NCBI GenBank assembly: GCA_964601215.1
Contig: CAZRMN010000002.1
Location: forward strand, 2,314-57,081
Direction: 5' to 3'
DNA length: 54,768 nt
DNA from: an uncultured archaeon
GTDB lineage: Archaea; Aenigmatarchaeota; Aenigmatarchaeia; CG10238-14; SCSR01
Part shown: piece after piece, positions 1-54,768 of the stretch
Layout of the letters: every line of letters begins with the position of its first letter
Position numbering within the stretch: the stretch's first letter is position 1
Program-made: the position numbers and the translations under genes
The notes under the pieces: model-generated
Databases searched by the model: none
The model's input: the letters and a program-made list of their open reading frames with translations, nothing else
What the model was told of the DNA's origin: nothing

Positions 1-237
1 ATTAATAGGAGTATCTGGATTTTCAGAAGACTTATTATACCTAACAATTCCATAAACTTCTCCACAATCACTATTCCTACAAGTTACGCTTGCATTTACC
101 TGAAAAGTAGTGTTTTGAACTACACTTAGAGTCCCAGAAGGATACACCAAATTAACCTCCAAATATTCTGCAAATACATTAACACTTAAGAAGAGAAAGG
201 TCAACACGAAAAAGTATAAAAGGAGTAATTCTCTCAT
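1..237 (-). CDS. 5' part of a secreted/surface protein (runs off the window start)
   Basis: Manual translation from ATG at 237: MRELLLLYFFVLTFLFLSVNVFA-EYLEVNLVYPSG...VNASVTCRNSDCGEVYGIVRYNKS; hydrophobic signal peptide ending VFA, N-x-S/T sequons; open to base 1; not in ORF track. Confidence 0.75.
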   Translation of the reverse strand, partial: MRELLLLYFFVLTFLFLSVNVFAEYLEVNLVYPSGTLSVVQNTTFQVNASVTCRNSDCGEVYGIVRYNKSSENPDTPIN

Positions 238-309
238 TCCTATCTATTAACAGTTAATTTTTTATTAATTTAATTGTTAATATTTTCATCTTTAATTGAA
301 AACAATTAG

Positions 310-729
310 TTGGTGTCGATGGAAGAGAAAGAAGAACTTCAGAAAAAAATAATCGCTTACAGGGTTTTAGAATCAAAACTTAACTCTTTTGTTAAACAAA
401 GGGATATTTTACTTTCCAAACTTGTAGAAATACAAAACACTTTAACAAGTATAGAAGAAATAAAAAAAAGAAAGGATGAAATTCTTTTCCCCTTAGGATC
501 AGAAACTTTCATGCGAGGGAGAATTGTTAGTAAAAACAAAATAATAGTTGGAATTGGAGCAAACATTGCTTTGGAAAAAAGCATAGAAGATGCTAAAAAA
601 ATTTTAGAAAAAAGAAAACTTGAAATAGAAACAAACCTGAATGAAATTCAAAAAAGTATTTTAAATATTTCTTCACAGCTAGAAAAACTCGGACCGGAAA
701 TAACTAAGCTTGCAGAAAGGTTAAAGTGA
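310..729 (+). CDS. pfdA: Prefoldin alpha subunit (ATG at 319 also possible)
   Basis: Coiled coil-beta hairpin-coiled coil pattern with PLGSETF and IIVGIGANIALEKSIEDA; conserved position upstream of ftsY. Confidence 0.92.
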   Translation: MVSMEEKEELQKKIIAYRVLESKLNSFVKQRDILLSKLVEIQNTLTSIEEIKKRKDEILFPLGSETFMRGRIVSKNKIIVGIGANIALEKSIEDAKKILEKRKLEIETNLNEIQKSILNISSQLEKLGPEITKLAERLK

Positions 730-1895
730 GAAAAATGTTTGGAATTTTAAAGAAAAAACTCAAAAAAGCAGTAGAATCGATTTCTAAAAAATTTAAGAAG
801 AAAGAAGCTATTGAAAAAAAGGTTGAAGAGGTAAAAGAAAAAATTGAGAAAGAAATAGAAGAGTTACCAAAAGAAAAACCAGAAAAGATAATTGAAGAGA
901 TAAAACCAGAAGTTGAAAAAATTCCAGAAGTGAAAGAGGAAGTTAAAAAAATAATAGAAGAAGCTAAGGAAGAATTGAAAGAAAAACCAAAAGAAAAAAA
1001 AAGTATTTTCAAGAAACTTACCGAAAAAATAGTAAAAAAAGTTAAAGAAAGAAAGCTAAGTGAAAAAGAATTAGAGCCAATAGTAGAAGAATTAGAAAAA
1101 GATTTGATAGAAGCTGATGTTGCTCTTGAAGTTGCTGAAAAAATAAAGGAAGACTTGAAAAAAAGTTTGGTTGGAAAAGAAGTAAAAAAGGGGGGGGAAA
1201 GAGAAATAATAATTGAAGCTTTAAAACAAAGTTTGTTGGAAATTCTTTCAGTTCCTAAGATTAATTTAGAAGAAATAATTAAAAAAGCAAAAAGTGAGAA
1301 CAGACCTGCTGTAATAATATTTTTTGGAATAAATGGAGTTGGAAAAAGTTTAAACCTTTCTAAAGTTGCTAAACTACTTAAGGATAAAAATTATAGACCA
1401 TTACTAGCTGCTGCAGATACTTTTAGAGCCGCGGGAAGCGAGCAATTAGAAATGTATGCGAAGAAAATTAACATTCCAGTGATTAGTGGAAGAAGAGGAG
1501 GCGACTCTTGTGCGGTAATTTTTGATGCAAAAAAATCGGCAGAAGCTAAAGGCTATGACGTGGTTTTAGCTGATACTAGTGGAAGAATGCATACTAAGAA
1601 AGATTTACTGGATGAACTAGCAAAAATTGTTAGAGTAAATAAACCAGACCTAAAAGTTTTGGTTCTTGATAGTTTAAGTGGGAGCGATGTCTTATACCAG
1701 TTTGAGTTTTTTGATAAGGCAGTAGGAATAGATGCAATCCTATTCTCAAAAGTTGATGTTAATGAAAAAGGTGGAAACATACTTTCTGTTTGTTACAAAT
1801 TCAAAAAACCAATACTTTTTCTTGGAACAGGTCAAGGGATGGATGATATAATTGAATATGAACCAAAAAAATTCGTGGAAAACATTCTTTCATAA
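726..1895 (+). CDS. ftsY: SRP receptor GTPase FtsY
   Basis: Charged N-terminal region, G1 GINGVGKS, DTFRAAG, DTSGR, SKVD, GTGQ motifs. Confidence 0.96.
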   Translation: MRKMFGILKKKLKKAVESISKKFKKKEAIEKKVEEVKEKIEKEIEELPKEKPEKIIEEIKPEVEKIPEVKEEVKKIIEEAKEELKEKPKEKKSIFKKLTEKIVKKVKERKLSEKELEPIVEELEKDLIEADVALEVAEKIKEDLKKSLVGKEVKKGGEREIIIEALKQSLLEILSVPKINLEEIIKKAKSENRPAVIIFFGINGVGKSLNLSKVAKLLKDKNYRPLLAAADTFRAAGSEQLEMYAKKINIPVISGRRGGDSCAVIFDAKKSAEAKGYDVVLADTSGRMHTKKDLLDELAKIVRVNKPDLKVLVLDSLSGSDVLYQFEFFDKAVGIDAILFSKVDVNEKGGNILSVCYKFKKPILFLGTGQGMDDIIEYEPKKFVENILS

Positions 1896-1935
1896 ATTTT
1901 TAAAAATAATTCTATATAGTAGTTAAAGTGAGCAA

Positions 1936-3258
1936 ATGTTCGATAGACTAAAAAATCTAAAAGATGTTATAAGAAGATTAGTTACTGGTACTACTATAGA
2001 TAAAAAAGCTGTAGAAGAAATACTAAAAGATTTGAAAACAATTCTATTGCAGGCTGATGTTGATTTAAAATTAACTGAGGAATTGATTGAAAGAATAAAA
2101 AAGAAATGCTTTGAACAAAAAATTCCCGCTGGCTTAACTCTTAGAGAGCATGTACTAAAAGTTATTTACGAGGAACTAGTCAATCTCTTAGGAGGGAAAC
2201 CTGCCAGTTTAATCGGAAAGAAAAAAATAATGTTTGTTGGACTTTTTGGTAGTGGGAAAACTACAAGCATAGCAAAACTTGGAAAATATTTACAAAAGCA
2301 AGGGTTAAAACCCGCTTTTGTCGCTTTAGATTACCATAGGCCTGCAGCTGTAGATCAATTAATTCAGCTAGCAAAACAAATTAATATCCCAGTTCATTTT
2401 GACGAAGGTGCAAACCCTTACAAAGCTGCAGAAGATGGATTAAACAAATTCAAGAATTACGATGCGATAATCTTTGATACTGCAGGGAGGAATGCTTTAG
2501 ACAAACAGCTTGCTGAAGAATTAAAAAAACTAGGAGAAATAATTAAACCAGATGAAGTTTTGCTTACAATTCCTGCTGATATAGGAAAAGTTGCTGGAAA
2601 ACAAGCAGAAGAATTCAACAATCTTGTTGGAATTACTGGAGTTGTAATTACAAGGATGGATGGAACAGCTAAAGGAGGCGGCGCACTAACTTCTTGTGCA
2701 GCTACTGGAGCAAAAGTCAAGTTCATAGGTACAGGAGAAAAGCTGGAAGATTTAGAAGTTTATGATCCAGAAAGATTTGTTTCTCGCTTGTTGGGTTTAG
2801 GTGACCTACAAACCCTTTTAGAAAAAGCTAAGGAAGCAGAAATTAAACCAGAAAAGGTTGAAAAAATAGTTGAGGGTAAATTCACTTTGAAAGATTTCTA
2901 TGAACAAATAGAAGCTTTAAGTAAAATGGGGCCGCTCAAACAAATTGCAAGCATGATTCCAGGTTTTGGAATGATAAAACTTCCAGAAAACTTGCTAGAA
3001 GTTCAGGAGGAAAAAATGAAGCATTTCAAATATATAATTCAAAGCATGACAGAAGAAGAAAGGGAAAATCCAGCAATAATCAATGCTTCAAGAATTAAAA
3101 GAATAGCAAAAGGTTCGGGAAGACCAGAATCTGAAGTAAGAGAACTTTTAAGTCAGTATGAAAAGATGAAAAAAATGATTAAAAGCTTTGGTGGAATGAA
3201 AGGTTTGAAAAGAGGAGCCTTAAAACAACTTGCAAAAAGATTTGGTTTTAAATTATGA
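1936..3258 (+). CDS. srp54: Signal recognition particle protein SRP54
   Basis: GLFGSGKTT, DTAGR, TRMDGTAKGGGAL, M-domain SMTEEERENP...SRIKRIAKGSG. Confidence 0.98.
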   Translation: MFDRLKNLKDVIRRLVTGTTIDKKAVEEILKDLKTILLQADVDLKLTEELIERIKKKCFEQKIPAGLTLREHVLKVIYEELVNLLGGKPASLIGKKKIMFVGLFGSGKTTSIAKLGKYLQKQGLKPAFVALDYHRPAAVDQLIQLAKQINIPVHFDEGANPYKAAEDGLNKFKNYDAIIFDTAGRNALDKQLAEELKKLGEIIKPDEVLLTIPADIGKVAGKQAEEFNNLVGITGVVITRMDGTAKGGGALTSCAATGAKVKFIGTGEKLEDLEVYDPERFVSRLLGLGDLQTLLEKAKEAEIKPEKVEKIVEGKFTLKDFYEQIEALSKMGPLKQIASMIPGFGMIKLPENLLEVQEEKMKHFKYIIQSMTEEERENPAIINASRIKRIAKGSGRPESEVRELLSQYEKMKKMIKSFGGMKGLKRGALKQLAKRFGFKL

Positions 3259-4100
3259 GAAATGTAATTTTCTTTTTCATTGGTATTTTTTTATTAACTC
3301 AAGCTTTAGGTTTATACGTCGGAGCTGAATATATAAATCTAATAAGAGTGGGGGCAGCTACTCCAGCCTTCGAAAATCCGGAAAATATTGAGAACTCGTT
3401 TATTCTAATTTTTTACATTCTTGTAACTACAGGAATAATAATTCTTGTTATAAAGTTCAAAAGAGTTTTGCTTAAGGTAATAGAAGCTTTAGCTGTATTC
3501 TTTGCCTCTTCTGTAACCTTTTGTGTTTTGTTTCCTGTAGAAATCTTTTACCTGCCAGTTTGTTTTTTCCTTTCACTAGCTCTAACTCTCTGGAAAGTTT
3601 TAAAGCCCAACGCAATAAATCAAAACTTAGCAGTAATTTTTTCAATCTCTGGAGCAGGCGCTTTACTTGGCGCGTCCCTAGGTTTTTTACCAGTTTTAAT
3701 ATTTATAATCGCTCTATGTGTTTATGATTTTATCTCTGTTTTTGTTACTAAACACATGAAATACATAGCAAAAGAAATTTCAAAAACACCTACAGCTTTT
3801 TCTGCAGCTTTTCCTTACAAATTTAAAAAACCGATTAAATTTGAAGTTGGAAAAAGAAAATTGAAAAAGAGATTTCACATCTACCAGCTTGGTGGTGGCG
3901 ATTTAGCAATACCTTTAGTTTTTTCAGTTTCTGTTTTAAAAGAATTTGGTTTGTTACAATCTATAGCTTCAATTCTTGGTGCATTAATTGCACTTTGTTT
4001 AACCATATACTTTGTCTTAAAAAAACCTGGAAGAGCTCTACCAGCTTTGCCATGGATAAGTTCTGGCATGCTGTTAGGGTTCTTAATTTCTCTTATTTAA
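3255..4100 (+). CDS. Presenilin/signal-peptide-peptidase family (GxGD) intramembrane aspartyl protease
   Basis: Multiple TM segments; YD (CVYDFISVF), LGGGD and PALP motifs intact. Confidence 0.9.
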   Translation: MRNVIFFFIGIFLLTQALGLYVGAEYINLIRVGAATPAFENPENIENSFILIFYILVTTGIIILVIKFKRVLLKVIEALAVFFASSVTFCVLFPVEIFYLPVCFFLSLALTLWKVLKPNAINQNLAVIFSISGAGALLGASLGFLPVLIFIIALCVYDFISVFVTKHMKYIAKEISKTPTAFSAAFPYKFKKPIKFEVGKRKLKKRFHIYQLGGGDLAIPLVFSVSVLKEFGLLQSIASILGALIALCLTIYFVLKKPGRALPALPWISSGMLLGFLISLI

Positions 4101-4806
4101 AAACTTGTTCGGTTGGGTAAACTATAATTCCATCTTTAGTTATTCTTATCGGATGTATTCCTGTATCATGATCTGTATTTCTCATTTTTCTTATCGATAA
4201 AGCTCTAGTAAAAACGTTTCCTTCTTTTAAATAATAGAGAATTATTATACCATCAACAATAAATTCTTCTACACCAAAAGCTGAAATGCCTGTTGTACCT
4301 TCTGTAAGTTCGGATATTAAAATAGTTGTACAACCCAATTTTCTCAACATTCTGCTTAATTCAAAAATTCCTTTTCTAACTTCTAAAGGTTTCTCAAAAA
4401 AAAGACCTAAGATTGTTGATTGGTCTATCACTAACCTTTTTGCTTTTATTCTATCTACTTCATCTTGAATTAACATTTTTAATTTATCAAAGTTGTAAAG
4501 TTCGGCTTTAATGACAGAAATTAATTTTTTTTTGATCAAATTATTTAAATTCCAGCCGAAAGTTACAGATACACTCTTAATGATTCTTTCGGGTTCTTCT
4601 TCTAAGCTTATGTAAACTCCAGGCTCTTTGTATTTTACCGCTCCATTATAGAGAAATTGAAATGCAAAAAGTGTTTTACCAGAACCAGCAACTCCTGAAA
4701 GCAGAATGGTAGACTGAGCTGGTATTCCTCCGCTAATTAATTCGTCTAAACCTTTAATTCCAGTTTTAACTCTTTCTATTTTTGTCATTCTATACATATT
4801 TATCAA
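4093..4806 (-). CDS. Single-domain KaiC/RAD55-like RecA-fold ATPase
   Basis: KTGIKGLDELISGGIP, Walker A GVAGSGKT, SLEE, VIDQST, KMR. Confidence 0.9.
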   Translation of the reverse strand: MINMYRMTKIERVKTGIKGLDELISGGIPAQSTILLSGVAGSGKTLFAFQFLYNGAVKYKEPGVYISLEEEPERIIKSVSVTFGWNLNNLIKKKLISVIKAELYNFDKLKMLIQDEVDRIKAKRLVIDQSTILGLFFEKPLEVRKGIFELSRMLRKLGCTTILISELTEGTTGISAFGVEEFIVDGIIILYYLKEGNVFTRALSIRKMRNTDHDTGIHPIRITKDGIIVYPTEQVFK

Positions 4807-4830
4807 TTTATAAATTAAAATTTCATTTAT

Positions 4831-5409
4831 ATGACAGTTAAAAATTTAAAGGAACTAGAAAAAGAGCTCAGAAATTTACCACCAAACAGTGTTGTAATGT
4901 TTATAACAGAAGCTGAAACCTATTTTAAAGATATAGTAAGAATAGTTAAGATTTTAGTCAACACTTTAGAGTTAGATGGGATTTATATAAGTGTAAACAA
5001 ACCATACCAAAGTTTAGTTGAATTATTTAAAAAAAATAAAATTAACTTTGATAAAGTATTTTTTATCGATTGCATAACAAAAACAGTAGGAGGAAAACCA
5101 GAAATAACAAAAAATTGTTTGTTCATAGCCTCTCCTCAAAATCTAACAGAATTGGGAATAGCTTTGTCTCAAGCTATGGAAGCCATGAAAGAAAAGAAAA
5201 ATAAATTTTTAATACTTGATTCACTTTCCACATTATTAGTTTATAATAGTGCTGGAACTATTGCCAGGTTTAGCCATTTTTTAACAACAAGAATAAGGTT
5301 ATCTAAATTTAAAGGTATTTTTATAATAGTAGAAAAGGAGATGGACAAAAAATTATTATGTACATTAAAAGAATTTTGTGACAGAGCGATCAAATTAAAA
5401 ATTGGTTGA
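4831..5409 (+). CDS. Degenerate KaiC-like domain protein lacking Walker A
   Basis: YISVNKPY, FFIDCIT, LILDSLSTLLVYNS typical of inactive KaiC-like folds; no GxxxxGKT. Confidence 0.7.
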   Translation: MTVKNLKELEKELRNLPPNSVVMFITEAETYFKDIVRIVKILVNTLELDGIYISVNKPYQSLVELFKKNKINFDKVFFIDCITKTVGGKPEITKNCLFIASPQNLTELGIALSQAMEAMKEKKNKFLILDSLSTLLVYNSAGTIARFSHFLTTRIRLSKFKGIFIIVEKEMDKKLLCTLKEFCDRAIKLKIG

Positions 5410-5758
5410 TAGTATGATATTTGAATATCTGGTAATGAATTTAACTGGAATAATAATTGGATTTTTTACTTTTTTGTGGCTTTTTGTTTCAAGTAATAGG
5501 TTTCTTAAGGGTATTGTTAAAAAATTCTTGGATAAAATAATGGCAGGAGTATTATTCCTGTATTTCAGTGTTGTATCATCTTTTATAATAGAACTTTACA
5601 GTTTATATGAAACTCCAGTAGAAATACCAAGATATTTATTCCTAATCATAGGATTTCTCTTTCTCTACTGGGCATCTTTGGATATAAACGAAATCTCAAA
5701 AGTTTTGGGTTTTAAATCCGAGGCTGTTCCAAAAAAATTGAAAAAAATATTAAAATAA
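5402..5758 (+). CDS. Small multi-pass membrane protein
   Basis: Three hydrophobic stretches and a basic tail; overlaps the upstream gene. Confidence 0.7.
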   Translation: MVDSMIFEYLVMNLTGIIIGFFTFLWLFVSSNRFLKGIVKKFLDKIMAGVLFLYFSVVSSFIIELYSLYETPVEIPRYLFLIIGFLFLYWASLDINEISKVLGFKSEAVPKKLKKILK

Positions 5759-5782
5759 ACGGTTTTTTAGACGGTTTTTATA

Positions 5783-7078
5783 GTGATTAAAATGAAAATA
5801 AAAGAAAAGACAATAGAAATACTTAAGCTTGGTTATGTGTGCGATAATTGCTTAGGAAGACAGTTTTCTCAATTACTTAGTGGTTATACCAATAAAGAAA
5901 GAGGAAAAATTATTCGAACCTTTATAGCTATGGTAATAGACTCAGGTGAAAAAATAAGTGTAGACTTCTCAAACTTTTATGGAATAAAGTTTTTAAATGA
6001 AAGAATAAAACCAGAAAAACCTAGAAAATGCGTGATATGCAAAGGGTTTTTTGAAGAAAAAATAGAAAAAATTGCAGAAAAAATTGTTAAAAAAATAAAA
6101 AAATATGAATTCAACACTTTTCTTATTGGTTCAATTTTAAGCGATGAATTATTGAAAGCTGAAGAAGAATTGTGGAAAAAAGTTGGTATTGAATTCTGCG
6201 AAACCATAAAATCTGAAATAAACAGAGAACTTGGAAAAATTGTCAAAAGAAAACTTAAAAAGAAATTTGAAACAAAAAATCCTGATATAACTATTATAGT
6301 TAACTTGAAGAAGAATAAAATAAAAGTTGAGATAAGAAGTTTGTATATCCTTGGCGAGTACAAAAAAATAGTTAGAGGGATACCACAAACCAAATGGACT
6401 TGTAAGTATTGTAAAGGAAAAGGATGTAAGTATTGTAATTGGAAAGGCAAGATGTACCCTACTTCTGTCCAAGAAATAATAGAAAAACCTTTTTTGAAAC
6501 TTACAAAAGGTGAAAAAACAAAATTTCACGGAGCTGGTAGAGAAGACATAGATGCTAGATGCTTGGATTACAGGCCATTTGTAATAGAAGTAGTTAAACC
6601 AATAAAAAGGAAGTTAAATCTCAAACAAATTGAAAAAGAAATAAACAAGTCAAAAAAAGTAAAAGTTAGAAAATTAAAGTTTACAACTAAAGAAACTATA
6701 AGAAAAATTAAAACAGCTAGGCTAGATAAAACATATTTTGCAGAAGTTTGGTTTGAAAATAATATTGAAAAAGATAAACTAAAAGAATTGAAAAGTTTGG
6801 CTAATGCGAAAATATTTCAAAAAACTCCTTTGAGAGTATTACACAGAAGAGCAAACAAACTAAGAAAAAGAAAAGTTAAAGAAATTTCTTGGAAAATTGT
6901 TGGAAGAAAAAAACTTGAACTGAAAATAAAAGCTGAAAGTGGGTTATATATTAAGGAACTTATTACTGGTGACAAAGGAAGAACTAAACCTAGTGTTGCC
7001 CAAATCCTAAACAATAAAGTTAAAAAGATAAACTTAGATGTTATAAAAATACATAAAAAGGGTGAGAAGTTTGGTTAA
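5783..7078 (+). CDS. pus10: tRNA pseudouridine(54/55) synthase Pus10
   Basis: N-terminal CDNCLGRQF, RGIPQTKW, FHGAGREDIDA catalytic motif, GLYIKELITGD. Confidence 0.96.
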   Translation: MIKMKIKEKTIEILKLGYVCDNCLGRQFSQLLSGYTNKERGKIIRTFIAMVIDSGEKISVDFSNFYGIKFLNERIKPEKPRKCVICKGFFEEKIEKIAEKIVKKIKKYEFNTFLIGSILSDELLKAEEELWKKVGIEFCETIKSEINRELGKIVKRKLKKKFETKNPDITIIVNLKKNKIKVEIRSLYILGEYKKIVRGIPQTKWTCKYCKGKGCKYCNWKGKMYPTSVQEIIEKPFLKLTKGEKTKFHGAGREDIDARCLDYRPFVIEVVKPIKRKLNLKQIEKEINKSKKVKVRKLKFTTKETIRKIKTARLDKTYFAEVWFENNIEKDKLKELKSLANAKIFQKTPLRVLHRRANKLRKRKVKEISWKIVGRKKLELKIKAESGLYIKELITGDKGRTKPSVAQILNNKVKKINLDVIKIHKKGEKFG

Positions 7079-7358
7079 GAAGTCGAGGGGTAAAAGAACT
7101 AAAACTAGAAAAAAGCTCAGACAAAAACCTGGTTATAGACCGCCAATAACTAAGTTTTTGCAAGAATTCAAGATAAACCAAAGAGTAGTTATAATGCCAG
7201 AACCCTCTTCCCAAAAAGGAATGCCACATCAAAGGTTCAAGGGTAGAGTAGGCAAAATAATAGGCAAGAGGGGTAAAAGTTATATTGTTGAAGTTAAAAA
7301 CGGTAATAAGGTGAAAAAGATAATTTCAAGACCAGAACACTTAAGGCGGTTTGAATGA
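7062..7358 (+). CDS. rpl21e: 50S ribosomal protein L21e
   Basis: KKSRGKRTKTRKKL, GMPHQRFKGRVG, RPEHL. Confidence 0.96.
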   Translation: MRSLVKKSRGKRTKTRKKLRQKPGYRPPITKFLQEFKINQRVVIMPEPSSQKGMPHQRFKGRVGKIIGKRGKSYIVEVKNGNKVKKIISRPEHLRRFE

Positions 7359-7681
7359 AAATAATAAAAGAAAAGTTAATAACAGATGCGGAGGCAAAGG
7401 AAATTTTAGAGAAAAAGGCTAAAAATGAAGAGTTAAAGTATGAACAAAAGAATGCTTTAGAAATTTTGAAAAAATTCGTAGAGTTTAAACCGGAAAGAAT
7501 AAAAAAGCTGGTGGAAGAACTAAAGAAAATTGAAAAATTAAGGGATAAACAAATAATTGCCATAGCTAATTCTTTGCCCGAAGATAAGGATGATTTGAGA
7601 GTAGTTTTGCATAAAGAATATACGAGCTTTACACCAGAAGAAATAGACCAAATTCTGCAGACGATAAAAAAAGTTATTTGA
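7355..7681 (+). CDS. rpoF: RNA polymerase subunit F (Rpo4)
   Basis: ELKYEQKNALE, IANSLPEDKDDLR; canonical rpl21e-rpoF-DUF655 order. Confidence 0.9.
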   Translation: MKIIKEKLITDAEAKEILEKKAKNEELKYEQKNALEILKKFVEFKPERIKKLVEELKKIEKLRDKQIIAIANSLPEDKDDLRVVLHKEYTSFTPEEIDQILQTIKKVI

Positions 7682-7696
7682 TTTTGGTGATTTTGA

Positions 7697-8245
7697 ATGA
7701 AAAAGGATGAATATGTAATAGTGTTAGATTTTCTTCCTCATGGAAAACCAAGCGACAGAAAAGCAGAACCTATAGCTCAAACTATAGGGGAGAAATATTT
7801 CAATCTTTTAGAAGTTGTTATAAAAGATGGAATAGAAGTTAAACCTAGGGAAAGGCTTTATGTGGGGGAAGAAAAAAGAGATAAGGTAAAGTACATAAGA
7901 GGAAGGATAAATTATAATGAATTGACAAATTTCGCGAAGAATGAATTAGAAGAAGTATTAAAAGAAATTATTACTAAGGATGAAAAAAGGTTTGTAAATA
8001 TCTTTAATATTGCTGGTCCTATAACAACAAGAATGCATATGCTAGAACTATTGCCGGGCGTAGGGAAAAAACATTTATGGGATATAATTAAAGAAAGGAA
8101 GAAAAAACCTTTTGAAAATTTTAAAGACTTACAGGAAAGAGTTGGAATGCTTCCTGATCCAAGAAAAATGATAATAAAAAGAATAATAAACGAACTGGAA
8201 GGAAAGGATAGACACAAGCTTTTTGTTGCTTCTGGTTTTATTTAA
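7697..8245 (+). CDS. DUF655 family putative RNA-binding protein
   Basis: VLDFLPHG, LELLPGVGKK HhH motif, PFENFKDLQERV. Confidence 0.92.
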   Translation: MKKDEYVIVLDFLPHGKPSDRKAEPIAQTIGEKYFNLLEVVIKDGIEVKPRERLYVGEEKRDKVKYIRGRINYNELTNFAKNELEEVLKEIITKDEKRFVNIFNIAGPITTRMHMLELLPGVGKKHLWDIIKERKKKPFENFKDLQERVGMLPDPRKMIIKRIINELEGKDRHKLFVASGFI

Positions 8246-8461
8246 TCATTCTTCTGAAACTTTTTTTACTGCTACAGCTACTGAAATCCATAGTAGTCCG
8301 CCTAGTAAAAAAAGCACGAAGGAAATGAGAAGTGCAAAACTAAAGCTTAAGTCGGAAACTCCTAAACCTTTTTCTAGATGTCCTGAAATCATCGAGCCGA
8401 GTAGTATACATATAGTACCCAAAACCCAAAAAGTTACGATCTTCCAGTTTTTTTTGGCCAT
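8246..8461 (-). CDS. Small two-helix membrane protein
   Basis: Two hydrophobic segments; fills the gap between genes. Confidence 0.65.
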   Translation of the reverse strand: MAKKNWKIVTFWVLGTICILLGSMISGHLEKGLGVSDLSFSFALLISFVLFLLGGLLWISVAVAVKKVSEE

Positions 8462-8491
8462 ACTCTCTACTTTTACATAAATTTTTAAAAT

Positions 8492-8749
8492 TTATAAACT
8501 TCTTGTTATTCCAGTAACTTCTACTTCTCCAACTTCTTCTATAGTTTTAAGTTTTTTTTCTAGATTTTCAAGCTCTCCTTCTGCATCTGGAATTACTTTA
8601 ACTACACGAATAGCAACTAAGCCAAAAGCTATTGGTTCGCGTTGAATTCTCTCTGGGTTTATAGCTGTTTTTATCTTTTCTTCAAGCTTGTCTAAATCTA
8701 CTTCCACAGTTTTGGGCAAAACTTTTAAACCAACTATTACTTCAGCCAT
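8492..8749 (-). CDS. ef1b: Elongation factor 1-beta (start placed at ATG 8749)
   Basis: MAEVIVGLKVLP, EPIAFGLVA, EVGEVEV. Confidence 0.93.
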   Translation of the reverse strand: MAEVIVGLKVLPKTVEVDLDKLEEKIKTAINPERIQREPIAFGLVAIRVVKVIPDAEGELENLEKKLKTIEEVGEVEVTGITRSL

Positions 8750-8750
8750 G

Positions 8751-8915
8751 TTAAGGACCTGTAAAACCACACTTTGGACAAGTATACTTATTGCTCAAAG
8801 CTTTACAAGTTGAGCATCTAACTATTAAAGCTTCTCCACAGTTAGGGCATTTAAACTTAACAAAATTGTCTTTAGCTAGTACATTTACCTTGCAAGTTAT
8901 GCACTTAAGTTGCAT
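8751..8915 (-). CDS. Conserved archaeal double Zn-ribbon small protein (DUF1610/HVO_2753-like), 54 aa
   Basis: Manual translation MQLKCITCKVNVLAKDNFVKFKCPNCGEALIVRCSTCKALSNKYTCPKCGFTGP; conserved position upstream of EF-1beta; absent from ORF track. Confidence 0.92.
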   Translation of the reverse strand: MQLKCITCKVNVLAKDNFVKFKCPNCGEALIVRCSTCKALSNKYTCPKCGFTGP

Positions 8916-8968
8916 TATTTAAGCTTAGTAATAATAATTTTTATAAGTTACGCTTAATTCTTATTACT

Positions 8969-9043
8969 GCCCTCGTAGTGTAGTCTGGATAACACGCCAC
9001 CCTGCGGAGGTGGAAATCCTGGGTTCAAATCCCAGCGAGGGCA
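8969..9043 (+). tRNA. tRNA-Arg(GCG), no intron, CCA not encoded
   Basis: GCCCTCG/CGAGGGC acceptor stem, CCACC-CTGCGGA-GGTGG anticodon arm, CTGGG-TTCAAAT-CCCAG T arm. Confidence 0.96.
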
Positions 9044-9044
9044 T

Positions 9045-9953
9045 TCAACTCTTTAACTTAACTTTCATCCCATCATAAGCTACTTTAACATTTGGAAAAA
9101 CTTTTTTTGCCTCTTCCTCTAATTCCTTTGGATTTTTATACCTTCTACTTATATGCGTTAAGATTAACTGCTTAACATTAGCTTTTTTAGCAATTTTTGC
9201 TGCTTGTTTTACATCTGCATGTGCTTTTCCCTCTTGTTCTTCAAGAAAAGTTGCATCGTGTATCAACAAATCAGCGTTCATTGAAATTTTAACTACATTC
9301 TCACAAGGTTTGGTATCTCCAGAATAAACAATTTTAAGTCCTGGTTTTAAATTTGCAACTTCTTCAATCTTAACTTCCCTTCCTTTATAAGTAGCTTTTC
9401 CATGTTTTTTCAGTTTTTTTAGCCAGTATCCTCTTCTTAATCCAAGCTTTTTTAATTTTTTAGGGTCAATGCTCCACCTATCCTTTTCTTTAAAGCAATA
9501 AGCTACTGCCGGAACTGTATGGAAAACAGGAATAGAAAAAACTTGGTATTCTTCTGTTTCATCTATCAAAGAAATTTCATTTCCTTCAAAAGGTACATTT
9601 ATAGCTTTAACAGGAAACCTACAACCGAAATATCCTAAATCTAAAATGTCCGAAACAAATTTTTCTGCTTCAGGAGCAAAAATTTTTAATTCTCTTTGTC
9701 TTTTTTCTAAGTTCATCGTTTGAATTAAAGGGATTAAACCAGCAAAATGATCAGCATGCCAATGAGTAATAAAAATCTTATCGATTTTCATAAAACTTAT
9801 TTTTGATTTCATTAATCGTAATTGAGTCCCTTCACCACAATCAAAAAGCAGGATATCTTTTTTTTCTCCAGAATATTCTAGAACTATGGCTGGATGACCC
9901 CTTTCCTTGCTAGGAATTCCTGAAACTGTACCCAAAAAGGTTATTTCTATCAT
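9045..9953 (-). CDS. rnz: Ribonuclease Z
   Basis: FLGTVSGIP, DCGEGTQ, THWHADH, YSGDT, LIHDATF, LTHISRRY. Confidence 0.96.
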   Translation of the reverse strand: MIEITFLGTVSGIPSKERGHPAIVLEYSGEKKDILLFDCGEGTQLRLMKSKISFMKIDKIFITHWHADHFAGLIPLIQTMNLEKRQRELKIFAPEAEKFVSDILDLGYFGCRFPVKAINVPFEGNEISLIDETEEYQVFSIPVFHTVPAVAYCFKEKDRWSIDPKKLKKLGLRRGYWLKKLKKHGKATYKGREVKIEEVANLKPGLKIVYSGDTKPCENVVKISMNADLLIHDATFLEEQEGKAHADVKQAAKIAKKANVKQLILTHISRRYKNPKELEEEAKKVFPNVKVAYDGMKVKLKS

Positions 9954-9998
9954 TAAATTTTAATTAAAATTAAAAACTATTAAAAGAAAGGTTTTTAA

Positions 9999-10280
9999 AT
10001 GTTTTTACCAATTTTTCTTCTTATGTCTTATGTGGATAAAATAAAAAGAATAAGAAAAGAACAGGAAAAAACTAGAAAATTGAATAGATCTGTTTATCTT
10101 CCTGAAAGACTAATCACAAAAAAAGTTTATGAAAATAATAACTTTAGAGTTGATGTATTGTGTTCACGTTTTCCTGGAATTGGGTGGCAAATAAGTTTAA
10201 ACAGTCTCAGGAAGGCTTTAGAAAAAAATGGGTATAAAGGAAAGCTGAGTAAGAAAATTTTAAAATATCTTTCAGATTAA
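9999..10280 (+). CDS. Hypothetical basic protein (start may be ATG 10023)
   Basis: Fills the gap between rnz and cca; Lys-rich composition like neighbouring genes. Confidence 0.55.
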   Translation: MFLPIFLLMSYVDKIKRIRKEQEKTRKLNRSVYLPERLITKKVYENNNFRVDVLCSRFPGIGWQISLNSLRKALEKNGYKGKLSKKILKYLSD

Positions 10281-11702
10281 ACTTTCCTTTTCAAAGTATT
10301 TTCTCAAGAATACGCCAAAATTTCTATCCTTTTTAACTATATCCATAATTTTTTCGTTCTCACAAATTATTTCAAATCCTTTAATTATTTGCTCTGCAAT
10401 ATAACCAGGTATACCTTTTGCTTTTAAAACCTCTAAGTTTTTACTTAAACTATCATAAATCTTTTCTCTTGCTGTTAAGAACTTTCTTTCAACTTCAACA
10501 CACCAATAGTTATCTTCAATAAAAGGTCCAGTTAAAGCTTGCTTTTTGTATTTTTTCAGAAACATTTCCGAATTCTTCAAGTTGAAAACTTTTGGACCAA
10601 TCCTTTTTTGAACTCTAGGAAGTTTGGAAACTTCCATCTCGAATAAAACTATTGCTAAATCTTTTTCGTTCGTATAAACATCTTTTCTTAAAACCTTAAA
10701 CTCATACTTGACTTCTTCCAGAATGTTTTGCATTCTATCTGCAAATCTTCTAAGTTGAGGCCAAAGTATGTCCGGGACGACTTTTGGTGGAGAGAATTTT
10801 ATCAAAATCAGTTCTGTTCTTCTCTTCATTTGATACAATATTAGCTCATTCTCGCTAATTGGTTCAATTTTTTTCTCGAAGAATACTTCTTCTCTTGGAT
10901 TTTCAAGGAATTCTTTCGCTACTTTCTTGAACTTGAAAAAATTATAAGCTGAAATTGCAGCAGCTGTATTCCTTTTTTTATCTGTTGGGTCAATTAAAAT
11001 GAAAACTTGGTTCCTGAACATTTTTTTAAGCTTCGAATAGTCTTTTTTCTTGTAATACTTTTTGAGGTCAACAACTTCTCCAGGTTTCCATTTTATAGCA
11101 TTCTTTAAAACGTTCAAAAATTTCTTGTATTTAATTATTAATAACTCGCACACATAGCCAGAAAATCCCTGAGTTTTTGCATCCGCACCATATATTCCAT
11201 TTGCTACGCAAAACTGTTTTAGAAGCCTTACTTCGTCAGACATTTTTTTAGTCAAGTTTTTTTCAACAAATTTCACATGAAAAGGAGTTCTATCAACTGC
11301 AGACTTAATTTTTTCTGGGGTTTCTACTTTAAAACACGGCACTATATCAACCCCTACTCCTCCAACATCTCCTCTGACATAAGGATGTTGGGCATATTCA
11401 ATTCTATACTTACCCTTCAACTTTTCGATAACTTCCTTTCCTATTTCTAACCCATACTTTTCAAGCTTTTCTTCTGAAAGTTTTGGGGAGAATAAGACAA
11501 AAACATCAAATTCAAGCTTTCTCGGCAGCCATGTATCTCTAGTAATACTACCAGCAAGGATAGCTTCGGCCTTATACTTCCTAGCTTCTTTTTTAGTAAT
11601 TTCCAGGGTTTTTTTAGCCAGATTTTTAAGTTTTTTCTCAGTTTTTTTATCTGGTTTAATCCTTTTTAAAACTTTGATTAAAATTTTTTTATAATTAGCC
11701 AT
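10272..11702 (-). CDS. cca: Archaeal class I CCA-adding enzyme
   Basis: AGSITRDTWL..EFDVF, YAQHPYV, VDIVPCF, SAVDRTPFH, GFSGYVCELL. Confidence 0.96.
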   Translation of the reverse strand: MANYKKILIKVLKRIKPDKKTEKKLKNLAKKTLEITKKEARKYKAEAILAGSITRDTWLPRKLEFDVFVLFSPKLSEEKLEKYGLEIGKEVIEKLKGKYRIEYAQHPYVRGDVGGVGVDIVPCFKVETPEKIKSAVDRTPFHVKFVEKNLTKKMSDEVRLLKQFCVANGIYGADAKTQGFSGYVCELLIIKYKKFLNVLKNAIKWKPGEVVDLKKYYKKKDYSKLKKMFRNQVFILIDPTDKKRNTAAAISAYNFFKFKKVAKEFLENPREEVFFEKKIEPISENELILYQMKRRTELILIKFSPPKVVPDILWPQLRRFADRMQNILEEVKYEFKVLRKDVYTNEKDLAIVLFEMEVSKLPRVQKRIGPKVFNLKNSEMFLKKYKKQALTGPFIEDNYWCVEVERKFLTAREKIYDSLSKNLEVLKAKGIPGYIAEQIIKGFEIICENEKIMDIVKKDRNFGVFLRKYFEKESLI

Positions 11703-11723
11703 ATTCCATTTTAGTCTTTCTAA

Positions 11724-13289
11724 TCAAATAAATTTTGAAACATAAGGGCCTTCAAGTTTATAACCAAGTTTATAGTAATACTCTCTTACTCCAACTCCAC
11801 TAATTATTAAAATTTTATTCTTATCAAACTCTTCTTTAGAAATCCTTTCTGCTTCTTCTAACAGCTTCCTTCCAAATCCTTTATGTTGGAACGCTTCTTC
11901 TTTGAATTCACCTACTGGCACTAAAGGCCCATAAACATGGAGCTCCCTGATTAAAGCTGTTTTATGCGTTATTTCTTTTCTAAAAGGTTTGAAAGGAATT
12001 CTTAACCTTAAAAAGGCTATGAGAACATCATTTTTTATATCCTCAAAACTTAGGAATATTTCTCTTCCCCTAGAAGCATTATAATCAAGTCTACAAAGCT
12101 TTACATGCTTGAAATCTACTTTTACTCCTTTCATAGCTTTATGACCAACTTCCCTGTATCTTATTTCTTTTATCCTTATTCCCATTTTTTCTGCCCTTCT
12201 TTCCACGATTTCCCTCAGGTTTCCTTTTTTAACTCCTGCAACTATTTGATTTGCTGGTATATCCCTTTGAACTCTTATTATTCTGCAATATTTTGGTATG
12301 TATTCCATAGCTTTAGCTATAAGTTCAGCAGCTTTTTCTTCTGTCAAAGCTTTATACTCACCCCTTTTCCACATCTCATAGAGTTGTGTACCTTTTATCA
12401 CAAGCGTCGGATAAATTTTTAAAGAATCTGGTCTAAAATCTTCATTTTCAAACAAAATTTTAAATTGTTTCAAATCACTTTCAAAGTCAACGCCTGGCAA
12501 ACCAGGCATAATATGATAAGTGCATTTTAAGCATGAATCCTTCAAAAATTGCGTGGCTTTTTTAACCTCTTCTATAGTATGGATTCTATTTACTCTTTTT
12601 AACACTTCTGGATAAACTGATTGAACACCTATTTCTACTCTAGTAGTTCCTAGCTGAAGCATTTGATTTATGTGCTTTTGAAAGCAATAGTCTGGTCTTG
12701 TCTCTATTGTTAAGCCAGAACATCTTATTCTAGCTTTTTCGTTTAGTTTTAAAGCTTCTTCCAAGTTTTTTCCGTCTCTTCCGTTTAAAGCATCAAAAAG
12801 CCTTTTAACAAACCACTCTTGATACTCTTTTTCTAAAGCGTTAAAAGTTCCACCTATTATTATTAATTCAACCTTGTCAACTGGGTGACCCATTAGTTTG
12901 TACTGTCTAATTCTATCTTTTACTTGCAAAAATGGATCATAATTATTCCTTATCGCTCTTTGAACTGCAGGCTCTAAACCAGTGTAGCTTTGTGGTGCTT
13001 TTTCGCCTTTTGGACAATAAATGCATTTGCCAGGACATTTTGCAGGTTTTGCTACAACAGTAATTACTGTCACACCTGAAATTGTTCTAGTAGGTTTCAT
13101 CAAAAGAAACTCTTTGAGCTTTTCTTTTTCTTTTGAGCTGCAAGCTTGGAGAATCTGAACACTCGTTGGCATGCTTTTTAGCTTGTATTTCTTACAAATC
13201 CTTTTAACTATTCTCCAGACCTTTTTTCTAGTAAGTTTTTCTTTCTTCAACTCCTCAACAATTTCCCTGAGTATTTTTCTTTTTTCCAT
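11724..13289 (-). CDS. elp3: Elp3 tRNA uridine(34) acetyltransferase (radical SAM + GNAT)
   Basis: CPGKCIYCP, IGGTF, ETRPD, RELHVYG, QHKGFG..LL, GVGVREYY. Confidence 0.96.
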   Translation of the reverse strand: MEKRKILREIVEELKKEKLTRKKVWRIVKRICKKYKLKSMPTSVQILQACSSKEKEKLKEFLLMKPTRTISGVTVITVVAKPAKCPGKCIYCPKGEKAPQSYTGLEPAVQRAIRNNYDPFLQVKDRIRQYKLMGHPVDKVELIIIGGTFNALEKEYQEWFVKRLFDALNGRDGKNLEEALKLNEKARIRCSGLTIETRPDYCFQKHINQMLQLGTTRVEIGVQSVYPEVLKRVNRIHTIEEVKKATQFLKDSCLKCTYHIMPGLPGVDFESDLKQFKILFENEDFRPDSLKIYPTLVIKGTQLYEMWKRGEYKALTEEKAAELIAKAMEYIPKYCRIIRVQRDIPANQIVAGVKKGNLREIVERRAEKMGIRIKEIRYREVGHKAMKGVKVDFKHVKLCRLDYNASRGREIFLSFEDIKNDVLIAFLRLRIPFKPFRKEITHKTALIRELHVYGPLVPVGEFKEEAFQHKGFGRKLLEEAERISKEEFDKNKILIISGVGVREYYYKLGYKLEGPYVSKFI

Positions 13290-13386
13290 AATTTTCTATT
13301 AGAGTTGTTAAATAAATTATTAGGTCAATAATTACTATTCTTCAGTAGCGAAATCTTTAAATAGTGTCACTGAATAATAGTAACAT

Positions 13387-13542
13387 ATGAACCAGAAAAA
13401 CCTAGAAAACATAAGGTTCATAGAAGAACAACTTTTCCAAGCAAAGCAGGCTTTGTTCAATGCAAAAACAGTAAGAGAGGTAAAGTTTTTACAACAAAAG
13501 ATTGAATATCTTAGAAAAAGAGCAAAAGAGCTTAGGGGTTAA
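13387..13542 (+). CDS. Small orphan helical protein, 51 aa
   Basis: Manual translation MNQKNLENIRFIEEQLFQAKQALFNAKTVREVKFLQQKIEYLRKRAKELRG; occupies otherwise empty intergenic space. Confidence 0.6.
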   Translation: MNQKNLENIRFIEEQLFQAKQALFNAKTVREVKFLQQKIEYLRKRAKELRG

Positions 13543-13571
13543 AGAGTTTTTTGTTTTATATTTAAAAGAAT

Positions 13572-13590
13572 AAAAAAGCTTATATATTTC
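13572..13590 (+). promoter_or_regulatory. BRE-TATA promoter upstream of the asparagine synthetase leader
   Basis: AAAAAAGC-TTATATATTT about 25 nt before the first leader hairpin. Confidence 0.55.
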
Positions 13591-13608
13591 TGTAGACTAA
13601 AATGAGTG

Positions 13609-13714
13609 TGGGTCTTGTTCGAACCACCCATAAAACCAAAAACTAATTCTCCAAAGAGTTTCTTACCTAAAATCACTTTAGACCCCTCCCCTTCGAAAAA
13701 AAGGAGGGATTGAA
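13609..13714 (+). promoter_or_regulatory. Structured 5' leader with anti-SD hairpin
   Basis: TGGGT(13609-13)/ACCCA(13626-30); CCCTCC(13684-89)/GGAGGG(13703-08) covering the SD; alternative GGGTCT(13610-15)/AGACCC(13680-85). Confidence 0.55.
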
Positions 13715-14707
13715 ATGGAAATTTTAAAACAAACTAAAGAAAGGTATAAGATTTTAAACACTCCAGAAATACAAGCTTTAGCAAAAATAGAATCCTCCTT
13801 GCTAAAGGGTGCAAGAAAATATTGCGAAGAAAACGGATTTGTGGAAATAATTGCGCCACATTTAACAAAAGCTACTGGTGCATGCGAAAACATTGCAACT
13901 ATGTTTGAGCTAAATTATTTTGGACAGAAAGCATACCTTAGCCAAACAGGACAGCTATACTTAGAAATAATGACACCTTTTTTGAAAAAAGTTTGGTGTT
14001 TAATTCATAGTTGTAGAGCAGAACCAGAAGTTGATAACAGACATCTGACAGAATTCCCTTTAATAGAAATAGAATTCGAAGGAAATTTAAAAGAACTAAT
14101 GCATCACATCGAAGGAATTATTCATTCTATGGTGAGTAAAGTTAAAAAAAGGGAGGAAGAACTTGAAGTTTTTGGGATTGACAAACAATACTTAAAAAAA
14201 TTTGAACCACCTTACAAAAGGATTACCTATACACAAGCAATAGAAATATTAAAGGACGAGTTTCAGATAGAGTGGGGAGATGATATTAAAAGTAAGCATG
14301 AAAAATACCTTTCAAAGTTTTTGGGTATGAAACCATTCTTTTTGACACACTGGCCAAAAGCAATAAAATTTTTTAACATGAGGGAAAACGATGACAACCC
14401 AGATATAGTAAATAGTTGTGACCTAATCCTGCCGTTTAGTGGAGAAGCAGTTGGGGGAGCAGAAAGAGAATACAAATATGAAAAACTGAAAAGAAGACTT
14501 GAAGAATCGCTAATGTTAAAAATGCTGGTTGAAAGAGGTGGAAGTATAAAAGATTTTGAATGGTATCTCGACTTCCACAAGAACAATAGCATAAACTTAC
14601 ATTCAGGTTGTGGTATTGGTTTCAACAGAGTAACTCAATCGATTCTAAAACTAGATGATATAAGAGCGTCAACAGTTTTTCCTTTAAACAAAGAAATGAT
14701 AATGTAA
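13715..14707 (+). CDS. Archaeal asparagine synthetase / AsnRS2-like (class IIb aaRS catalytic core without anticodon-binding domain)
   Basis: YLSQTGQLYLE, RAEPEVDNRHLTEF (motif 2), EAVGGAERE, HSGCGIGFNR (motif 3); 330 aa with no N-terminal OB fold. Confidence 0.8.
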   Translation: MEILKQTKERYKILNTPEIQALAKIESSLLKGARKYCEENGFVEIIAPHLTKATGACENIATMFELNYFGQKAYLSQTGQLYLEIMTPFLKKVWCLIHSCRAEPEVDNRHLTEFPLIEIEFEGNLKELMHHIEGIIHSMVSKVKKREEELEVFGIDKQYLKKFEPPYKRITYTQAIEILKDEFQIEWGDDIKSKHEKYLSKFLGMKPFFLTHWPKAIKFFNMRENDDNPDIVNSCDLILPFSGEAVGGAEREYKYEKLKRRLEESLMLKMLVERGGSIKDFEWYLDFHKNNSINLHSGCGIGFNRVTQSILKLDDIRASTVFPLNKEMIM

Positions 14708-14747
14708 AAGATAAATAGTTTAGAAACTAATTTAAAGGTGGGTCTCG

Positions 14748-15692
14748 ATTACACAGGAAACTTCTTCTTTCAAGGGTAGAGATATAATCAGTTCAAGAGA
14801 TTTTTCACGTGAAGATCTTGAACTAATCTTTTCTGTTACAGACGAGGTTATAGCAAAACCAAAAAAATTTGAAAAAAAGCTGGAGGACAAGATAATTTCT
14901 CTACTCTTTTTTGAACCGTCTACAAGAACTAGGGATAGTTTCCAAACAGCAATTTTCAGGATGGGGGGTAAAACTTTAGGCTTTCCTGAGCCAGGCATTT
15001 CTTCTGTTAAAAAAGGTGAAAGCCTTAGGGATACTATAAGCATGTACGATAGTTATAGCGATTTGATAATTATGAGACATAAATGGGCTGGAGCAGCGAA
15101 GTTGGCAAGCGAAGTTGCAAAAAAACCAGTAATAAATGCTGGAGATGGGAACAGGGAACATCCAACTCAAGCAATGTTAGACTTGTATACTATTAGAAAA
15201 GTTATTGGCAGGTTGGATTCACTTAAGGTTGGTATACTTGGAGATTTAAAATATGGTAGAACAGGATCTTCTCTTAGTTATGGTTTGTCAAATTTTAAAG
15301 ATGTGGAGCTATTTTTTATATCCCCTCCAATCTTACAAATGAGGCCAGAGGTAAAACTTTTCTTAACCCTTAAAGGTATAAAATTCCATGAGACTACCAA
15401 TCCTTATGATGTTATTAAATATTTGGATGTGCTTTATGTGACAAGAATTCAAAAAGAAAGGTTTTCCGACCCTTCTGAATATGAAAAAGTAAGGGGAGCT
15501 TATATAGTAGATGAAAAATTAATCAATGAAGGAAAACCAGAGCTTAAGGTTATGCACCCATTACCAAGAATAGATGAAATTCCTTATGAAGTTGATAAGC
15601 TTCCGCAAGCAACTTATATTGGACAAGCTGAAAACGGGCCTTACGTGAGACAAGCACTTATAGCTCTTGTCATGGGTGTTTATGATGAATGA
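14748..15692 (+). CDS. pyrB: Aspartate carbamoyltransferase catalytic subunit; start probably non-canonical ATT at 14748
   Basis: FKGRDIIS, FFEPSTRTR, HPTQAMLD, VTRIQKER, MHPLPR; frame open back to TAA 14733-35, so the track start at 14961 truncates conserved sequence. Confidence 0.93.
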   Translation: MTQETSSFKGRDIISSRDFSREDLELIFSVTDEVIAKPKKFEKKLEDKIISLLFFEPSTRTRDSFQTAIFRMGGKTLGFPEPGISSVKKGESLRDTISMYDSYSDLIIMRHKWAGAAKLASEVAKKPVINAGDGNREHPTQAMLDLYTIRKVIGRLDSLKVGILGDLKYGRTGSSLSYGLSNFKDVELFFISPPILQMRPEVKLFLTLKGIKFHETTNPYDVIKYLDVLYVTRIQKERFSDPSEYEKVRGAYIVDEKLINEGKPELKVMHPLPRIDEIPYEVDKLPQATYIGQAENGPYVRQALIALVMGVYDE

Positions 15693-16179
15693 TAAAAGAA
15701 AGGAGCTAATAGTAAAGAAAATTGAAAATGGAACAGTAATAGACCATATACCAAAGGGTAAGGGTATAGTGGTTATGAGAATTTTAAGAGTAGATTGCAA
15801 CACAGAATGCTATCTTTTGCAAAATGTTGAGAGTAAAAAATTGGGCAGGAAAGATATAGTCAAAATAGTTGGAAGATATCCAAGCAAAGAAGAGGTAGAT
15901 GATATTGCAATAGTTGCACCTACAGCCACCATAAATTATGTTAAAAATTGGGGAATTTTTGATAAGTATAGAGTTAAACTACCAGAAAAAATAGAAGGTT
16001 TAATTAAGTGTCCAAACAACTTATGCATAACTAATCATGAAAGAGGTATGAAAACTGTTTTTAAAGTTTATCAATTCAAGAATGAGCTACTAAAAAATTT
16101 GTATGGAGACGTTTTACTTCAATGTTCTTATTGTGATACTTTAGTAAAGCATGAAAATATAGAGGAACTTTTGATATAG
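15685..16179 (+). CDS. pyrI: Aspartate carbamoyltransferase regulatory subunit
   Basis: KIENGTVIDHI, KDIVKI, APTATIN, CPNNLCIT...CSYC zinc site. Confidence 0.95.
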   Translation: MNDKRKELIVKKIENGTVIDHIPKGKGIVVMRILRVDCNTECYLLQNVESKKLGRKDIVKIVGRYPSKEEVDDIAIVAPTATINYVKNWGIFDKYRVKLPEKIEGLIKCPNNLCITNHERGMKTVFKVYQFKNELLKNLYGDVLLQCSYCDTLVKHENIEELLI

Positions 16180-16265
16180 CCCCGCCCGGATTCGAACCGG
16201 GGTCGCGAGGTCCAGAGCCTCGCATGCTTGACCATTCTGCTCCTGAAGATCTACACCACGGGGCT
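16177..16265 (-). tRNA. tRNA-Gln(CTG) with a 16-nt D-loop insertion (putative intron 15/16)
   Basis: AGCCCCG/CGGGGCT acceptor stem, CGAGG-CTCTGGA-CCTCG, CCCGG-TTCGAAT-CCGGG; extra ATCTTCAGGAGCAGAA between G15 and T16. Confidence 0.92.
16235..16250 (-). other. Putative non-canonical tRNA intron at 15/16
   Basis: Removal restores an ordinary AG-TGGTCAA D-loop; length fits BHB geometry (1 + 9-nt hairpin + 4 + 2) with 3 of 4 central pairs. Confidence 0.75.
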
Positions 16266-16403
16266 ACATTTTAAATATATAAGAGGAATAATATTAAAAA
16301 GGTGTAAGGAATGAAGGGTGAATTACAAACATTCTAGCTTATCTATTTCTCTTTTAAACCAATTCTTAAGTTTAAAAATTAAAAGTATTTTAAGGGGATT
16401 AAA

Positions 16404-18260
16404 ATGAGAATACTTCAGTTGCACTCAGATTTTATTGAATATGAACTAATAAAAAAAGAAATCCCTCAAGCAGAGGAAAAAAAGAAAAAGAAAGAGAAAT
16501 TTGAAAACATACTTGTTTTGTTTACTTGTGTAGAAAAAGGCGATAATAAAAAAACTGCTAAAAAAGCTATTGAAGAAACAAAAAATTTTCTCAAAAAATT
16601 AAAACTAAATAGAATTTTAATTTATCCCTTTGCTCATTTAAGTCCAAACTTAGCTAAACCCCAAGATGCTCTAGAAATTATAAAAAAAATGGAAAAGTGT
16701 GCAAAAAAACTTAAAATTGAAGCTTATCGTGCCCCATTTGGTTGGAATAAAGCTTTACAAATTAAAGTGAAAGGCCATCCTTTAGCCGAGCAATTGAGAA
16801 CGATAACTTCAGAAGGAAAAGAAGAAAAAATTTCAAAAGCTTTGAAAGCAGAGAAAAAAATAAAATCTTATTGGTACATATTAACTCCAGAAGAAAAACT
16901 AATACCAGTTGAAAAATTTGACTTTTCTAGGTTTATAAACTTAAAAAAATTTGCTGATTATGAAATATCTAAGGTTAGAGCGGTTCAACAAATTCCTCCT
17001 CATGTTACATTAATGAAAAAGCTGGAAATAGCGGATTATGAACCTGGTTCAGACCCAGGAAACATGAGATGGTACCCAAAAGGTAGACTAATTAAATCCT
17101 TGCTCGAAGAGTTTGTCACCAAAAAAGTTATTGACTATGGAGGAATGGAAGTTGAAACTCCTGTGATGTACGATTTCCAACATCCTGTTTTAGAAAGTTA
17201 TTTGAACAGATTCCCAGCAAGACAATATGTAGTGAAATCGGATAAAAAAGAATACTTCTTGAGGTTTTCAGCATGTTTTGGTCAATTTTTAATGGCACAT
17301 GACACAAAGATTTCTTACAAGCAACTACCTTTCAGAATTTATGAACTTACAAGATATAGCTTCAGAAGAGAAAAAAGTGGGGAACTTGTTGGATTAAGAA
17401 GATTAAGAGCTTTTACTATGCCTGATGTTCATGCTATTTGTGCTGATTTAAAGCAAGCTATGGAAGAATTCAAAAGAAGATTCGACCTTTGTGTAGAGGT
17501 ATTAAAGGGGATTGGTTTAGAGAAAAAAGATTATGAACTAGCAATAAGAGTTACAAAAGATTTTTATGAAAAACACAAAGAATTTGTTTTTTCCCTGGTC
17601 AAAAAACATGGAAAGCCAGCTTTGGTTGAAATGTGGGATGAAAAATTCTTCTATTTCATCCTTAAGTGGGAGTTCAACTTTGTGGATAATTTGAATAAAG
17701 CTTCTGCTCTTTCTACAGATCAGATTGATGTAGAAAATGGAAAAAGATATGGAATAACTTATGTTGATAGGAATGGAAAGAAGCATTACCCAATTATTTT
17801 ACATTGTTCGCCAAGTGGTGCAATAGAAAGATGTATATATGCAATACTAGAAAAAGCTTATGCTGATAAGAAAAAGGGTAAAGTACCTCATTTTCCTTTA
17901 TGGTTATCACCGACCCAAGTTAGATTAATTCCTCTTTCCGACGAATACATAAAAAAATGTGAAGAAATAGCAAAGGAATTGGAAGAAAAAAGAATAAGAG
18001 TTGATATAGACGATAGGAAAGAAACTGTGGAAAAAAGGATAAGGGAAGCTGAAATTGAATGGGTTCCTTACATTTGTATAATAGGAAAAAAAGAAGTTGA
18101 AAAAAACATTTTATCAGTAAGAATAAGGGAAGAAAAGAAAATAAAAGAAATGAGTGTTGAAGAGCTTGTTAAAACCATAAGTGAAAAAACAAAAGATAAA
18201 CCATTCAAAAAACTATCCTTACCTAAAAAAATCTCTGAAAGACCTGTTTTTGTTGGTTAA
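16404..18260 (+). CDS. thrS: Threonyl-tRNA synthetase, archaeal type with N-terminal editing domain
   Basis: MRILQLHSDFIEY, RAPFGWNKA, LRFSACFGQF, LRRLRAFTMPDVH, LHCSPSGAIER. Confidence 0.97.
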   Translation: MRILQLHSDFIEYELIKKEIPQAEEKKKKKEKFENILVLFTCVEKGDNKKTAKKAIEETKNFLKKLKLNRILIYPFAHLSPNLAKPQDALEIIKKMEKCAKKLKIEAYRAPFGWNKALQIKVKGHPLAEQLRTITSEGKEEKISKALKAEKKIKSYWYILTPEEKLIPVEKFDFSRFINLKKFADYEISKVRAVQQIPPHVTLMKKLEIADYEPGSDPGNMRWYPKGRLIKSLLEEFVTKKVIDYGGMEVETPVMYDFQHPVLESYLNRFPARQYVVKSDKKEYFLRFSACFGQFLMAHDTKISYKQLPFRIYELTRYSFRREKSGELVGLRRLRAFTMPDVHAICADLKQAMEEFKRRFDLCVEVLKGIGLEKKDYELAIRVTKDFYEKHKEFVFSLVKKHGKPALVEMWDEKFFYFILKWEFNFVDNLNKASALSTDQIDVENGKRYGITYVDRNGKKHYPIILHCSPSGAIERCIYAILEKAYADKKKGKVPHFPLWLSPTQVRLIPLSDEYIKKCEEIAKELEEKRIRVDIDDRKETVEKRIREAEIEWVPYICIIGKKEVEKNILSVRIREEKKIKEMSVEELVKTISEKTKDKPFKKLSLPKKISERPVFVG

Positions 18261-18262
18261 AA

Positions 18263-19081
18263 CTAACCAACTGCTTTGGAATGATTCCAAACTAGTTTAA
18301 ACAAGGGCTCTAAAAGATTACTTGCGGCATGCTCGCTCTTACTCCAAACTGCTATATCTTGGGTTTTATGTACTCTTTTTGCATCAGTTAAAGAAAAAAC
18401 TAATTCATTACCATCCACTATTGCAAACCTACCATTCAAAGGAATTTCTTTTTCATCAGCTATTCTTATTTCTGCAATTCCGCTCAAAGCTTTTATAGCA
18501 TCAGAACATCTTTCAGACTCATTAGTAATTATTTTAATCTCAACACCTTTTTCCTTAGCTTTTCTTAAAGTTTCTAAATGATTTTCAAAAATTTCGTTTA
18601 AGCCCTCGGGTGTAGTTACTATATTAATCCTATTCTTAGCATTTTTGAACATTGTTTCTAATTGCTGATAAACAGAAAACTTTCCTTTTATTGCTCCTGT
18701 TATTTCTTCTGGTGAGACTACTTTTAATCCTTGAGCATATATTTCATTCAACTCTCTCATCACTTGTGACTCTTTTAGCGAGTCAATTTTTTGGATAGTT
18801 TGTTTAAATTCTTCTTCTAGTTTTTTCTTGGCTCTTTCTAGAGCTTCTTCTGGCGGAACAGCAACATATCTTATTGGTTTGCCAGTTTGAACTATTACAA
18901 AACCTTTTTCGGCTAAGCTCTGAAGAACATCGTAAGCCCTGCTCCTAGGTACACCAGCGATTTCAGATAATTCACCAGCTGTAGAAGTTCCTCTTGCAAG
19001 TAAAGCAATCCATAATTTTCTTTCGTATAAATTAAGACCAATTCCCTTTAATGCGTCTAGAACCTTTGGTGAGGCTAACAT
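18263..19081 (-). CDS. TrmB-family transcriptional regulator
   Basis: GLNLYERK, AGELSEIAGVPRSRAYDVLQSL..KGFV, C-terminal PLD-like RFAIVDG. Confidence 0.92.
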   Translation of the reverse strand: MLASPKVLDALKGIGLNLYERKLWIALLARGTSTAGELSEIAGVPRSRAYDVLQSLAEKGFVIVQTGKPIRYVAVPPEEALERAKKKLEEEFKQTIQKIDSLKESQVMRELNEIYAQGLKVVSPEEITGAIKGKFSVYQQLETMFKNAKNRINIVTTPEGLNEIFENHLETLRKAKEKGVEIKIITNESERCSDAIKALSGIAEIRIADEKEIPLNGRFAIVDGNELVFSLTDAKRVHKTQDIAVWSKSEHAASNLLEPLFKLVWNHSKAVG

Positions 19082-19183
19082 TTTTTCCCCTTGTTACTAA
19101 GTAGTGATTTAATATATAAATTATTAAAGTTTAATTTTTCAAACAAAAAGATTTTATACTTTACTCATAAAAATTTTTTAAAC

Positions 19184-21913
19184 CTATCCCCTCTTGCCTT
19201 GAGATTTATACAATTCTCTAACTCTTTGAATAGTATCTGCCTCGCTAGGCCCTTTATCATCCCTTATCCTCACTAATCGAGGAAACCTTAAAGCAAAACC
19301 AGATTCATAGTTTGGAGATTTTTGAATTTCTTGATAAGCTACCTCTACTACAACCTTTGGTTTGATTTTAACTTCTCTTCCCCTTTCCTCTTCTATTAAT
19401 TTTTTAAGAATTTTTGTCATATTTTCGAATTGCTCTTCTGTTAAACCTGTACCCATCATACCACAAGGCAAAAATTTTCCTGTATCAGGGTCTCTGCAAG
19501 CTAGAACATAAGAGCTAAGCCAGTTTGCTCTAGAACCAACACCCCATGTTGCACCAACTATAACCAGATCTAAAGTTTCCATTATTGGTTTAATTTTGTA
19601 CATTGTACCAACATGCCTCCCAAAAACATAAGGAGAATCCAAAACCTTGAGCATGAGCCCTTCTTGATTTTCCTTTAAAGCTTGTTGATAAAACTTTTCA
19701 AGTTTTTTCACATCACCAGTAATTATTTGTTTTGCTAACTCAAACTTTCCAGGAATTACTTTAATTGTTCTTTCCAAAATCTTCCTTCTTTCCCTGAAAG
19801 GTTTGTCAAAAAGTTCTTTTCCTTCCAGGTAAACTATGTCGAAGAGATGAATTTGAATGGGTATTTCTTTTACCATTTTTTCAATATCATATTTCCTATG
19901 AATTCTTTGGGACAAAACTTGGAATGGTAAGGGGGAACCAGTTTTTGGGTCTATTCCAAGAACTTCCCCTTCTACTATGCATTCTTTTGCTTTAATTCCT
20001 TTTTTACATAGCTCAACTAAGTCAGGAAATTGTTTTGTAACATTTTCTTGTCTTCTTGTAAAAAGCCAGATTTTATCTCCTTTTTTATGAATTTGGCAAT
20101 TATGCATAGCTAGCATGGTTGTACAATAGCTCTGATCATCCTCGACCTCTAAATTATAAAAATTCGACCTAGGATCAGGATACTTTACTTCTTTTTTCCT
20201 TAAAATCTTAACGAATACTTTATTTCCAACTATTCTTGCATAAGTATTACTTTTTGGCAGAATTAACTTGTAATAAGTTCTTCCTTTTACCCTTATTTTC
20301 TTTATACCTATTATCTTTCTATGTTTAAGTGCAAGAAATTGAACCATCATTGCAATAGTTTTTTCTTTTGTAGTAATAGTAACAGTACCATTTTTGTCCG
20401 TACTACCGTCAGCTTCGACCAAACCTTGCAAAAATTCCAAAAACCTTTTTTTATCAAGGCCTATAAACCATTCAGGAAGAGTCTTACCCTTCCATCCTCT
20501 TCTCTTATGTCTAAAATTATGAGAAAGCCAAATCATAAAAGGTTTATCAGTCCAGTAGATATCAATAGCTCCAGGGTAGTTATAATTAGAAATATTTTTT
20601 ATTCCAAATTCTTTTCTTATGATTCTTTTATACTTTTCACAAAGTTTTTTTTCAGTTTTTTTATTAAATTGAAGACCTATTCTAAAATTTCCATTAAAAG
20701 TATTTGTATAACCATCACCTATCCAAAAACCCAGAAATCTGAAAAAATTCTTATTTAGGGTAAACTCCTTTTTGTATCCATCTCTTGTGGTAAGAACCAT
20801 CTTTTGTGGTATATTTTTAGAACTAATTTTTGGGATCGGAAACACTACTTCAGCACTCTTAGGAACTTTTTCAACAGGTACCCATCTTGGTTTCCCGTCT
20901 AAATTAATTAAAATCTCGTGCCCTTCTGTAATTTTGAATTCGTTTCCGAGATAAGTAGAAATTTTAAAAACTCTTTCTCCTTTTCTTTTTTTTCTTTTTA
21001 GTTTTGCCACTACTTTTTTAAATCTACCAGTATGTGTAAGAACATAATCATTAACTTTCACATCTTTTACAGAAATTAAACCCTTATTCTTGACATATAT
21101 AGGTGTTAGCCCAGAAATGCACCTAACACCATCGTATTTGAATTCGGCAGCAACCTTCCCAAATTCATCCACAACTTCTTTAATATTTTCAGCTTTTTCT
21201 CCTAGCATTACTTGAATAGGCCTACCAAGCTGGACTTTAACTTTTTTTAATCCTTTTATCCCTTCCTCTTTTGCTATTCTTGCAATTTCACCAAAATCGG
21301 AGAGAATGTTCCAAGCATACTCTACAACTCGAGTTATTTTCTCTTTCTCTTTTTTGTCCATTCCTTCTTTCAACAAAAATGCTTTTATTATCGCATCTCT
21401 TATAATTCCTTCTGCCACCCCCACTCTTAGTTCCCCAAGAATGGTTCTAGTTATATATCTTGCCTCTTTTGGTTTTGCTGAAATAAGTAATTGAACGATT
21501 AAATCTAGCTTTTTGTCCTGAGAACCAACCCCAGTTATAAAAGGCAATTTTTGTAAATTCTTAAAAACTAAGTCTACTGTTAACTTCTTCTTCACAAGAG
21601 GTATTTGTTTTCTTGATTTAACACATTCCTCTGCTGTTAACCCCAAATCTCCAGTTTTTTTGAATATTTCTTCTACTTTTGCGGTACTAAAACCTGCAGC
21701 TTTAGAAATTGCTCTTATCATCATTTGCGTAGCAATCCCTAATTCATAGCCTAAAAATTTGGGGAATACTACTCCTTGGACTAATAATACAACTTTTGGT
21801 AGGTCTTCTGTTGGTGTTTTTTTGAGTAAATTTGCAAGAATATTAGTTTTTTCAATTTTACCAGTTATCTTTTCCAATTTTTCATAAGTTTCTGCTAAGA
21901 TCGAATAATCCAT
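19184..21913 (-). CDS. lig: ATP-dependent DNA ligase precursor with intein (about 568 aa after splicing)
   Basis: EFKYDGVR, then after the intein CQIH, IVEGE, FDIVY, EGLMLK, YKIK, DLVIVG, LRFPR. Confidence 0.97.
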   Translation of the reverse strand: MDYSILAETYEKLEKITGKIEKTNILANLLKKTPTEDLPKVVLLVQGVVFPKFLGYELGIATQMMIRAISKAAGFSTAKVEEIFKKTGDLGLTAEECVKSRKQIPLVKKKLTVDLVFKNLQKLPFITGVGSQDKKLDLIVQLLISAKPKEARYITRTILGELRVGVAEGIIRDAIIKAFLLKEGMDKKEKEKITRVVEYAWNILSDFGEIARIAKEEGIKGLKKVKVQLGRPIQVMLGEKAENIKEVVDEFGKVAAEFKYDGVRCISGLTPIYVKNKGLISVKDVKVNDYVLTHTGRFKKVVAKLKRKKRKGERVFKISTYLGNEFKITEGHEILINLDGKPRWVPVEKVPKSAEVVFPIPKISSKNIPQKMVLTTRDGYKKEFTLNKNFFRFLGFWIGDGYTNTFNGNFRIGLQFNKKTEKKLCEKYKRIIRKEFGIKNISNYNYPGAIDIYWTDKPFMIWLSHNFRHKRRGWKGKTLPEWFIGLDKKRFLEFLQGLVEADGSTDKNGTVTITTKEKTIAMMVQFLALKHRKIIGIKKIRVKGRTYYKLILPKSNTYARIVGNKVFVKILRKKEVKYPDPRSNFYNLEVEDDQSYCTTMLAMHNCQIHKKGDKIWLFTRRQENVTKQFPDLVELCKKGIKAKECIVEGEVLGIDPKTGSPLPFQVLSQRIHRKYDIEKMVKEIPIQIHLFDIVYLEGKELFDKPFRERRKILERTIKVIPGKFELAKQIITGDVKKLEKFYQQALKENQEGLMLKVLDSPYVFGRHVGTMYKIKPIMETLDLVIVGATWGVGSRANWLSSYVLACRDPDTGKFLPCGMMGTGLTEEQFENMTKILKKLIEEERGREVKIKPKVVVEVAYQEIQKSPNYESGFALRFPRLVRIRDDKGPSEADTIQRVRELYKSQGKRG
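20099..21121 (-). mobile_element. 341-aa intein with LAGLIDADG homing endonuclease
   Basis: Block A CISGLTPIYV, block B ITEGH, LGFWIGDG and LQGLVEADG, block F FYNLEVEDDQSY, terminal HN followed by Cys+1. Confidence 0.95.
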
Positions 21914-21971
21914 ACAATCAACATTTAAGTTCTTATAATTTAATATTTATAGATATTGAGGATGATATGTG

Positions 21972-22133
21972 ATGCCTCATACATGGACGTTTGGCTTTTG
22001 TGAAGTTTGTCTCAAGAATTCCCACAAAAAAATAAAAATGGTAAAAAGAAAAATTGTTTCTGGCGACCCTAAAGGAAATTATTCTAAAGAGATGTGGGTT
22101 TGTCCTGAATGTGGGGCAACTAAAGAACTATAA
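21972..22133 (+). CDS. Zn-ribbon microprotein, 53 aa
   Basis: Manual translation MPHTWTFGFCEVCLKNSHKKIKMVKRKIVSGDPKGNYSKEMWVCPECGATKEL; SD-like GAGGATGA upstream. Confidence 0.75.
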   Translation: MPHTWTFGFCEVCLKNSHKKIKMVKRKIVSGDPKGNYSKEMWVCPECGATKEL

Positions 22134-22215
22134 ATTTCAAGAAAACTAAAACTTTTCCAAAAATTATTAGTACCAAAAGTTTTAATCGTTAAAATAAAAA
22201 GTTTTATTAGAGAAA

Positions 22216-22872
22216 ATGAACATTTTTGAAGCTATAATGAGTAGGAGAAGTATAAGAAAATTTGAAAAAAAGCCTGTGGATGAAAAATTAATAGGTTTAA
22301 TACTTTATATGGCGACTTGTGCCCCTTCTGCTGGTAACACTCAAGATTGGGTTTTTATTGTTGTTGAAGACGAAAATAAAAAACAAAGAATTGCAAAAGC
22401 TGCATTAGAACAAAAATTCATCGCAGAAGCTCCGGTAGTTATAGTTGTTTGCAGTGATTTGCAAAAAATAAGTTTAAGGTATGGGGAAAGAGGAGAAAGA
22501 GTTTACTCAATACAAGATACTGCAGCTGCAATTCAAAACCTTTTACTAGCAGCCCATGCAGTAGGTTTAGGCTCTTGCTGGGTAGGAGCTTTTGATGAGG
22601 AAGAAATAAAACTAATACTCGAACTTCCTGACAATTTAAGACCCTTAGCTATTTTACCTGTAGGATATCCTGCTGAAAAACCAGAAGCTCCTAAAAGAAT
22701 ACCTTTTGAAAATTTAACTTATCTCAATAGATTTGGTGAAAAGTTTGAATTTGAGTTCAAACCACTTGGAAATTATATAGAAGATGCTTTTAAAAAATTA
22801 AAGAAAAAGGAGAAAAAAACACCTAAGAAAAAACTAACTTTTGAAGAATTTTTGAAAATACTAGCCAAATAG
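22216..22872 (+). CDS. Nitroreductase family flavoprotein
   Basis: SRRSIRKF, APSAGNTQDW, QNLLLAAHAVGLGSCWVG. Confidence 0.92.
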   Translation: MNIFEAIMSRRSIRKFEKKPVDEKLIGLILYMATCAPSAGNTQDWVFIVVEDENKKQRIAKAALEQKFIAEAPVVIVVCSDLQKISLRYGERGERVYSIQDTAAAIQNLLLAAHAVGLGSCWVGAFDEEEIKLILELPDNLRPLAILPVGYPAEKPEAPKRIPFENLTYLNRFGEKFEFEFKPLGNYIEDAFKKLKKKEKKTPKKKLTFEEFLKILAK

Positions 22873-22906
22873 TTTAAAATATCTGAAATCCAATTTAAAA
22901 TAGGTA

Positions 22907-24337
22907 GTGAACGTGAAAAAGTTAAGTGTTATTGCTTTTTTAGTTAGCTTTTGCTTATTTATTTCTCCAGTTTTTGCACAAGTAGATTTGAAATTAAGCG
23001 AAGATTTTATTCGTCTATACGCTGGTGAATCTAAAGAAGTTTACGTAACGATTTTTAACAATCAAGATATAAAAGATAATTTTGTTTTAAGTATTTGGCC
23101 TCTTCCGCCTAGCGAGGTCAGTTTATCCCTCGAAAAGTATTTATTAACCTTAGAACCACATACAAATCAAACTATTAAAATGTTTTTGAGCGCTCCTGAA
23201 TGTGCTGGTGAAACTACAACCCAATTTAAGATTTCAACAAAAGCTACAACAACAAATGCTACTATATCCAAAAATTTCATCCTTTCAGTTTCAAGAAGGT
23301 ATATAATTTGCATTTCTGATTTTAAGTTAGATAAATACGGACCTTTTGAACCGAAGGATAGTTTTAAAATAACAGTCGACTTGACAAATCCAACAATTAA
23401 AAATTCTCCAGATTTTTACGTTCAAATTAACATTGAAAAAGATAATAAAATTGTAAAAAGATTCGATGACTACATTTCTACGCTACAGCAAAAGAGCTCG
23501 ACTTCAGTTTCTCATACTTATACTTTTGATAAATATGCAAGTCCAGGAGAATACATGATGGAAATTTTACTAAAAGACAACAAAGGAATAGTTAAAAGTA
23601 GTAAAAATTTAACTGTAGAAGTAAAAGCGATAAATAATACTGTTTTTAAAAGGTCTACTGAATTAAGCTTGCTTTCAGCTATAACCACAGTTGTAGCAAA
23701 GAATGAGGGAAATGTTCCAGTACCTATAACTATTAGAACTTCAATTCCAAGTTTTGCAAAAAACTTGTTCTTTGCAAAAGTAGCACCGAATAGAACTGAA
23801 GAAACTACTGGATGGGTAGAGTATGTATGGTATTTTGAAAATGTTAAGCCAGGAGAGGAAGTAAAAGTAGTTTATGAAATCAAACTTTTCTATGTTTGGG
23901 TTTTTGGTTTAATACTTGTTGCAATAGTAATTTTTGCTTTCAAGTTTGTTTATGGACCAACCTTAGTCAAAAAATATAAAAGAGTAAGTGCTTTGAAACC
24001 TGGCAAAGAACTTACTATAGCTCTAGAAGTGAAAAATAGAAGTAGACATGAAATAACTAACGTAGAAGTAAAAGATCTGGTTCCAAAAATTTTTAAGCTT
24101 ACTGGAAAGTTTGGAACTCTTAAACCAACTTCAATTAAAAAAACAGATAAAGGAACTATTCTTGTGTGGAAATTTAAATCTATTAATCCTATGGATGAAA
24201 GAGTTTTAACTTATGGTATTCAACCAACTATAGAAATGGCTGGAAAATTGAGACTTCCAAAGGCTATAATAAAATACCTGGACAAAAAGAAAAGAATTAA
24301 AAAACTAATTTCAAAGTCGATTTTGCTCAAGCCGTAG
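22907..24337 (+). CDS. Membrane protein: signal peptide, Ig-like beta domains, TM helix, cytoplasmic Ig-like domain
   Basis: Signal peptide ending VFA, N-x-T sequons, TM segment VWVFGLILVAIVIFAF, C-terminal LEVKNRS..EVKDLVP. Confidence 0.7.
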   Translation: MNVKKLSVIAFLVSFCLFISPVFAQVDLKLSEDFIRLYAGESKEVYVTIFNNQDIKDNFVLSIWPLPPSEVSLSLEKYLLTLEPHTNQTIKMFLSAPECAGETTTQFKISTKATTTNATISKNFILSVSRRYIICISDFKLDKYGPFEPKDSFKITVDLTNPTIKNSPDFYVQINIEKDNKIVKRFDDYISTLQQKSSTSVSHTYTFDKYASPGEYMMEILLKDNKGIVKSSKNLTVEVKAINNTVFKRSTELSLLSAITTVVAKNEGNVPVPITIRTSIPSFAKNLFFAKVAPNRTEETTGWVEYVWYFENVKPGEEVKVVYEIKLFYVWVFGLILVAIVIFAFKFVYGPTLVKKYKRVSALKPGKELTIALEVKNRSRHEITNVEVKDLVPKIFKLTGKFGTLKPTSIKKTDKGTILVWKFKSINPMDERVLTYGIQPTIEMAGKLRLPKAIIKYLDKKKRIKKLISKSILLKP

Positions 24338-24378
24338 GAAAAATTTTTATATACAAAGAAATTTTATTCTATTGAAAG

Positions 24379-24492
24379 CCCCGCTTAGCTCAACGGTAGA
24401 GCGACCGGCTGTAGATAAGTGCTTTGGCACTTGTTGGTAGCCATCGCTCAGCACATACCGGTAGGTTGGGAGTTCAAATCTCCCAGCGGGGA
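24379..24492 (+). tRNA. tRNA-Tyr(GTA) with a 42-nt intron at 37/38 (24415-24456)
   Basis: C1-G72 acceptor CCCCGCT/AGCGGGG, ACCGG-CTGTAG[intron]A-CCGGT, GGGAG-TTCAAAT-CTCCC. Confidence 0.95.
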
Positions 24493-24533
24493 CTTAACGT
24501 TAAGTTTAAAAAAGCTTGAACCAATTAATAAAT

Positions 24534-24653
24534 TGGTTGGCGACCAAAGCGGACGGGAACGACCTGGTCCCATTCCGAACCCAGAAGTCAAACCGTCCAG
24601 CGGTGTGGGCTGTACTCTCCGAAAGGAGGGGAACTCCACAACGTTGCCAACCA
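24534..24653 (+). rRNA. rrf: 5S rRNA
   Basis: Terminal helix TGGTTGGCGAC/GTTGCCAACCA; conserved CCCATTCCGAACCCAGAAGTCAA; 120 nt. Confidence 0.95.
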
Positions 24654-24702
24654 TTCATTTTTTTAAATTTTTAAGATGTATGGAATAAAATATTATAAGA
24701 AT

Positions 24703-24796
24703 GCCTCGGTCGTCTAGGGGCCTAGGATGCAGGCCTGTCACGCCTGAGATGGAAAACCATCGGCGAACGACACGGGTTCAAATCCCGTCCGAGGCG
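24703..24796 (+). tRNA. tRNA-Asp(GTC) with a 21-nt intron at 43/44
   Basis: GCCTCGG/CCGAGGC plus G73, CAGGC-CTGTCAC-GCCTG, ACGGG-TTCAAAT-CCCGT; 25 nt in place of the 4-nt variable region. Confidence 0.94.
24747..24767 (+). other. Non-canonical tRNA intron at 43/44 with BHB-like motif
   Basis: Central helix CGCC/GGCG, bulges TG^A and AA^C, intron hairpin GATGG-AAAA-CCATC; excision leaves CGAC. Confidence 0.88.
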
Positions 24797-24917
24797 TTTA
24801 GAAAAGCGTTAAGTTTAAAAATACTCAAATACTTATATAGGAATATTAACCATCGAGGGATGGTGGAAAAATTTAGAAATTGTTTCTCTAGTAGAAGGGC
24901 TTTTTTCCGGTGGTAGA

Positions 24918-25157
24918 TTGAAAAAAATTAATATTGAAAAACATGAATTAGTACCAAAACATATTTTACTCAGCGAGAAGGAGAAACAAAAGCTATTGGA
25001 AAGATATGGAATAACTCTGGGTAAGTTGCCAAGAATACTATCTTCAGACCCGATGGTTAAAATTCTAAATGCAAAAGTTGGAGATGTAATAAAAATTATA
25101 AGAAAAAGTCCAACTGCTAAAGAATCAGTATATTATAGAGTTGTTGTGAAGGGATAA
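24918..25157 (+). CDS. rpoH: RNA polymerase subunit H (Rpo5), TTG start
   Basis: [31 protein letters not shown]. Confidence 0.97.
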
Positions 25158-25159
25158 GA

Positions 25160-26650
25160 ATGAATGAGAATTTTTTAATATTATTAAATGCTCTCTCGAA
25201 GGAAAGAGGATTTGTTAGATTTCAGATTGATTCATATAATGATTTCATAACTAGAAGGATACCAAAAGTTTTAAAAGAAATTGGAGTAATAAAACCAGAA
25301 GTTCCTGATCTTGGAGATTTTAAAATCAAACTCGGAGATTTTAAAATTGGACAACCTTGTGTTAAAGAAGCAGATGGCTCAGTAAGAAACATTCTACCTT
25401 CAGAAGCAAGATTAAGGAATTTGACCTACTCTGCACCCATGTTTGTTGAAATGACACCTGTTTTAAATAACATTGAAAGCGAGAGTGTAGTCGTAAACTT
25501 TGGAGACATGCCCGTAATGGTAAAATCAAAAATATGTCCGCTTTCTAGCATGAGCAGGCAAGAACTAATAGAAGCTGGCGAGGACCCAGAAGACCCTGGA
25601 GGATATTTTATTATAAATGGTACAGAAAGAATTCTTGTACTAGTAGAAGAAATAGCGAGCAATAGAATAATAGTTAGCAAAGCTACTACAGGAAATATCT
25701 CAGAAATTGCAAGAATCCATTCTGAAAAGGATGGATACATACAAAGGCATTTAATAGAAAGAAAAACTGATGGGATAATTACAATAAGTTTTGCAAACGT
25801 GAACAGACTTCCTATTGCAATACTCATTAAAGCCTTAGGAATGGAAAGCGATAAAAATATTATAACAGTTTTATCTTCAGACCCAGAAATACAAGAAGAG
25901 TTTTATATAAATCTTTATGAATGCGAAGTCTCGACGCAAAACGAAGCTATAGAAGCTATTGGTAGACATATAAAAATACCTCAAAAAGAGTACAGAATGG
26001 ACAGAGCAAAAAAGTTAATTGACAGATACTTGCTCCCTCATTTAGGTCAAAACCCAGAGAATAGATATGAAAAAGCTTTGTTCCTTATAAAAGCTGCTGC
26101 AAAATTAATTAAGTTACATTTAGGAAGAATAGAAGAAGATGACTTGGACCATTATTCGAATAAAAGGCTTAAACTTTCTGGAGATCTCTTAGAAATACTC
26201 TTGAGGTCGATCCTTCTTGGGAAATGGGGGCTCATTACCCGAATTACTTACAATTATCAAAAATTAACTAAAAGAGGTAGACTTCCGCCATTGCAAGCAA
26301 TAGTAGAATCGAACGTGCTTACGAATCAATTAGTTTCAGCTCTAGCAATAGGCTCTTGGGTTGGTGGAAGAACAGGAGTCAGTCAAAGATTAGAAAGAGG
26401 GAGTTATATAAAAACAGTTTCTCATATGAGAAATGTTTTATCTCCCTTAACTTCAACCCAGGAACATTTTGAAGCAAGAGAGTTGCATCCTACCCATTGG
26501 GGCAAACTTTGCACGAGTGAAACTCCTGAAGGTGCAACTATTGGATTAAGAAAGTATCTCGCTTTAACAGCAGAAGTAACAAGAGGAGCAAACGAAAAAG
26601 AACTCAAACCAGTTTTAAGCATTTTGGAAAAATCGGTGGGAATTAAATGA
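25160..26650 (+). CDS. rpoB2: RNA polymerase subunit B'' (Rpo2N)
   Basis: EARLRNLTYSAP, GGYFIINGTER, ARELHPTHWGKLC..ETPEG. Confidence 0.97.
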   Translation: MNENFLILLNALSKERGFVRFQIDSYNDFITRRIPKVLKEIGVIKPEVPDLGDFKIKLGDFKIGQPCVKEADGSVRNILPSEARLRNLTYSAPMFVEMTPVLNNIESESVVVNFGDMPVMVKSKICPLSSMSRQELIEAGEDPEDPGGYFIINGTERILVLVEEIASNRIIVSKATTGNISEIARIHSEKDGYIQRHLIERKTDGIITISFANVNRLPIAILIKALGMESDKNIITVLSSDPEIQEEFYINLYECEVSTQNEAIEAIGRHIKIPQKEYRMDRAKKLIDRYLLPHLGQNPENRYEKALFLIKAAAKLIKLHLGRIEEDDLDHYSNKRLKLSGDLLEILLRSILLGKWGLITRITYNYQKLTKRGRLPPLQAIVESNVLTNQLVSALAIGSWVGGRTGVSQRLERGSYIKTVSHMRNVLSPLTSTQEHFEARELHPTHWGKLCTSETPEGATIGLRKYLALTAEVTRGANEKELKPVLSILEKSVGIK

Positions 26651-28443
26651 CCGAAGTATTTTTAGATGGAAGATACATTGGTGAAACAAACAACCCAAAA
26701 GCTCTTGTAAAAGAAATTAGAGAAAAAAGAAGAAATGGACTTATTTCTCCACAAATAAACGTTGCTTATCATGAACACTTAGATGAGGTAAGAATTCTAA
26801 GCGATTCTGGAAGAGTAAGACGTCCGCTAATTATTGTTGAAAATGGAAAACCAAAACTTACAGAAGAACATATAGAAAAGTTGAAGAAGGGTGAACTCTC
26901 ATGGGAAGACCTAATCAAAAGTGGGATAATTGAATACCTAGATGCAGAAGAAGAGGAAAACAGTTATATAGCACTAAAACCTGAAGAAGTAACGAACGAA
27001 CATACTCATTTAGAACTAGACCCTTCGGTAATCCTTGGTCTGTCTGCATCTTTCATTCCTTACCCAGAGTTTAACAGAGGAGATAGGGTAAACTATGGTG
27101 CAAAGATGGTTGGTCAAAGTATTGGAATTTTTGCAACCAACTACATGAATAGAGCTGATACTAAATCAAACATTATGGTATATCCTCAAATACCACTTGT
27201 CCAAACCCATGCGCATAAAATAATAAACTATGAAAAGCATCCAAACGGAGCTAATGTTATTATAGCAGTTGCTAGTTTTGAAGGTTATAATATGGAAGAT
27301 GCTTTAATAATAAATGCTAGTTCGATCCAAAGAGGTTTGTTCTGGACTTATATGTTTAGGACTTATGAAGCTGAAGAAAAAAGATACATGGGTGGGCAGG
27401 AGGATATAATAGGAATACCAGAACCTGGTGTGAGAGGATATGCTGGAGAAGATGCTTATAAACATTTGCCAGAAGATGGAATAGTAAATCCTGAAACTAT
27501 AGTTAATTCAGATGATGTTTTAATTGGAAGAATTTCACCACTTCGATTCTTAGGTACTATGGACCAATTCATCACAGGAATAGAAAATATAAGGGAAACT
27601 TCTGTAAGACTTAGACACGGTGATTCAGGAATTGTTGATAAGGTAATAATAACTGAAACTATAGAAGGAACAAAGCTAGTTAAAGTAACCGTAAGAGACC
27701 TCAAAATTCCAGAAATAGGAGATAAATTTGCAAGTAGGCATGGACAAAAAGGTGTTGTAGGATTAATAGTTCCTCAAGAGGATATGCCTTTTACTGAAAA
27801 TGGAATTGTACCGGATATAATTTTTAACCCGCATGGAATACCTTCTAGAATGACTATGGGACAACTATTGGAAATTATTGCTGGAAAGGTTGCCGCACTT
27901 TCTGGAAAGTATATACATTCACCTGCTTTCAATCCAGTACCCGAAAAAGAATTGAGAAGTTTACTCGAGGCTTATGGTTTTAGAAATGATGGGAAGGAAA
28001 CGATGTATGATGGAAGGACTGGAAAGAAATTCGAAGCACAAATTTTCATAGGAAGTTGTTTTTACCAAAAACTTGATCATCTTGTTTCGAATAAAATTCA
28101 TGCAAGGTCTAGAGGTCCAGTAACACTTTTGACTAAACAACCAACAGAAGGAAGAAGTAAAGAAGGTGGACTTAGACTAGGGGAAATGGAGAAGGATTGT
28201 TTAATAGCACATGGTGCTGCTTTAACCTTAAAAGAAAGGTTTGATTCTGATAGGACTGTTGTCCCTATATGTAGCCAGTGTGGTCTTGTCGCAATTCACG
28301 ACAAAATTAAAAACAGAAAATACTGTCCTGTTTGTGGTGATTCTAAAATTATTGATGTTGAAATGAGTTATGCTTTCAAGTTAATGCTAGATGAGTTAAA
28401 AAGCATGCTCATTTATCCGAGAATAATTTTGAGGGAAGATTAA
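26647..28443 (+). CDS. rpoB1: RNA polymerase subunit B' (Rpo2C)
   Basis: GYNMEDA, GDKFASRHGQKG, HARSRGP, GGLRLGEME, C-terminal Zn ribbon. Confidence 0.97.
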   Translation: MTEVFLDGRYIGETNNPKALVKEIREKRRNGLISPQINVAYHEHLDEVRILSDSGRVRRPLIIVENGKPKLTEEHIEKLKKGELSWEDLIKSGIIEYLDAEEEENSYIALKPEEVTNEHTHLELDPSVILGLSASFIPYPEFNRGDRVNYGAKMVGQSIGIFATNYMNRADTKSNIMVYPQIPLVQTHAHKIINYEKHPNGANVIIAVASFEGYNMEDALIINASSIQRGLFWTYMFRTYEAEEKRYMGGQEDIIGIPEPGVRGYAGEDAYKHLPEDGIVNPETIVNSDDVLIGRISPLRFLGTMDQFITGIENIRETSVRLRHGDSGIVDKVIITETIEGTKLVKVTVRDLKIPEIGDKFASRHGQKGVVGLIVPQEDMPFTENGIVPDIIFNPHGIPSRMTMGQLLEIIAGKVAALSGKYIHSPAFNPVPEKELRSLLEAYGFRNDGKETMYDGRTGKKFEAQIFIGSCFYQKLDHLVSNKIHARSRGPVTLLTKQPTEGRSKEGGLRLGEMEKDCLIAHGAALTLKERFDSDRTVVPICSQCGLVAIHDKIKNRKYCPVCGDSKIIDVEMSYAFKLMLDELKSMLIYPRIILRED

Positions 28444-28444
28444 A

Positions 28445-30979
28445 ATGCTCGTGGATAAAATAGAGTTCAGTGTTTTGAACCCTGAAATGATTAAAAAGAT
28501 GAGTGTAGCAAAAATAACAAAAACTGAACTTTATGACCAAGAAGGATACCCAATTGAAGGAGGGCTCATGGACCCAAGACTTGGGGTAGTTGATCCTGGT
28601 GTAAGGTGCAGAACTTGTGGTGGGAGAATTGGAGAATGCCAAGGACATTTTGGCTATCTTGAACTTACTAGACCAGTAATTCATGTACATTATGCAAAAA
28701 TAATTCTAAGTCTTTTAAAAATAACTTGCAGAAAGTGTGGGAGAATATTAATTTCTGAAAAGGATATAGAAAAAATAAAAACAAGAAAAATTCCTTTTAA
28801 AGAAATCGTAAAAATGGCAAAGAAAAAATGTCCTTATTGCAAAGAACAACAGAAAAAAATAAAGTTTATCAAACCTTACACTTTCATCGAAAGTAATGAA
28901 ATGCTTAATCCTATACAAATCAGGGAAAGACTAGAAAAAATAACTGATGAAGACCTAGAAATCCTTGGATTTAGGAAAATGAGACCAGAATGGTTGGTCC
29001 TTACTCTACTCCCAATACCTCCAGTAACAGTAAGACCTTCTATAACTCTAGAGACTGGAGAAAGGTCGGAAGATGACTTAACCCATAAATTAGTTGATAT
29101 AGTTAGGATTAATGAAAGATTAAAAGAAAACATAGATTTGGGCGCTCCAGATTTTATAATCGAAGATTTATGGGAATTGCTTCAGTATCATGTTAGCACT
29201 TATTTTGATAATGAAATTTCTGGTGTGCCTCCTGCTAGGCATAGGTCTGGAAGGATATTAAAAACACTTTCTCAGAGACTTAAAACAAAAGAAGGAAGGT
29301 TCAGAGGAAACCTTGCTGGAAAAAGAGTTAACTTTTCTGCTAGAACAGTAATTAGTCCTGACCCTATGATTGAAATAGATGAAGTTGGTGTTCCAGAAGT
29401 AATTGCAAAAGAGCTTACAATACCAGTAAGAGTTAATGAAAGAAATTTAAAAGAAATGAGAAAGATTGTTTTGAATGGACCGAACAACTGGCCAGGTGCA
29501 AACTATATAATTAGGCCAGACGGGAGAAGGAAAAAAATTACTGAGAATAATAAAGAAGATATAGCCAAAGAACTAGCTCCTGGTTATATCGTAGAGAGGC
29601 ATTTACAAAATGGAGATATTTCCTTGTTCAACAGACAACCTAGCTTACATAGAATGAGTATAATGGCTCATAGAGTAAGGGTAATGCCTTTCAAAACTTT
29701 TAGACTCAACTTATCCGTTTGTCCTCCTTATAATGCTGATTTTGATGGGGATGAAATGAATTTACACATTCCTCAAACAGAAGAGGCACAAGTTGAAGCT
29801 GAGAATTTGATGGGTGTAGAAAAGCATATAAGAAGTCCAAGATTTTCTGGCCCTATAATCGGGGCAGTAAAAGACCATATCACTGGTTTGTATCTTTTGA
29901 CTTATGGTAATAAAAAATTTGAAAGAGAAGAATTTACTCAACTAATAAGAAGCGTAGATAAAGAAATAGAGATTCCGAATAAAAAAAGTATGACAGGAAA
30001 GGAAATATTTAGTATATTTTTACCAAAAGATTTTTCCATAGAGTTTAAAGCAAGATGTTGCATAGGTTGTAAGAAATGCTTGAAAGAAAAATGCCCAGAA
30101 GATGCTTATGTAGTAATTAAAAATGGAAAGTTATTACATGGAACGATAGATAAGGCTGCAGTTGGAGACGAAAGCGGAAAAATAATAGATAAAATGGAAA
30201 GAATTTATGGTCAGAAGTTTGTGAAAGATTTCCTTTTCAAAATAACAAGACTTGCAATAGAAGTTTTGACAAGAACAGGATTTTCTATTAGTATATCAGA
30301 CCAAGATTTACCAGAAGAAGCGAGAAAAGAAATTAAAAAAGTTCTGGAGAAAGTGAAAAGGGAAGTTAATGAACTGATAAAACTTTACGAAAAAGGTGAA
30401 ATAAGAATTCTTGTTGGAAGAACTCCTAAAGAAAGTCTAGAACATCAAATCAAAATAAAACTGAGAAACGGTTTGAACGAGATTGCAAATATTCTTGAAA
30501 GATATATGAAGATGAATTTCACGCTTCTCATGGCAAGAAGTGGTGCAAGGGGTAGTACTGTTAATATCGTTCAAACTGCTGCTGTAATTGGACAGGAAAC
30601 TATAATGGGAGAAAGGATGGAGCGTGGATATTATGAAAGAACTTTCCCACATTTCAGAAAAGGTGATATAAGCCTAGAAGCTAAAGGTTTTGTTAGCAGA
30701 GGATTTAAAGATGGTTTAACGCCTTTTGAATTTTTCTTCGATGCGATGAATAGTAGGGAATCTCTAATGGATAAATCACTCAAAACAAGACATTCTGGAT
30801 ATATGGAAAGAAGGTTAGTTGGAGCACTACAAGATTTGAAGGTAGAGTATGATGGAACTGTTAGAGATAGTTCAAAAAGGATTATTCAATTCCTTCCTGG
30901 AGAAGATGGTTTAGACCCATCAAAAGTAGAAAAGGTTGGTATTAATGTCAGAGAAATTGCAAGAAGAATTTTTGGATGA
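28445..30979 (+). CDS. rpoA1: RNA polymerase subunit A' (Rpo1N)
   Basis: Catalytic NADFDGD, CRTCGG..C.GHFG, GKRVNFSARTVI. Confidence 0.98.
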   Translation: MLVDKIEFSVLNPEMIKKMSVAKITKTELYDQEGYPIEGGLMDPRLGVVDPGVRCRTCGGRIGECQGHFGYLELTRPVIHVHYAKIILSLLKITCRKCGRILISEKDIEKIKTRKIPFKEIVKMAKKKCPYCKEQQKKIKFIKPYTFIESNEMLNPIQIRERLEKITDEDLEILGFRKMRPEWLVLTLLPIPPVTVRPSITLETGERSEDDLTHKLVDIVRINERLKENIDLGAPDFIIEDLWELLQYHVSTYFDNEISGVPPARHRSGRILKTLSQRLKTKEGRFRGNLAGKRVNFSARTVISPDPMIEIDEVGVPEVIAKELTIPVRVNERNLKEMRKIVLNGPNNWPGANYIIRPDGRRKKITENNKEDIAKELAPGYIVERHLQNGDISLFNRQPSLHRMSIMAHRVRVMPFKTFRLNLSVCPPYNADFDGDEMNLHIPQTEEAQVEAENLMGVEKHIRSPRFSGPIIGAVKDHITGLYLLTYGNKKFEREEFTQLIRSVDKEIEIPNKKSMTGKEIFSIFLPKDFSIEFKARCCIGCKKCLKEKCPEDAYVVIKNGKLLHGTIDKAAVGDESGKIIDKMERIYGQKFVKDFLFKITRLAIEVLTRTGFSISISDQDLPEEARKEIKKVLEKVKREVNELIKLYEKGEIRILVGRTPKESLEHQIKIKLRNGLNEIANILERYMKMNFTLLMARSGARGSTVNIVQTAAVIGQETIMGERMERGYYERTFPHFRKGDISLEAKGFVSRGFKDGLTPFEFFFDAMNSRESLMDKSLKTRHSGYMERRLVGALQDLKVEYDGTVRDSSKRIIQFLPGEDGLDPSKVEKVGINVREIARRIFG

Positions 30980-32072
30980 AATAGAACTGCCAAAAAAAGT
31001 TGAAGAAGAAATAGAAAAAGTAGCAAAAGAAATGAGATTGAGTAAAAAAGATAAGGAAAAGCTTGTCAAAGAGGTTAAAAGATATTATATGAAAAGTAAG
31101 TTCGAACCTGGAGAGGCAATAGGAATTGTTGCTGCTCAAAGTATTTCTGAACCAGCTACACAAATGACGATGCGAACCTATCACTTTGCTGGTTCTGCTG
31201 GTATTAAAGTAACTTATGGTCTACCAAGACTTATTGAAATATTCGATGCAAAGAAAAAACCTGAAACACCTATGATGACTGTGTTTTTAAAAAGAAATTT
31301 TAACAATGCAAAAATTGCCAAAAAAATAGCAAACGAAATGGTGGAGAAAAAGATTTTGCACGTTATTAATAGAATTTCTATAAATCTTGGTGAAGGGAGT
31401 ATAGAGATTGAACCATCGGACCTAAAAAGAAAGAACACTATAATTAAAGTCATAAAAGAAAACATTAAAGATGTGAAAATAAAAAGTAGAGGAAATACTA
31501 TTGTAGTTATTCCAAAAAAAGAAGTTTCTGTTAGAGACTTGAGAAAAATTAGGGAAAAAATAATGAGAATAAGGGTTAGTGGAATAAAAGGAATTTCTAA
31601 TGTGATAGTTAGAAGAGAAGGTGATGAATGGATACTCAATACTTTAGGAACAAATTTGGAAGAAGTTTTAAAAATAAAAGAAGTTGATGAAACTAGAACT
31701 ATTTCTAATGACATTTATGAAGTTGCAAAAATTTTTGGTATAGAAGCTGCCAGAAATCTTATCATTAACGAAGCTCTGAAAACTTTGCAAGAACAAGGTT
31801 TAGATGTTGATGTAAGGCATGTCATGCTTGTTGGAGATATAATGACTGCTAAGGGTGTTATTAAACCAATAGGAAGATATGGTGTTGCTGGTGCCAAGAC
31901 CTCTATTCTAGCTAGAGCAGCTTTTGAAGAGACAATTAAACATTTAGTTAGAGCTTCTGTGAAAAATGAAGTTGATGAATTCCAAGGGATATTTGAAAAT
32001 GTGATGATTGGCCAAGTAATACCTTCTGGTACAGGTATGTTTGAACTTTTAGCAAAATTTGAAGAGGAGTAA
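30945..32072 (+). CDS. rpoA2: RNA polymerase subunit A'' (Rpo1C); start placed at ATG 30945
   Basis: GEAIGIVAAQSISEPATQMTMRTYH, GLPRLIE, DVRHVML, RAAFEET. Confidence 0.97.
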   Translation: MSEKLQEEFLDEIELPKKVEEEIEKVAKEMRLSKKDKEKLVKEVKRYYMKSKFEPGEAIGIVAAQSISEPATQMTMRTYHFAGSAGIKVTYGLPRLIEIFDAKKKPETPMMTVFLKRNFNNAKIAKKIANEMVEKKILHVINRISINLGEGSIEIEPSDLKRKNTIIKVIKENIKDVKIKSRGNTIVVIPKKEVSVRDLRKIREKIMRIRVSGIKGISNVIVRREGDEWILNTLGTNLEEVLKIKEVDETRTISNDIYEVAKIFGIEAARNLIINEALKTLQEQGLDVDVRHVMLVGDIMTAKGVIKPIGRYGVAGAKTSILARAAFEETIKHLVRASVKNEVDEFQGIFENVMIGQVIPSGTGMFELLAKFEEE

Positions 32073-32074
32073 AA

Positions 32075-32335
32075 ATGGACTTAGTAAAAACTATACAAGA
32101 AGCTGTGAAATCAAAAAAAGCAATAATCGGGTATAAGGAAGCGATAAAATATATAAAATTAAATAAACCTAAGCTTATTGTGGTTGCAAATAATACACCA
32201 GAAAGTATGAAAAAAGATATTGAGTATAATGCGAAAATTTTTGGTTTGAAAGTAGAAATTATTAATATAAGTAGCAAGGAACTTGGTGTAATTTGCGGTA
32301 AACCATATCCAGTAACAACTATAGTAATCAAATGA
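32075..32335 (+). CDS. rpl30e: 50S ribosomal protein L30e
   Basis: ELGVICGKPY; canonical position. Confidence 0.93.
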   Translation: MDLVKTIQEAVKSKKAIIGYKEAIKYIKLNKPKLIVVANNTPESMKKDIEYNAKIFGLKVEIINISSKELGVICGKPYPVTTIVIK

Positions 32336-32757
32336 TCGATATGACGCTCGTATTCGACACAGAAACTATAAGACTCATGACACTATTTGAAAACTTAACT
32401 GGGGTACCTGTAAAAGACTGCATAATAAGTAATGATATAGTGTACTTTGTAGTTGAGGAAGGAAAAGTTGCTATTGCAATAGGAAGAAATGGAAGTAGAG
32501 TGAGAAATGTGGAAAAAATGATAGGAAAAACTGTAAAACTATTTGAATACTCTAAAGACCTTTCAAATTTTGTGAAAAAGCTTATACCACAAGCAAATGA
32601 GATAAGGATTAAAAATGAGGAAAAGAAAGTAACAGTTGAAGTTAAAGTAGATAAAAAGAGTAAAGCTTTAGTAATAGGAAGAAACGGGAAAAATATAAAA
32701 ATTATAAAAGAGATACTTAAAAGGAACCATAAAGTTAACGATTTGATCGTAAGGTGA
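32332..32757 (+). CDS. nusA: Archaeal NusA (KH domains)
   Basis: AIGRNGSRV and [11 protein letters not shown] motifs; canonical position. Confidence 0.93.
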
Positions 32758-32761
32758 AATT

Positions 32762-33184
32762 ATGCCAGGATTATTTGCAGCAAGAAAAATGAAGAAGAGA
32801 AGAAAAAAGTTTAGATGGAAGGATATTCATTACAAAAGAAGAAAATTACAACTCTGGAAAAAGGATCCATTAGAAGGTGCTCCACAAGCAAAAGGAATAG
32901 TAATAGAAAAGCGTGCAGTTGAGCAAAGAAAACCATCTTCTGGTTTAATAAAAGCTGTAAGAGTTCAACTTTTAAAGAATAATGTTCAAGTTACTGCACA
33001 CGTACCTGGCGAGGGTGCAATTGATATCATTAATGAGCACGATGAAGTGTTGATAGAATCGATAGGAGGTTCTCAAGGTGGTCCAAAAGGAACGATGTGG
33101 GGAATTAAGTATAAGGTAGTAGCGGTAAATGGAGTCGCTTTAAGTGAAATTCTTTCAGGTAAAAAACAAAAACCAACAAGGTAA
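32762..33184 (+). CDS. rps12: 30S ribosomal protein S12 (uS12), divergent
   Basis: [36 protein letters not shown]; canonical position. Confidence 0.96.
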
Positions 33185-33188
33185 TTGA

Positions 33189-33791
33189 ATGAGTGAAATA
33201 AAAATTTTTGGAAAGTGGTCGACAAAAGGAATAGAGGTTAAAGATCCTGGTTTGGCTAGATATATAAATCTTGAACCTGTTTTAGTTCCTAGGTCTGGGG
33301 GTAAATATGCAAAACAACAATTTTACAAGTCAAAAATGAATATTGTGGAAAGACTTATGAATAAACTAATGGTTCCTGGTCATAGAGGGAAAAAGCATGT
33401 TATTTCTTCAGGAAAATGTGTTGGTAAAACTAGTACTCAATACAAAATAGTAAAAGAAGCCTTTAAAAAAATTGAGGAAATAACTAAAAAAAATCCTATA
33501 GAAGTTTTGGTCAGAGCTATAGAAAATGCAGCACTAAGAGAAGAAATAACTTCCTATCAAGTTGGTGGGATAATAGTGAGAAGAGCAGTAGTTACGAGCC
33601 CACAGAGAAGAGTTGATATTGCCTTAAGAAACATAGTACAAGCTGCGTACAGGAAAAGTTTTGGAAAAAAAGAGAGAATAGTTGATGCTTTAGTAAATGA
33701 AATACTCGGAGCATATAATAATGATCCATCGAAAAGTGATGCTATAAGAGAAAAAGAAAGAATAGAAAGAGAAGCTGAAGGAGCAAGATAA
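33189..33791 (+). CDS. rps7: 30S ribosomal protein S7 (uS7)
   Basis: IVERLMNKLM, NPIEVLVRAIENA, SPQRRVDIALR. Confidence 0.97.
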   Translation: MSEIKIFGKWSTKGIEVKDPGLARYINLEPVLVPRSGGKYAKQQFYKSKMNIVERLMNKLMVPGHRGKKHVISSGKCVGKTSTQYKIVKEAFKKIEEITKKNPIEVLVRAIENAALREEITSYQVGGIIVRRAVVTSPQRRVDIALRNIVQAAYRKSFGKKERIVDALVNEILGAYNNDPSKSDAIREKERIEREAEGAR

Positions 33792-34949
33792 TCAAATTGT
33801 AATTACCTCTGTCTCTTTTAAAGCATCTTTAACAAGCTTTTTAATTTTAAGATTTTTCTCAAGAGTTTTTATTTTTTTAGGGTCTGATTTAGTTGCAGGA
33901 TGCTTTGGAACAAACAAACTGCAACAGTCTTCTTGAGGTTTTATTGAAATACCATAAGTCCCTATTTTTTTAGCCAAGTCAATTATTTCAACTTTATCCA
34001 TTCCCAAAAGAGGTCTAAAAACTTGCAATTTTGTAGCTTCAGCAATAGTTGTAATATTATCTAAAGTTTGCGAAGAAACTTGAGCAAGGTTCTCTCCTGT
34101 TACTAAAGCTTTTATTCCTTCTTTTTTCGCAATTTCTTCAGAAATTCTAAGCATGAATCTTCTGTAGACGATTATCCTATACTTTGCAGGAATTTTTGTT
34201 TTGACTTGAGTTTGAATTTTATGAAAAGGAATGAAATAAACTTTGCTTTTAAACTGAAATTGGTTTAAAACTTTTACTAACTCTTTCGTTTTTTCAATAC
34301 TTGCTTTAGAAACTAAAGGGAAAGAATGGAAGTGAACAAAAACAACTTTACAACCACGCTTCATCATTAGCCAAGCTGCAACAGGAGAGTCTATCCCACC
34401 TGAAATTAAGGATAAAACTTTTCCAGAAGTACTTACAGGTAAACCACCAAGTCCTTTAATTATTTCAGTATAAACATAAGTATCTTTTCCTCTGACCTCA
34501 ACAAAAATTTCTTTGTCAGGATTTTTAAGGTTAACTTTCCTTTTCACCACACTTCCAAGAACGCTTGCTAATTCCTGACTAGTATACTTATGTTCACCAA
34601 CTCTTTTCACTCTAACAGCAAAAGTTTCATTTTTCTTTATCCATTTTTCATAGTTTTTTTCGATAAAACTTTTAATTCTTTCTAATTTTGAAGTTTTTAA
34701 ATGAAATGCTGGAGAAAAAGAAACAATACCAAAAATTTTTTTTAAAATTTCACAAGATTCTTCTAAATCCCAAACTTTAAGAAAAATTCTTCCTCTTTCT
34801 CTTTTTATTTTTACTTTTATGTTTTTTAGCCTGAAAGCTCTTTTGATATTTTCAACAAGTTTTTTTTCATACATTTTTGCGACAAACTCTGACTTAAGAA
34901 ATATCTCGCCATATCTTACAAGAATTAATCTTTCAAGCATAAAACCCAC
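33792..34949 (-). CDS. thiI: tRNA 4-thiouridine synthase ThiI (THUMP + PP-loop, no rhodanese domain)
   Basis: RYGEIFLKS, GGLPVSTSG, SGGIDSPVA, GENLAQVSSQT, EDCC. Confidence 0.95.
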   Translation of the reverse strand: MGFMLERLILVRYGEIFLKSEFVAKMYEKKLVENIKRAFRLKNIKVKIKRERGRIFLKVWDLEESCEILKKIFGIVSFSPAFHLKTSKLERIKSFIEKNYEKWIKKNETFAVRVKRVGEHKYTSQELASVLGSVVKRKVNLKNPDKEIFVEVRGKDTYVYTEIIKGLGGLPVSTSGKVLSLISGGIDSPVAAWLMMKRGCKVVFVHFHSFPLVSKASIEKTKELVKVLNQFQFKSKVYFIPFHKIQTQVKTKIPAKYRIIVYRRFMLRISEEIAKKEGIKALVTGENLAQVSSQTLDNITTIAEATKLQVFRPLLGMDKVEIIDLAKKIGTYGISIKPQEDCCSLFVPKHPATKSDPKKIKTLEKNLKIKKLVKDALKETEVITI

Positions 34950-35041
34950 TTAATTAAAATAAAAGAAACGATTTAAAAATATTTAGACAAAAAAGTTTTA
35001 AACTCTAAAGTTTATAGTTAAATTCATTACACGTGAGGTAA

Positions 35042-37231
35042 ATGGCAAAAAAGGATATGATCGAAAGAGTTAAAGAAGCGATGAAAGATTCTACTAGAAT
35101 TAGAAATGTTGCTACAGCTAGTCATGTTCATCATGGGAAAACAGCTTTAACAGATAATCTGATGGCTGGTGCTGGAATGATAGCAGAAGAGATGGCAGGA
35201 AAAATTATGTATACTTGGTTTGACGAACAAGAACGAAGAAGGCAATTAACAATTTATGGAGCGAACGTTTCAATGGTTCATGAATATGAAGGAAAGGATT
35301 ATTTGATCAACCTGCTGGATACTCCTGGTCACGTAGATTTTGGTGGGGATGTTACTAGAGCTATGAGAGCAGCTGATGGTTGTATAGTTTTAGTTTGCGC
35401 TGTAGAAGGGGTAATGCCACAAACAGAAACAGTTTTCAGACAAGCTTTAAGAGAATATGTCAAACCAGTTTTATTCATAAACAAAACTGATAGAATAATA
35501 AAAGAGTTAAAATTAACCCCAGAGGAAATGCAAAAACGATTTGAGGATATAATCAGGGATGTTAATATCTTAATTCAAAAATATGCTCCTCCTGAGTTTA
35601 AAAATAAATGGCTGGTAAACGTTGCTGATGGAAGCGTAGCTTTTGGTTCTGCTACAAAAAGATGGGCAATTTCTATCCCGTTCATGAAAAAAACAGGAAT
35701 CACTTTTAAGGAAATAATTGAATTAACGCTTGCCGGAAAGGAAGAAGAATTAGCAAAAAAAGCACCCTTACATCAAGTAGTTTTAGATATGATAATCAAA
35801 CATTTGCCAAACCCTTTAGAAGCTCAAAAGTATAGGTTACCTAAAATTTGGAAAGGTGACCTAAACTCAGAAATAGGTAAGCAAATGCTAACTTGCGATC
35901 CCAACGGTAGACTTGCAGCAATTGTTACAAAAGTTGTACCAGACCCGCATATAGGATTTGTAGCTACAGCTAGAATTTTTTCTGGGAAAGTTTACAAAGG
36001 CAAAGAAGTCTATTTGGTTACACAACACAAAAAAGAAAAAATACAACAAGTTGCAATATACAAAGGAATTCAAAGAATTCCTGTAGATGAAGTTACAGCT
36101 GGAAATATTGCAGCCATAGTTGGCATACCAGATGCTTTCACAGGAGAAACCGTATGTGAACCAGACCATATAATCGAACCATTCGAAGAAATAAAACATT
36201 TGTTTGAACCAGTAGTCACCAAATCAATAGAACCAAAGAACGCGATGGAATTACCAAAATTAATCGATGCACTTAAAAAAATTGGAAGAGAGGATGCTGT
36301 ATTGCAAGTAAAAATTAACCAAGAAACTGGAGAATATCTTGTTTCTGGTCTGGGTGAATTACACTTAGAAGCGAAAGTTGAAAATAAACTTAAGGAATTA
36401 GGAATAGAAGTAGAAATGAGCAAACCAATAGTTGTTTATAGAGAAACGGTTTTTGGTAAATCACCCGAAATAGAAGGGAAAAGTCCAAACAAACATAACA
36501 GGTTTTACATAATTGTTGAACCTTTAGAAGATGGTGTATACAATGCTATGAAGGAGGGAATAATTCCAAGTAGTATAGACATTAAATCAAAAAAAGTGGA
36601 ACTTTTCAAAAAAATCTCCGAACTTGGGATGGATTATGATGAGGCAAAAAGGATTGTTTCAATTTACAACAAAAATGTCCTTATTGATTTGACAAAAGGT
36701 GTACAATTTATGAATGAAGTTATTGAAATGGTAAAGGATGCTTTTAAAGAAGTGATGGACGATGGTCCTTTGGCAAGAGAACCGTGCACAAAAGTAAAAG
36801 TTAAAATTGTGGATGCTGAACTTCACGAAGATCCTGTGCATAGAGGACCAGGACAAATAATGCCAGCTGTAAGATATGCAATAAGGCAAGCAATGTTGCA
36901 CGCAGATGCAACTCTTTTAGAACCAAAACAAATAATAAGAATTGATGTTCCTACAGAACTGATGGGAGATGCCATAAGGGAGGTTGAAAATAGAAGGGGA
37001 CAAATACTCGACATGAAAGAAGAGCGAGGAGCAACTATAATTATTGCAAAAATTCCAGTTTCTGATATTTTTGGTTTTGATGCTTCCTTGAAATCTGCAA
37101 CATCAGGAAGAGGATTTTATAGTTTAATAGAAACAGTTTTTGAGAAATTGCCAAAAGAAATGCGTGATGATGTGATCAAGAAAATAAGAAAGAGAAAAGG
37201 ATTGCCAGAAATTGTTCCAAAACCTGAATAA
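35042..37231 (+). CDS. fusA: Elongation factor 2 (aEF-2)
   Basis: DTPGHVDFGGDV, NKTD, GLGELHLE, diphthamide loop HEDPVHRGPGQ. Confidence 0.98.
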   Translation: MAKKDMIERVKEAMKDSTRIRNVATASHVHHGKTALTDNLMAGAGMIAEEMAGKIMYTWFDEQERRRQLTIYGANVSMVHEYEGKDYLINLLDTPGHVDFGGDVTRAMRAADGCIVLVCAVEGVMPQTETVFRQALREYVKPVLFINKTDRIIKELKLTPEEMQKRFEDIIRDVNILIQKYAPPEFKNKWLVNVADGSVAFGSATKRWAISIPFMKKTGITFKEIIELTLAGKEEELAKKAPLHQVVLDMIIKHLPNPLEAQKYRLPKIWKGDLNSEIGKQMLTCDPNGRLAAIVTKVVPDPHIGFVATARIFSGKVYKGKEVYLVTQHKKEKIQQVAIYKGIQRIPVDEVTAGNIAAIVGIPDAFTGETVCEPDHIIEPFEEIKHLFEPVVTKSIEPKNAMELPKLIDALKKIGREDAVLQVKINQETGEYLVSGLGELHLEAKVENKLKELGIEVEMSKPIVVYRETVFGKSPEIEGKSPNKHNRFYIIVEPLEDGVYNAMKEGIIPSSIDIKSKKVELFKKISELGMDYDEAKRIVSIYNKNVLIDLTKGVQFMNEVIEMVKDAFKEVMDDGPLAREPCTKVKVKIVDAELHEDPVHRGPGQIMPAVRYAIRQAMLHADATLLEPKQIIRIDVPTELMGDAIREVENRRGQILDMKEERGATIIIAKIPVSDIFGFDASLKSATSGRGFYSLIETVFEKLPKEMRDDVIKKIRKRKGLPEIVPKPE

Positions 37232-37302
37232 CTCGAAAAACATAACAAAATATTTAAATATTGATAATTAAATTAAAAGATAGTTGATTTGGGGGTGAAG
37301 CG

Positions 37303-38580
37303 ATGCCTGCTAAACCGCACATTAATATTATAACAGCTGGGCATGTGGATAGTGGAAAATCTACTCTTATAGGAAGGTTACTATTTGAAACCGGTGCTAT
37401 TAGAGAAGAGGAACTGAGAAAATTAAAAGAATTGGCAAAAGAACTTAAAAAGGAAACTTTTGAGTATGCTTATGTAATGGATAAACTAAAAGAAGAGAGA
37501 GCAAGAGGTTTAACTATTGACATTATGCACAGACCTTTTGAAACACAAAAGTGGTTCTTCACAGTTATTGATTGCCCTGGTCATAGAGATTTCGTCAAAA
37601 ACATGATTACTGGTGCAAGCCAAGCAGATGCTGCAATATTTGTTGTATCAGCAAAGCAAGGTGAAGGTGTACAAGAACAAACAAAAGAACATGCATGGCT
37701 TATGAAAGTTCTAGGAATTAATCAATTAGTTGTTGTAATAAATAAAATGGATACTGTTAACTATGATGAAAAAAGGTTTAACGAAGTAAAGAATGATGTG
37801 ATACAGCTGCTTAAATCAATTGGTTATAAAGTTGAAGATATCCCATTCATACCAATTTCTGCATATGTAGGAGATAATATAGCTAAGAAATCTGACAAAA
37901 TGCCTTGGTATAATGGTCCAACTTTAGTTGAAGCTTTAGATACTTACATAAAAGAACCTGAAAAACCTGTCGATAAACCGTTGAGAATCCCTATACAAGA
38001 CGTTTATTCAATTACAGGAGTAGGAACAGTGCCCGTAGGGAGAGTTGAAACTGGCGTTCTCAAAGTTGGTGATACATTAGTTTTTGAACCAGCTGGTGTT
38101 AAGGGAGAAGTTAAATCCATAGAAATGCATCATCAGCAAATACAAGAAGCAAAGCCTGGAGATAACATTGGATTTAATGTTAGGGGAGTAAGCAAAACGG
38201 ACATAAGAAGGGGTGATGTTGCTGGTCATCCTGACAATCCACCAACTGTGGTAAAAGAATTTACTGCCCAAATTGTAGTTTTACAACACCCGACAGTAAT
38301 AGCTCCGGGTTATACACCAGTATTCCATTGCCATACTGCTAGTGTTGCATGTAAAATAGAAGAAATAATTGCAAAGATTGACCCAAGAACTGGTGCTGTT
38401 GTACAAGAAAAACCAGATTTCATAAAAACTGGTGATGCGGCAAAAATTAGAGTTGTACCAACAAAACCATTTGTAATAGAAAAACAATCAGAATTCCCAG
38501 AATTGGCAAGGTTTGCTATTAGAGATATGGGAATGACAGTTGCTGCAGGCGTTTGCTTAGATGTAGTTAAGGCAAAGTAA
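37303..38580 (+). CDS. tuf: Elongation factor 1-alpha
   Basis: [35 protein letters not shown]. Confidence 0.98.
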
Positions 38581-38651
38581 TTTTCTTCTTTTTTTTAATT
38601 CCTTTTCTTCAAACAACTAAAAATTAACTATTGATAAAAACAAAATATTAA

Positions 38652-39602
38652 TTGAAAATTATGGAAATAATAATTCAATCTTTACTGCTTTTTATTTCAT
38701 TAGTAATTCTAGCCAAATCAAGCGATTTTACGATAGATAATGCTATAAAGCTTAGCAGGATTATAAAACTAAAGGAAGTAGCTATTGGGTTTATTTTGTT
38801 ATCTATAGCAACAAACTTGCCAGAAATAACAATTGCTGTAATGTCTATAATTTCAGGAGAAATTGGTATAACTGTTGGAAATGTTTTTGGTGCGAGTATT
38901 GGTGACATATGTATAATATTAGGTATAATAGCTCTACTAAAACCAATCAAAATAACTAGTAAAACTTTCAAAGAATTCTCTACTTTTCTATTTTATTCTT
39001 CTTTAATACCAATTCTCTTGCTTTTAATTAATATTGGTGAAGCTTCAAGAATAATAGGGCTTTTTTTAGTTCTTCTTTTTGCATACTTTAGCTACACTTC
39101 TGCAAAAGAAAGAATTTATCTAAGGGTAAGAAAGCCAGTAAAATTCAACTACAAAATTTTATCATTCTTTATTCTTGGTGTTTTAGGAGTAATAGCAAGT
39201 TCAAAACTAATAGTTGACTCCACATCAAGAATTTCAAAATTAATAGGTATTGAAGAAACTTGGCTGGGTGCAACTGCAATTGCATTTACAACAATAATTC
39301 CAGAATTATCACTTTGTCTCAACTCGATTAAAAAAGGTAGATTAAATCTGACTCTAGGAACTCTAATAGGTTCTTCTCTTTCAGAAATAACCTTAATTTT
39401 TGGAATGGTACTTATATTAACTACTTTTAGTATGGATATGAACATCTTTACTACTCTTGTCATGTTCACCATTCTTTCTAACATTTTAGCATGGAGATTT
39501 TTTGAAACTGATAGAATGATAGATAAAGGAGAGGGAATAGTTTTGCTTCTTGTTTATTGTTTCTTCCTCATTACTACTCTAGGTGTGAGCATAATTTTTT
39601 AG
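38652..39602 (+). CDS. Cation/Ca2+ exchanger (CaCA family)
   Basis: Two alpha-repeats: IATNLPE..GNVFGA and AFTTIIPEL..GTLIGS; about 10 TM segments. Confidence 0.88.
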   Translation: MKIMEIIIQSLLLFISLVILAKSSDFTIDNAIKLSRIIKLKEVAIGFILLSIATNLPEITIAVMSIISGEIGITVGNVFGASIGDICIILGIIALLKPIKITSKTFKEFSTFLFYSSLIPILLLLINIGEASRIIGLFLVLLFAYFSYTSAKERIYLRVRKPVKFNYKILSFFILGVLGVIASSKLIVDSTSRISKLIGIEETWLGATAIAFTTIIPELSLCLNSIKKGRLNLTLGTLIGSSLSEITLIFGMVLILTTFSMDMNIFTTLVMFTILSNILAWRFFETDRMIDKGEGIVLLLVYCFFLITTLGVSIIF

Positions 39603-39686
39603 ATGTTAAATATTTAAACTCGAGTTTCTAACACAATTTAGAAAAAAATTTAAAGCTTATATTCAATTAAAACACTAAGTGATAGT

Positions 39687-40007
39687 ATGCAGATAGCAAG
39701 AATAAAACTTTCAGGAAGAGACCCAAAAGAATTGGATAGCATTTGCGCTGAAATTAAAGAAATTGCAAAAAAGTTTGGTGTAAGCTATAGAGGACCTATT
39801 CCGTTACCCACAAAAAAGCTTAGAGTAGTTACTATGAAAACCCCTTGTGGTGATGGAACTGGACATGGTAATGCTACTTTTGATAGATGGGAGATGAGAA
39901 TCCATAAACGTTTAATAGATGTGCAAGCCGATGATAGAACTTTAAGGCAAATAATGCGAATTAATATTCCAACTAATGTTCATATAGAAATAAAATTAAT
40001 TGGTTAA
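39687..40007 (+). CDS. rps10: 30S ribosomal protein S10 (uS10)
   Basis: [39 protein letters not shown]. Confidence 0.97.
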
Positions 40008-40051
40008 CTTTTTCTATAATTTTTAATTTATAGAAAAACTATCTCAGTTTT

Positions 40052-40603
40052 ATGGGAAAAAAACTAGTTATAGTAATTTCTGGACCGCCTGGAGTTGGAA
40101 CTAGTAGTATTGCAAAAGAAGTTGCCAAAAGATTAAATTTAAGGTATCTTTCACCAGGAAAAACTTACAAAAGTTTTCTAAACAAAAAAGAAGCTGAAGC
40201 AGCACTAGAATTCTGGAAAACTAGTTTTGGAAGTAGCAAAGAGTTACATGAAAAATTGGATGAATATCAAATAGAAGAAGCAAAAAAGGGTAATATAGTT
40301 GTGTGCGGAAAACTTTCAATTTTTTTTCTGAAGGATATAGCTGATTATAAAATCTGGGTCGATGCTCCTTTAGAAATAAGAGCAAAAAGAACTGCTGAAA
40401 GGGATAAAATACCTTTTGAAAAAGCATTAAAAGAAATAAGCGAGAGAGAGAAAATGGAAAGGGAAAAATGGAAAGAAATTTATGGTTTCGACTATTTTGA
40501 CTTGAAAAAAGATGCAGATTTTGTTCTAGACAATTCAAACTTAACTTTAGAAGAAGCAGTTAATAAAATAATTGAATTCATAAAAGCTGAGGGGAAGAAA
40601 TGA
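40052..40603 (+). CDS. cmk: Cytidylate kinase, archaeal type
   Basis: ISGPPGVGTSS, KIWVDAPLEIRAKR, YGFD. Confidence 0.88.
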   Translation: MGKKLVIVISGPPGVGTSSIAKEVAKRLNLRYLSPGKTYKSFLNKKEAEAALEFWKTSFGSSKELHEKLDEYQIEEAKKGNIVVCGKLSIFFLKDIADYKIWVDAPLEIRAKRTAERDKIPFEKALKEISEREKMEREKWKEIYGFDYFDLKKDADFVLDNSNLTLEEAVNKIIEFIKAEGKK

Positions 40604-41460
40604 AAGTTTTGCCTATTTCTTTTGATTCCATGGGAACGAGAAGTATGGCAACTTTTGTTGAAACAAAAGATGTAAAAATATTTATTGATCCAGGTGTTTC
40701 CTTAGCTCCTGTTAGGTATGGTTTACCACCGCATGAAAAAGAAATAAAAAAAATGGAAAAAGATTGGAAGGAAATTCTAAAATTGGGAAAAAAATCTGAT
40801 GTTTTAATAGTCACGCATTACCACTATGACCATCATAACCCAAATGAGGGTTTACACATATACAAAAATAAAATAGTATTGTTAAAACATCCTACAGAGA
40901 AAATAAATTTTTCTCAAAAGGGTAGAGCTGCTTATTTTTTGAATCAAATAAAAGGTTTGCCTAAGAAAATAGAGTATGCTGATGGCAAAGAGTTCAAGTT
41001 TGGAAAAACAAAAATTAAATGTTCTAAACCAGTTTTTCATGGAACAAATCCACGCTTAGGTTATGTTTTTGAAGTTTTAATCGATGATGGAAAGTATAAA
41101 TTTATTCATACTTCAGATGTGGAAGGACCAAGCCAAGAAGATCAAGTAAAATTCATTCTAGAAAACAAACCTAACTTGATTTTTTTAGATGGCCCGCTTT
41201 CTTACATGATGTACAGGTTTGGCACTGAAAACATGAAAAAATCAGTTCAAAATATGGTTAAAATTATAGAAAAATGTCCTTTAGAGGCTTTAGTAATAGA
41301 TCATCATTTTCTTAGAGATCTCAAGTGGAAAGAAAAAATTGCAAAAGTTTTTGAAACTGGAAAAAAGAAAAAAGTGAAAGTTCAGTGCGCAGCAGAATTT
41401 TTAGGAAAGCCTATAGAAATGCTAGAAGCAAGAAGAAAAGAGTTGTATGAAAAAAGCTAA
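40600..41460 (+). CDS. Metallo-beta-lactamase-fold hydrolase (UPF0282-like)
   Basis: DSMGTRSMAT, IDPGVSLAP, THYHYDHH, DHHFLRD. Confidence 0.88.
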   Translation: MKVLPISFDSMGTRSMATFVETKDVKIFIDPGVSLAPVRYGLPPHEKEIKKMEKDWKEILKLGKKSDVLIVTHYHYDHHNPNEGLHIYKNKIVLLKHPTEKINFSQKGRAAYFLNQIKGLPKKIEYADGKEFKFGKTKIKCSKPVFHGTNPRLGYVFEVLIDDGKYKFIHTSDVEGPSQEDQVKFILENKPNLIFLDGPLSYMMYRFGTENMKKSVQNMVKIIEKCPLEALVIDHHFLRDLKWKEKIAKVFETGKKKKVKVQCAAEFLGKPIEMLEARRKELYEKS

Positions 41461-41549
41461 AATTCCCCACCAGTTAATCTTTCATAAATTTCAACATACA
41501 TTTCTGAAGTTGCTCTTATGACATGCTCGGGCAAATGAAACACTAGCAT
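41457..41549 (-). pseudogene. 3' remnant resembling the SAICAR synthetase (purC) C-terminal helix
   Basis: MLVFHLPEHVIRATSEMYVEIYERLTGGEF matches the recalled LPE.V..aT...Y...YErlTG ending of long-form PurC; rest of the gene absent. Confidence 0.65.
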
Positions 41550-41860
41550 TATTTGGAATAAAATGAACCAATACCAAATTCTTCGCATGTAGATTTTAAT
41601 GTTCTACAAGTCATAGTTCTGGGTAACGATATATCAAAGTATTCTAAAATACAATTTGCAGTTTCAGGAGATAACTCAAAATCATTAGACCAATTGAGAG
41701 AACGACAATTATAACACCATGACATAAACCTTGCTCTGCATTCTTCTTGCGTTAGAAAAGAATACTTCGGCTTCTAGAAAAGAAGTATTGAAATGAATAT
41801 TATCACTCCTATTAAAAAACCAGTTAATAATCCGATAATAAATTCTTTGTTTATGGTCAT
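41549..41860 (-). pseudogene. Membrane-anchored Cys-rich protein interrupted by an in-frame TAG at 41774-41776
   Basis: MTINKEFIIGLLTGFLIGVIIFISILLF*KPKYSFLTQEECRARFMSWCYNC...C...C...C; frame stays open 74 codons past the TAG. Confidence 0.7.
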
Positions 41861-41970
41861 GAAATCACGAAAAAATAATAGATAAATAAAAAAATAATTA
41901 TCAAGAAAATAATAAAACTTATTACAAATCCTTTTATAAAATTTTTCCAATTAAAATCTTTCTTCTTCAC
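41857..41970 (-). CDS. 37-aa single-pass membrane peptide (GTG start)
   Basis: MKKKDFNWKNFIKGFVISFIIFLIIIFLFIYYFFVIS; ATGA overlap with the downstream ORF. Confidence 0.5.
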   Translation of the reverse strand: MKKKDFNWKNFIKGFVISFIIFLIIIFLFIYYFFVIS

Positions 41971-42136
41971 AAGTAGAATATTAGATAATTACTTTAAAAA
42001 TCTATTAGCGAAGCAAAATATCATATAAACACTCTCGAACATATAATATGCATCAAGTTCATTAATAGTAAGTTAACAAAACCATAATTGGAAAAATTTA
42101 TATTCTTAACCGGTATTAATTATCTAAGGATAGCTT

Positions 42137-43498
42137 TTGAAAAGGGTAGCAATAATCGGCGCGGGTCCTGCAGGTTTATTTGCCGCTTATGAGTTGTCTA
42201 ACTATTTTGAAGTTGAAATAATAGAACAAGGAAGAGATGTGGATAGTAGAAAATGTCCTGTTCTGGATGGAAAAAATTGTATTAATTGTAATCCTTGCAA
42301 TATTTTAAGTGGTTTAGGGGGTGCAGGTTTATTTTCAGATGGAAAGTTAAACCTAAATCCTAAAATTGGAGGCGACTTAACCGAATTTTTACCAGAAAAT
42401 AAGGCTTGGGAACTCATTGAATATATTGATAAAATTTTCACTGAACATGGAGTTATCAATCATGAACTCAACAGTATAGAAGAGCTTAAAATTATTAAAA
42501 AAAGGGCTGCAGAAGTTGGAATTAATTTTATACCAATTCGTCAAAAACATATAGGTTCAGACCATTTGCCAGAAATAATTAAAAATTTTAGAAAAACATT
42601 GGAAGAAAGAGGTGTGAAATTTCACTTGAACACTAAAGCAACCGATCTACTAGTTAAAGAAAAAAGAGTAACAGAAATAGTTTGCAACAATAAGAGAATA
42701 AGTTGCGATTATGCAATTCTTGCAACTGGAAGATATAATTCTGAATGGGTTACAAAAATTGCTAAAAAACTCAAACTAACAACAATTTTTAATCCTGTTG
42801 ATATAGGCGTAAGAGTTGAAGTACCTAGTATAGTCATGGAATCCATAACAAAAATGTGTTGGGACCCTAAGTTTCACATCCGCACACCAACTTATGATGA
42901 TTTCGTGAGAACATTTTGCGTTTGTCCGAATGGTTTTGTAACAAAAGAAACTTATGAAGGATTTGTAGGAGTTAACGGTTATTCTATGAGAGATAAAAAA
43001 TCAGAAAATACAAACTTTGCATTTTTATCAAGAGTTAAACTTACAAAACCAGTAGAAAATACTACTTCTTATGCAGTTTCAATGGCAAAAATGGCAACAA
43101 CAATAGGAGGTAACAAGCCAATAATTCAAAGACTTGGAGATCTAAAGCAGGGTAGAAGGTCAACATGGAGCAGAATAAACAAGAGTTATGTAAAGCCAAC
43201 TCTTCTAGATGTTACTCCAGGTGATATTTCAATGGCTCTTTCCCATAGAATAGTTACAAATATTCTAGAAGGTTTGAAAATGCTTGACAAAATTATTCCT
43301 GGAATATTCTCTGATTCTACCTTACTCTATGCACCTGAAATGAAACTTTATGCTATGAGAATAAAAACTAATAAAAACTTGCAAACAGAAATTCCAAATC
43401 TTTTCGTTGCAGGAGATGGTGCAGGAGTTTCTAGAGGAATAATTGGCGCCGCTGCTACTGGAATTATTGCAGCAAGAGGAATAATATCTTTAAATTAA
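42137..43498 (+). CDS. NAD(P)/FAD-dependent oxidoreductase (HI0933/YhiN-like)
   Basis: GAGPAGLFAA, GLGGAGLFSDGKL, RHIG-like QKHIGSD, AGDGAGVSRG. Confidence 0.88.
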   Translation: MKRVAIIGAGPAGLFAAYELSNYFEVEIIEQGRDVDSRKCPVLDGKNCINCNPCNILSGLGGAGLFSDGKLNLNPKIGGDLTEFLPENKAWELIEYIDKIFTEHGVINHELNSIEELKIIKKRAAEVGINFIPIRQKHIGSDHLPEIIKNFRKTLEERGVKFHLNTKATDLLVKEKRVTEIVCNNKRISCDYAILATGRYNSEWVTKIAKKLKLTTIFNPVDIGVRVEVPSIVMESITKMCWDPKFHIRTPTYDDFVRTFCVCPNGFVTKETYEGFVGVNGYSMRDKKSENTNFAFLSRVKLTKPVENTTSYAVSMAKMATTIGGNKPIIQRLGDLKQGRRSTWSRINKSYVKPTLLDVTPGDISMALSHRIVTNILEGLKMLDKIIPGIFSDSTLLYAPEMKLYAMRIKTNKNLQTEIPNLFVAGDGAGVSRGIIGAAATGIIAARGIISLN

Positions 43499-43516
43499 AT
43501 TCATATTCTATTTTTA

Positions 43517-45994
43517 GTGGTAAGATTGAAGAAAAGACTTTTGGTAATAGATGCAGATTACATTCTTTTCGAAAACAAAGGAGTGGTAAGACTTTTTTGC
43601 AAGGACGAAAACGGGAAAACATTTTTGGTGGAGGATTTCAATTTTAGGCCATATTTTTATGCAATGCCAAAGGATGGGGAAGAAAAAATTCTTAAGAAAA
43701 AAATTGAAAATTTAGAGACAAAAAAAATAAACGCAGAAATCTTAAAAGTTGAAATTGTAGAAAAAAAATGGGAAGGAAAAGAAAGAAAGCTTGTTAAAAT
43801 AACAATAAATAACCCGAGAAAAATATCGCAAGTTAGAGACCTTATAAAGGATTGGAAAGAAGTTGAAGATACTTACGAGTATGACATTTCATTCTATAAA
43901 CGTTATTTAATGGATAAGCAAATCGAACCTATGAATTGGCTAGAAGTTGAAGGTGAAGAAATAAAGAACGAAGAATATAAAGTCTACAAAGTAATAAAAG
44001 CCTCGAATATTAAGCCAATTGACTCAGAGAAAAAAGTAGAATTCAAGATTCTTGCATTTGACACAGAATGGGTTGAAGAAAATAATGAAAGAAAGTTAAT
44101 AATGCTAAGTTTTGCCTCTAGCGATGGAGAAAAAAAAGTTTTAACATATTACACTTGGAAAGAAAAACCAAGCTATGTAGAATGCTTGAAAGATGAAAAA
44201 GAAATAATTAAAAGATTCATGGAAATTGTGGAAAAAAAAGATCCTGATTTTTTAATAGGTTATAACTCTGATGGATTTGATTTACTAAGAATTAAAGAAA
44301 AAGCTAGCGAGTTCAAATTAACTCTAAAATTAGGAAGGGATGAAACTCCAGTAAGATTTGTAAGACGTGGAAGAATAAGCTCTGCAAAAATTAAGGGAAG
44401 AATTCATATAGATTTGTTCAATTTTGTCAATCACATTCTTTCCCCAAGCTTGAAAAGCGAAGTCCTTACTTTAGACGAGGTTGCTCAAGAACTAATCGGC
44501 GAGGGAAAGAAAAAAATGAAATACAAAGAAATGGTCGAGATTTGGAGTAAGAAAGAACAGATGAAAAGGCTAGTAGAGTATAGTCTTTGGGACTCTGAGT
44601 TAACTCTAAAATTGGGCGAGTATATTTTACCACAAATTTTTGCCCTATGCAGACTTACTGGTCAACTACCTTTCGATACCTCAAGGTATACTTATTCTCA
44701 ACTAGTAGAGGCTTTTTACATGAGGAGAGCTTTTACTGATAACGTGTTAATTCCAAACAGACCAAAAACAGAAGAGATAGAAAAAAGAAGGTTAGCTCCT
44801 GTTTATAAGGGAGCAATAGTAATAGAACCAAAAAAAGGTATACACTCAGATATTCTAGTTTTTGATTTTAGAAGTTTGTATCCTACGATAATCGTTACCC
44901 ATAACATTTCACCAGAAACTTTAAATTGTAAACATAAAGAATGTAAAGAAAAGAACAAAGCTCCAGAAACTAAGTGGTATTTCTGCATAAAAAAGAAAGG
45001 ATTTATACCAAAGCATTTGGAAGAATTGATCAAAAAAAGGCAAGATATTAAAAAAATGATGAAGAAGGTGAAAAAGAATACAGAAGAATGGAAAAAACTA
45101 AACAACATGCAATATGCTTTAAAAATAATTGCTAATGCTTCTTACGGATACTTTGGCTATTTTGGTGCTAGATGGTATAAAAGAGAATGTGGAGCCTCTG
45201 CAGCAGCCTGGGGAAGATTTTACATAACTAAAGTAATAGGTTTTGCAAAAGAGGAGAAGTTTGATATAATATATGGTGATACAGATTCTCTAATGATAAA
45301 ATTACCCAAAACTCTTAGAAAGAAAGAACTGGAAGATATAGGGAAAAAATTCGCCCAAAAGGTAAATAAACAATTGCCAGGAATAATTGAGCTTGAATTT
45401 AGGGGTTTATATGAAGGTGGGATTTTTGTAGTAAGAGAGAGAGGGAAGGGTGGTGCTAAGAAAAGATATGCCTTACTCGATTATGAGGGTGGAATAGAAA
45501 TTCGGGGTTTTGAAACAGTAAGAAGAGATTGGTGTCAGCTTGCAAAAGATGTTCAAAGAAAAGTATTGGTGACAATTCTCAAAGAGAAAAACCCAAAAAA
45601 AGCAATAGAATTTGTTAGAGAAACTATCAAAAAAATAAAAGAAGGTAAAGTTTCCTTAGAAGATTTGACGATTTTCGAACAGATTACTAGGCCATTAAGT
45701 CAGTATGAGCAAATTGGACCACACGTAAAAGCTGCAAAAAAAGCTAGGGATAGAGGAAGACCAGTGGGAGAGGGTATAATCATAGGATTTGTAATAGTAA
45801 AAGGAAGTGGAAGTATTTCTGATAGGGCAGAACCAGTGGAGGATGTAAAACCAAACCAGTATGACCCGAATTATTATATAAACCATCAAATCTTACCAGC
45901 AGCCATGCGTGTTTTAAAAGCCTTAGGTTATACTGAGCAAGAAGTTTTAAGCGGGAAAATACAAAAAAAGCTTGAAGGTTTCTTCAAAAAATGA
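43517..45994 (+). CDS. polB: Family B DNA polymerase with intact 3'-5' exonuclease motifs, no intein
   Basis: FDTE, YNSDGFD, DFRSLYPTII, KIIANASYGY, YGDTDS. Confidence 0.97.
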   Translation: MVRLKKRLLVIDADYILFENKGVVRLFCKDENGKTFLVEDFNFRPYFYAMPKDGEEKILKKKIENLETKKINAEILKVEIVEKKWEGKERKLVKITINNPRKISQVRDLIKDWKEVEDTYEYDISFYKRYLMDKQIEPMNWLEVEGEEIKNEEYKVYKVIKASNIKPIDSEKKVEFKILAFDTEWVEENNERKLIMLSFASSDGEKKVLTYYTWKEKPSYVECLKDEKEIIKRFMEIVEKKDPDFLIGYNSDGFDLLRIKEKASEFKLTLKLGRDETPVRFVRRGRISSAKIKGRIHIDLFNFVNHILSPSLKSEVLTLDEVAQELIGEGKKKMKYKEMVEIWSKKEQMKRLVEYSLWDSELTLKLGEYILPQIFALCRLTGQLPFDTSRYTYSQLVEAFYMRRAFTDNVLIPNRPKTEEIEKRRLAPVYKGAIVIEPKKGIHSDILVFDFRSLYPTIIVTHNISPETLNCKHKECKEKNKAPETKWYFCIKKKGFIPKHLEELIKKRQDIKKMMKKVKKNTEEWKKLNNMQYALKIIANASYGYFGYFGARWYKRECGASAAAWGRFYITKVIGFAKEEKFDIIYGDTDSLMIKLPKTLRKKELEDIGKKFAQKVNKQLPGIIELEFRGLYEGGIFVVRERGKGGAKKRYALLDYEGGIEIRGFETVRRDWCQLAKDVQRKVLVTILKEKNPKKAIEFVRETIKKIKEGKVSLEDLTIFEQITRPLSQYEQIGPHVKAAKKARDRGRPVGEGIIIGFVIVKGSGSISDRAEPVEDVKPNQYDPNYYINHQILPAAMRVLKALGYTEQEVLSGKIQKKLEGFFKK

Positions 45995-46558
45995 TTACTT
46001 GTTATTCGTAGCTTTAAGTAAATCAGCTTTTGTGATAATACCAACTATTTTACCTTTTTTTGAAACTAAAACTGCATGGTTGCTTTGCAATAAAGTTAAA
46101 ATTACTGGCAAACCTTCATCTTCTTTAACAATTGGAAAAGCTTCTTCCATAACTTCAAAGGCTTTTTTGTTGAGTATTTTTGAAATTCTCTCGCTTTTAG
46201 AAATTAAGTCCAGAATTGTTTTTTCAGAAATACTTCCAACAACATTATTTCTATCGATTATAGGAAGCTGTGAATAACCATGTTTTCTCATGAGTTCCAT
46301 ACATTTCCTTAGCTTATCGTTCTTTCTTGCAAAAACCACATTAGAAGTTAAAAGATTTTTAGCTGTTATCCTACTTTTCTTTTCCAATTCTTCAAAAGTG
46401 TCAAAAATTTTTTTAACAATTCTATAGCTTGGGTTAACTTTTTTTGTTTCTATTTTTGCTATTAAGGATTGGCTAACATTTACTAAAGCAGCTAATTCTT
46501 TTTGAGTTAGACCTAAACTTTTTCTCTTTCTCTGGATTTCATCTATTTCTGGTAACAT
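45995..46558 (-). CDS. HTH (XRE) + CBS-pair transcriptional regulator
   Basis: LGLTQKELAALVNVSQSLIAKIE, YSQLPII, GIITKADLL. Confidence 0.92.
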   Translation of the reverse strand: MLPEIDEIQRKRKSLGLTQKELAALVNVSQSLIAKIETKKVNPSYRIVKKIFDTFEELEKKSRITAKNLLTSNVVFARKNDKLRKCMELMRKHGYSQLPIIDRNNVVGSISEKTILDLISKSERISKILNKKAFEVMEEAFPIVKEDEGLPVILTLLQSNHAVLVSKKGKIVGIITKADLLKATNNK

Positions 46559-46627
46559 ATTCCTATAAGAATATTTTTTTCAAAAAAAATATTAATAAAA
46601 GAATTTTTAATTTTAAAAAGTGATGCG

Positions 46628-47842
46628 ATGAAAAATTTTGTAGTAGAAGAGTTGAAACAAGTTCCTACTTATAAACAAAAAATAGAAATTGTGGAAAGAA
46701 AAGGCTTGGGACATCCAGATACTATTTGCGATTTAATCATGAACGAGATTTCTATTAGATTATCAGAAGAATATCTCAAAAGGTTTGGAACTATTCTCCA
46801 TTATAATATAGATAAAGCATTATTGTCTGCTGGTGAAGCTGAATTTAAGTTTGGAGGGGGGAAAATAAAAAAACCGATGCTTCTTATAATTGGTGATAGA
46901 GCAACTTATTCTATAAACGGAGAGGAGATACCAGTCGAAGAAATAGCTATAAGTACTGCAAAAAAATGGTTTAAGGAAAACTTAAGGTTTGTAGATCCTG
47001 AAAATCATGTGAAATATCAAGTTGAATTAAAACAAGTAGGAGAAGAACTTGCTGATATTTTTAAAAGAAAAAAGGAAGTTTTGGGCGCTGGTGATACTTC
47101 TGCTGCAGTAGGATATGCTCCACTTACACCCACAGAAAACCTTGTTCTAGAAACTGAAAAATTTTTGAATTCAAAAGAATTCAAAAAAGAATTCGAAGAA
47201 ACGGGGGAGGACATAAAAGTTATGGGTTCGAGGATAGACGATGAGTTAAACTTAACAATAGCTGTTCCTTTCATCGACAGATTCATAGATTCAGAAAATA
47301 CTTATTTCAAAAGAAAGGAAGAAGTGAACCAAAAACTTCTAGAGTTTTTAGATGAAAAATACTCGATGAATTTTTCAAATTTTGATGTGCACTTGAATAC
47401 TTTGGATGTAAAAGATAGAGGAACCGCTGGTATTTATTTAAGTGTTATCGGAACTTCTGCCGAAACAACAGATAGCGGTCAGGTGGGAAGAGGAAATAGA
47501 CCAAATGGAGTAATTTCCTTAAACAGGTATGCGAGTGAAGAGGCTGCTGCAGGAAAAAATCCGGTATCGCATGTGGGAAAAATATACAATTTACTTTCCT
47601 TCAGGATTGCCAAAAAAATCTACAATAATATTAGTGGGATTGAAGAAGTTTATGTATGGCTACTAAGCCAAATAGGAAGACCTATAAATGACCCAAAACT
47701 TGCAGCTGCTCAGGTTGTTTTGAAAGAAGGCACTCCGTTGAACACTATAAAAAATGACATTGAAGAAATTTTATACAAAGAATTGGGAAATATAGATAAA
47801 TTTTGTAAGGAACTAATCAAAGGAAAAGTATCCATTTGTTAA
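46628..47842 (+). CDS. mat: S-adenosylmethionine synthetase, archaeal type
   Basis: ERKGLGHPDTICD, GQVGRGNR.NG, AAAGKNPVSHVGKIYN. Confidence 0.95.
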   Translation: MKNFVVEELKQVPTYKQKIEIVERKGLGHPDTICDLIMNEISIRLSEEYLKRFGTILHYNIDKALLSAGEAEFKFGGGKIKKPMLLIIGDRATYSINGEEIPVEEIAISTAKKWFKENLRFVDPENHVKYQVELKQVGEELADIFKRKKEVLGAGDTSAAVGYAPLTPTENLVLETEKFLNSKEFKKEFEETGEDIKVMGSRIDDELNLTIAVPFIDRFIDSENTYFKRKEEVNQKLLEFLDEKYSMNFSNFDVHLNTLDVKDRGTAGIYLSVIGTSAETTDSGQVGRGNRPNGVISLNRYASEEAAAGKNPVSHVGKIYNLLSFRIAKKIYNNISGIEEVYVWLLSQIGRPINDPKLAAAQVVLKEGTPLNTIKNDIEEILYKELGNIDKFCKELIKGKVSIC

Positions 47843-48118
47843 TTATTTAAGATAACCCCAAAGTTTTGCACCTTCATGCAAAAGCTTTAAAGCTCTTTTC
47901 AACCCTTTTTCACTCAACTTATAACTTTCTTTTTTTGGATGTCGAACAAGAAATTTATTCTTCTCTAATTTTTTGATAGCATTCCTTACATGCTTTCTTT
48001 GTCTAATAGGAAATTTATTAACTACACTTTCAGCTGGCAAAAATTCTTTCAGTTCCTTTTTTGCCAAAACCAAAAAAGTAAGCAAGACTGTTTTTTCTAG
48101 TTCTGTTAATACTACCAT
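47843..48118 (-). CDS. Small winged-helix protein
   Basis: VRNAIKKLEKNKFL....YKLSEKG pattern. Confidence 0.65.
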   Translation of the reverse strand: MVVLTELEKTVLLTFLVLAKKELKEFLPAESVVNKFPIRQRKHVRNAIKKLEKNKFLVRHPKKESYKLSEKGLKRALKLLHEGAKLWGYLK

Positions 48119-48256
48119 AACAACATATGTTGGATTGCTTATACTTAAATCTTTCTTTAGAAACTAAAAGAAATGATCAAGAAGAAAAGTTTAAAAATCC
48201 TTTCGAGATATATTAATTAACATTTTTTGTTTTAAAAATAAGATGGGGAGTGAAGA

Positions 48257-48541
48257 GTGTCAAGAAAAAGTGCAACCGACCAAATAGTTTATAATTTTAT
48301 TTGTTCTAATCCTGGTTTGTGCACGTATGAAATAGCTAAAAGACTTAGAATGAGTGGAGGGAGAATAAGATACACTTTAAAAAAGTTAAAAGAAGTTGGG
48401 TTAGTTAGCTTCAAATTTGACAAAAGAAACCCTAGAATTAAAAAGTTAACTTTTCCTGTTGATATGTGGAAACTTTTGCCTAGAAAAATAAAAAATGAAA
48501 CCAAAAAGTTAATGCTTATAAAATATTCGAGAAGACATTAA
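48257..48541 (+). CDS. Small winged-helix transcriptional regulator
   Basis: NPGLCTYEIAKRLRMSGGRIRYTLKKLKEVGLV. Confidence 0.8.
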   Translation: MSRKSATDQIVYNFICSNPGLCTYEIAKRLRMSGGRIRYTLKKLKEVGLVSFKFDKRNPRIKKLTFPVDMWKLLPRKIKNETKKLMLIKYSRRH

Positions 48542-48648
48542 CCGATATAGTTTAATTCTTTTTCATGCTTTTCATGCAGTCTTATGTATTTTTCCAATTG
48601 TTTCAGAGCCCATTTCTCAATCTTCTTTTCTAATTTTTTCTTGGCCAT
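48538..48648 (-). CDS. Possible 36-aa charged peptide downstream of the DHS-like gene
   Basis: MAKKKLEKKIEKWALKQLEKYIRLHEKHEKELNYIG; ATG 3 nt after the DHS stop. Confidence 0.4.
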   Translation of the reverse strand: MAKKKLEKKIEKWALKQLEKYIRLHEKHEKELNYIG

Positions 48649-48651
48649 AGC

Positions 48652-49758
48652 TCACAACCTCATCTTCTCGAATTTTACAACTAAATCATTATTTTTCCAC
48701 TTAAATATTGGAACATTCCTTTTTAATTTTTTAAACCTTTCGCTTAAAGCATGAACAACTATGGGTAAAGCTATTGTAGCGTCACAATGGCACATAGCAG
48801 TTTTTGCATTCTTTGATTCCTTCCCCCAGCTTCTAGCTTCTTCGAAAGTACAACCGGATAAACCGCCCCATTGAGGTAGATCTGTAGTTATCTGAACTGC
48901 AAAGTTATGACTTCTATCATGCCTAGTTTGATAACTAGCAATTACAGCAGTTTGTTGGATAAAATTCTTAGGGGTTCCACCTCCAATATAAATAACTCCA
49001 CTATACTTTGTCTTTTCTCTTATTCTCGCAGTCTCATGGACATCCTTAAGAGCATCCACAATTATATTCCTTTTTTTGAGTAAAGTAGGCTTTCCCCGTA
49101 TTTTAACTATTTTTTCTTTTTTCCTTCTATTCATGAACATTATAGAAAATCCTATACAACTATCGCCAAAAGCCGGGCAAAAAACTGGAACACCGCTTTT
49201 ATAAGCAGAAGCTAAAATAGAGTATTTGTCCCTGCCGTACTTGTTTAAGAATTTCCCTAACAAATAAAATATTTCTCTAGAAGAATAAGGATAATTATCC
49301 TTAAGCATCAGACTAAAATCGCCAGAAATAATATTATCATACTTATAGAATTTTTCCTCATCTGCATAAATATCGTAAATTCTATCAACTTTCATTTTCC
49401 TTAGTTTGTTATCGTCTATCAAATGAGTTCCAATGTAGTGTTTCATGCCCATACCTTCACAAAAATCGTGGTACATATTAGCTCCTGTCGTAACTAGCAC
49501 ATCAATCATTCTTCTTCTTATCAAATAAGCGATTATTTTTCTCATTCCAGCAGGAACCATTGCTCCAGCCAGACCAAACCAAATAACTAGATTTTTTCTT
49601 TTGATCATTCTAGCCCAAATTTCAATAACTTCTGCTAACTTTCTTCCTTGAAAACCAATAGCAAGCATTTCCCTAGTTAATTCACTAATACTTTTATCTG
49701 GCCAAACTTCTATTGGTTCGGTTGGATGCGCAAGAATTTTCATTTTATTTTTTTTCAT
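48652..49758 (-). CDS. Deoxyhypusine synthase family protein
   Basis: GFQGRKL, LAGAMVPAG, TTGANMYHD, GGGTPKNF, WGGLSGCTFEEARSWGK, CDATIALP. Confidence 0.9.
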   Translation of the reverse strand: MKKNKMKILAHPTEPIEVWPDKSISELTREMLAIGFQGRKLAEVIEIWARMIKRKNLVIWFGLAGAMVPAGMRKIIAYLIRRRMIDVLVTTGANMYHDFCEGMGMKHYIGTHLIDDNKLRKMKVDRIYDIYADEEKFYKYDNIISGDFSLMLKDNYPYSSREIFYLLGKFLNKYGRDKYSILASAYKSGVPVFCPAFGDSCIGFSIMFMNRRKKEKIVKIRGKPTLLKKRNIIVDALKDVHETARIREKTKYSGVIYIGGGTPKNFIQQTAVIASYQTRHDRSHNFAVQITTDLPQWGGLSGCTFEEARSWGKESKNAKTAMCHCDATIALPIVVHALSERFKKLKRNVPIFKWKNNDLVVKFEKMRL

Positions 49759-49897
49759 TTTATTAAAATATATTGAATAAACTTAAATAAAAATTTAACA
49801 TTCTTTTGTTAATTCTTTTGGAATAGATTTTCGAATATATGTAACCCAATACAGAAAAATGTTTTAAATCGAATACTAATAAATTAAACAGATTTCT

Positions 49898-50071
49898 ATG
49901 AGAGTCATCAAAAACTTAAGATGCCCGAATTGCAAAAAACCCATTCCTTTCAAAACTTTAAAACTTACTGGAGGAAGATGCAATAAGTGTGGCTATATAA
50001 TAGCAACTTCTATTCTTAGATTCGCTAATAATGGAGGAAAAAAGTCTACAAAAATTCCTATAAAAAAATAA
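49898..50071 (+). CDS. Zn-ribbon microprotein, 57 aa
   Basis: Manual translation MRVIKNLRCPNCKKPIPFKTLKLTGGRCNKCGYIIATSILRFANNGGKKSTKIPIKK. Confidence 0.75.
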   Translation: MRVIKNLRCPNCKKPIPFKTLKLTGGRCNKCGYIIATSILRFANNGGKKSTKIPIKK

Positions 50072-50091
50072 AAAGTCTAAAGTTTTTCAGG

Positions 50092-50427
50092 CTATTCCTT
50101 TCTTGCAATTGCTAAAGCTCCACCGACTATTCCTAGTATTGCACCAATTAAAAATCCTGAAACTGTGATCAATGAAATTATACTGAAAATCAGAACGATT
50201 ATTCCTCCTTTCTTAACGTCACCTTTGTTTATGAGAAAACCTCCTGCCATTAGGATTATACCGCAAATTACTCCCCATATGCCTAATCCTGTTCCAACCA
50301 ATGGAAGAAATTCTGTAATTCCTGGTATTCCTGAAATAAGCTGTGTAAGTGTTAGGAATACCAATCCATTTATTAACACTAATATTCCTGCTATTAAAGA
50401 AAGTGCAAAATAAGTTGTTTTCGCCAT
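50092..50427 (-). CDS. Small Gly-rich multi-pass membrane protein (DUF4064-like)
   Basis: Hydrophobic segments with GxxxG repeats, GFLIGAILGIVGG. Confidence 0.7.
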   Translation of the reverse strand: MAKTTYFALSLIAGILVLINGLVFLTLTQLISGIPGITEFLPLVGTGLGIWGVICGIILMAGGFLINKGDVKKGGIIVLIFSIISLITVSGFLIGAILGIVGGALAIARKE

Positions 50428-50510
50428 TTCTTCACCTTTTTAAAATTTGGAATTTTTTAATAAAAAATATTTTCGGAAAGCTTAAGTAAAAGAAATTCCG
50501 ATAAAAACTT

Positions 50511-51377
50511 ATGGAAAAAGAGATTTTGGAAAAATACAAAAAAGCTAAACAGGTTTCTGATGAAGTGAAAGAATTAGCTAGAGATTTAGTTAAAGATGGT
50601 GTAAAAATATTAGAGATAGCAGAAAAAGTTGAAAAAAGGATAAAAGAGTTGGGAGCTAAACCTGCTTTTCCTCTTAATATTTCAATTAACGAAATTGCAG
50701 CTCATTATACTCCTGACATAGACGATACTACAACTTTAAAAGAAGGTGACCTGGTAAAAATTGATATAGGAACACAAGTAGACGGATACATTTGGGATCG
50801 TGCGTTTACTGTTTGCATAGGAGAAAAAACACATCCCTTGATTGAAGTGTCTGAAAAAGCGCTTGAAGAAGCTTTAAAGCTGATTAAACCAGGGACAAAA
50901 GTTTGTGAAATTTCCGAAGTTGTAGAAGATACGGTATTAAACTATGGTTTTAATCCGGTACGCAACCTTTGTGGGCACGGATTAAGCAGGTTCAACCAAC
51001 ATGATCTTCCAACCATTCCAAACGGTAAAAATACTATTCAAACAGAAATAAAAGAAGGACAAGTAATTGCAATGGAAGTATTCGTTACAGATGGTGTTGG
51101 TCTAGTAAAGGAATCCTTTCCTGTTTTGATCTACAAGTTTAAACAACAAAAACCTGTAAGGCTCCCTGAAGCCAGAAAAATTTTAAACATGGCGATGAAC
51201 GAATTCAATTATTTACCTTTTGCTAAAAGATGGCTCGCAGGAAAAATACCAAAAATTAAAATCGACTTTGCTCTCAAAGAACTGGTAGAGGTTGGTGCTT
51301 TAATAGATTATCCCATTCTTAAAGAGGAAAGTAATAGACCTATTGCTCAAACAGAAGAAACGGTAATAGTTAAATGA
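50511..51377 (+). CDS. map: Methionine aminopeptidase type II
   Basis: AAHYTP, KIDIG..VDG..D, NLCGHGL, AMEVF, AQTEETVIV. Confidence 0.95.
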   Translation: MEKEILEKYKKAKQVSDEVKELARDLVKDGVKILEIAEKVEKRIKELGAKPAFPLNISINEIAAHYTPDIDDTTTLKEGDLVKIDIGTQVDGYIWDRAFTVCIGEKTHPLIEVSEKALEEALKLIKPGTKVCEISEVVEDTVLNYGFNPVRNLCGHGLSRFNQHDLPTIPNGKNTIQTEIKEGQVIAMEVFVTDGVGLVKESFPVLIYKFKQQKPVRLPEARKILNMAMNEFNYLPFAKRWLAGKIPKIKIDFALKELVEVGALIDYPILKEESNRPIAQTEETVIVK

Positions 51378-51402
51378 AAAGAAATGAATTAAATTATAGG
51401 AG

Positions 51403-51588
51403 ATGAGAATGGGTTTTTCGTATACAAATTCAAGAGGGCAAACTTATTGGTTACATTCCAGAAAAGCTAAGAGTGGTGCAACCTTGTTTTTCTTTTCGAA
51501 GAAAAAGGAAGGGTCGATAGATTTGCCAGAAGGTTTTGAAGTTATCGAAAATGAAAGAACCGGTTTGCCCATGGTAAAGAAAAAATAA
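51403..51588 (+). CDS. Small beta-rich conserved-looking protein
   Basis: YTNSRGQTYWLH...FFSK...LPEGFEVIENERTGLPMVKKK; SD AGGAG upstream. Confidence 0.75.
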   Translation: MRMGFSYTNSRGQTYWLHSRKAKSGATLFFFSKKKEGSIDLPEGFEVIENERTGLPMVKKK

Positions 51589-51590
51589 AC

Positions 51591-51773
51591 TCAAGAGTAT
51601 TTGCTCCTAATTCTGGATCTTGCAGACGAAAATCTAGCGAACAATCCCATCAACCTATAGCCGCATTTGCTACACTTTCCTTTAGTTTTTTTAAGACTTT
51701 TTTTAGTCATAATATTCCCACACTTCGGGCATTTTATTTTCGAAACACCCATTTTCCGATCCTCTTTGTCCAA
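51591..51773 (-). CDS. Zn-ribbon microprotein, paralog of 49898-50071
   Basis: CPKC-x15-CSKCGY-x7-RF. Confidence 0.75.
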   Translation of the reverse strand: MDKEDRKMGVSKIKCPKCGNIMTKKSLKKTKGKCSKCGYRLMGLFARFSSARSRIRSKYS

Positions 51774-51988
51774 TAATAGCTAGAATCCGATACTTCTTTT
51801 TTCACGATTTTTTTCTCTTCCAAAAGCTGTTTTAAATGGTTTTTGATAGTGTTCAAAGAAATAATTCTTTTTGTTTTTTCATTAACTTTAAAGTTAATAG
51901 ACAAGGGCTTTAAAGGAACTGGAGACTCTTCCAAAACTTTTAATATTACTGGGCCAAGAAAATCGTCCCGAGATTTGGTTCTAGCCAT
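51734..51988 (-). CDS. Small winged-helix protein
   Basis: ILKVLEES....ISLNTIKNHLKQLLEEKKIVK..YYW. Confidence 0.7.
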   Translation of the reverse strand: MARTKSRDDFLGPVILKVLEESPVPLKPLSINFKVNEKTKRIISLNTIKNHLKQLLEEKKIVKKEVSDSSYYWTKRIGKWVFRK

Positions 51989-52030
51989 AATAATATATAT
52001 ATTTTGTAGAATATTAAATCTTCAGAAATT

Positions 52031-52321
52031 TTACATTACAACTTTTAGTTTTTCTAGGATTTTTTTAGCTCTTGCAAAATTTGCAGCTGTTAGAATAACG
52101 CCTAAACACATAGAAAAAATAAAAACTATTAGAAAAGCTTGTGTGTATTCTTTCATGTTAAGGGCGAAAAAGTTCATAAGAATTATATAAATTATGATGA
52201 ATGCAAAAAGTGTGAACGCGTAGATTTGGGCTGTTCTTAGGTAATAATCGAGCTCTATTTTAAGGAATTCCTTGCTATTTCTTTTCGTTTTAGCCATATA
52301 TTTATTTTGGATTTTTATCAA
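52031..52321 (-). CDS. Two-helix membrane protein (start possibly ATG 52297)
   Basis: Two hydrophobic segments flanked by basic residues. Confidence 0.6.
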   Translation of the reverse strand: MIKIQNKYMAKTKRNSKEFLKIELDYYLRTAQIYAFTLFAFIIIYIILMNFFALNMKEYTQAFLIVFIFSMCLGVILTAANFARAKKILEKLKVVM

Positions 52322-52530
52322 ATAAAAGTGATACTAGTCTAAAATCACGAAAATTGGGCCAAAGTTCGGAGAAATATGAAAAAATCCTCTCTCTTTTAAT
52401 GGAAAACAAATCATTTTTTAAGTTTTACGATTAAAAAAAGCAGAAAAGGATAAATAAAATGAAGGATAAACACTAATTAAATCTAATAGCGCCAGTCGGC
52501 GCAATACAAGTATTTTGGGGTTGGCGCATT

Positions 52531-52803
52531 TTGCGAAAGGATACCATCAAAAACATCGTGAAAATAGTTAAATGTTTACAGAGAGCTGAGGGAGGGTGGC
52601 TCTGGATTAGAGAAATTGCTAGACGTTGCAAACTACATCATAAAACTGTTTCTCGGCTTATTTCAAAGCATTTGGATATGTTTGTTGAAATTCAAACAAT
52701 GGAACCTTTTAACGTAAAAATGGTGAGGATTAAACCAGGGACAGATATAAACGGGGTCTTCAGGTTTCTGAGCGTGATGGAAAAACTAGAAAAACCTAAA
52801 TAA
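52531..52803 (+). CDS. HTH protein (TTG start)
   Basis: WLWIREIARRCKLHHKTVSRLI helix-turn-helix. Confidence 0.75.
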   Translation: MRKDTIKNIVKIVKCLQRAEGGWLWIREIARRCKLHHKTVSRLISKHLDMFVEIQTMEPFNVKMVRIKPGTDINGVFRFLSVMEKLEKPK

Positions 52804-52874
52804 TTTAAAGCTTATATTTACAAAAAACTATATATTTTATAGGTGGTTTTCTGGGTAAGTTTAACGGAAAATAC

Positions 52875-52976
52875 ATGAATAAAGTGTTCATGCCATGTAA
52901 AAAGTGTAATAATTTAATCGAGGTGAGTGTTTTCGAAAAGCCTAAATACTGCCCCTTTTGTCATTCTAAGTTATGA
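52875..52976 (+). CDS. 33-aa Zn-ribbon peptide
   Basis: Manual translation MNKVFMPCKKCNNLIEVSVFEKPKYCPFCHSKL. Confidence 0.6.
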   Translation: MNKVFMPCKKCNNLIEVSVFEKPKYCPFCHSKL

Positions 52977-53722
52977 TTTAACGCTTCTGAGCGATTTAAA
53001 GCGCTTTGAAGCGCTCCTTTATATCTTACCCATCCTTGTCCATTTTTTTCAAATCTTTCTATTTCATCTGTTCTTTTAACCATATTAGTAAGCAAACCCC
53101 TAAGACCCGAGGTATTCTTCCATCCTAGTCTTTGGGCGAGATCTTTATAACTGATTTCTCCAGCAGATTTAACTATAGCCAAAACTTCCTTCATTCTAGG
53201 AGTTAAGGGTAATTGTCTCTCTATTTTTTCTACTTCGGTCAAAATTTCCTCTTTAATTGGTGAGGGTGCAATTTCTGCTGTTTTTTTAATAGAATCAATA
53301 GAATTTTGAATTATTTCTAGTTTTTTGTTAATATTTTCATCATGGGATCTTAGAAGCTCTTTGATCTCTTGTATAGAGTTTAAAGAATCTGCAAAATTAG
53401 ATAAAAACCATTCTTTGGAAGTCATTTGAGATTCTATTCGATGTAGGGATGATTCTATTTCTCGCAAGGTTCGCCCTGTGTATCCTGCGGCAATTCCCAA
53501 TTGTAAAGAATCCCTCTGAAGTTCTATTGAATCTTTGGGTTTCATAGGTTCATAAACTTCTGATTTTTCTATCGATTCTGAAGCGCTTTGAAGCGCTTTG
53601 AAGCGATCTTGAAGCGCTTTTGCATCGCTTTGAAGCGCTTTAAAATTATTTGAAGCGCTTTGAAGCGCTTCGGGACTGCGCTTTTTTCGAAATAGATTAA
53701 TGATCTTGCTAAAAAAGCCCAT
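52961..53722 (-). CDS. Amphipathic N-terminal helix + repeat region + coiled coil + C-terminal wHTH protein
   Basis: MGFFSKIINLFRKK; KALQS repeats; coiled coil about aa 85-165; LTPRMKEVLAIVK..GEISYKDLAQRLG...GWVRY. Confidence 0.8.
   Translation of the reverse strand: MGFFSKIINLFRKKRSPEALQSASNNFKALQSDAKALQDRFKALQSASESIEKSEVYEPMKPKDSIELQRDSLQLGIAAGYTGRTLREIESSLHRIESQMTSKEWFLSNFADSLNSIQEIKELLRSHDENINKKLEIIQNSIDSIKKTAEIAPSPIKEEILTEVEKIERQLPLTPRMKEVLAIVKSAGEISYKDLAQRLGWKNTSGLRGLLTNMVKRTDEIERFEKNGQGWVRYKGALQSALNRSEALNHNLE
52979..53016. repeat. Four-unit 10-bp phased array of AAGCGCTT-like sites at the 3' end of the ORF
   Basis: TAACGCTT 52979, GAGCGATT 52989, AAGCGCTT 52999, AAGCGCTC 53009. Confidence 0.75.
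53581..53670. repeat. Phased array of palindromic AAGCGCTT (unit TGAAGCGCTT) at the 5' end of the ORF
   Basis: Perfect copies at 53581, 53591, 53612, 53633, 53653, 53663; variants at 53601 and 53623. Confidence 0.92.
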
Positions 53723-53971
53723 ATTTTTAATTTATTTTTTAACTATTTAACTCTTACTTTTTAGAAATCCTCACTTTGTTTGGAAGAGTCGGCTTCGAGG
53801 TCTGCAACTCTAAACTCTCACTTTTTCTGAAGATAGAAAAAAATTCACTTTTCAAACTTTGTCTATAAAATTTTCTATTTTTTCCAATTTATACTTTTTA
53901 CAAAATTATAAAAAAATATTTTTAAGATTAAACAAAAAATATATAAATAGAAAAAAATATATAATAAAATT

Positions 53972-54397
53972 ATGAAAAAACGAGATTTTTTGGAGAAAAT
54001 AACTTTTTTCTTTGAGAATGCGTGCGTAAAAACCCATAAAAAAAGCGATGAAGAACTGGTAAGTAAAGTAAGAGAGTTTTTGTTAAAGTTTAAACCCAAA
54101 AAAATATGGGAAGAAAAGGGAATAATTAATCGATATCTTCAAAAAAACGTATTTCCTGACTTTGTTATCCTTTTAAACGGAAAATTAATTGCTTGTGAAG
54201 TAGAAAAGACCAATTTTAGGTCTAAATTCGATCTTTATAACGGGGTAAAATTGTTCGATGAAATATGGTTTTTTACCGACGTTCCTTATGAAAAAGAATG
54301 GTTGCATTATAAATTTGAAAATCAACTAAAAATAAAGCAAAAATTCTTCGGCTTGAACAGAAAAAATGAGATAGTTCTAATTAAAGAAATCCACTAA
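53972..54397 (+). CDS. PD-(D/E)xK restriction-endonuclease-fold protein
   Basis: VFPDFVILLNGKLIACEVEK, then KFDLY and DEIWFF. Confidence 0.7.
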   Translation: MKKRDFLEKITFFFENACVKTHKKSDEELVSKVREFLLKFKPKKIWEEKGIINRYLQKNVFPDFVILLNGKLIACEVEKTNFRSKFDLYNGVKLFDEIWFFTDVPYEKEWLHYKFENQLKIKQKFFGLNRKNEIVLIKEIH

Positions 54398-54450
54398 GTG
54401 CACAATCCATTAAAGTATGTGGCGCTTTTTTGAAAAATACAGAAAAAAAC

Positions 54451-54639
54451 CTAAAATTTTGCCTTTCTAAACGCACTTCTAATAGCTTTTAAGCAATCAG
54501 AACATACATTCAAGAATCTGTAGCTTCTATAAGTAGATCTTAACCTGTAAACATCACCCTTTTTATGACAAAAATCACAAGTGCCGCGATACCCGCCCTC
54601 AATTTTAATTTTTGTAATCCTTTTCATTCCTTTAACCAT
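54451..54639 (-). CDS. Small Zn-finger protein
   Basis: CDFC-x21-CSDC followed by a basic helix. Confidence 0.65.
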   Translation of the reverse strand: MVKGMKRITKIKIEGGYRGTCDFCHKKGDVYRLRSTYRSYRFLNVCSDCLKAIRSAFRKAKF

Positions 54640-54768
54640 ACTAATTAATTAGGTTTTGAAATTTTTATACTAAATGCACAATCTAATTAAACATTTGGCG
54701 CACTTTCCTTAAAAATAAGTCCAATTTTGCCTTTTTAAACCCAAAAAGTGCATATAAGATACATTAAA

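What the first reader, a model, noticed from the sequence alone, without database searches (positions are those of the whole stretch)
13609..13717. Riboswitch-like leader with mutually exclusive helices controlling the asparagine synthetase SD
Seen: a GC-rich structured leader of about 105 nt in AT-rich DNA. Fold A: hairpin TGGGT/ACCCA plus anti-SD hairpin CCCTCC/GGAGGG, which buries the SD 7 nt before the ATG. Fold B: long-range GGGTCT(13610-15)/AGACCC(13680-85), which uses bases from both fold-A helices and should weaken SD occlusion. Known: this anti-anti-SD logic is the layout of translational riboswitches and T-box-like leaders, and very few cis-acting RNA switches are described in archaea. 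Inference: candidate new archaeal switch responding to Asn/Asp, a pyrimidine or a tRNA.
Basis: partly seen in the sequence, partly recalled or inferred. Interest (0 to 1): 0.72.

Follow-up and report, generated by a model that had tools for sequence, protein, structure and literature searches.

The report
Translated leader hiding a ribosome-binding site
The stretch before this archaeal asparagine-synthetase-like gene is probably not a metabolite-sensing riboswitch but a short translated leader, derived from what is the start of the protein in related species, that runs through a hairpin hiding the gene's ribosome-binding site, so the enzyme is probably made mainly while the leader is being translated.

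Summary
The whole leader folds no better than shuffles (z -0.40). The 5' hairpin is unremarkable (p 0.43). The SD hairpin is marginal (p 0.047). "Fold B" costs 5.4 kcal/mol and leaves the SD fully paired, because the tract CCCCUCCCCUUC offers a second register. Rfam finds nothing.

About 170 related loci change the picture. A TATA box sits 23 nt upstream of an invariant start-site motif, GUGUGGGUCUUG. In most orthologues (Bathyarchaeia, Nitrososphaeria, the closest relatives) this motif opens an in-frame N-terminal extension of the AsnRS-core protein. In the window's lineage, and in several other lineages on a rough tree, the gene has its own SD and AUG inside an anti-SD hairpin. The old extension survives as a 35-44-codon upstream ORF. 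It is stop-free (1 stop versus 25 and 27 in the other frames). It crosses both hairpin arms and ends -1 to +38 nt from the AUG, in varying frames.

The best reading is translational coupling through a leader ORF that starts at or near the 5' end. The same motif precedes pyrB in the window's lineage, which suggests co-regulation. No aptamer and no significant covariation were found. The TSS and the signal remain unknown.

The parts
13579..13586 (+). TATA box (CTTATATA) preceded by an A-rich BRE-like stretch
   Evidence: A TATA-like 8-mer lies 23 nt (61 of 99 leader contexts) or 25 nt (22 of 99) upstream of the GGG of the motif in orthologous loci. The leaderless-looking neighbour gene 13387 shows the same TATA-to-start spacing. 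Promoter function is inferred; no TSS data exist.
13606..13617 (+). Conserved start-site motif GTGTGGGTCTTG. It holds two overlapping GTGs (13606, 13608), the GGG run 13610-13612 and TTG 13615. It is the probable transcript 5' end and the start of the leader ORF.
   Evidence: The motif is identical in L081/L082, L001, L147, L161 and L166-L170. The Y-GGG-Y core is present in 99 distinct orthologue leaders from Bathyarchaeia, Nitrososphaeria, Aenigmatarchaeota-labelled and other MAGs. The reading frame relative to the motif differs between lineages (MWV against MGF), so conservation is at nucleotide level.
13606..13713 (+). Leader (upstream) ORF of 35 codons plus TGA: MWVLFEPPIKPKTNSPKSFLPKITLDPSPSKKRRD*. 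It is +1 out of frame with the main ORF.
   Evidence: The ORF is homologous to the in-frame N-terminal extension of orthologues (P0002 MWVLIRPDLNS..., P0003 MWVLFNQKTISE...). Across 11 type-II leaders this frame has 1 stop, against 25 and 27 in the other two frames. It always crosses the anti-SD and the SD and stops -1 to +38 nt from the main ATG.
13607..13632 (+).
   Evidence: MFE structure. It is not significant on its own (p 0.43). It is the analogue of a 5' hairpin with variable 3' arms in relatives: GACCC, AGACCU, AGACUU, AAGGCC, GGCCC, AAGCC.
13680..13685 (+). AGACCC, the distal partner of GGGTCT 13610-13615 ('Fold B')
   Evidence: The complementarity is present. A distal GAC(A)CC / GAUGCC partner is also present in 8 related leaders, with 97.5% of cells paired but no covariation. 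In the window it is disfavoured and does not free the SD.
13683..13694 (+). Pyrimidine tract CCCCTCCCCTTC holding the anti-SD. It offers two registers: CCCTCC 13684-13689 and CCCTTC 13689-13694.
   Evidence: Pyrimidine tracts of 7-16 nt occur at the same place in relatives (read from the sequences printed).
13695..13702 (+). A-rich hairpin loop (G + A7)
   Evidence: L081/L082 have A8 here. An A-rich run directly before the SD is common in relatives.
13703..13708 (+). Shine-Dalgarno GGAGGG, 6 nt before the ATG
   Evidence: Predicted paired with probability about 1.0. It is the only strong discrete anti-SD hairpin among the SD-bearing starts found in the window.
13711..13717 (+). Leader-ORF stop next to the main start: TGA-A-ATG
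   Evidence: In L081/L082 the stop has moved to an ATGA overlap and the frame offset has changed, yet the ORF stays open.
13715..14707 (+). AsnRS-catalytic-core paralogue (330 aa), a putative AsnA-type asparagine synthetase
   Evidence: PF00152, 6e-50. Nearest solved structure is AsnRS 1x54. Below the NCBIfam cut-offs for AsnRS and for AsnA. In L161 it lies next to an aminotransferase and pyrB.
14710..14747 (+). Second copy of the promoter and motif, in front of pyrB: GATAAATA, 22 nt, then GGGTCTCG (GTGGGTCT 14738-14745)
   Evidence: The same motif heads pyrB in L081, L147 (GTGTGGGTCTGT), L161 (GGTGTGGGTTTT) and L173 (TTGTGGGTCTCG). pyrB products of this lineage start LWVS / MWVV / MWVA.

Best explanation
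The leader is a translational-coupling device built from a former piece of the gene.

Transcription most likely starts about 23-24 nt downstream of the TATA box, within GUGUGGG (inferred). That puts a GUG at or within a few nucleotides of the 5' end.

In most orthologues this start opens an N-terminal extension fused in frame to the AsnRS-core enzyme. In the window's lineage a segment carrying an SD and a new AUG lies between the extension and the core. The extension is now a separate 35-codon ORF (13606-13713).

The SD (13703-13708) is locked in a hairpin with a pyrimidine tract (13683-13694) that lies inside the leader ORF. A ribosome translating the leader must unwind that hairpin. It then terminates at UGA, one nucleotide before the AUG. 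The enzyme's start is therefore used either by a newly bound subunit on the transiently open SD or by reinitiation.

Expression of the enzyme thus depends on initiation at the conserved 5' motif. pyrB carries the same motif in this lineage, so the two aspartate-consuming enzymes are probably co-controlled at that step. What acts on the motif is not known.

Shown by sequence comparison: the motif, the open frame, the hairpin and the stop position. Inferred: the TSS, translation of the leader, the coupling and the co-regulation.
For: (1) Motif and promoter geometry are conserved. Of 99 distinct orthologue leaders, 61 have TATA + 23 nt and 22 have TATA + 25 nt before Y-GGG-Y.

(2) In type-I orthologues the motif is always in frame with the enzyme. 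Offsets are -54, -60, -66 or -72, with no stops.

(3) In 11 type-II leaders the ORF from the motif has 1 stop, against 25 and 27 in the other frames. The chance of an open frame is 0.08-0.29 per leader.

(4) That ORF always crosses the anti-SD and the SD and stops -1 to +38 nt from the main AUG. This holds although the frame offset is +1, +2 or 0, and differs even between the window and the 97-98% identical L081/L082.

(5) The leader peptides are recognisably the old extension (MWVL[FIL]RP.L...).

(6) SD-sequestering hairpins accompany the added SD in clade X and also in L104, L033, L041, L036, L148 and L123. These sit apart on an NJ tree. In all but L041 an ORF from a start codon at the motif runs into the anti-SD. 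The hairpin region is more stable than shuffles in 8 of 11 leaders.

(7) In the window neither the alternative fold nor a 5' poly-G extension frees the SD, which leaves a translating ribosome as the plausible opener.

[quoted passage not shown] E. coli has leadered mRNAs with a translated 5'-terminal AUG (PMC4965119).
Against: There is no TSS or ribosome-profiling evidence, so the 5' end is inferred from TATA spacing only.

Substitutions in the leader ORF show no clear codon periodicity (355/402/435). The frame is kept open but the peptide is weakly constrained.

The type-II leaders of clade X share ancestry, so the 11 leaders are not 11 independent trials.

L041 has the hairpin but no start codon at the motif. 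L037 has an SD but no motif was detected upstream.

Stops up to +38 nt past the AUG are far for backward reinitiation. A leader ribosome overlapping the start could also repress it.

Folding was done at 37 C. The 6-bp helix falls to -2 kcal/mol at 80 C, although rRNA and tRNA G+C of 56-62% does not suggest a hyperthermophile.

The start codon actually used (GUG 13606, GUG 13608 or UUG 13615) cannot be decided.
Confidence: 0.55

Rival explanations
1. A shared trans-acting regulator does the sensing. It would be either a transcription factor whose operator overlaps the start site, or an RNA-binding protein on the 5' hairpin, and would act on both the AsnRS-like gene and pyrB. The SD hairpin would only set a low basal level. 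This rival partly overlaps the best explanation, because it could be the unknown input to it.
For: The same motif and similar promoter spacers precede both genes in four genomes of this lineage. In many lineages the motif is half of an inverted repeat, GGGTC-N5-GACCC or GGCTT-N5-AAGCC, as expected for a dimeric operator. The window holds an 8-bp palindrome GTTCGAAC at 13617-13624. The motif is conserved irrespective of reading frame.
Against: The 3' half of the repeat is not conserved in sequence or distance: it is absent in L001/L147 and 12 nt away in the window. G.U-type 'pairs' (GATCC, AGACTT, AAGGCC) fit RNA better than a DNA palindrome. No candidate regulator gene is conserved next to the locus; a TrmB-family gene precedes L171 only.
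Confidence: 0.15
2. An evolutionary relic without regulation. A frameshift or insertion split the N-terminal extension from the enzyme, and an internal SD-AUG rescued expression. The hairpin and the open upstream frame would be leftovers.
For: The leader is clearly derived from coding sequence. The peptide is weakly constrained. Close relatives differ in homopolymer lengths and frame offset. On the tree the window groups with type-I lineages.
Against: A leftover frame should accumulate stops, yet it has 1 against 25 and 27. The added SD comes with an anti-SD in lineages that sit apart on the tree. The hairpin is maintained or strengthened between the window and L081, where GGAGGGAUU becomes GGGGGGGGUU and pairs with CCCCUCCC. 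The 5' motif is invariant at 14 nt between orthologues whose proteins are only 74% identical.
Confidence: 0.1
3. NTP-sensing initiation, as at bacterial pyr genes. Start-site choice or reiterative G addition at GUGUGGGUC would depend on UTP/CTP. Extra 5' G residues, or a different 5' end, would then pair with the pyrimidine tract and free the SD, or decide whether a 5'-terminal GUG is present and in frame.
For: The run is exactly three G flanked by pyrimidines in 98 of 99 leaders, though the search pattern itself partly imposed this. A pyrimidine is at -1. A downstream pyrimidine-rich tract is longer than the SD needs (sequences). The motif is shared with pyrB. B. subtilis pyrG needs just these two elements, an ITR GGGC and a pyrimidine-rich attenuator segment, with a three-G run optimal (PMC7039003).
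Against: In the window, adding 2-10 G to the 5' end leaves the SD 0.88-1.0 paired, because the tract accommodates both partners. Type-I orthologues and pyrB have the motif but no tract or hairpin to act on. Reiterative transcription by archaeal RNA polymerase at such sites did not come up in my limited literature searches.
Confidence: 0.08
4. One reading: a metabolite- or tRNA-binding riboswitch that toggles between Fold A (SD closed) and Fold B (SD open).
For: Two mutually exclusive partners for the 5' GGGUC exist in the window and in 8 related leaders. The local partner is paired in 89.6% of cells and the distal in 97.5%, against 40-59% for slid controls. The SD hairpin is conserved.
Against: No Rfam family, T-box included, matches. 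The roughly 50-nt spacer that would have to form the aptamer is not conserved. Covariation does not exceed shuffles (about 150-200 of 500 shuffles reach the observed score). Fold B is 5.4 kcal/mol worse and leaves the SD paired. The segment is kept as an open reading frame. In most orthologues the same sequence is simply coding.
Confidence: 0.07
5. An RNA thermometer: the SD hairpin melts with temperature.
For: A short GC helix with an A-rich loop closes the SD. Predicted stability falls from -10.1 kcal/mol at 37 C to -2.1 at 80 C. Many relatives come from MAGs whose sample codes look like hot-spring series; that reading is my inference from the names.
Against: It explains neither the conserved 5' motif, nor the open frame, nor the stop position. 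Helix length varies from 6 to 12 bp between near-identical strains.
Confidence: 0.03

Closest known systems
[quoted passage not shown]
   Same: The downstream initiation region is base-paired with sequence inside the upstream reading frame, and translation of that frame opens it. The stop and start are adjacent or overlapping: UGAAAUG here, AUGA in L081.
   Different: The upstream frame is not a gene. It is a 35-codon remnant of the enzyme's own N-terminus. It appears to start at or near the transcript's 5' end without an SD. Its frame offset to the gene varies between lineages.
E. coli leadered mRNAs with a translated 5'-terminal AUG (5'-uAUG; PMC4965119)
   Same: One mRNA combines a 5'-terminal start codon of leaderless type with a conventional SD-led cistron downstream. 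Upstream translation can influence the downstream cistron.
   Different: Here the organism is an archaeon, the start is GUG within GUGUG, the motif is conserved across phyla, and a dedicated SD-sequestering hairpin lies inside the uORF. The 5'-terminal position is inferred, not mapped.
Mycobacterial leaderless polycysteine short ORFs acting as attenuators (bioRxiv 10.1101/834739)
   Same: Leaderless short ORFs at the head of a transcript control downstream biosynthetic genes through their own translation.
   Different: No run of regulatory codons is evident here. There is one Asn codon, and a conserved Asp codon just before the anti-SD. The sensing logic is unknown.
B. subtilis pyrG (GGGC reiterative transcription) and other start-site-proximal control of bacterial pyr genes (PMC7039003)
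   Same: A three-G initially transcribed run is followed by a pyrimidine. A pyrimidine-rich segment forms part of an inhibitory hairpin downstream. A pyrimidine-pathway gene (pyrB) is involved.
   Different: The output here would be translation, not termination. Modelling shows that poly-G does not free the SD in the window. No evidence exists for slippage by archaeal RNA polymerase.
SD-sequestering translational riboswitches and T-box leaders
   Same: An anti-SD/SD helix acts as the expression platform, and alternative pairings are available to an upstream strand.
   Different: No conserved aptamer, no family match and no covariation were found. The would-be aptamer region is an open reading frame, and it is plain coding sequence in most orthologues.

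Membership tests
Metabolite-binding riboswitch | Match to a described aptamer family | tested here: not met
   Rfam 15 gave nothing in 13450-13800 at gathering threshold. The best chance-level hits had E of at least 1.2.
Metabolite-binding riboswitch | Conserved structured aptamer with covarying helices upstream of the expression platform | tested here: not met
   The spacer between the motif and the anti-SD is unalignable between the window and 70-76% identical orthologues. Covariation score is 0.154-0.160 against 0.148-0.151 in shuffles, reached by about 150-200 of 500 shuffles.
Metabolite-binding riboswitch | Two mutually exclusive folds, one of which exposes the SD | tested here: not met
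   The alternative partners exist. But Fold B is -17.0 against -22.4 kcal/mol, has P of at most 0.03, and leaves the SD at least 0.99 paired.
Metabolite-binding riboswitch | Direct ligand binding | not testable with these tools
   This needs in-line probing, SHAPE or ITC.
T-box leader | Stem I with specifier loop, plus a T-box bulge (UGGN) that pairs with the tRNA NCCA end | tested here: not met
   No T-box hit at E up to 10. The UGGG in the motif would need a C discriminator; that judgement rests on my own knowledge.
Leader-ORF translational coupling (upstream-translation-dependent initiation / termination-reinitiation) | An upstream ORF on the same transcript that traverses the inhibitory helix | tested here: met
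   ORF 13606-13713 covers 13683-13708. The same holds in all 11 type-II leaders. Stops by frame are 1, 25 and 27.
Leader-ORF translational coupling (upstream-translation-dependent initiation / termination-reinitiation) | Downstream SD/start sequestered by pairing with sequence inside the upstream ORF | tested here: met
   Predicted helix 13684-13689/13703-13708, with the SD paired at about 1.0. Conserved in relatives, 8 of 11 at p <= 0.05. This is prediction only.
Leader-ORF translational coupling (upstream-translation-dependent initiation / termination-reinitiation) | Upstream stop close to or overlapping the downstream start | tested here: met
   UGA ends 1 nt before the AUG. The range in relatives is -1 to +38 nt.
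Leader-ORF translational coupling (upstream-translation-dependent initiation / termination-reinitiation) | Downstream translation depends on upstream translation | not testable with these tools
   This needs reporter constructs with start-codon and premature-stop mutants.
5'-terminal (leaderless-type) uORF on a leadered mRNA | Start codon at the mapped 5' end of the mRNA | not testable with these tools
   Only inferred. TATA 13579-13586 predicts a TSS at about 13606-13610. A Y/R step precedes G13608 and G13610.
pyrG-type reiterative-transcription control | Initially transcribed run of three G followed by a pyrimidine | tested here: met
   Y-GGG-Y in 98 of 99 leaders, though the search pattern partly imposed it. 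The defining elements are quoted.
pyrG-type reiterative-transcription control | Added 5' G residues pair with a pyrimidine tract and thereby disrupt the inhibitory hairpin | tested here: not met
   The tract is present at 13683-13694. But with 2-10 extra G the SD stays 0.88-1.0 paired.
pyrG-type reiterative-transcription control | Non-templated G addition in vivo | not testable with these tools
   This needs 5'-end RNA sequencing.
Archaeal AsnRS-like asparagine synthetase A | Class II Asp/Asn/Lys-type catalytic core without an anticodon-binding domain | tested here: met
   PF00152 covers residues 6-325. The protein aligns to residues 122-427 of AsnRS 1x54. Bacterial homologues carry about 108 extra N-terminal residues.
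Archaeal AsnRS-like asparagine synthetase A | Score above the curated equivalog cut-off | tested here: not met
   The best AsnA model, NF005052, scores 152 bits against a cut-off of 368. AsnRS NF003037 scores 231 against 414.

The most novel reading that the evidence does not exclude
The invariant GUGUGGGUC element at the start site of both the AsnRS-like gene and pyrB may be a dedicated initiation-level sensor. One possibility is NTP-dependent choice among the overlapping 5' starts, or G-slippage. That would decide whether a 5'-terminal start codon exists and in which frame. It would be an archaeal counterpart of the start-site-proximal control of bacterial pyr genes.

The same element may also let translation begin without a canonical start codon. 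That would explain the window's pyrB, which opens TAA|AGG UGG GUC, and the Nitrososphaeria orthologues, which open with GCG CGG GUU.
Probability: 0.1. Interest if true: 0.85.

Novelty: new variant of a known kind. Interest (0 to 1): 0.58.

Why it matters
Few cis-acting translational control elements are documented in archaea. How leaderless and SD-led initiation interact on a single mRNA is largely unexplored there.

This locus offers a natural series. The same gene occurs with an N-terminal extension fused to the enzyme. It also occurs with that extension split off as an upstream ORF that gates a sequestered SD. The split form appears in several lineages that sit apart on the tree.

That makes a concrete hypothesis directly testable with reporters: leaderless-type initiation drives SD-led initiation by hairpin opening.

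The start-site motif is conserved across phyla. Its presence at pyrB points to a so far undescribed co-regulation of aspartate-consuming enzymes.

The finding also shows how a coding remnant can masquerade as a riboswitch. It flags systematic mis-annotation as well: gene callers truncate or miss the starts of these genes.

Tried and rejected
- Split tRNA half, T-arm mimic or C/D-box sRNA at 13606-13632. ARAGORN and Rfam find nothing there, and the TTCGAA does not sit in a T-arm context.

- Energy as evidence. The whole-leader and 5'-hairpin z-scores are not significant.

- Background of SD occlusion. My crude start/SD caller found only 10 candidates in the window. Only 13715 has a discrete strong anti-SD hairpin, and the sample is too small for a rate.

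- Programmed frameshift or transcriptional slippage at the A-run, to fuse leader and enzyme. The window's AAA-AGG would allow +1, and L081's A-AAA-AAA would allow -1. But relatives with the same A6 run need different shifts (+1 in L162, L168, L169; +2 in L171), and L104 is already in frame. I rejected it as a general mechanism.

- Peptide-level selection on the leader. There is no codon periodicity.

- Covariation for either 5' helix or the SD helix within clade X. None was significant.

- Poly-G (pyrG-like) opening of the SD. The folding does not support it.

- Genome-wide regulon search. Within the 54.8-kb window, GTGGGTCT occurs only at the two gene heads. A similar GTGGGTTTTATG at the ThiI start looks coincidental.

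- An alternative promoter inside the leader (CTAAAATC at 13668-13675). It is not conserved in relatives.

- DNA for pyrB homologue P0191 could not be retrieved.
Full report
**What is at the coordinates.** The intergenic spacer 13543-13714 lies upstream of a 330-aa ORF (13715-14707).
- TGGGT 13609-13613 with ACCCA 13626-13630.
- CCCTCC 13684-13689 with GGAGGG, which lies at 13703-13708. The spacer to the ATG is therefore 6 nt.
- GGGTCT 13610-13615 with AGACCC 13680-13685.

The MFE structure contains the first two. The 121-nt leader is no more stable than dinucleotide shuffles (-22.4 against -21.0 +/- 3.5 kcal/mol, z -0.40). The 5' hairpin alone gives p 0.43. The last 55 nt, with the SD hairpin, give z -1.9, p 0.047. 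G+C is 39% against 32% for the window. Rfam finds nothing here at gathering or permissive thresholds, and ARAGORN finds no tRNA-like gene.

**The gene.** The product is a class II Asp/Asn/Lys-type catalytic core (PF00152). Its closest solved structure is Pyrococcus AsnRS 1x54, over that protein's residues 122-427. It scores below the NCBIfam cut-offs of both AsnRS and asparagine synthetase A. Bacterial homologues carry the usual N-terminal anticodon-binding domain of about 108 residues, and the archaeal ones do not. An AsnA-type function is a reasonable inference. It rests on my knowledge of the Pyrococcus AsnRS-like asparagine synthetase, and on synteny with an aminotransferase and pyrB in L161. 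It was not tested.

**Comparative evidence: the motif.** I collected about 170 related loci from one genome scan, one metagenome scan and twelve contig look-ups.
- In 99 distinct archaeal leader contexts a TATA-like 8-mer is followed by a Y-GGG-Y core. The distance is 23 nt in 61 cases and 25 nt in 22.
- In the window this is CTTATATA 13579-13586, then 23 nt, then GGG 13610-13612, inside GTGTGGGTCTTG.
- The 14 nt GGTGTGGGTCTTGT are identical between the window and L001/L147, whose proteins are only 73-74% identical.

**Type-I orthologues.** These include Bathyarchaeia, Nitrososphaeria and the closest relatives L161, L001, L147 and L164.
- The motif lies in frame with the enzyme at -54, -60, -66 or -72 nt, with no intervening stop.
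- Gene callers start these proteins at the GTG: MWVLIRPDLNS..., MWVLFNQKTISE..., MWVVFTQEIQ....
- The reading frame relative to the motif is not fixed. L009, L040, L036, L148 and the L161 pyrB read the same nucleotides as (G/A)UG-GGY-UUY. The conservation is therefore at nucleotide level.

**Type-II leaders.** The window, L081/L082 (97-98% identical protein), L162/L163, L166-L172 and L104 have a different layout. The enzyme has its own SD and start codon, and the motif lies 86-112 nt upstream. The ORF that starts at the motif (GUG at -4, or NUG at +5, relative to GGG) shows these properties:
- It runs 35-44 codons in the ten loci where it is out of frame.
- It crosses the anti-SD and the SD.
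- It stops between -1 and +38 nt from the main AUG.
- Its frame offset to the enzyme is +1, +2 or 0. In L104 it is 0, so the ORF continues in frame into the enzyme.

Between the window and L081/L082 there are a 3-nt insertion, changes in homopolymer length (C4 to C3, A7 to A8) and one extra base in the SD segment. These change the offset from +1 to +2 and move the stop from UGA-A-AUG to an AUGA overlap. The frame nevertheless stays open.

Summed over 11 leaders, the leader frame has one stop, which is the window's terminal UGA. The other two frames have 25 and 27. The chance of an open frame is 0.08-0.29 per leader.

The leader peptides are recognisably the old N-terminal extension (MWVL[FIL]RP.L...). 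Substitutions show no codon periodicity (355/402/435). What is selected is an open frame rather than a particular peptide.

**The SD hairpin.** An anti-SD/SD helix is predicted in every type-II leader. In 8 of 11 it is more stable than shuffles at p <= 0.05.

On a rough NJ tree the type-II layout appears in clade X, which includes the window. It also appears separately in L104, L033, L041 and the L036/L148 group. L123 has a similar layout. In all of these except L041, an ORF beginning with a start codon at the motif runs into or through the anti-SD. L037 has an SD, but no motif was detected upstream of it.

Within the window, the 13715 start is the only one with a discrete, strong anti-SD hairpin among the few SD-bearing starts I could call.

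**The proposed switch.** In eight clade-X leaders (alignment A4) the invariant 5' GGGUC can pair locally, with 3' arms AGACCU, AGACUU, AAGGCC, GGCCC or GGACC; 89.6% of cells are paired. It can also pair distally with GAC(A)CC, GACACU or GAUGCC; 97.5% of cells are paired. Slid controls give 40-59%.
The window's AGACCC may correspond to the distal partner.
- The 5' strand never varies, so only one-sided C/U and A/G changes occur. The covariation score does not exceed shuffles.
- By my reading of the codon alignment, the same changes are synonymous in the leader frame.
- In the window, forcing Fold B costs 5.4 kcal/mol and its pairs have probability at most 0.03.
- Under Fold B the SD remains at least 0.99 paired, because the 12-nt tract CCCCUCCCCUUC provides a second register, CCCUUC 13689-13694.
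- The spacer that would have to form an aptamer is not conserved between the window and its 70-76% relatives.

I conclude that a ligand- or tRNA-driven two-fold switch is not supported.

**Mechanism proposed.** The leader ORF starts at or near the 5' end. Its translation unwinds the SD hairpin and ends at the enzyme's start codon. The enzyme is then translated by de novo initiation on the transiently open SD, or by reinitiation.

Both modes are established classes. Termination-reinitiation has been shown in Haloferax (PMC6728339). E. coli mRNAs with translated 5'-terminal AUGs upstream of SD-led cistrons are a close analogue (PMC4965119). So are mycobacterial leaderless short-ORF attenuators (10.1101/834739). 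The GUGUG arrangement of two overlapping starts is known to give dual-frame initiation in E. coli (PMC9841429, abstract).

The TSS, leader translation and coupling are inferences. Only the sequence architecture and its conservation are shown.

**The input signal.** The same motif, at the same distance from a TATA-like box, heads pyrB.
- In the window it is GATAAATA, 22 nt, then GGGTCTCG, with GTGGGTCT at 14738-14745.
- It is also present in L081, L147 (GTGTGGGTCTGT, in frame), L161 (GGTGTGGGTTTT, read in another frame) and L173 (TTGTGGGTCTCG).
- pyrB products of this lineage begin LWVS, MWVV or MWVA. Those of Bathyarchaeia, Nitrososphaeria and Thermococcales do not.

Two aspartate-consuming enzymes thus share a start-site element in this lineage, which suggests co-regulation.

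A pyrG-like reiterative-transcription mechanism is attractive on paper (three-G run, following pyrimidine, pyrimidine tract; PMC7039003). However, adding 2-10 G to the 5' end does not free the SD in the model, and type-I genes lack any tract to act on. A shared DNA- or RNA-binding regulator is equally possible. I cannot decide between these.

**Caveats.**
- Folding used 37 C parameters. rRNA and tRNA G+C of 56-62% does not suggest a hyperthermophile, but the 6-bp helix weakens to -2 kcal/mol at 80 C.
- The type-II leaders of clade X share descent, so they are not independent trials.
- The tree is a simple NJ tree.
- Taxon names are those of the MAG records.

Noticed in passing
window 14733-14775 (pyrB 5' end); L081 3490-3560: pyrB has no canonical in-frame start. 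The frame opens directly after a TAA as AGG TGG GTC TCG ATT. The Pfam OTCace_N domain is complete from residue 15. The first ATG (14961) would delete the STRTR carbamoyl-phosphate motif. A 99% identical database protein is called from that internal ATG (243 aa, P0185). L173 has TTG and L147 has GTG where the window has AGG.
   Followed up: partly
L027 about 2935-2945, L032 2929, L034 2941 (Nitrososphaeria-labelled orthologues): The AsnRS-like ORF begins GCG CGG GTT CAT at the motif. L027 and L034 have no in-frame ATG/GTG/TTG within 25 codons upstream or 50 codons downstream. In L032 the first one lies about 28 codons inside the conserved core. In L034 a TGA directly precedes GCG. Gene callers truncate such proteins to 267-327 aa (P0121, P0123, P0144, P0176). 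Other members have MRVL / MARVH / MAWVF. How these are initiated is unexplained.
   Followed up: partly
window 13387-13542 (+): A 51-aa ORF lies upstream of the leader and matches no Pfam or NCBIfam family. It has leaderless-like geometry (TTTAAATA, 23 nt, ATG). An ORF of 49-56 aa is called in the same position in L161, L162, L166-L170.
   Followed up: partly
window 13696-13702 versus L081/L082: The homopolymer lengths in the hairpin differ between 97-98% identical strains: A7 against A8, and C4 against C3. The SD reads GGAGGGATT in the window and GGGGGGGGTT in L081/L082. This changes the leader/enzyme frame offset and lengthens the helix to about 12 bp. It may be real polymorphism, or partly homopolymer assembly error.
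   Followed up: partly
Bathyarchaeia loci, e.g. L002 2935-2960: A 5-bp hairpin GGGUC-NUGRA-GACCC sits at the predicted 5' end. The fourth codon is always GUG, UUG or AUG and lies in the loop. The codons GUC and ACC never vary synonymously in dozens of sequences. A sister group has GGCUU-N5-AAGCC, so the arm sequences differ at two pair positions between the groups. z is -2 to -3.7 against shuffles.
   Followed up: partly
L161 1029-3520: A gene cluster of AsnRS-like gene, class I/II aminotransferase (PF00155) and pyrB. The first and last genes are each headed by the GGTGTGGGT motif. In relatives ThrRS follows the AsnRS-like gene directly, whereas the window has pyrB-pyrI and a tRNA-Gln in between.
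   Followed up: no
window 34949 (- strand start of ThiI gene 33792-34949): The ThiI-like gene starts TTTTAAAT, 21 nt, then GTGGGTTTTATG. This resembles the motif and is probably coincidental start-site context.
   Followed up: partly
window 24379-24797 and 16177-16250: A 5S rRNA is flanked by two long tRNA matches of 114 and 94-96 nt, probably intron-containing. tRNA-Gln(CTG) at 16177-16250 (-) is called by ARAGORN but not reported by Rfam at gathering threshold.
   Followed up: no
window 13617-13624: A perfect 8-bp palindrome GTTCGAAC lies in the loop of the 5' hairpin. Relatives have other palindromes at the same place: TCCGGA in L162 and CGGGCCCG in L172.
   Followed up: no
L002 2251, L003 764: In Bathyarchaeia the membrane-protein gene upstream contains CTTTATATG, 24 nt, then GCGCGGGCTGTTCC. 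It is motif-like, and possibly internal to a longer ORF.
   Followed up: no

Follow-up and report, generated by a model that had tools for sequence, protein, structure and literature searches.

Among the closest described systems is bacterial infC, the gene for initiation factor IF3, whose AUU start is described as a weak codon that sets the level of expression (PMC4705826). The pyrB gene of the DPANN archaeon studied here resembles infC in being an essential gene with a good Shine-Dalgarno (SD) sequence, in which AUU would take the place of AUG, GUG or UUG. The two cases differ in several respects. The infC product itself discriminates against AUU and closes a feedback loop, whereas PyrB takes no part in initiation and shows no evident feedback; the discriminator is IF3 in the bacterial case and aIF1 in archaea; and infC has a conserved AUU, whereas that of pyrB would be the derived rescue of a lost start, seen in two of 91 pyrB genes. 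Programmed +1 frameshifting is known from prfB, which encodes RF2 and in which the shift takes place at CUU-UGA-C with an SD-like stimulator 3 nt upstream. The pyrB locus offers a similar arrangement, as a short open reading frame (ORF) ends at a stop codon that follows a codon whose tRNA can re-pair in the +1 frame (GGG-TAG-A). Unlike prfB, pyrB has no SD-like stimulator 3 nt upstream, its site is not conserved, and the link between the stop codon and the function of the gene product is absent.

Two further systems bear on the locus. For two bacterial genes, pyrG of B. subtilis and pyrBI of E. coli, short homopolymer runs at the site where transcription starts are described as sensors of CTP and UTP (10.1101/732214). 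Here too a pyrimidine gene has a predicted initial transcript of three identical bases followed by a pyrimidine; the bacterial genes, however, are served by bacterial RNA polymerase and sigma factors and the outcome is attenuation or abortive transcription, whereas the start site here is a predicted one. In Deinococcus deserti, non-canonical initiation codons were described by N-terminal proteomics (PMC2830850). As in D. deserti, automatic annotation truncates genes whose true start is not ATG, GTG or TTG; the Deinococcus case is bacterial and comes with proof at the protein level, whereas pyrB here is known from its sequence.

The pyrB frame and its missing start

The window, the whole stretch of DNA that was analysed, is 54,768 nucleotides long and belongs to a genome of 717,062 bases in 51 contigs, estimated to be 89% complete. 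The gene order is an asnA-like gene (13715-14707), pyrB and pyrI (Table 1). After the TAA that closes it upstream, the pyrB frame reads AGG TGG GTC TCG ATT ACA CAG GAA ACT TCT TCT TTC AAG GGT AGA GAT ATA ATC, and from the TAA until the ATG at 14961 it holds no ATG, GTG or TTG. The earlier note had claimed that no canonical start stands ahead of the conserved FKGRDIIS; reading of the frame bears this out, and the same is true of two metagenome contigs, L040 and L046. Its coordinates are likewise correct for the two elements on which it built its alternatives, an AAGGTG at 14735-40 that lies 7 nt ahead of an in-frame ATT at 14748, and an out-of-frame GTG at 14738 that opens an ORF of 13 sense codons (VGLDYTGNFFFQG) closed by TAG at 14777-79, where a +1 shift leads into the pyrB frame.

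Pfam searches of the stop-to-stop frame match PF02729 (OTCace_N) at residues 15-154 (E 7.5e-43; codon 15 corresponds to 14778) and PF00185 (OTCace) at residues 163-311 (E 1.5e-24), and the product is 54-57% identical to named archaeal aspartate carbamoyltransferases, e.g. that of Pyrococcus. With the two domains covering the protein and an S-T-R-T-R motif, which we take to be the carbamoyl-phosphate-binding motif, lying within the stop-to-stop frame, the predicted product is the catalytic chain of aspartate carbamoyltransferase. The sole pyrB ORF with a canonical start in the ORF listing has 243 aa and begins at the ATG at 14961, and public gene calls begin at the same codon (P0001, 243 aa, 7 member sequences). 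This ATG cannot be the start and the call must be truncated, because OTCace_N begins at 14778 and the S-T-R-T-R motif would be lost. The public call is thus a stump that lacks the carbamoyl-phosphate site, and pyrimidine synthesis could be mistaken for a broken pathway when the metabolism of this DPANN lineage is reconstructed. Readthrough or fusion from the upstream gene was considered and rejected: the frame-0 codons before the TAA reach back to a TAG at 14721 and include no start, and the asnA-like gene lies in another frame.

Table 1. Coordinates of features at the pyrB locus (positions in the window)
Feature	Position	Strand	Basis
GTGGGTC, second copy, heading the leader of the asnA-like gene, with TTATATAT 20 nt upstream	13608..13614	+	comparison
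Putative TATA-like box ATAAATAG, 27 to 20 nt before the G of GTGGGTC	14711..14718	+	nine-locus comparison, promoter matrix
In-frame TAA closing the pyrB frame upstream	14733..14735	+	sequence
Shine-Dalgarno sequence AAGGTGG	14735..14741	+	16S pairing, genome consensus
AGG at the place of the relatives' start NTG (GTG in G030, TTG in G021, M/L in P0005/P0002)	14736..14738	+	comparison
GTGGGTC motif, DNA kept at the pyrB 5' end in nine genomes, in any frame	14738..14744	+	comparison
Out-of-frame 13-codon ORF, GTG...GGG TAG, not conserved in relatives	14738..14779	+	sequence
ATT, proposed start codon	14748..14750	+	SD spacing, duplex energy, comparison
Proposed pyrB coding sequence (314 codons, then TAA at 15690-92)	14748..15692	+	Pfam, strain comparison
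A/C strain polymorphism, changing Glu to Asp in pyrB and, in the GTG frame, Asn to His	14759	+	strain comparison
S-T-R-T-R motif, upstream of the first canonical start	14919..14933	+	sequence
First in-frame canonical start, ATG	14961..14963	+	ORF listing
pyrI (regulatory chain), overlapping the end of pyrB	15667..16179	+	name read from translation

Authenticity of the start-less sequence

The start-less arrangement is real sequence and not an assembly error. For the indel or substitution at the start site that the earlier note had proposed to look for, the two JGI metagenome contigs mentioned above (L040 and L046, from two other metagenomes and a strain of ~99% identity) are informative: both bridge the site, with no indel. 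Over 14633-14830 their departures from the window are confined to 14641-42, 14728 and 14759, so that every base of 14733-14830 agrees bar the A/C at 14759, which is also the sole variable base in 14733-14790. Three runs, taken from different studies, have the same arrangement in their Logan contigs, the X3 contig showing 8 substitutions and 0 gaps over 14738-15300, and no indel at pyrB was seen in Logan contigs of four runs from four studies, X4 having no coverage of 14690-14917. That an assembly or sequencing error masks a normal start is a reading to which we give almost no credence, even though breaks occur at 14754, 14760 and 14772 in the X1 and X2 Logan contigs and the X3 contig begins at 14738, since the breaks in X1 and X2 probably come from the A/C polymorphism. 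An indel polymorphism as the cause of the Logan breaks was rejected, the A/C polymorphism being sufficient to account for them.

Start codons of related pyrB genes

We searched 371 genomes of the phylum for pyrB (E <= 1e-55) and read the 5' ends of all 91 matches. An in-frame ATG, GTG or TTG stands shortly ahead of the conserved core at 88 of them, a count that takes in L067, L078 and L080, in which an ATG lies within the last eight codons of the scanned stretch. One locus, L097, was mis-anchored and left out of the start/no-start counts. Two of the 91 loci are start-less, that of this genome and that of G024, which differs from three congeners by one extra base just past their GTG (GTGGGTCCCAATTAAC vs GTGGGTTCCATTAAC). 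No pyrB product in the genomes of the phylum is more than 54% identical to the one described here. The closest metagenome proteins are P0002 (71% identity, N-terminus LWVSIQSEIEPILSFKGRD), P0004 (67%, MGTLISGNPWRSRD) and P0005 (61%, MWVVISKDLASSFKGRD), the first codons of P0002 and P0005 being known only as residues L and M.

The closest orthologues begin with (M/L)-W-V-S/V-I, as in LWVSI..LSFKGRD and MWVVI..SSFKGRD, and frame 0 of this genome, WVSI...SSFKGRD, matches them. Given that the orthologues begin with (M/L)-W-V, the ancestral start was most likely an NTG directly 5' of TGG GTC, where AGG now follows the TAA. On this comparison the loss of the canonical start is a derived state. The earlier note had taken canonical starts throughout the relatives as a sign that its reading was wrong; the relatives do have them almost throughout (88 of 91, with one mis-anchored), but what this points to is a derived loss in this lineage and not an artefact. 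The T-to-G difference that removed the NTG also turns the TGTG of the relatives into AGGTG. Moreover, 'WV.I' is kept in P0002, P0005, G024 and G030 and the following ~8 residues vary in both sequence and length, which fits a constraint on nucleotides, that is on the site and the start, rather than on protein.

A proposed AUU start

How, then, would translation of pyrB begin? We propose that the ancestral NTG became AGG directly after the TAA, and that this change would at once have yielded AAGGTGG, a sequence near the SD consensus of the genome. The ribosome would then start at the in-frame AUU, 7 nt past the SD sequence, giving MTQETSSFKGRDIIS... (314 aa). We put at about even the chances that pyrB translation starts at this AUU, guided by the SD sequence. 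As AUU is a weak start, output per pyrB mRNA would probably be low. Of the two mechanisms that the earlier note had offered, ATT initiation turns out to be the better supported, and the +1 frameshift finds little in its favor.

The match to the SD consensus and its spacing are plain features of the locus, and from them we infer AUU as the codon in use. The 16S rRNA of the genome ends in GGATCACCTCCTTA (also given as GGATCACCTCC), and the consensus upstream of 554 long ORFs is AAGGTGA at -11..-5. Among 555 ORFs the first base of GGTG falls at -9 in 27, at -10 in 6, at -11 in 8 and at -12 in 4; before the ATT of pyrB it falls at -11, the second most frequent place after the modal -9. The duplex of AGGTGG with the 16S tail has an energy of -8.5 kcal/mol; 6.8% of 266 unambiguous starts pair at least this well, as do 2.6% of 6334 internal ATT codons by chance. 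Because duplex energy is a weak discriminator genome-wide, with medians of -2.45 kcal/mol for true starts and -2.6 kcal/mol for internal ATT, the tail alone was used. Against the AUU reading, only about one gene in ten in this genome has a clear SD sequence. An A+T-rich, TATA-like signal at -34..-24 of the 554 long ORFs suggests that many genes are leaderless.

The layout also occurs with canonical starts, both in the pyrB genes of four members of family f33 (GGGTCG-N3-TTG/GTG, where N3 is YRT) and in thiI, which lies in the window and reads TAA GTGGGT TTT ATG. The other start-less pyrB, that of G024, has an ATT at the same place. In Sulfolobus, archaeal aIF1 is described as discriminating against AUU in vitro (PMC4705826). 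The present genome encodes aIF1 (SUI1, 68.7 bits), which counts against initiation at AUU, and loose start selection through a missing aIF1 was rejected on the same finding. The gene offers a clean natural case for the study of AUU tolerance in archaeal initiation, as its canonical start is lost and selection still acts, G024 provides a parallel, and the genome has another start-less gene.

Other start codons and frameshifting

Initiation might instead take place at another near-cognate codon, the candidates being AGG at 14736, AAG at 14772, and ATA at 14784 or ATC at 14787, the last two perhaps through re-initiation after the TAG at 14777. The AGG is the positional homologue of the NTG in G030, G021, P0002 and P0005, yet it has no SD sequence of its own (-0.1 kcal/mol), and AGG is among the poorest near-cognate start codons. 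The ATA and ATC are preceded by AAGGGT at 14772-77 (-4.7 kcal/mol), and in many archaeal PyrB proteins only 2-4 residues precede KGRDVIS. These two codons lie, however, inside the Pfam domain, which extends from 14778, and a start there would forgo the FKGRD that is kept in the aligned N-termini. We therefore consider a start at any of these codons unlikely.

According to the frameshift proposal, translation would start at the GTG at 14738, which might be the very first codon of a leaderless mRNA, and would enter the pyrB frame by a +1 shift at TTT-C (14768) or GGG-TAG-A (14774), giving MGLDYTGNFFF(K/QG)RD... Several features speak in its favor. At four of nine loci that carry the motif described below, GTG GGT shares the frame of pyrB, namely in three g25 genomes (MGSIN..) and in G025 (MGLL..), and P0004 also starts with MGTLISGN. 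In the GTG frame ACA GGA AAC TTC resembles the ACA GGA AAT TTC of G084. Shift-prone codons are present (GGG TAG A and TTT C, GGG making up 10% of Gly codons); tRNA pairing would be retained on going from GGG to GGT and from TTT to TTC, and a stop follows the GGG. In addition, with a TATA-like box 27-20 nt upstream a transcript could start close to the GTG, yet the codon at such a predicted 5' end is the out-of-frame GTG, or none.

On the other side, no SD-like stimulator stands ahead of either slip site (14755-14773), and no known RNA family was matched above chance in 13200-15200 (nor were tRNAs found in 12000-17000). Because the GTG frame of G024 stops after four codons (GTG GGT CCC AAT TAA), the two start-less genes have no shift site in common; the other relatives need no shift, and neither the short ORF nor the shift site is conserved. 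Frame 0 agrees with the closest orthologues all through WVSI...SSFKGRD, and the GTG lies within the SD sequence and has none of its own (-0.1 kcal/mol). Taken with these findings, the frameshift appears improbable. The polymorphism at 14759 changes the amino acid in either frame and does not discriminate between them. Were the shift to occur, the predicted peptides would be MGLDYTGNFFFK or ...FFFQGR.

A bulge-helix-bulge mini-intron, such as that in rtcB of this genome, was also considered. Such an intron has a 4-bp helix with a 3-nt bulge on each side, and its removal should restore the frame at no cost to conserved residues. The scan of 14690-14830 gave 27 relaxed candidates, and none with a length of 1 mod 3 leaves FKGRDIIS in place; the intron was rejected.

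Selection on pyrB

A question that bears on any mechanism is whether the gene is translated at all. A recent loss of the start in a reduced, symbiont-like archaeon for which the pathway is dispensable would leave pyrB untranslated, or barely translated, and such a state would agree with the absence of a pyrB match from 280 of the 371 genomes of the phylum and with the derived nature of the loss. Between the window and the ~99% strain contig L040, pyrB shows 14 differences, 9 synonymous and 5 non-synonymous; among random changes, roughly three in four are non-synonymous. The start-less 5' end is common to both of these strains. The excess of synonymous differences speaks against an untranslated gene, as does a frame that has stayed open over 314 codons despite a stop-prone, A+T-rich genome, and so do an intact pyrI and the occurrence of the start-less form in samples of several studies. 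We find it doubtful, to a high degree, that pyrB goes untranslated; as far as sequence tells, it appears to be under purifying selection and alive.

The GTGGGTC cassette and the 5' end of the mRNA

The sequence between the upstream stop codon and the proposed start contains a motif, GTGGGT(C/T), that is found at nine pyrB loci: those of this genome, four genomes of genus g25, G030, two genomes of g22, and G025. A TATA-like 8-mer lies at -27..-20 of the motif at all nine (28-21 nt in G025). The GTG of the motif is in frame with pyrB at four of the nine loci and one base out at five, this genome included, and since it is read in two frames the motif is conserved as nucleotides and not as protein. 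The in-frame codon 3-4 nt past the motif is start-like at all nine loci (ATT at five, ACG at two, ATA and TTG at one each); codons of this kind make up 13.8% of the codons of this genome, and ACG 5% of its Thr codons. As seven of the nine loci also offer an in-frame GTG, TTG or ATG, the near-cognate codon may merely encode Ile or Thr in those seven. With about five independent lineages represented and an Ile that may have been inherited, the conservation of a start-like codon is suggestive, short of proof. Genome-wide, GTGGGTC has 8 copies vs 17 expected by base composition. A role as a general start-site or SD motif was rejected on this count and because, of 645 gene starts, only 4 have GGGTC within -45..+6.

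Where transcription begins bears on which of these codons the ribosome would meet. A search for RNA runs that contain this stretch found none. With a promoter matrix trained on the gene starts of the genome itself, 14740-14742 scores highest (99.5-99.9th percentile of background) and 14749 forms a further maximum; as the region is rich in A+T and the matrix a weak one, the predicted mRNA start is tentative. The T|G step before GGG is the sole pyrimidine-purine step present at all nine loci. If the mRNA started inside GGG, both AGG and GTG would lie outside it and AUU would stand 6-8 nt from its 5' end. Most of the SD sequence would then be untranscribed, and the full SD sequence would act only on readthrough from the asnA-like gene.

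The asnA-like gene has a copy of the motif at the head of its own leader (Table 1). Its true orthologues, in G007, G115, G006, G021 and G063, are 60-75% identical, and at their 5' ends GTGGGTC, AGTGGGTC or GTGGGGTC stands 17-22 nt behind a TATA-like box. The codon after the motif is given as TTG in this genome and in four of the five orthologues, as ATG in G115 and as TCT in G063; in G007 and G115 this TTG or ATG shares the reading frame of the gene. In these relatives pyrB and the asnA-like gene are apart, on different contigs in G021, and no pyrB was found in G007, G115, G006 and G063. PyrB and the asnA-like product both consume aspartate. A GTGGGTC cassette common to two aspartate-consuming enzymes, with start codons that drift around it, points to a promoter-proximal element, which may be the binding site of a factor, an initiator or a signal in the initial transcript.

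It is conceivable that PyrB output is controlled at the 5' end of the mRNA. Transcription would start inside the GGG of T|GGGTC, and the choice of start site, or the reiterative addition of G under a shortage of UTP or CTP, would alter the short leader and thereby how far the weak start is used. Such control would agree with the fixed distance of GTGGGTC from a TATA-like box at nine pyrB and six asnA-like loci, with the matrix peak at 14740-42 and with a GGG that is followed by U and C. The asnA-like gene, however, has no link to pyrimidines, the effect on the frame would be opposite where GTG is in frame, and archaeal reiterative transcription does not appear among the titles and abstract openings of the best literature matches. 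Control of this sort thus seems a long shot. With similarly slim prospects, the comparison could be read more broadly, such that in this archaeal order one cassette of TATA, 19-21 nt and GTGGGTC would drive both pyrB and, independently, the asnA-like gene, with an mRNA that starts inside GGG and a leader of only 5-8 nt. In pyrB the codon at the fixed offset would habitually be a weak one (AUU, AUA or ACG), the upstream NTG picked by gene callers would lie outside the mRNA, and PyrB output would be set at the 5' end. This could happen, for instance, through a nucleotide-sensitive choice of start site, or through G added at GGG|UC that, at low UTP or CTP, would lengthen a G-rich leader able to pair with the anti-SD sequence. 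It would be the first nucleotide-sensing control of transcription initiation described in archaea.

A second start-less gene

Initiation at AUU behind an SD sequence, the reading of pyrB that we prefer, has a counterpart elsewhere in the genome. On contig C33 a DUF460 gene (Pfam E 8.4e-35) matches its family from codon 8, and its first canonical start is codon 34; AGGTG stands 5 nt before an in-frame CTG. Given the resemblance of this gene to the pyrB case, the organism seems to tolerate near-cognate start codons where a strong SD sequence precedes them, even though it encodes aIF1.

Signals upstream of genes and candidate non-canonical starts

Two signals precede the long ORFs across the genome that holds the window: a TATA-like, A+T-rich pattern at -34..-24 relative to the start codon, and AAGGTGA at -11..-5, the latter in about one tenth of the genes. 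Because the TATA-like pattern lies at -34..-24 of start codons, the sequence suggests that leaderless mRNAs are numerous in this genome.

A further case of an ATT start may be found, judging from sequence, in the pyrB genes of two genomes of family f25 (loci L085 of G227 and L087 of G226). Both read GGGGGTG TTTTT ATT AGC AGA GAT, that is, a Shine-Dalgarno sequence, 5 nt and ATT, with SRDIIS immediately after the ATT. The sole canonical start in these loci is a TTG 16 codons upstream of the ATT, and initiation there would give the protein an extra hydrophobic tail, atypical of PyrB.

Elsewhere in the genome of the window, the conserved GIDPG N-terminus of a DUF460 gene is preceded by no ATG, GTG or TTG; an in-frame CTG is present at 3078, with AGGTG 5 nt upstream, and the first canonical start is codon 34 (see table for this and the following features). 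The first 30 codons of a 237-codon ORF on another contig are likewise devoid of a canonical start, and the ORF had no match in Pfam.

Features in the window and, outside it, in the same genome
Feature	Location	Strand	Detail
DUF460 gene	contig C33, 3060-3572	+	Pfam E 8.4e-35
thiI start	window, 34938-34949	minus	TAA GTGGGT TTT ATG
237-codon ORF	contig C15, oriented ~435	minus	LAGLIDADG-like stretch VHIGDGNM
Palindrome inside rtcB	contig C1, 27445-27466	forward	perfect, 22-nt, GCTTATAAGTATACTTATAAGC

The GTGGGTC motif at other genes

The leader of the asnA-like gene is headed by GTGGGTC (window 13608-13614), as is the 5' end of the adjoining pyrB, and TTATATAT lies 20 nt upstream of this copy. 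In the orthologues from other genera (L113-L117) the motif is kept in five of five, as GTGGGTC, AGTGGGTC or GTGGGGTC, with a TATA-like box 17-22 nt upstream of it and, except in genome G063, TTG or ATG immediately after it. Aspartate is a substrate common to PyrB and the asnA-like enzyme. At thiI, GTGGGT stands 3 nt upstream of a bona fide ATG, and TTTTTAAA is found approximately 30-23 nt upstream.

Interruption of rtcB

In rtcB, 29 nt that include the palindrome are inserted between the segments encoding HFGY and GFPIGG. The flanks, GGCT/GGCC, pair in a 4-bp helix with 3-nt bulges, as in a bulge-helix-bulge intron.

What the first reader, a model, noticed from the sequence alone, without database searches (positions are those of the whole stretch)
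16177..16265. tRNA-Gln(CTG) with a 16-nt D-loop intron at 15/16
Seen: insertion ATCTTCAGGAGCAGAA between G15 and T16. It fits BHB arithmetic (bulge AG^A, mini-hairpin TCT-TCA-GGA, strand GCAG against G10-T13 with 3 of 4 pairs, bulge AA^T), but the outer helix is poor. Known: D-loop introns are rare and are reported mainly from Thermoproteales and some ultrasmall ARMAN-type archaea. Inference: it needs a splicing endonuclease that accepts relaxed motifs; standard scanners may miss or mis-call this gene.
Basis: partly seen in the sequence, partly recalled or inferred. Interest (0 to 1): 0.66.

Follow-up and report, generated by a model that had tools for sequence, protein, structure and literature searches.

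The report
tRNA-Gln gene with D-loop intron
This is a real glutamine tRNA gene of a hydrothermal-vent DPANN archaeon, interrupted by a 16-base intron in an unusual place (the D-loop); the same intron site turns up in dozens of related archaea, so it is a conserved but ordinary-in-kind example of archaeal tRNA splicing that standard gene finders mis-call.

Summary
On the minus strand, 16177-16265 encodes tRNA-Gln(CUG) with ATCTTCAGGAGCAGAA inserted between G15 and U16. Removing it gives a clean 73-nt cloverleaf, 64/73 identical to the spliced ortholog beside thrS in sister Aenigmatarchaeota.

In this one gene the bulge-helix-bulge (BHB) fit is weak: 3 of 4 central pairs, no outer helix, chance about 0.01-0.02 with the junction fixed, and a free BHB scan ranks spurious sites higher.

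Comparison settles it. Forty-two distinct tRNA-Gln genes (CUG and UUG) from Hadarchaeota, Aenigmatarchaeota and a 'Nanoarchaeota'-labelled MAG carry a 13-30 nt insert at this junction. All share one layout: A14-G15|N bulge, variable hairpin, four bases pairing nt 10-13 (36/42 perfect, only in that register), two bases, junction. Helices are 94.9% paired, with compensatory changes at 5 of 7 pairs. The outer helix is absent in all 42.

Best reading: an EndA-spliced, relaxed HBh'-type intron (confidence 0.85). Splicing itself was not observed; metatranscriptome contigs show only insert-containing precursors. EndA is not in the window.

ARAGORN mis-calls the gene and Rfam scores it below threshold.

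Novelty: a new member, at a site missing from the one review list that could be checked, of a known kind.

The parts
16177..16265 (-). tRNA-Gln(CUG) gene, 89 nt including the intron. A1 is at 16265 and the discriminator A73 at 16177. No CCA is encoded.
   Evidence: Sequence. ARAGORN on the spliced form gives a regular tRNA-Gln(ctg). It is the positional ortholog of the thrS-adjacent tRNA-Gln(CUG) in L001/L003/L005/L184.
16251..16265 (-). 5' exon, tRNA nt 1-15: acceptor 5' strand AGCCCCG, U8 G9, D-stem 5' strand GUGU, A14 G15.
   Evidence: AGCCCCGUG was fixed by the search pattern. The variable D-stem 5' strand covaries with its partners.
16235..16250 (-). 16-nt intron AUCUUCAGGAGCAGAA, at position 15/16.
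   Evidence: The identical allele is in independent metagenome contigs: L128 and run X1. Homologous inserts of 13-30 nt sit at the same junction in 42 distinct genes.
16253..16256 (-). H(a): nt 10-13 (GUGU), the exon strand of the central 4-bp BHB helix. In the mature tRNA it is the 5' strand of the D stem.
   Evidence: Register test; covariation at 11:29 and 12:28 of alignment A1.
16250..16252 (-). 5' bulge A14 G15 | A(i1). Predicted 5' cleavage lies between 16251 and 16250.
   Evidence: Constant geometry in 42/42 genes: the hairpin starts one base after G15. The rule of two exon-side bulge bases is validated by the 37/38 introns of L001/L005.
16241..16249 (-). Inner hairpin h': UCU-UCA-GGA (3 bp, 3-nt loop).
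   Evidence: All three h' pairs show compensatory changes across the family, 95.2% paired.
16237..16240 (-). H(b): GCAG, the intron strand of the central helix. It makes 3 of 4 pairs here (U11-A, G12-C, U13-G; G10xG mismatch).
   Evidence: GCAC, GCCC or GGAC give 4/4 in 36 of 42 relatives. GCAG recurs in L086 and L173.
16234..16236 (-). 3' 'bulge' A A | U16. Predicted 3' cleavage lies between 16235 and 16234. It is not closed by an outer helix.
   Evidence: Outer helix is 0 bp in 42/42 genes.
16177..16234 (-). 3' exon: rest of the D loop (UGGUCAA), D-stem 3' strand GCAU, anticodon arm (anticodon CUG at 16213-16215), 4-nt variable loop CGAC, T arm, acceptor 3' strand, A73.
16269..16300 (-). AT-rich upstream region with TATA-like elements (UUUUUAAUAUUAUU at -35..-22; UUAUAUAUUUAAAA at -17..-4). 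Candidate archaeal promoter.
   Evidence: Sequence only. Not tested.

Best explanation
Window 16177-16265 (minus strand) is a functional tRNA-Gln(CUG) gene of a hydrothermal-vent Candidatus Aenigmatarchaeota (DPANN) genome. It is interrupted by a 16-nt protein-spliced intron between nt 15 and 16 of the D loop.

Proposed mechanism:
1. In the precursor, the 5' strand of the future D stem (nt 10-13) pairs with four intron bases (GCAG) instead of with nt 22-25.
2. Together with a small intron hairpin, this forms a relaxed bulge-helix-bulge motif of the HBh' type: a closed 3-nt 5' bulge (A14 G15 | A), a 4-bp central helix, and a 3' site (A A | U16) that no outer helix closes.
3. The archaeal splicing endonuclease EndA cuts after the second base of each bulge, and an RtcB-type ligase joins G15 to U16.
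4. Nt 10-13 then re-pair with nt 22-25 to form the normal D stem. The CCA-adding enzyme, encoded at 10272-11702, completes the tRNA.

Shown here: the gene, the insert, its exact junction, the conserved and covarying motif geometry in 42 homologs, transcription of homologous insert-containing precursors, and that the spliced product is a canonical tRNA-Gln.

Inferred: excision itself, the enzymes, and the L3-loop EndA type.
For: 1. Junction. Deleting exactly these 16 nt gives AGCCCCGUGGUGUAGUGGUCAAGCAU..., a 73-nt cloverleaf with U8, A14, G15, G18G19 and a perfect 7-bp acceptor stem. It is 64/73 identical to the spliced thrS-adjacent tRNA-Gln(CUG) of sister genomes. Synteny is the same: Elp3 ... 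tRNA-Gln, thrS, TrmB, DNA ligase, nitroreductase.

2. Family. Scans that left the insert, nt 10-13 and nt 22-25 unconstrained found 42 distinct tRNA-Gln genes (22 CUG, 16 UUG, 4 not called) with a 13-30 nt insert at the same junction. They come from a Hadesarchaea MAG, a 'Nanoarchaeota' MAG, an Aenigmatarchaeota MAG (titles) and a Hadarchaeota contig.

3. Geometry. Nt 10-13 pair with the 4-nt block that ends 2 nt before the 3' junction: mean 3.86 of 4, 36/42 perfect. Every other register scores <=2.6. The hairpin always starts 1 nt after G15.

4. Covariation. 94.9% of cells are paired, against <=51.5% in slid registers. Five of 7 pairs have changes on both sides. The covariation score is 0.622 against 0.164 for shuffles, with 0/500 shuffles reaching it. 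Examples are GUGU/GCAC, GGGU/GCCC and GUCU/GGAC.

5. Insert versus exons. Insert sequence and length vary freely while the exons are nearly invariant.

6. Same genome. tRNA-Asp carries a 21-nt insert with the same layout at 43/44, and tRNA-Tyr a 42-nt intron at 37/38.

7. Sister genomes. They place same-style inserts at about 29/30 and 37/38 of the orthologous gene, and the 37/38 one confirms the cleavage rule.

8. Transcription. Homologous insert-containing genes appear as leader-bearing precursors at depth about 700-1470 in hot-spring metatranscriptomes.

9. Literature. D-loop introns are cleaved by broad-specificity EndA in vitro (PMC3241643; PMC5829648, an HBh' intron at 20b/21). L3-loop EndAs in DPANN and Hadesarchaea go with heavy tRNA disruption (PMC5829648).
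Against: - No spliced RNA was seen. The only transcript data are assembled contigs of related genes, and these contain the insert.
- In this gene the central helix has a G10xG mismatch and the hairpin is only 3 bp. There is no outer helix, so strict-specificity EndA would not be expected to cut it.
- The minimum-free-energy fold at 37 C does not form the BHB. It keeps the D stem and pairs G15-A-U-C with G18-G19-U20-C20a. The z-score against shuffles is only -1.45. That alternative pairing is possible in 33/42 family members.
- EndA and RtcB are not in the window or in any fetched locus, so the enzyme type is taken from the literature.
- Whether the genome has another tRNA-Gln(CUG) copy is unknown.
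Confidence: 0.85

Rival explanations
1. The 16 nt are not removed. The mature tRNA-Gln carries an expanded 25-nt D loop with a small extra hairpin.
For: Abundant metatranscriptome contigs of homologous genes contain the insert, and no spliced contig was found. The MFE fold keeps the D stem and folds the insert into an extra stem. A G15-i3: G18-C20a pairing is possible in 33/42 genes.
Against: - The insert-containing contigs also carry 5' leader sequence, so they are precursors. Standard RNA-seq under-represents modified mature tRNA.
- Insert length (13-30 nt) and sequence vary freely. What is conserved is exactly the BHB geometry: 1 nt, hairpin, 4-nt complement of nt 10-13, 2 nt. A retained loop gives no reason for that pattern.
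- The H helix competes with the D stem, so the two cannot coexist in a mature tRNA.
- The alternative stem would sequester G18G19, and it shows no compensation where nt 20 is C.
- Sister genomes have a normal 9-nt D loop in the orthologous gene.
- From memory, not tested: D-loop size is an identity element for the GatDE/GatCAB transamidation route that makes Gln-tRNA-Gln.
Confidence: 0.07
2. The locus is a decaying tRNA pseudogene that picked up a random insertion, and another gene supplies tRNA-Gln(CUG).
For: The central helix is imperfect (3/4) and scanners score the gene poorly. The rest of the genome was not available to check for a second copy.
Against: - All stems are intact after removal, with no other lesions.
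- The identical allele is present in independent metagenomes.
- It sits at the conserved thrS-adjacent position.
- Relatives with ThrRS 70% and 52% identical (L184, L171) keep an insert at the same junction of the thrS-adjacent gene.
- The GCAG variant recurs in other low-GC members (L086, L173).
- A TATA-like region lies upstream.
Confidence: 0.05
3. The intron lies elsewhere. Following Rfam's local alignment, GCAG...AAGC is the D stem, and a 17-nt insert (UGGUGUAGAUCUUCAGG) sits between the acceptor stem (nt 7) and the base preceding that D stem.
For: The Rfam local hit (23.3 bits) aligns model positions 9-63 this way.
Against: - That D stem has two non-standard pairs (A-A, G-A), needs two extra bases before the anticodon stem, and loses U8.
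- Intron-less relatives read GUGGUG(U/C)AG(U/C)GG(U/C)CAAGCAU, which matches the 15/16 solution exactly.
- The family register test supports only the 15/16 junction.
Confidence: 0.02

Closest known systems
Methanopyrus kandleri pre-tRNA-Glu(UUC) D-loop intron at 20b/21, a relaxed HBh' motif (PMC5829648)
   Same: It is a non-canonical intron inside the D loop. It has the relaxed HBh' form, with a well-defined bulge, central helix and inner helix but one site not enclosed. It needs a broad-specificity EndA for efficient removal.
   Different: The position is 15/16, not 20b/21. The tRNA is Gln, not Glu. The central helix here uses the D-stem 5' strand (nt 10-13). This one is conserved across dozens of Hadarchaeota and DPANN genes, and no cleavage assay exists for it.
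Aeropyrum pernix pre-tRNA-Thr2(UGU) D-loop intron (PMC3241643)
   Same: It is a D-loop intron removed by EndA alone in vitro. It is cut more slowly than anticodon-loop introns and depends on a specificity loop in EndA.
   Different: The A. pernix intron forms a canonical BHB, whereas here the outer helix is absent. The enzyme there is the (alpha-beta)2 type with the Crenarchaea-specific loop. DPANN and Hadesarchaea are reported to have alpha4-type EndA with a different (L3) loop. That comes from the literature and was not tested here.
Non-canonical and multiple tRNA introns of Thermoproteales and ARMAN-2 (PMC4090602, PMC3239211)
   Same: These are short BHB/HBh'/hBH introns at many positions. 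Intron positions turn over between close relatives, and isoacceptors carry near-identical introns, as with the UUG and CUG genes of L033.
   Different: The positions listed in the review are 3/4, 20/21, 22/23, 25/26, 29/30, 30/31, 45/46, 53/54, 56/57 and 59/60 (the list ends in 'etc.'). 15/16 is not among them. The host lineages differ: Aenigmatarchaeota, 'Nanoarchaeota' and Hadarchaeota.
Canonical 37/38 archaeal tRNA intron with a strict hBHBh' motif
   Same: It has the same 3-4-3 core logic and the same cleavage rule, after the second bulge base. The presumed EndA and RtcB machinery is the same.
   Different: The position differs, the outer helix h is missing, and the central helix of this gene has one mismatch.

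Membership tests
Archaeal EndA-spliced (BHB-type) tRNA introns | Central 4-bp helix between exon and intron, flanked by two bulges on opposite strands, each 3' of its helix strand. | tested here: met
   This gene has 3 of 4 pairs (G10xG). In the family 36/42 have 4/4, and only in this register. Covariation is seen at 2 of the 4 H pairs and all 3 h' pairs.
Archaeal EndA-spliced (BHB-type) tRNA introns | Removing the intron at the predicted sites restores a canonical cloverleaf tRNA. | tested here: met
   ARAGORN gives a regular tRNA-Gln(ctg) only after removal. The product is 64/73 identical to the spliced ortholog L001.
Archaeal EndA-spliced (BHB-type) tRNA introns | The intron is absent from the mature tRNA in vivo, or is cleaved by EndA in vitro. 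| not testable with these tools
   Only assembled metatranscriptome contigs of related genes were available. They show insert-containing, leader-bearing precursors and no spliced contig.
Archaeal EndA-spliced (BHB-type) tRNA introns | The genome encodes a splicing endonuclease, of broad specificity for relaxed motifs, and an RNA ligase. | not tested
   No EndA or RtcB is among the window's 40 scanned ORFs, and a tblastn probe found none in 1.35 Mb of fetched loci. The rest of the genome was not available. The literature reports L3-loop EndA in DPANN and Hadesarchaea (PMC5829648).
Strict hBHBh' motif (substrate of the alpha4 and alpha'2 EndA types, which require the strict motif) | An outer helix h closes the 3' bulge, giving a 3-4-3 motif with both flanking helices. 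| tested here: not met
   The outer helix is 0 bp in this gene and in 42/42 family members. The motif is therefore the relaxed HBh' type.
tRNA-Gln (archaeal) | Anticodon CUG or UUG in a 7-nt loop, a cloverleaf with conserved U8, A14, G18G19 and T-loop, and A1-U72 with A73. | tested here: met
   Sequence and ARAGORN call. The role of A1-U72/A73 as identity elements is recalled from the literature and was not tested.
Self-splicing group I / group II introns in tRNA genes | A catalytic RNA core of hundreds of nucleotides. | tested here: not met
   The insert is 16 nt, and there is no Rfam intron hit.

The most novel reading that the evidence does not exclude
The 15/16 intron is not a sporadic insertion. 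On this reading it is an old, conserved feature of tRNA-Gln, in both CUG and UUG isoacceptors, shared by Hadarchaeota and several DPANN lineages.

It would be maintained by selection next to G15, the archaeosine site and Levitt-pair base. It always lacks an outer helix, so the L3-loop EndA of these lineages would have to recognise a bulge-helix-hairpin plus the tRNA body.

The intron, or its competition with the D stem and with G18G19, could then order D-loop modification or folding before splicing. Its shared presence would reflect either deep common ancestry or horizontal spread together with the EndA variant.
Probability: 0.25. Interest if true: 0.55.

Novelty: new member of a known kind. 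Interest (0 to 1): 0.4.

Why it matters
In practice, this gene and its relatives are missed or mis-typed by common scanners. Rfam scores this gene below threshold. ARAGORN calls it with a wrong 5' end, calls the L001 ortholog tRNA-Ser(aga), and finds nothing for L184. DPANN and Hadarchaeota MAGs will therefore look as if they lack tRNA-Gln, and completeness or codon-usage inferences will be off.

Biologically, it adds a well-supported, phylogenetically broad example of a relaxed HBh' intron. The site, 15/16, is absent from the position list of the one review that could be checked. The central helix is built from the D-stem strand. The intron occurs in the same two groups reported to have L3-loop EndAs.

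That gives a natural, covariation-defined substrate set of 42 sequences for testing what the L3 loop recognises. The thrS-adjacent gene carries 15/16, 15/16 plus 37/38-38/39, or 29/30 plus 37/38 introns in different Aenigmatarchaeota, which makes it a compact case of intron turnover at an orthologous locus.

Tried and rejected
1. An exact-pattern scan of genome contigs for this gene with a 0-30 nt D-loop gap found nothing. The source genome is not in that collection, and its exact ThrRS is not on record either.
It had to be filtered by T-arm presence, leaving 5 true genes, so the genome-level taxonomic census is incomplete.
3. A single-sequence BHB scan is unspecific and ranks tRNA-stem artefacts above the true site for Gln. 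I rejected it as evidence.
4. My hand-written conformer energies were mis-indexed in the T arm and are not used. Only the MFE results are cited.
5. I looked for spliced joints in hot-spring metatranscriptome contigs and found none. Contigs drop minor forms and mature tRNA is poorly sampled, so this is not taken as evidence against splicing.
6. I searched for EndA or RtcB in the window with Pfam (40 of 52 ORFs), and in all fetched loci with a remembered M. jannaschii EndA sequence. There were no hits.
7. A text search for '15/16' is impossible because the slash is not searchable. Prior description in non-searchable papers (for example the SPLITSX/Thermoproteales surveys) or in GtRNAdb cannot be excluded.
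8. I considered Rfam's alternative D-arm parse and rejected it (see rival explanations).
9. The alternative G15-i3: G18-C20a helix from the MFE fold is possible in 33/42 genes. It has no covariation support and is uncompensated where nt 20 is C. I keep it as an unexplained competitor fold.

Full report
**What is at the coordinates**

The feature lies on the minus strand. Read from 16265 down to 16177 it is an 89-nt tRNA-like gene:

AGCCCCG UG GUGU AG [AUCUUCAGGAGCAGAA] UGGUCAA GCAU G CGAGG CUCUGGA CCUCG CGAC CCCGG UUCGAAU CCGGG CGGGGCU A

The bracketed 16 nt (window 16235-16250) sit between G15 and U16. Everything else is a regular class-I tRNA:
- a 7-bp acceptor stem;
- U8, A14, G15 and G18G19;
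- a 4-bp D stem (GUGU/GCAU);
- a 5-bp anticodon stem with loop CUCUGGA (anticodon CUG, 16213-16215);
- a 4-nt variable loop;
- a GC-rich T arm with UUCGAAU;
- discriminator A73, with no encoded CCA.

Standard scanners fail on it:
- ARAGORN reports a 74-nt 'tRNA-Gln' at 16177-16250 whose acceptor stem is built from intron bases.
- Rfam's tRNA model does not reach its gathering score.
- A permissive Rfam search gives only a 23.3-bit local match covering model positions 9-63.

With the 16 nt deleted, ARAGORN returns a well-formed tRNA-Gln(ctg).

**Organism and context**

The window is about 32% G+C. Its closest matches are hydrothermal-vent metagenomes. Its ThrRS is 72-76% identical to proteins labelled Candidatus Aenigmatarchaeota.

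Around the gene lie, in order:
- Elp3;
- an AsnRS-like protein, pyrB and pyrI (the pyrI stop codon overlaps the tRNA 3' end on the other strand);
- tRNA-Gln;
- thrS, transcribed divergently;
- TrmB;
- an intein-containing DNA ligase;
- a nitroreductase.

Sister Aenigmatarchaeota contigs L001, L003 and L005 have the same Elp3 ... thrS-TrmB-ligase-nitroreductase order, with a tRNA gene in the same place and orientation before thrS. That gene is also tRNA-Gln(CUG). Its D loop is a normal 9 nt, and it carries two other inserts, about 11 nt near 29/30 and 12 nt at 37/38. ARAGORN mis-types it as a 98-nt tRNA-Ser(aga). After removal of both inserts it calls tRNA-Gln(ctg).

The spliced products of the window gene and of L001 are both 73 nt and 64/73 identical, with identical anticodon stem-loops. 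Two differently interrupted orthologs converge on one mature sequence only if the inserts are removed at the proposed junctions.

**Is the BHB more than chance?**

For this gene alone, only modestly.
- The junction is fixed independently by homology. Given that, shuffled or random 16-mers reach at least 3 of 4 central pairs plus a 3-bp or longer hairpin in 1.1-1.7% of trials.
- A free BHB scan of the sequence is uninformative. Ordinary tRNA stems give equal or better pseudo-motifs, and the 15/16 site is not in the top six.
- The thermodynamic prediction does not produce the BHB either. The MFE keeps the D stem and pairs G15-A-U-C with G18-G19-U20-C20a. Its energy is unremarkable (z = -1.45).

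**Comparative evidence**

Contigs from hot-spring metatranscriptomes laid on the locus revealed related tRNA-Gln sequences with different inserts at the same place. I then ran two collection scans that left the insert, nt 10-13 and nt 22-25 unconstrained. After filtering and de-duplication they gave 46 distinct genes. Forty-two of them have a 13-30 nt insert between G15 and N16: 22 CUG, 16 UUG and 4 whose anticodon my parse did not call.

Named sources are:
- a Hadesarchaea MAG, where both the UUG and CUG genes carry the same 26-nt insert;
- a 'Nanoarchaeota' MAG;
- an Aenigmatarchaeota MAG from groundwater;
- contig L147, which is Hadarchaeota by its RpoA' (about 80% identity).

L128 is the window's own organism in another sample.

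All 42 genes share one layout: A14 G15 | one base (A in 40, G in 2), a hairpin of variable length and sequence, four bases, two bases (mostly AA), | Y16.
- The four bases pair with nt 10-13 at a mean of 3.86 of 4 positions, and 36/42 are perfect. No other register exceeds 2.6.
- On a register-fixed alignment of 28 distinct sequences, the central helix plus the first three hairpin pairs are 94.9% paired, against at most 51.5% in slid registers.
- Five of 7 pairs show changes on both sides.
- The covariation score is 0.622 against 0.164 for shuffles, and 0/500 shuffles reach it.
- Nt 11 and 12 covary with the intron strand (U-A to G-C, G-C to C-G), and in parallel with the D-stem 3' strand.

The intron strand therefore stands in for nt 22-25 in the precursor.

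The outer helix is absent in all 42 genes. The motif is the relaxed HBh' form, not the strict hBHBh'. The window gene belongs to a low-GC minority (with L086 and L173) whose intron strand is GCAG, which leaves G10 unpaired.

**Check of the cleavage rule**

The 37/38 insert of L001/L005 gives CUCU(32-35)/GGAG at 4/4, bulges G36 G37 | U and A A | A38. Removal restores the 7-nt anticodon loop. This confirms, within this phylum, that cleavage follows the second base of each bulge. That is the rule which places the window intron at 15/16.

The same layout recurs elsewhere:
- in the window's tRNA-Asp (24747-24767, after nt 43: UG|A, GAUGG/CCAUC hairpin, GGCG pairing CGCC 4/4, AA|C, no outer helix);
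- in a 10/11 insert of tRNA-Gln in L167, L137 and L157.

Three of the four tRNA genes in the window are interrupted, two of them at non-canonical sites.

**Expression**

Only assembled contigs were available. In two hot-spring metatranscriptomes, contigs of 94-132 nt at depth about 700-1470 cover homologous tRNA-Gln genes. Neighbouring kb-sized contigs have depth about 5-60. The tRNA contigs include the insert, and at least one extends 34 nt into the 5' leader.

These are therefore abundant precursors. No spliced contig was seen. Contigs lose minor forms, and mature modified tRNA is poorly captured by such libraries. So this shows transcription but says nothing either way about excision.

**Mechanism and enzymes**

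The window encodes tRNase Z, a CCA-adding enzyme, Pus10, Elp3 and ThiI. It does not encode EndA or RtcB, and none was found in the fetched loci.

From the literature:
- D-loop introns are removed by EndA alone in A. pernix (PMC3241643).
- An HBh' D-loop intron at 20b/21 in M. kandleri needs a broad-specificity enzyme (PMC5829648).
- Alpha4-type EndAs with an 'L3' loop occur in several DPANN lineages and in Hadesarchaea, together with a marked rise in tRNA gene disruption (PMC5829648).

Those are the same two groups in which this intron family was found. I infer that such an enzyme cuts at G15|A and A|U16, that a ligase joins the exons, and that nt 10-13 then switch partners to form the D stem.

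**Rival explanations**

- Retention of the insert as an enlarged D loop is unlikely. What is conserved is precisely the splice-motif geometry, while insert length and sequence drift. The central helix and the D stem are mutually exclusive. The alternative stem would bury G18G19. The orthologous gene in sister genomes has a normal D loop.
- A pseudogene is unlikely. The exons are intact, the position is conserved, the identical allele occurs in independent samples, and thrS-adjacent genes in L184 and L171 (ThrRS 70% and 52% identical) have an insert at the same junction.
- Rfam's alternative D-arm parse is inferior on every count.

**Comparison with what is known, and novelty**

The kind of element is well established: a short protein-spliced intron at a non-canonical site with a relaxed BHB. 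D-loop cases have been shown biochemically.

Position 15/16 is not in the review list of non-canonical positions that I could read (PMC4090602). I also found no description of a conserved tRNA-Gln D-loop intron in Hadarchaeota or DPANN.

I file it as a new member of a known kind, with moderate interest. Its value is in annotation and in providing a covariation-defined substrate family for the L3-loop EndAs. It does not point to a new mechanism.

Noticed in passing
window 24703-24796 (+), insert 24747-24767: tRNA-Asp(GUC) has an intact anticodon loop but a 21-nt insert (AGAUGGAAAACCAUCGGCGAA) after nt 43. Its layout matches the Gln intron: UG|A, 5-bp hairpin, GGCG pairing CGCC 4/4, AA|C, no outer helix. 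ARAGORN calls a normal-length tRNA-Asp after removal.
   Followed up: partly
window 24379-24492 (+): tRNA-Tyr(GUA) has a 42-nt insert at 37/38. ARAGORN missed it and Rfam found it. The insert holds two GCAC blocks that could each pair with CUGU (nt 32-35), so there may be two alternative or nested splice motifs.
   Followed up: partly
window 24379-24796 (+): There is a compact tRNA-Tyr - 5S rRNA (24536-24652) - tRNA-Asp cluster.
   Followed up: no
window 19184-21913 (-): The ATP-dependent DNA ligase is 909 aa, with an intein and LAGLIDADG domain inserted. The orthologs in L001/L003 are 568 aa without it, and L005/L006 have a 967-aa intein-containing form.
   Followed up: partly
window ~14736-15692 (+): pyrB: the conserved N-terminal ~75 codons (…FKGRDIISSRDFSREDLELIF…) are open in frame, but no ATG/GTG/TTG occurs before 14961. 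This suggests either an unusual start codon or a truncated or mis-assembled 5' end.
   Followed up: partly
window 5783-7078, 9045-9953, 10272-11702, 11724-13289, 33792-34949: Several tRNA maturation and modification genes lie in the window: Pus10, tRNase Z, CCA-adding enzyme, Elp3-like radical SAM and ThiI. There is no EndA or RtcB.
   Followed up: yes
window 16177-16179: The pyrI stop codon (TAG, + strand) overlaps the last three bases of the tRNA-Gln gene (U72 and A73 among them) on the opposite strand.
   Followed up: yes
L167 (+6035), L137 (-365), L157 (+11249): In these metagenome contigs tRNA-Gln carries an insert at 10/11 instead of 15/16 (for example AGAAGCAAAUCUUCACGGAA). The central helix is made from acceptor nt 5-7 plus U8 (CCGU with [A/G]CGG, 4/4). 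L137 and L157 have a further insert in the anticodon arm.
   Followed up: partly
L001 3537-3634 (-), L005 ~3540-3636 (-), L184 1868-1971 (+): The thrS-adjacent tRNA-Gln(CUG) differs between Aenigmatarchaeota. It has inserts at ~29/30 + 37/38 (L001/L003/L005), 15/16 + 37/38-38/39 (L184), or 15/16 only (window). This is intron turnover at one orthologous locus.
   Followed up: partly
L061 ~5709-5800 (+), Woesearchaeota MAG: tRNA-Gln(UUG) has a different 12-nt D-loop insert, flanked by a GGCCAA repeat, so its junction is ambiguous.
   Followed up: no
window 16234-16252 (-) and 42 family members: G15 plus the first three intron bases can pair with G18-G19-Y20-C20a in 33/42 genes. This is the fold RNAfold prefers. 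There is no covariation support, and the pairing is uncompensated where nt 20 is C. Whether it is a competitor fold or functional is unexplained.
   Followed up: partly
L154 (+2602): This is an odd tRNA-Gln-like gene whose 'insert' contains an anticodon-loop-like CCAGGCUUUGGAU. It may be a rearranged or multiply interrupted gene. I did not parse it.
   Followed up: no

What the first reader, a model, noticed from the sequence alone, without database searches (positions are those of the whole stretch)
20099..21121. Homing-endonuclease intein inserted six residues after the catalytic lysine of DNA ligase
Seen: a full intein (C1...HN, Cys+1) interrupts motif I as KYDGVR|CQIH and retains both LAGLIDADG motifs. 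Known: inteins favour active sites of replication proteins, but in archaea the usual hosts are PolB, PolD, MCM, RFC and similar; an ATP-dependent ligase is an uncommon host to my knowledge. Inference: the precursor cannot ligate until spliced, so Cys1/Cys+1 redox or stress sensitivity could gate ligation; the endonuclease may still be mobile.
Basis: partly seen in the sequence, partly recalled or inferred. Interest (0 to 1): 0.64.

Follow-up and report, generated by a model that had tools for sequence, protein, structure and literature searches.

The report
Homing intein in archaeal DNA ligase
The DNA ligase gene of this hydrothermal-vent DPANN archaeon is interrupted at its active-site motif by a real, probably still mobile, self-splicing intein. 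The same insertion was already published for a haloarchaeon and occurs in over a hundred DPANN and CPR ligases, so it is a good specimen of a known kind.

Summary
Observation confirmed to the base. The lig ORF (19184-21913, minus strand, 909 aa) carries a 341-aa intein at 20099-21121, with junctions KYDGVR|C...MHN|CQIH. Removing it leaves a 568-aa ligase, the length of its intein-free orthologues.

The insert has every splicing residue and two intact LAGLIDADG motifs. Its model (pLDDT 93) matches solved intein endonucleases.

The novelty claim fails. The same site with a homologous intein (47% identity) is in the 2014 Haloterrigena thermotolerans "ligase" allele (PMC4071816). At least 114 of the 120 best database hits share it. 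They come from DPANN archaea and CPR bacteria.

Within the host phylum (Aenigmatarchaeota) the intein is rare and scattered. Two intein-free alleles about 98% identical to intein-bearing ones exist, and both have Cys at +1. The one matching this window differs almost only within -250 to +170 nt of the insertion point (Fisher p = 4e-31), which is a recombination tract.

The endonuclease aspartates are kept in 113 and 114 of 114 alleles. The endonuclease domain is as constrained as the ligase. Recent mobility is therefore likely.

Redox gating remains untested. Verdict: new member of a known kind, modest interest.

The parts
19184..21913 (-). lig precursor ORF, 909 aa: ATP-dependent DNA ligase of the archaeal Lig1 type, with one intein
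21122..21913 (-). N-extein, aa 1-264: DNA-binding domain and the first strand of the nucleotidyltransferase domain
   Evidence: Pfam DNA_ligase_A_N matches aa 3-175; junction located
21122..21139 (-). Ligase motif I, KYDGVR (K259 to R264); K259 is the adenylated lysine by homology
   Evidence: Aligned to KYDGAR of ligase 3RR5; coordinates
20099..21121 (-). Intein, 341 aa, class 1 type: Cys1, T65-x-x-H68, H340-N341
20789..21121 (-). N-terminal splicing (Hint) part, intein aa 1-111. Block A is CISGLTPIYV (21092-21121); block B is NEFKITEGHEILI (20906-20944)
   Evidence: All-beta in the AF2 model; C1 and H68 are invariant in 114 alleles
20246..20788 (-). LAGLIDADG homing-endonuclease domain, intein aa about 112-292, with a duplicated alpha-beta-beta-alpha-beta-beta-alpha core
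   Evidence: Secondary structure; Foldseek matches to I-DmoI, PI-SceI, PI-PfuI and TliVMA; Pfam LAGLIDADG_3
20708..20746 (-). LAGLIDADG motif 1, FFRFLGFWIGDGY; catalytic Asp136
   Evidence: D136 present in 113 of 114 alleles
20402..20443 (-). LAGLIDADG motif 2, FLEFLQGLVEADGS; catalytic Asp238
   Evidence: D238 present in 114 of 114 alleles
20099..20245 (-). C-terminal splicing part, intein aa 293-341. Block F is FYNLEVEDDQSYC (20123-20161, with invariant Cys333); block G is TTMLAMHN (20099-20122)
20096..20098 (-). Cys+1 codon (TGC), the first residue of the C-extein and the splicing nucleophile
   Evidence: Cys in 113 and Ser in 1 of 114 alleles
19184..20098 (-). C-extein, 304 aa plus stop: the rest of the nucleotidyltransferase domain and the OB domain
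   Evidence: Pfam DNA_ligase_A_M matches aa 607-775 and DNA_ligase_A_C matches aa 795-887
21122..21371 (-). N-side flank of the recombination (co-conversion) tract: about 250 nt of extein that is 72-93% identical to the otherwise 97-100% identical intein-free allele L001
19929..20098 (-). C-side flank of the same tract, about 170 nt

Best explanation
This is a genuine class 1 intein carrying a two-motif LAGLIDADG homing endonuclease. It is inserted in frame directly after motif I (KYDGVR) of the single archaeal-type ATP-dependent DNA ligase of an Aenigmatarchaeota (DPANN) archaeon from a hydrothermal vent.

Inferred mechanism. The gene is translated as a 909-aa precursor whose nucleotidyltransferase core is split. 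The intein then excises itself by the standard four steps: an N-S acyl shift at Cys1, transesterification to Cys+1, cyclisation of Asn341 assisted by His340, and an S-N shift. This leaves a 568-aa ligase with Cys where most relatives have Ala, Val, Thr or Ile.

The element is best read as a selfish mobile element, not a regulator. The freed intein endonuclease would cut intein-less lig alleles at the conserved motif I DNA, and repair would copy in the intein together with flanking extein sequence.

Shown here: the anatomy, the fold, the shared insertion site, the scattered distribution, natural empty alleles, a recombination tract around the site, and purifying selection on the endonuclease.

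Inferred only: that splicing occurs, that it is constitutive, and that the endonuclease is active today.
For: Anatomy and exact in-frame excision.

Conservation across 114 alleles: C1, H68, H340 and N341 are invariant. T or S at position 65 is invariant. D136 is present in 113 of 114, D238 in 114 of 114 and K252 in 112 of 114.

Fold: the AF2 model has pLDDT 93.1. The top Foldseek hits are the TliVMA and PhoVMA inteins, PI-SceI, PI-PfuI and PI-PkoII, with I-DmoI for the endonuclease domain. A profile search of PDB sequences finds the same proteins.

Same site in other organisms: 114 of 120 best hits and the published Haloterrigena allele.

Mobility:
- About 115 of the 120 nearest ligases lack the intein.
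- Intein-bearing alleles are scattered on the extein tree; starred branches force at least 5 changes.
- Window versus the intein-free L001: 67 mismatches in 420 nt around the site against 9 in 1170 nt elsewhere, p = 4e-31.
- Second pair, L003 (intein) versus L005 (empty): 98.4% identical, with an identical site.
- Intein and extein identities are decoupled, for example 58% against 34-37% for Pacearchaeota alleles. Extein classes are mixed on the intein tree.
- dN in the endonuclease domain is 0.14-0.23, against 0.19-0.25 in the extein, while synonymous sites are saturated.

The intein-bearing allele is seen independently in two vent metagenome runs.
Against: No experiment was done: neither splicing nor DNA cleavage is shown.

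Block F lacks the common Asp (Asn323 here) and His (Gln330 here; Glu in most alleles), so splicing kinetics could be unusual.

The direction of the recombination event cannot be polarised. It could be a gain of the intein by homing, or a loss by conversion from an empty allele.

L001 is a short metagenome contig whose 5' end is inverted relative to the window, so part of it may be an assembly chimera.

Purifying selection on the endonuclease domain could also reflect a structural need for splicing.

No donor allele was found among L002-L004.
Confidence: 0.85

Rival explanations
1. The intein is real and splices, but its endonuclease is no longer active. The element persists only by vertical descent because imprecise loss would destroy an essential ligase.
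For: Inteins with decayed endonucleases are common. P0001-P0004 form one intein clade with conserved gene neighbourhood, which fits some vertical inheritance. No donor allele for the tract was found.
Against: Both catalytic Asp residues and the conserved Lys are kept in 112-114 of 114 alleles. The endonuclease domain's dN is no higher than the extein's. There are presence/absence polymorphisms on a roughly 98% identical background in two lineages, one with a 420-nt tract centred on the site. Intein and extein trees disagree.
Confidence: 0.25
2. The intein is a conditional switch. A disulfide among Cys1, Cys+1 and possibly the invariant Cys333, or temperature, holds the precursor unspliced. Ligase activity is then released only under reducing or permissive conditions.
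For: Cys1 and Cys+1 are present. A third Cys in block F is invariant in 114 of 114 alleles. From my own knowledge, redox-controlled splicing is documented for other archaeal inteins (Pyrococcus abyssi PolII and MoaA, Methanoculleus marisnigri PolII). Substrate-controlled or stress-controlled splicing is documented for RadA (PMC4513877, PMC5238726; listed).
Against: Nothing in the sequence separates this reading from constitutive splicing. Most relatives in the same phylum and habitat have no intein at all, so the host does not need such a gate. The scattered, recombining distribution is that of a selfish element.
Confidence: 0.1
3. The insert is not a functional intein. It would be a non-splicing inserted domain, a pseudogene or a metagenome misassembly.
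For: The window comes from a metagenome assembly. The Pfam Intein_splicing score (29-31 bits) is below that model's gathering cut-off of 35.8.
Against: The 909-codon frame is uninterrupted. All splicing residues are present. The Hint plus endonuclease fold is predicted with high confidence. The same architecture appears in more than 100 independent assemblies. Logan contigs of two runs span the intein and both junctions with 0-3 differences.
Confidence: 0.02

Closest known systems
The 'ligase' intein allele of Haloterrigena thermotolerans DSM 11522 ATP-dependent DNA ligase I (Soucy et al. 2014, PMC4071816, supplementary alignment ligase.fullset)
   Same: Identical insertion point (KYDGAR|CISGYTPIY...AVHN|CQLH). 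Homologous intein, 47% identity over 341 aa, E 6e-117. Both LAGLIDADG motifs present. Cys1 and Cys+1.
   Different: The host is a haloarchaeon, where 1 genome of 118 surveyed carried it. That intein is 349 aa against 341 aa here. On the intein tree it groups with Nanohaloarchaea alleles, not with the window's clade.
Structurally solved archaeal and yeast intein endonucleases: TliVMA and PhoVMA (7QSS, 7QSU, 7QST), PI-SceI (1VDE, 1LWS), PI-PfuI (1DQ3), PI-PkoII (2CW7)
   Same: Hint splicing domain interrupted by a two-motif LAGLIDADG endonuclease. Foldseek E 5e-18 to 1e-12. Profile matches of sequence E 9e-9 to 1e-4.
   Different: Only 11-16% sequence identity, and different host proteins. At 341 aa this intein is more compact: it shows no extra DNA-recognition region like PI-SceI's and no stirrup domain like PI-PfuI's. 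That last comparison is inferred from length and the model only.
Redox-sensitive inteins (Pyrococcus abyssi PolII and MoaA, Methanoculleus marisnigri PolII) and the conditional RadA intein (PMC4513877, PMC5238726)
   Same: Class 1 inteins in archaeal replication or repair enzymes, with Cys1 and Cys+1.
   Different: Conditional splicing was shown experimentally for those. Here it is only a possibility. Membership was not tested.
Split-intein 'fractured' phage DNA ligase (Dassa et al. 2009, PMC2677866) and other ligase-borne inteins
   Same: An ATP-dependent DNA ligase acts as the intein host.
   Different: Those are split inteins with free-standing endonuclease genes in phage-type ligases. This one is contiguous, with an embedded LAGLIDADG domain, in a cellular Lig1-type enzyme.

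Membership tests
Class 1 intein (Hint-fold protein-splicing element) | Nucleophile (Cys, Ser or Thr) at intein position 1 | tested here: met
   Cys1; 114 of 114 alleles
Class 1 intein (Hint-fold protein-splicing element) | Block B motif T/S-x-x-H | tested here: met
   T65-E-G-H68. His is present in 114 of 114 alleles. Position 65 is Thr in 59 and Ser in 55.
Class 1 intein (Hint-fold protein-splicing element) | C-terminal His-Asn followed by Cys, Ser or Thr at +1 | tested here: met
   H340-N341|C+1. HN is present in 114 of 114 alleles. Position +1 is Cys in 113 and Ser in 1.
Class 1 intein (Hint-fold protein-splicing element) | In-frame removal restores a contiguous, full-length host protein | tested here: met
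   The 568-aa product matches the ligase models in one stretch, has the same length as intein-free orthologues, and natural empty alleles L001 and L005 exist.
Class 1 intein (Hint-fold protein-splicing element) | Hint fold of the splicing domain | tested here: met
   AF2 pLDDT 93; Foldseek matches to solved inteins over the whole length.
Class 1 intein (Hint-fold protein-splicing element) | Block F Asp and His. These are common accessory residues and are not strictly defining. | tested here: inconclusive
   Asn323 stands at the usual Asp position (family: N in 87, D in 27). Gln330 stands at the usual His position (family: mostly Glu). Such variation is known among active inteins.
Class 1 intein (Hint-fold protein-splicing element) | Actual protein splicing | not testable with these tools
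   Needs expression of the precursor.
LAGLIDADG homing endonuclease (monomeric, two-motif, intein-borne) | Two LAGLIDADG helices, each ending in an acidic catalytic residue | tested here: met
   WIGD136G and VEAD238G, kept in 113 of 114 and 114 of 114 alleles.
LAGLIDADG homing endonuclease (monomeric, two-motif, intein-borne) | Pseudo-dimeric alpha-beta-beta-alpha-beta-beta-alpha fold | tested here: met
   DSSP pattern over aa 124-288. I-DmoI matches with TM about 0.7 on the target. Pfam LAGLIDADG_3 E 1e-10.
LAGLIDADG homing endonuclease (monomeric, two-motif, intein-borne) | Site-specific cleavage of the intein-less allele | not testable with these tools
   Indirect support only: the recombination tract, scattered distribution and purifying selection.
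Ligase motif-I intein allele ('ligase' allele of PMC4071816) | Same insertion point, between the Arg of KxDGxR and the next residue | tested here: met
   KYDGVR|C here and KYDGAR|C in Haloterrigena.
Ligase motif-I intein allele ('ligase' allele of PMC4071816) | Intein sequences homologous along their whole length | tested here: met
   47% identity, 341 of 349 aa aligned, E 6e-117. Both fall in one family on the tree.
ATP-dependent DNA ligase, archaeal/eukaryotic Lig1 type (host protein) | Three-domain architecture (DNA-binding, nucleotidyltransferase, OB) with motif I KxDGxR | tested here: met
   Pfam and NCBIfam matches. E 3e-156 to ligase 3RR5 and 2e-154 to 2CFM.
Redox-gated conditional inteins | Catalytic cysteines able to form a disulfide (Cys1 with Cys+1 or an internal Cys) | tested here: inconclusive
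   Cys1, Cys+1 and invariant Cys333 exist. I could not measure their distances in the model.
Redox-gated conditional inteins | Splicing blocked by oxidation and released by reduction | not testable with these tools
   Needs a splicing assay.

The most novel reading that the evidence does not exclude
The intein is not merely selfish. The triad Cys1, invariant block-F Cys333 and Cys+1 would form a redox-sensitive or heat-sensitive lock, so that in this vent archaeon the only replicative ligase matures only under reducing, permissive conditions. That would be a post-translational gate on Okazaki-fragment sealing and repair. A second, better supported but less radical reading also remains open: this one intein family circulates across domains, between DPANN archaea, CPR bacteria and their hosts, for example Nanohaloarchaea and Haloterrigena. 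It could then serve as a tracer of DNA exchange in episymbiont networks.
Probability: 0.1. Interest if true: 0.55.

Novelty: new member of a known kind. Interest (0 to 1): 0.28.

Why it matters
As an object it is ordinary. Inteins favour active-site motifs of replication enzymes, and this very site has been in print since 2014.

Its value is as a specimen.
- Natural intein-bearing and empty alleles on a roughly 98% identical background exist in two lineages. One pair shows a 420-nt recombination tract centred on the insertion point. The other pair offers a perfect natural target site. Field evidence this clean for the homing cycle is uncommon in uncultured archaea, and it supplies ready substrates for a cleavage assay.
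- Motif I of ATP-dependent ligases appears to be an intein hot spot. It has two sites two residues apart in one phylum, and related inteins sit at the same position in viral-type ligases.
- One allele is shared by DPANN archaea, CPR bacteria and a haloarchaeon. That may be useful for tracing gene flow among ultra-small symbionts and their hosts.

Tried and rejected
I could not count other inteins in the whole genome. Within the window, an HMM of this intein family finds only this one.
Coexistence of both alleles in one sample could therefore be judged only from Logan contigs laid on the window. Run X4 covers both exteins but has zero depth over the intein. The 527-nt contig in X1 that skips 20092 to 21389 has only a 24-nt anchor and 87% identity, so it is a more distant relative and weak evidence.
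- dN/dS could not be estimated properly because synonymous sites are saturated (pS 0.7-0.85). Only dN could be compared between domains.
- I looked for the donor of the recombination tract among L002-L004. Identity does not rise inside the tract, so none of them is the donor.
- The direction of the event (gain or loss) could not be polarised, because the nearest outgroups are only about 76% identical.
- The supplementary tables of PMC4760082, which list the archaeal ligase inteins, are not held.
- The A/B extein classes used on the intein tree are a crude 40% identity cut. One sequence sits at 39.97%, and class B includes a haloarchaeal-type extein. I therefore treat "at least 5 changes" as "several".
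- I considered and rejected the idea that intein-b (P0162) is the same element shifted by two residues. It is only 21.5% identical and 399 aa long.
Full report
**1. The observation**

The minus-strand ORF 19184-21913 encodes 909 aa. Translation places CISGL...LAMHN at residues 265-605, which is window 20099-21121, exactly the coordinates given. The preceding residues are KYDGVR and the following ones are CQIHKK. Intein Cys1 is therefore the sixth residue after the motif I lysine K259.

Pfam finds the three ligase domains plus LAGLIDADG_3 (E 4e-10) and Intein_splicing. The latter scores 29-31 bits, below that model's 35.8-bit cut-off. NCBIfam ligase models match the precursor in two stretches and the intein-less 568-aa product in one. 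The product aligns end to end with solved archaeal ligases: 3RR5 at E 3e-156 and 2CFM at E 2e-154. KYDGVRCQIH aligns to KYDGARVQVH.

**2. Anatomy of the insert**

I extracted 114 inteins from the 120 best database hits and aligned them. Residue conservation was then counted on that alignment:
- Cys1, His68, His340, Asn341 and Cys333 are invariant.
- Position 65 is always Thr or Ser.
- The two LAGLIDADG aspartates are kept in 113 of 114 (D136) and 114 of 114 (D238).
- The conserved TKE lysine (K252) is kept in 112 of 114.

An AlphaFold2 model built on 24 of these sequences has mean pLDDT 93.1. It shows an all-beta splicing domain (aa 1-111 and 293-341) interrupted by a duplicated alpha-beta-beta-alpha-beta-beta-alpha domain (aa about 112-292). 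The best Foldseek matches are the TliVMA and PhoVMA inteins, PI-SceI, PI-PfuI and PI-PkoII (E 5e-18 to 1e-12). I-DmoI matches the endonuclease part. A profile search of PDB sequences finds the same proteins.

Block F is slightly unusual. Asn323 and Gln330 stand where many inteins have Asp and His. An HMM of this family finds no second intein in the window.

**3. How common it is, and whether the site is known**

A search with residues 225-650 of the precursor returned 483 clusters. The 120 best are nearly all ligases of about 900 aa. Of these, 114 show K-x-D-G-x-R|C...HN|C/S-x-I/V/L-H with inteins of 333-354 aa. Four of the other six show the same N-side junction.

Named sources include Nanoarchaeota, Pacearchaeota, Woesearchaeota, Diapherotrites and Nanohaloarchaea. 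They also include CPR bacteria (Levybacteria and Daviesbacteria). The Levyibacteriota contig is truly bacterial, with FtsH, Fpg, Pth and a 5'-3' exonuclease nearby.

In the literature, Soucy et al. 2014 list a new "ligase" intein allele in one haloarchaeon. Their supplementary alignment shows it in the Haloterrigena thermotolerans DSM 11522 ligase, at KYDGAR|CISGYTPIY...AVHN|CQLH. That intein is 47% identical to the window's. Novikova et al. 2016 also name archaeal DNA ligase as an intein host. I found no open-access paper describing its DPANN and CPR distribution.

**4. The host lineage**

A search with the spliced extein finds mostly 568-aa intein-free ligases at 70-77% identity. Many are labelled Aenigmatarchaeota. 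The runs that hold the window are hydrothermal-vent metagenomes. Relatives P0002-P0004 share the intein and the neighbourhood nitroreductase - lig - TrmB - ThrRS.

Among 110 scored intein-free relatives, the residue at the +1 position is Ala in 48, Thr in 17, Val in 16, Cys in 13, Ile in 12 and another residue in 4.

On an extein tree the nine intein-bearing alleles are scattered among empty ones. Well-supported branches force at least 5 changes.

**5. Evidence of recent mobility**

Two near-identical pairs of intein-bearing and empty alleles exist.

(a) Window versus L001 (protein P0121, 97% identical, with Cys at +1). At the DNA level, 67 mismatches fall in the 420 nt from -250 to +170 around the insertion point. 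Only 9 fall in the remaining 1170 nt (Fisher p = 4e-31). Of the 66 codons that differ across the whole gene alignment, 50 differ synonymously. This mosaic is what co-conversion of flanks during homing produces. Replacement of the intein by a foreign empty allele would produce the same pattern, and I cannot tell the direction.

(b) L003 versus L005 (P0003 and P0195). These are 98.4% identical across the gene, with evenly spread differences, the same divergence in 1.5 kb on either side, and an empty site identical to the joined flanks over at least 24 nt on each side. This is a clean insertion/deletion polymorphism.

Further evidence:
- Intein identity is decoupled from extein identity. For example, it is 57-59% against 34-37% for three Pacearchaeota-type alleles, but 54% against 64% for P0010.
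- The intein tree mixes extein classes.
- Among the four closest alleles, synonymous sites are saturated. Even so, dN in the endonuclease domain (0.14-0.23) is no higher than in the splicing domains or the ligase itself (0.19-0.25).

Together with the conserved catalytic residues, this makes an active or recently active homing endonuclease likely. I put that at about 0.65.

**6. Sequencing runs**

Logan contigs of two vent runs (X1, X2) span the intein and both junctions with 0-3 differences. A third run holds exact fragments. A sediment run (X4) covers both exteins at 85-98% identity but has no depth over the intein. One of its contigs stops matching exactly at the C-terminal junction. So the intein-bearing allele is not an artefact of one assembly, and related intein-less alleles occur in nearby habitats.

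**7. Wider context found on the way**

phmmer against 1.84 billion representatives gives 1811 hits. The ligase allele forms a tight group: 11 representatives fall below E 1e-30. The next-nearest inteins (28-34% identity) also sit in ATP-dependent ligases. In viral-type ligases they occupy the same motif I position (K-x-D-G-x-x|C). In ligases fused to a metallo-beta-lactamase domain they lie in motif V.

In Aenigmatarchaeota a second, unrelated intein (399 aa, 21.5% identical) lies two residues downstream, at KYDGARVQ|C...VVHN|CHK. Cys at that second +1 position occurs in 18 of 109 empty alleles. Motif I is thus an intein hot spot.

**8. Interpretation**

The best explanation is a selfish, splicing-competent homing intein. 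The precursor is very probably inactive as a ligase, because the nucleotidyltransferase core is split right after the adenylation motif. That is an inference from ligase structures. The enzyme matures by ordinary class 1 splicing.

Cys1, Cys+1 and an invariant Cys333 are present, and other archaeal inteins set a precedent. However, the sequence gives it no specific support. It also fits poorly with the fact that most relatives in the same phylum live without the intein.

**Verdict:** new member of a known kind, with interest of about 0.28.

Noticed in passing
P0162 (no locus fetched); the equivalent window position is the codon two residues after 20096-20098, that is 20090-20092: A second, unrelated LAGLIDADG intein (399 aa, 21.5% identical to this one) sits two residues downstream in a related Aenigmatarchaeota ligase, at KYDGARVQ|C...VVHN|CHK. 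Cys at that position occurs in 18 of 109 intein-free relatives, and Cys at the first site's +1 in 12 of 109. These may be scars of past occupancy.
   Followed up: partly
L006:9001-11757: The same intein allele sits in a Lig1-type ligase of a CPR bacterium (Levyibacteriota, 143-kb contig). Its neighbours are bacterial genes: FtsH, Fpg, Pth and a 5'-3' exonuclease. About 30 CPR-type alleles form one intein clade. One intein family is therefore shared across domains.
   Followed up: partly
Intein tree (Haloterrigena sequence taken from PMC4071816, supplement 6): The published Haloterrigena thermotolerans ligase intein groups, with support of 98, with the clade that holds the Nanohaloarchaea alleles (P0075, P0109, P0120). 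This fits intein exchange between nanohaloarchaeal symbionts and haloarchaeal hosts.
   Followed up: no
P0247, P0248, P0249, P0251 (motif I) and P0245, P0246, P0250 (motif V): The nearest non-allelic relatives of this intein (28-34% identity) also live in ATP-dependent ligases. In viral-type ligases they occupy the same K-x-D-G-x-x|C position. In ligases fused to a metallo-beta-lactamase domain they lie in motif V (DLW|C...HN|SKIK).
   Followed up: partly
L001:1-367 versus window 21818-22184: The first 367 bases of the intein-free contig L001 match the window in inverted orientation at 98.6% identity. The ligase gene there therefore lacks its first 63 codons. This is either an assembly fold-back or a real inversion at the lig 5' end.
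   Followed up: no
window 21972-22133 (+): The 53-aa CxxC...CPxCG ORF that diverges from lig is conserved in relatives. It is nearly identical in L001 (one residue differs). Clear homologues of 51 aa occur in L002 and L004. It is absent from L003 and L005, where the nitroreductase gene abuts lig.
   Followed up: partly
window 20123-20161 (-), intein block F: Cys333 is invariant in all 114 alleles of this intein family, but it is Val in the related viral-ligase inteins. The usual block F Asp and His are replaced by Asn323 and Gln330 (mostly Glu in the family). The role of Cys333 is unknown.
   Followed up: no
P0125, P0127, P0172, P0182, P0186, P0196, P0218, P0229: Eight intein-free Aenigmatarchaeota ligases have KYDGMH in place of KYDGxR, with His replacing the conserved motif I Arg.
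   Followed up: no
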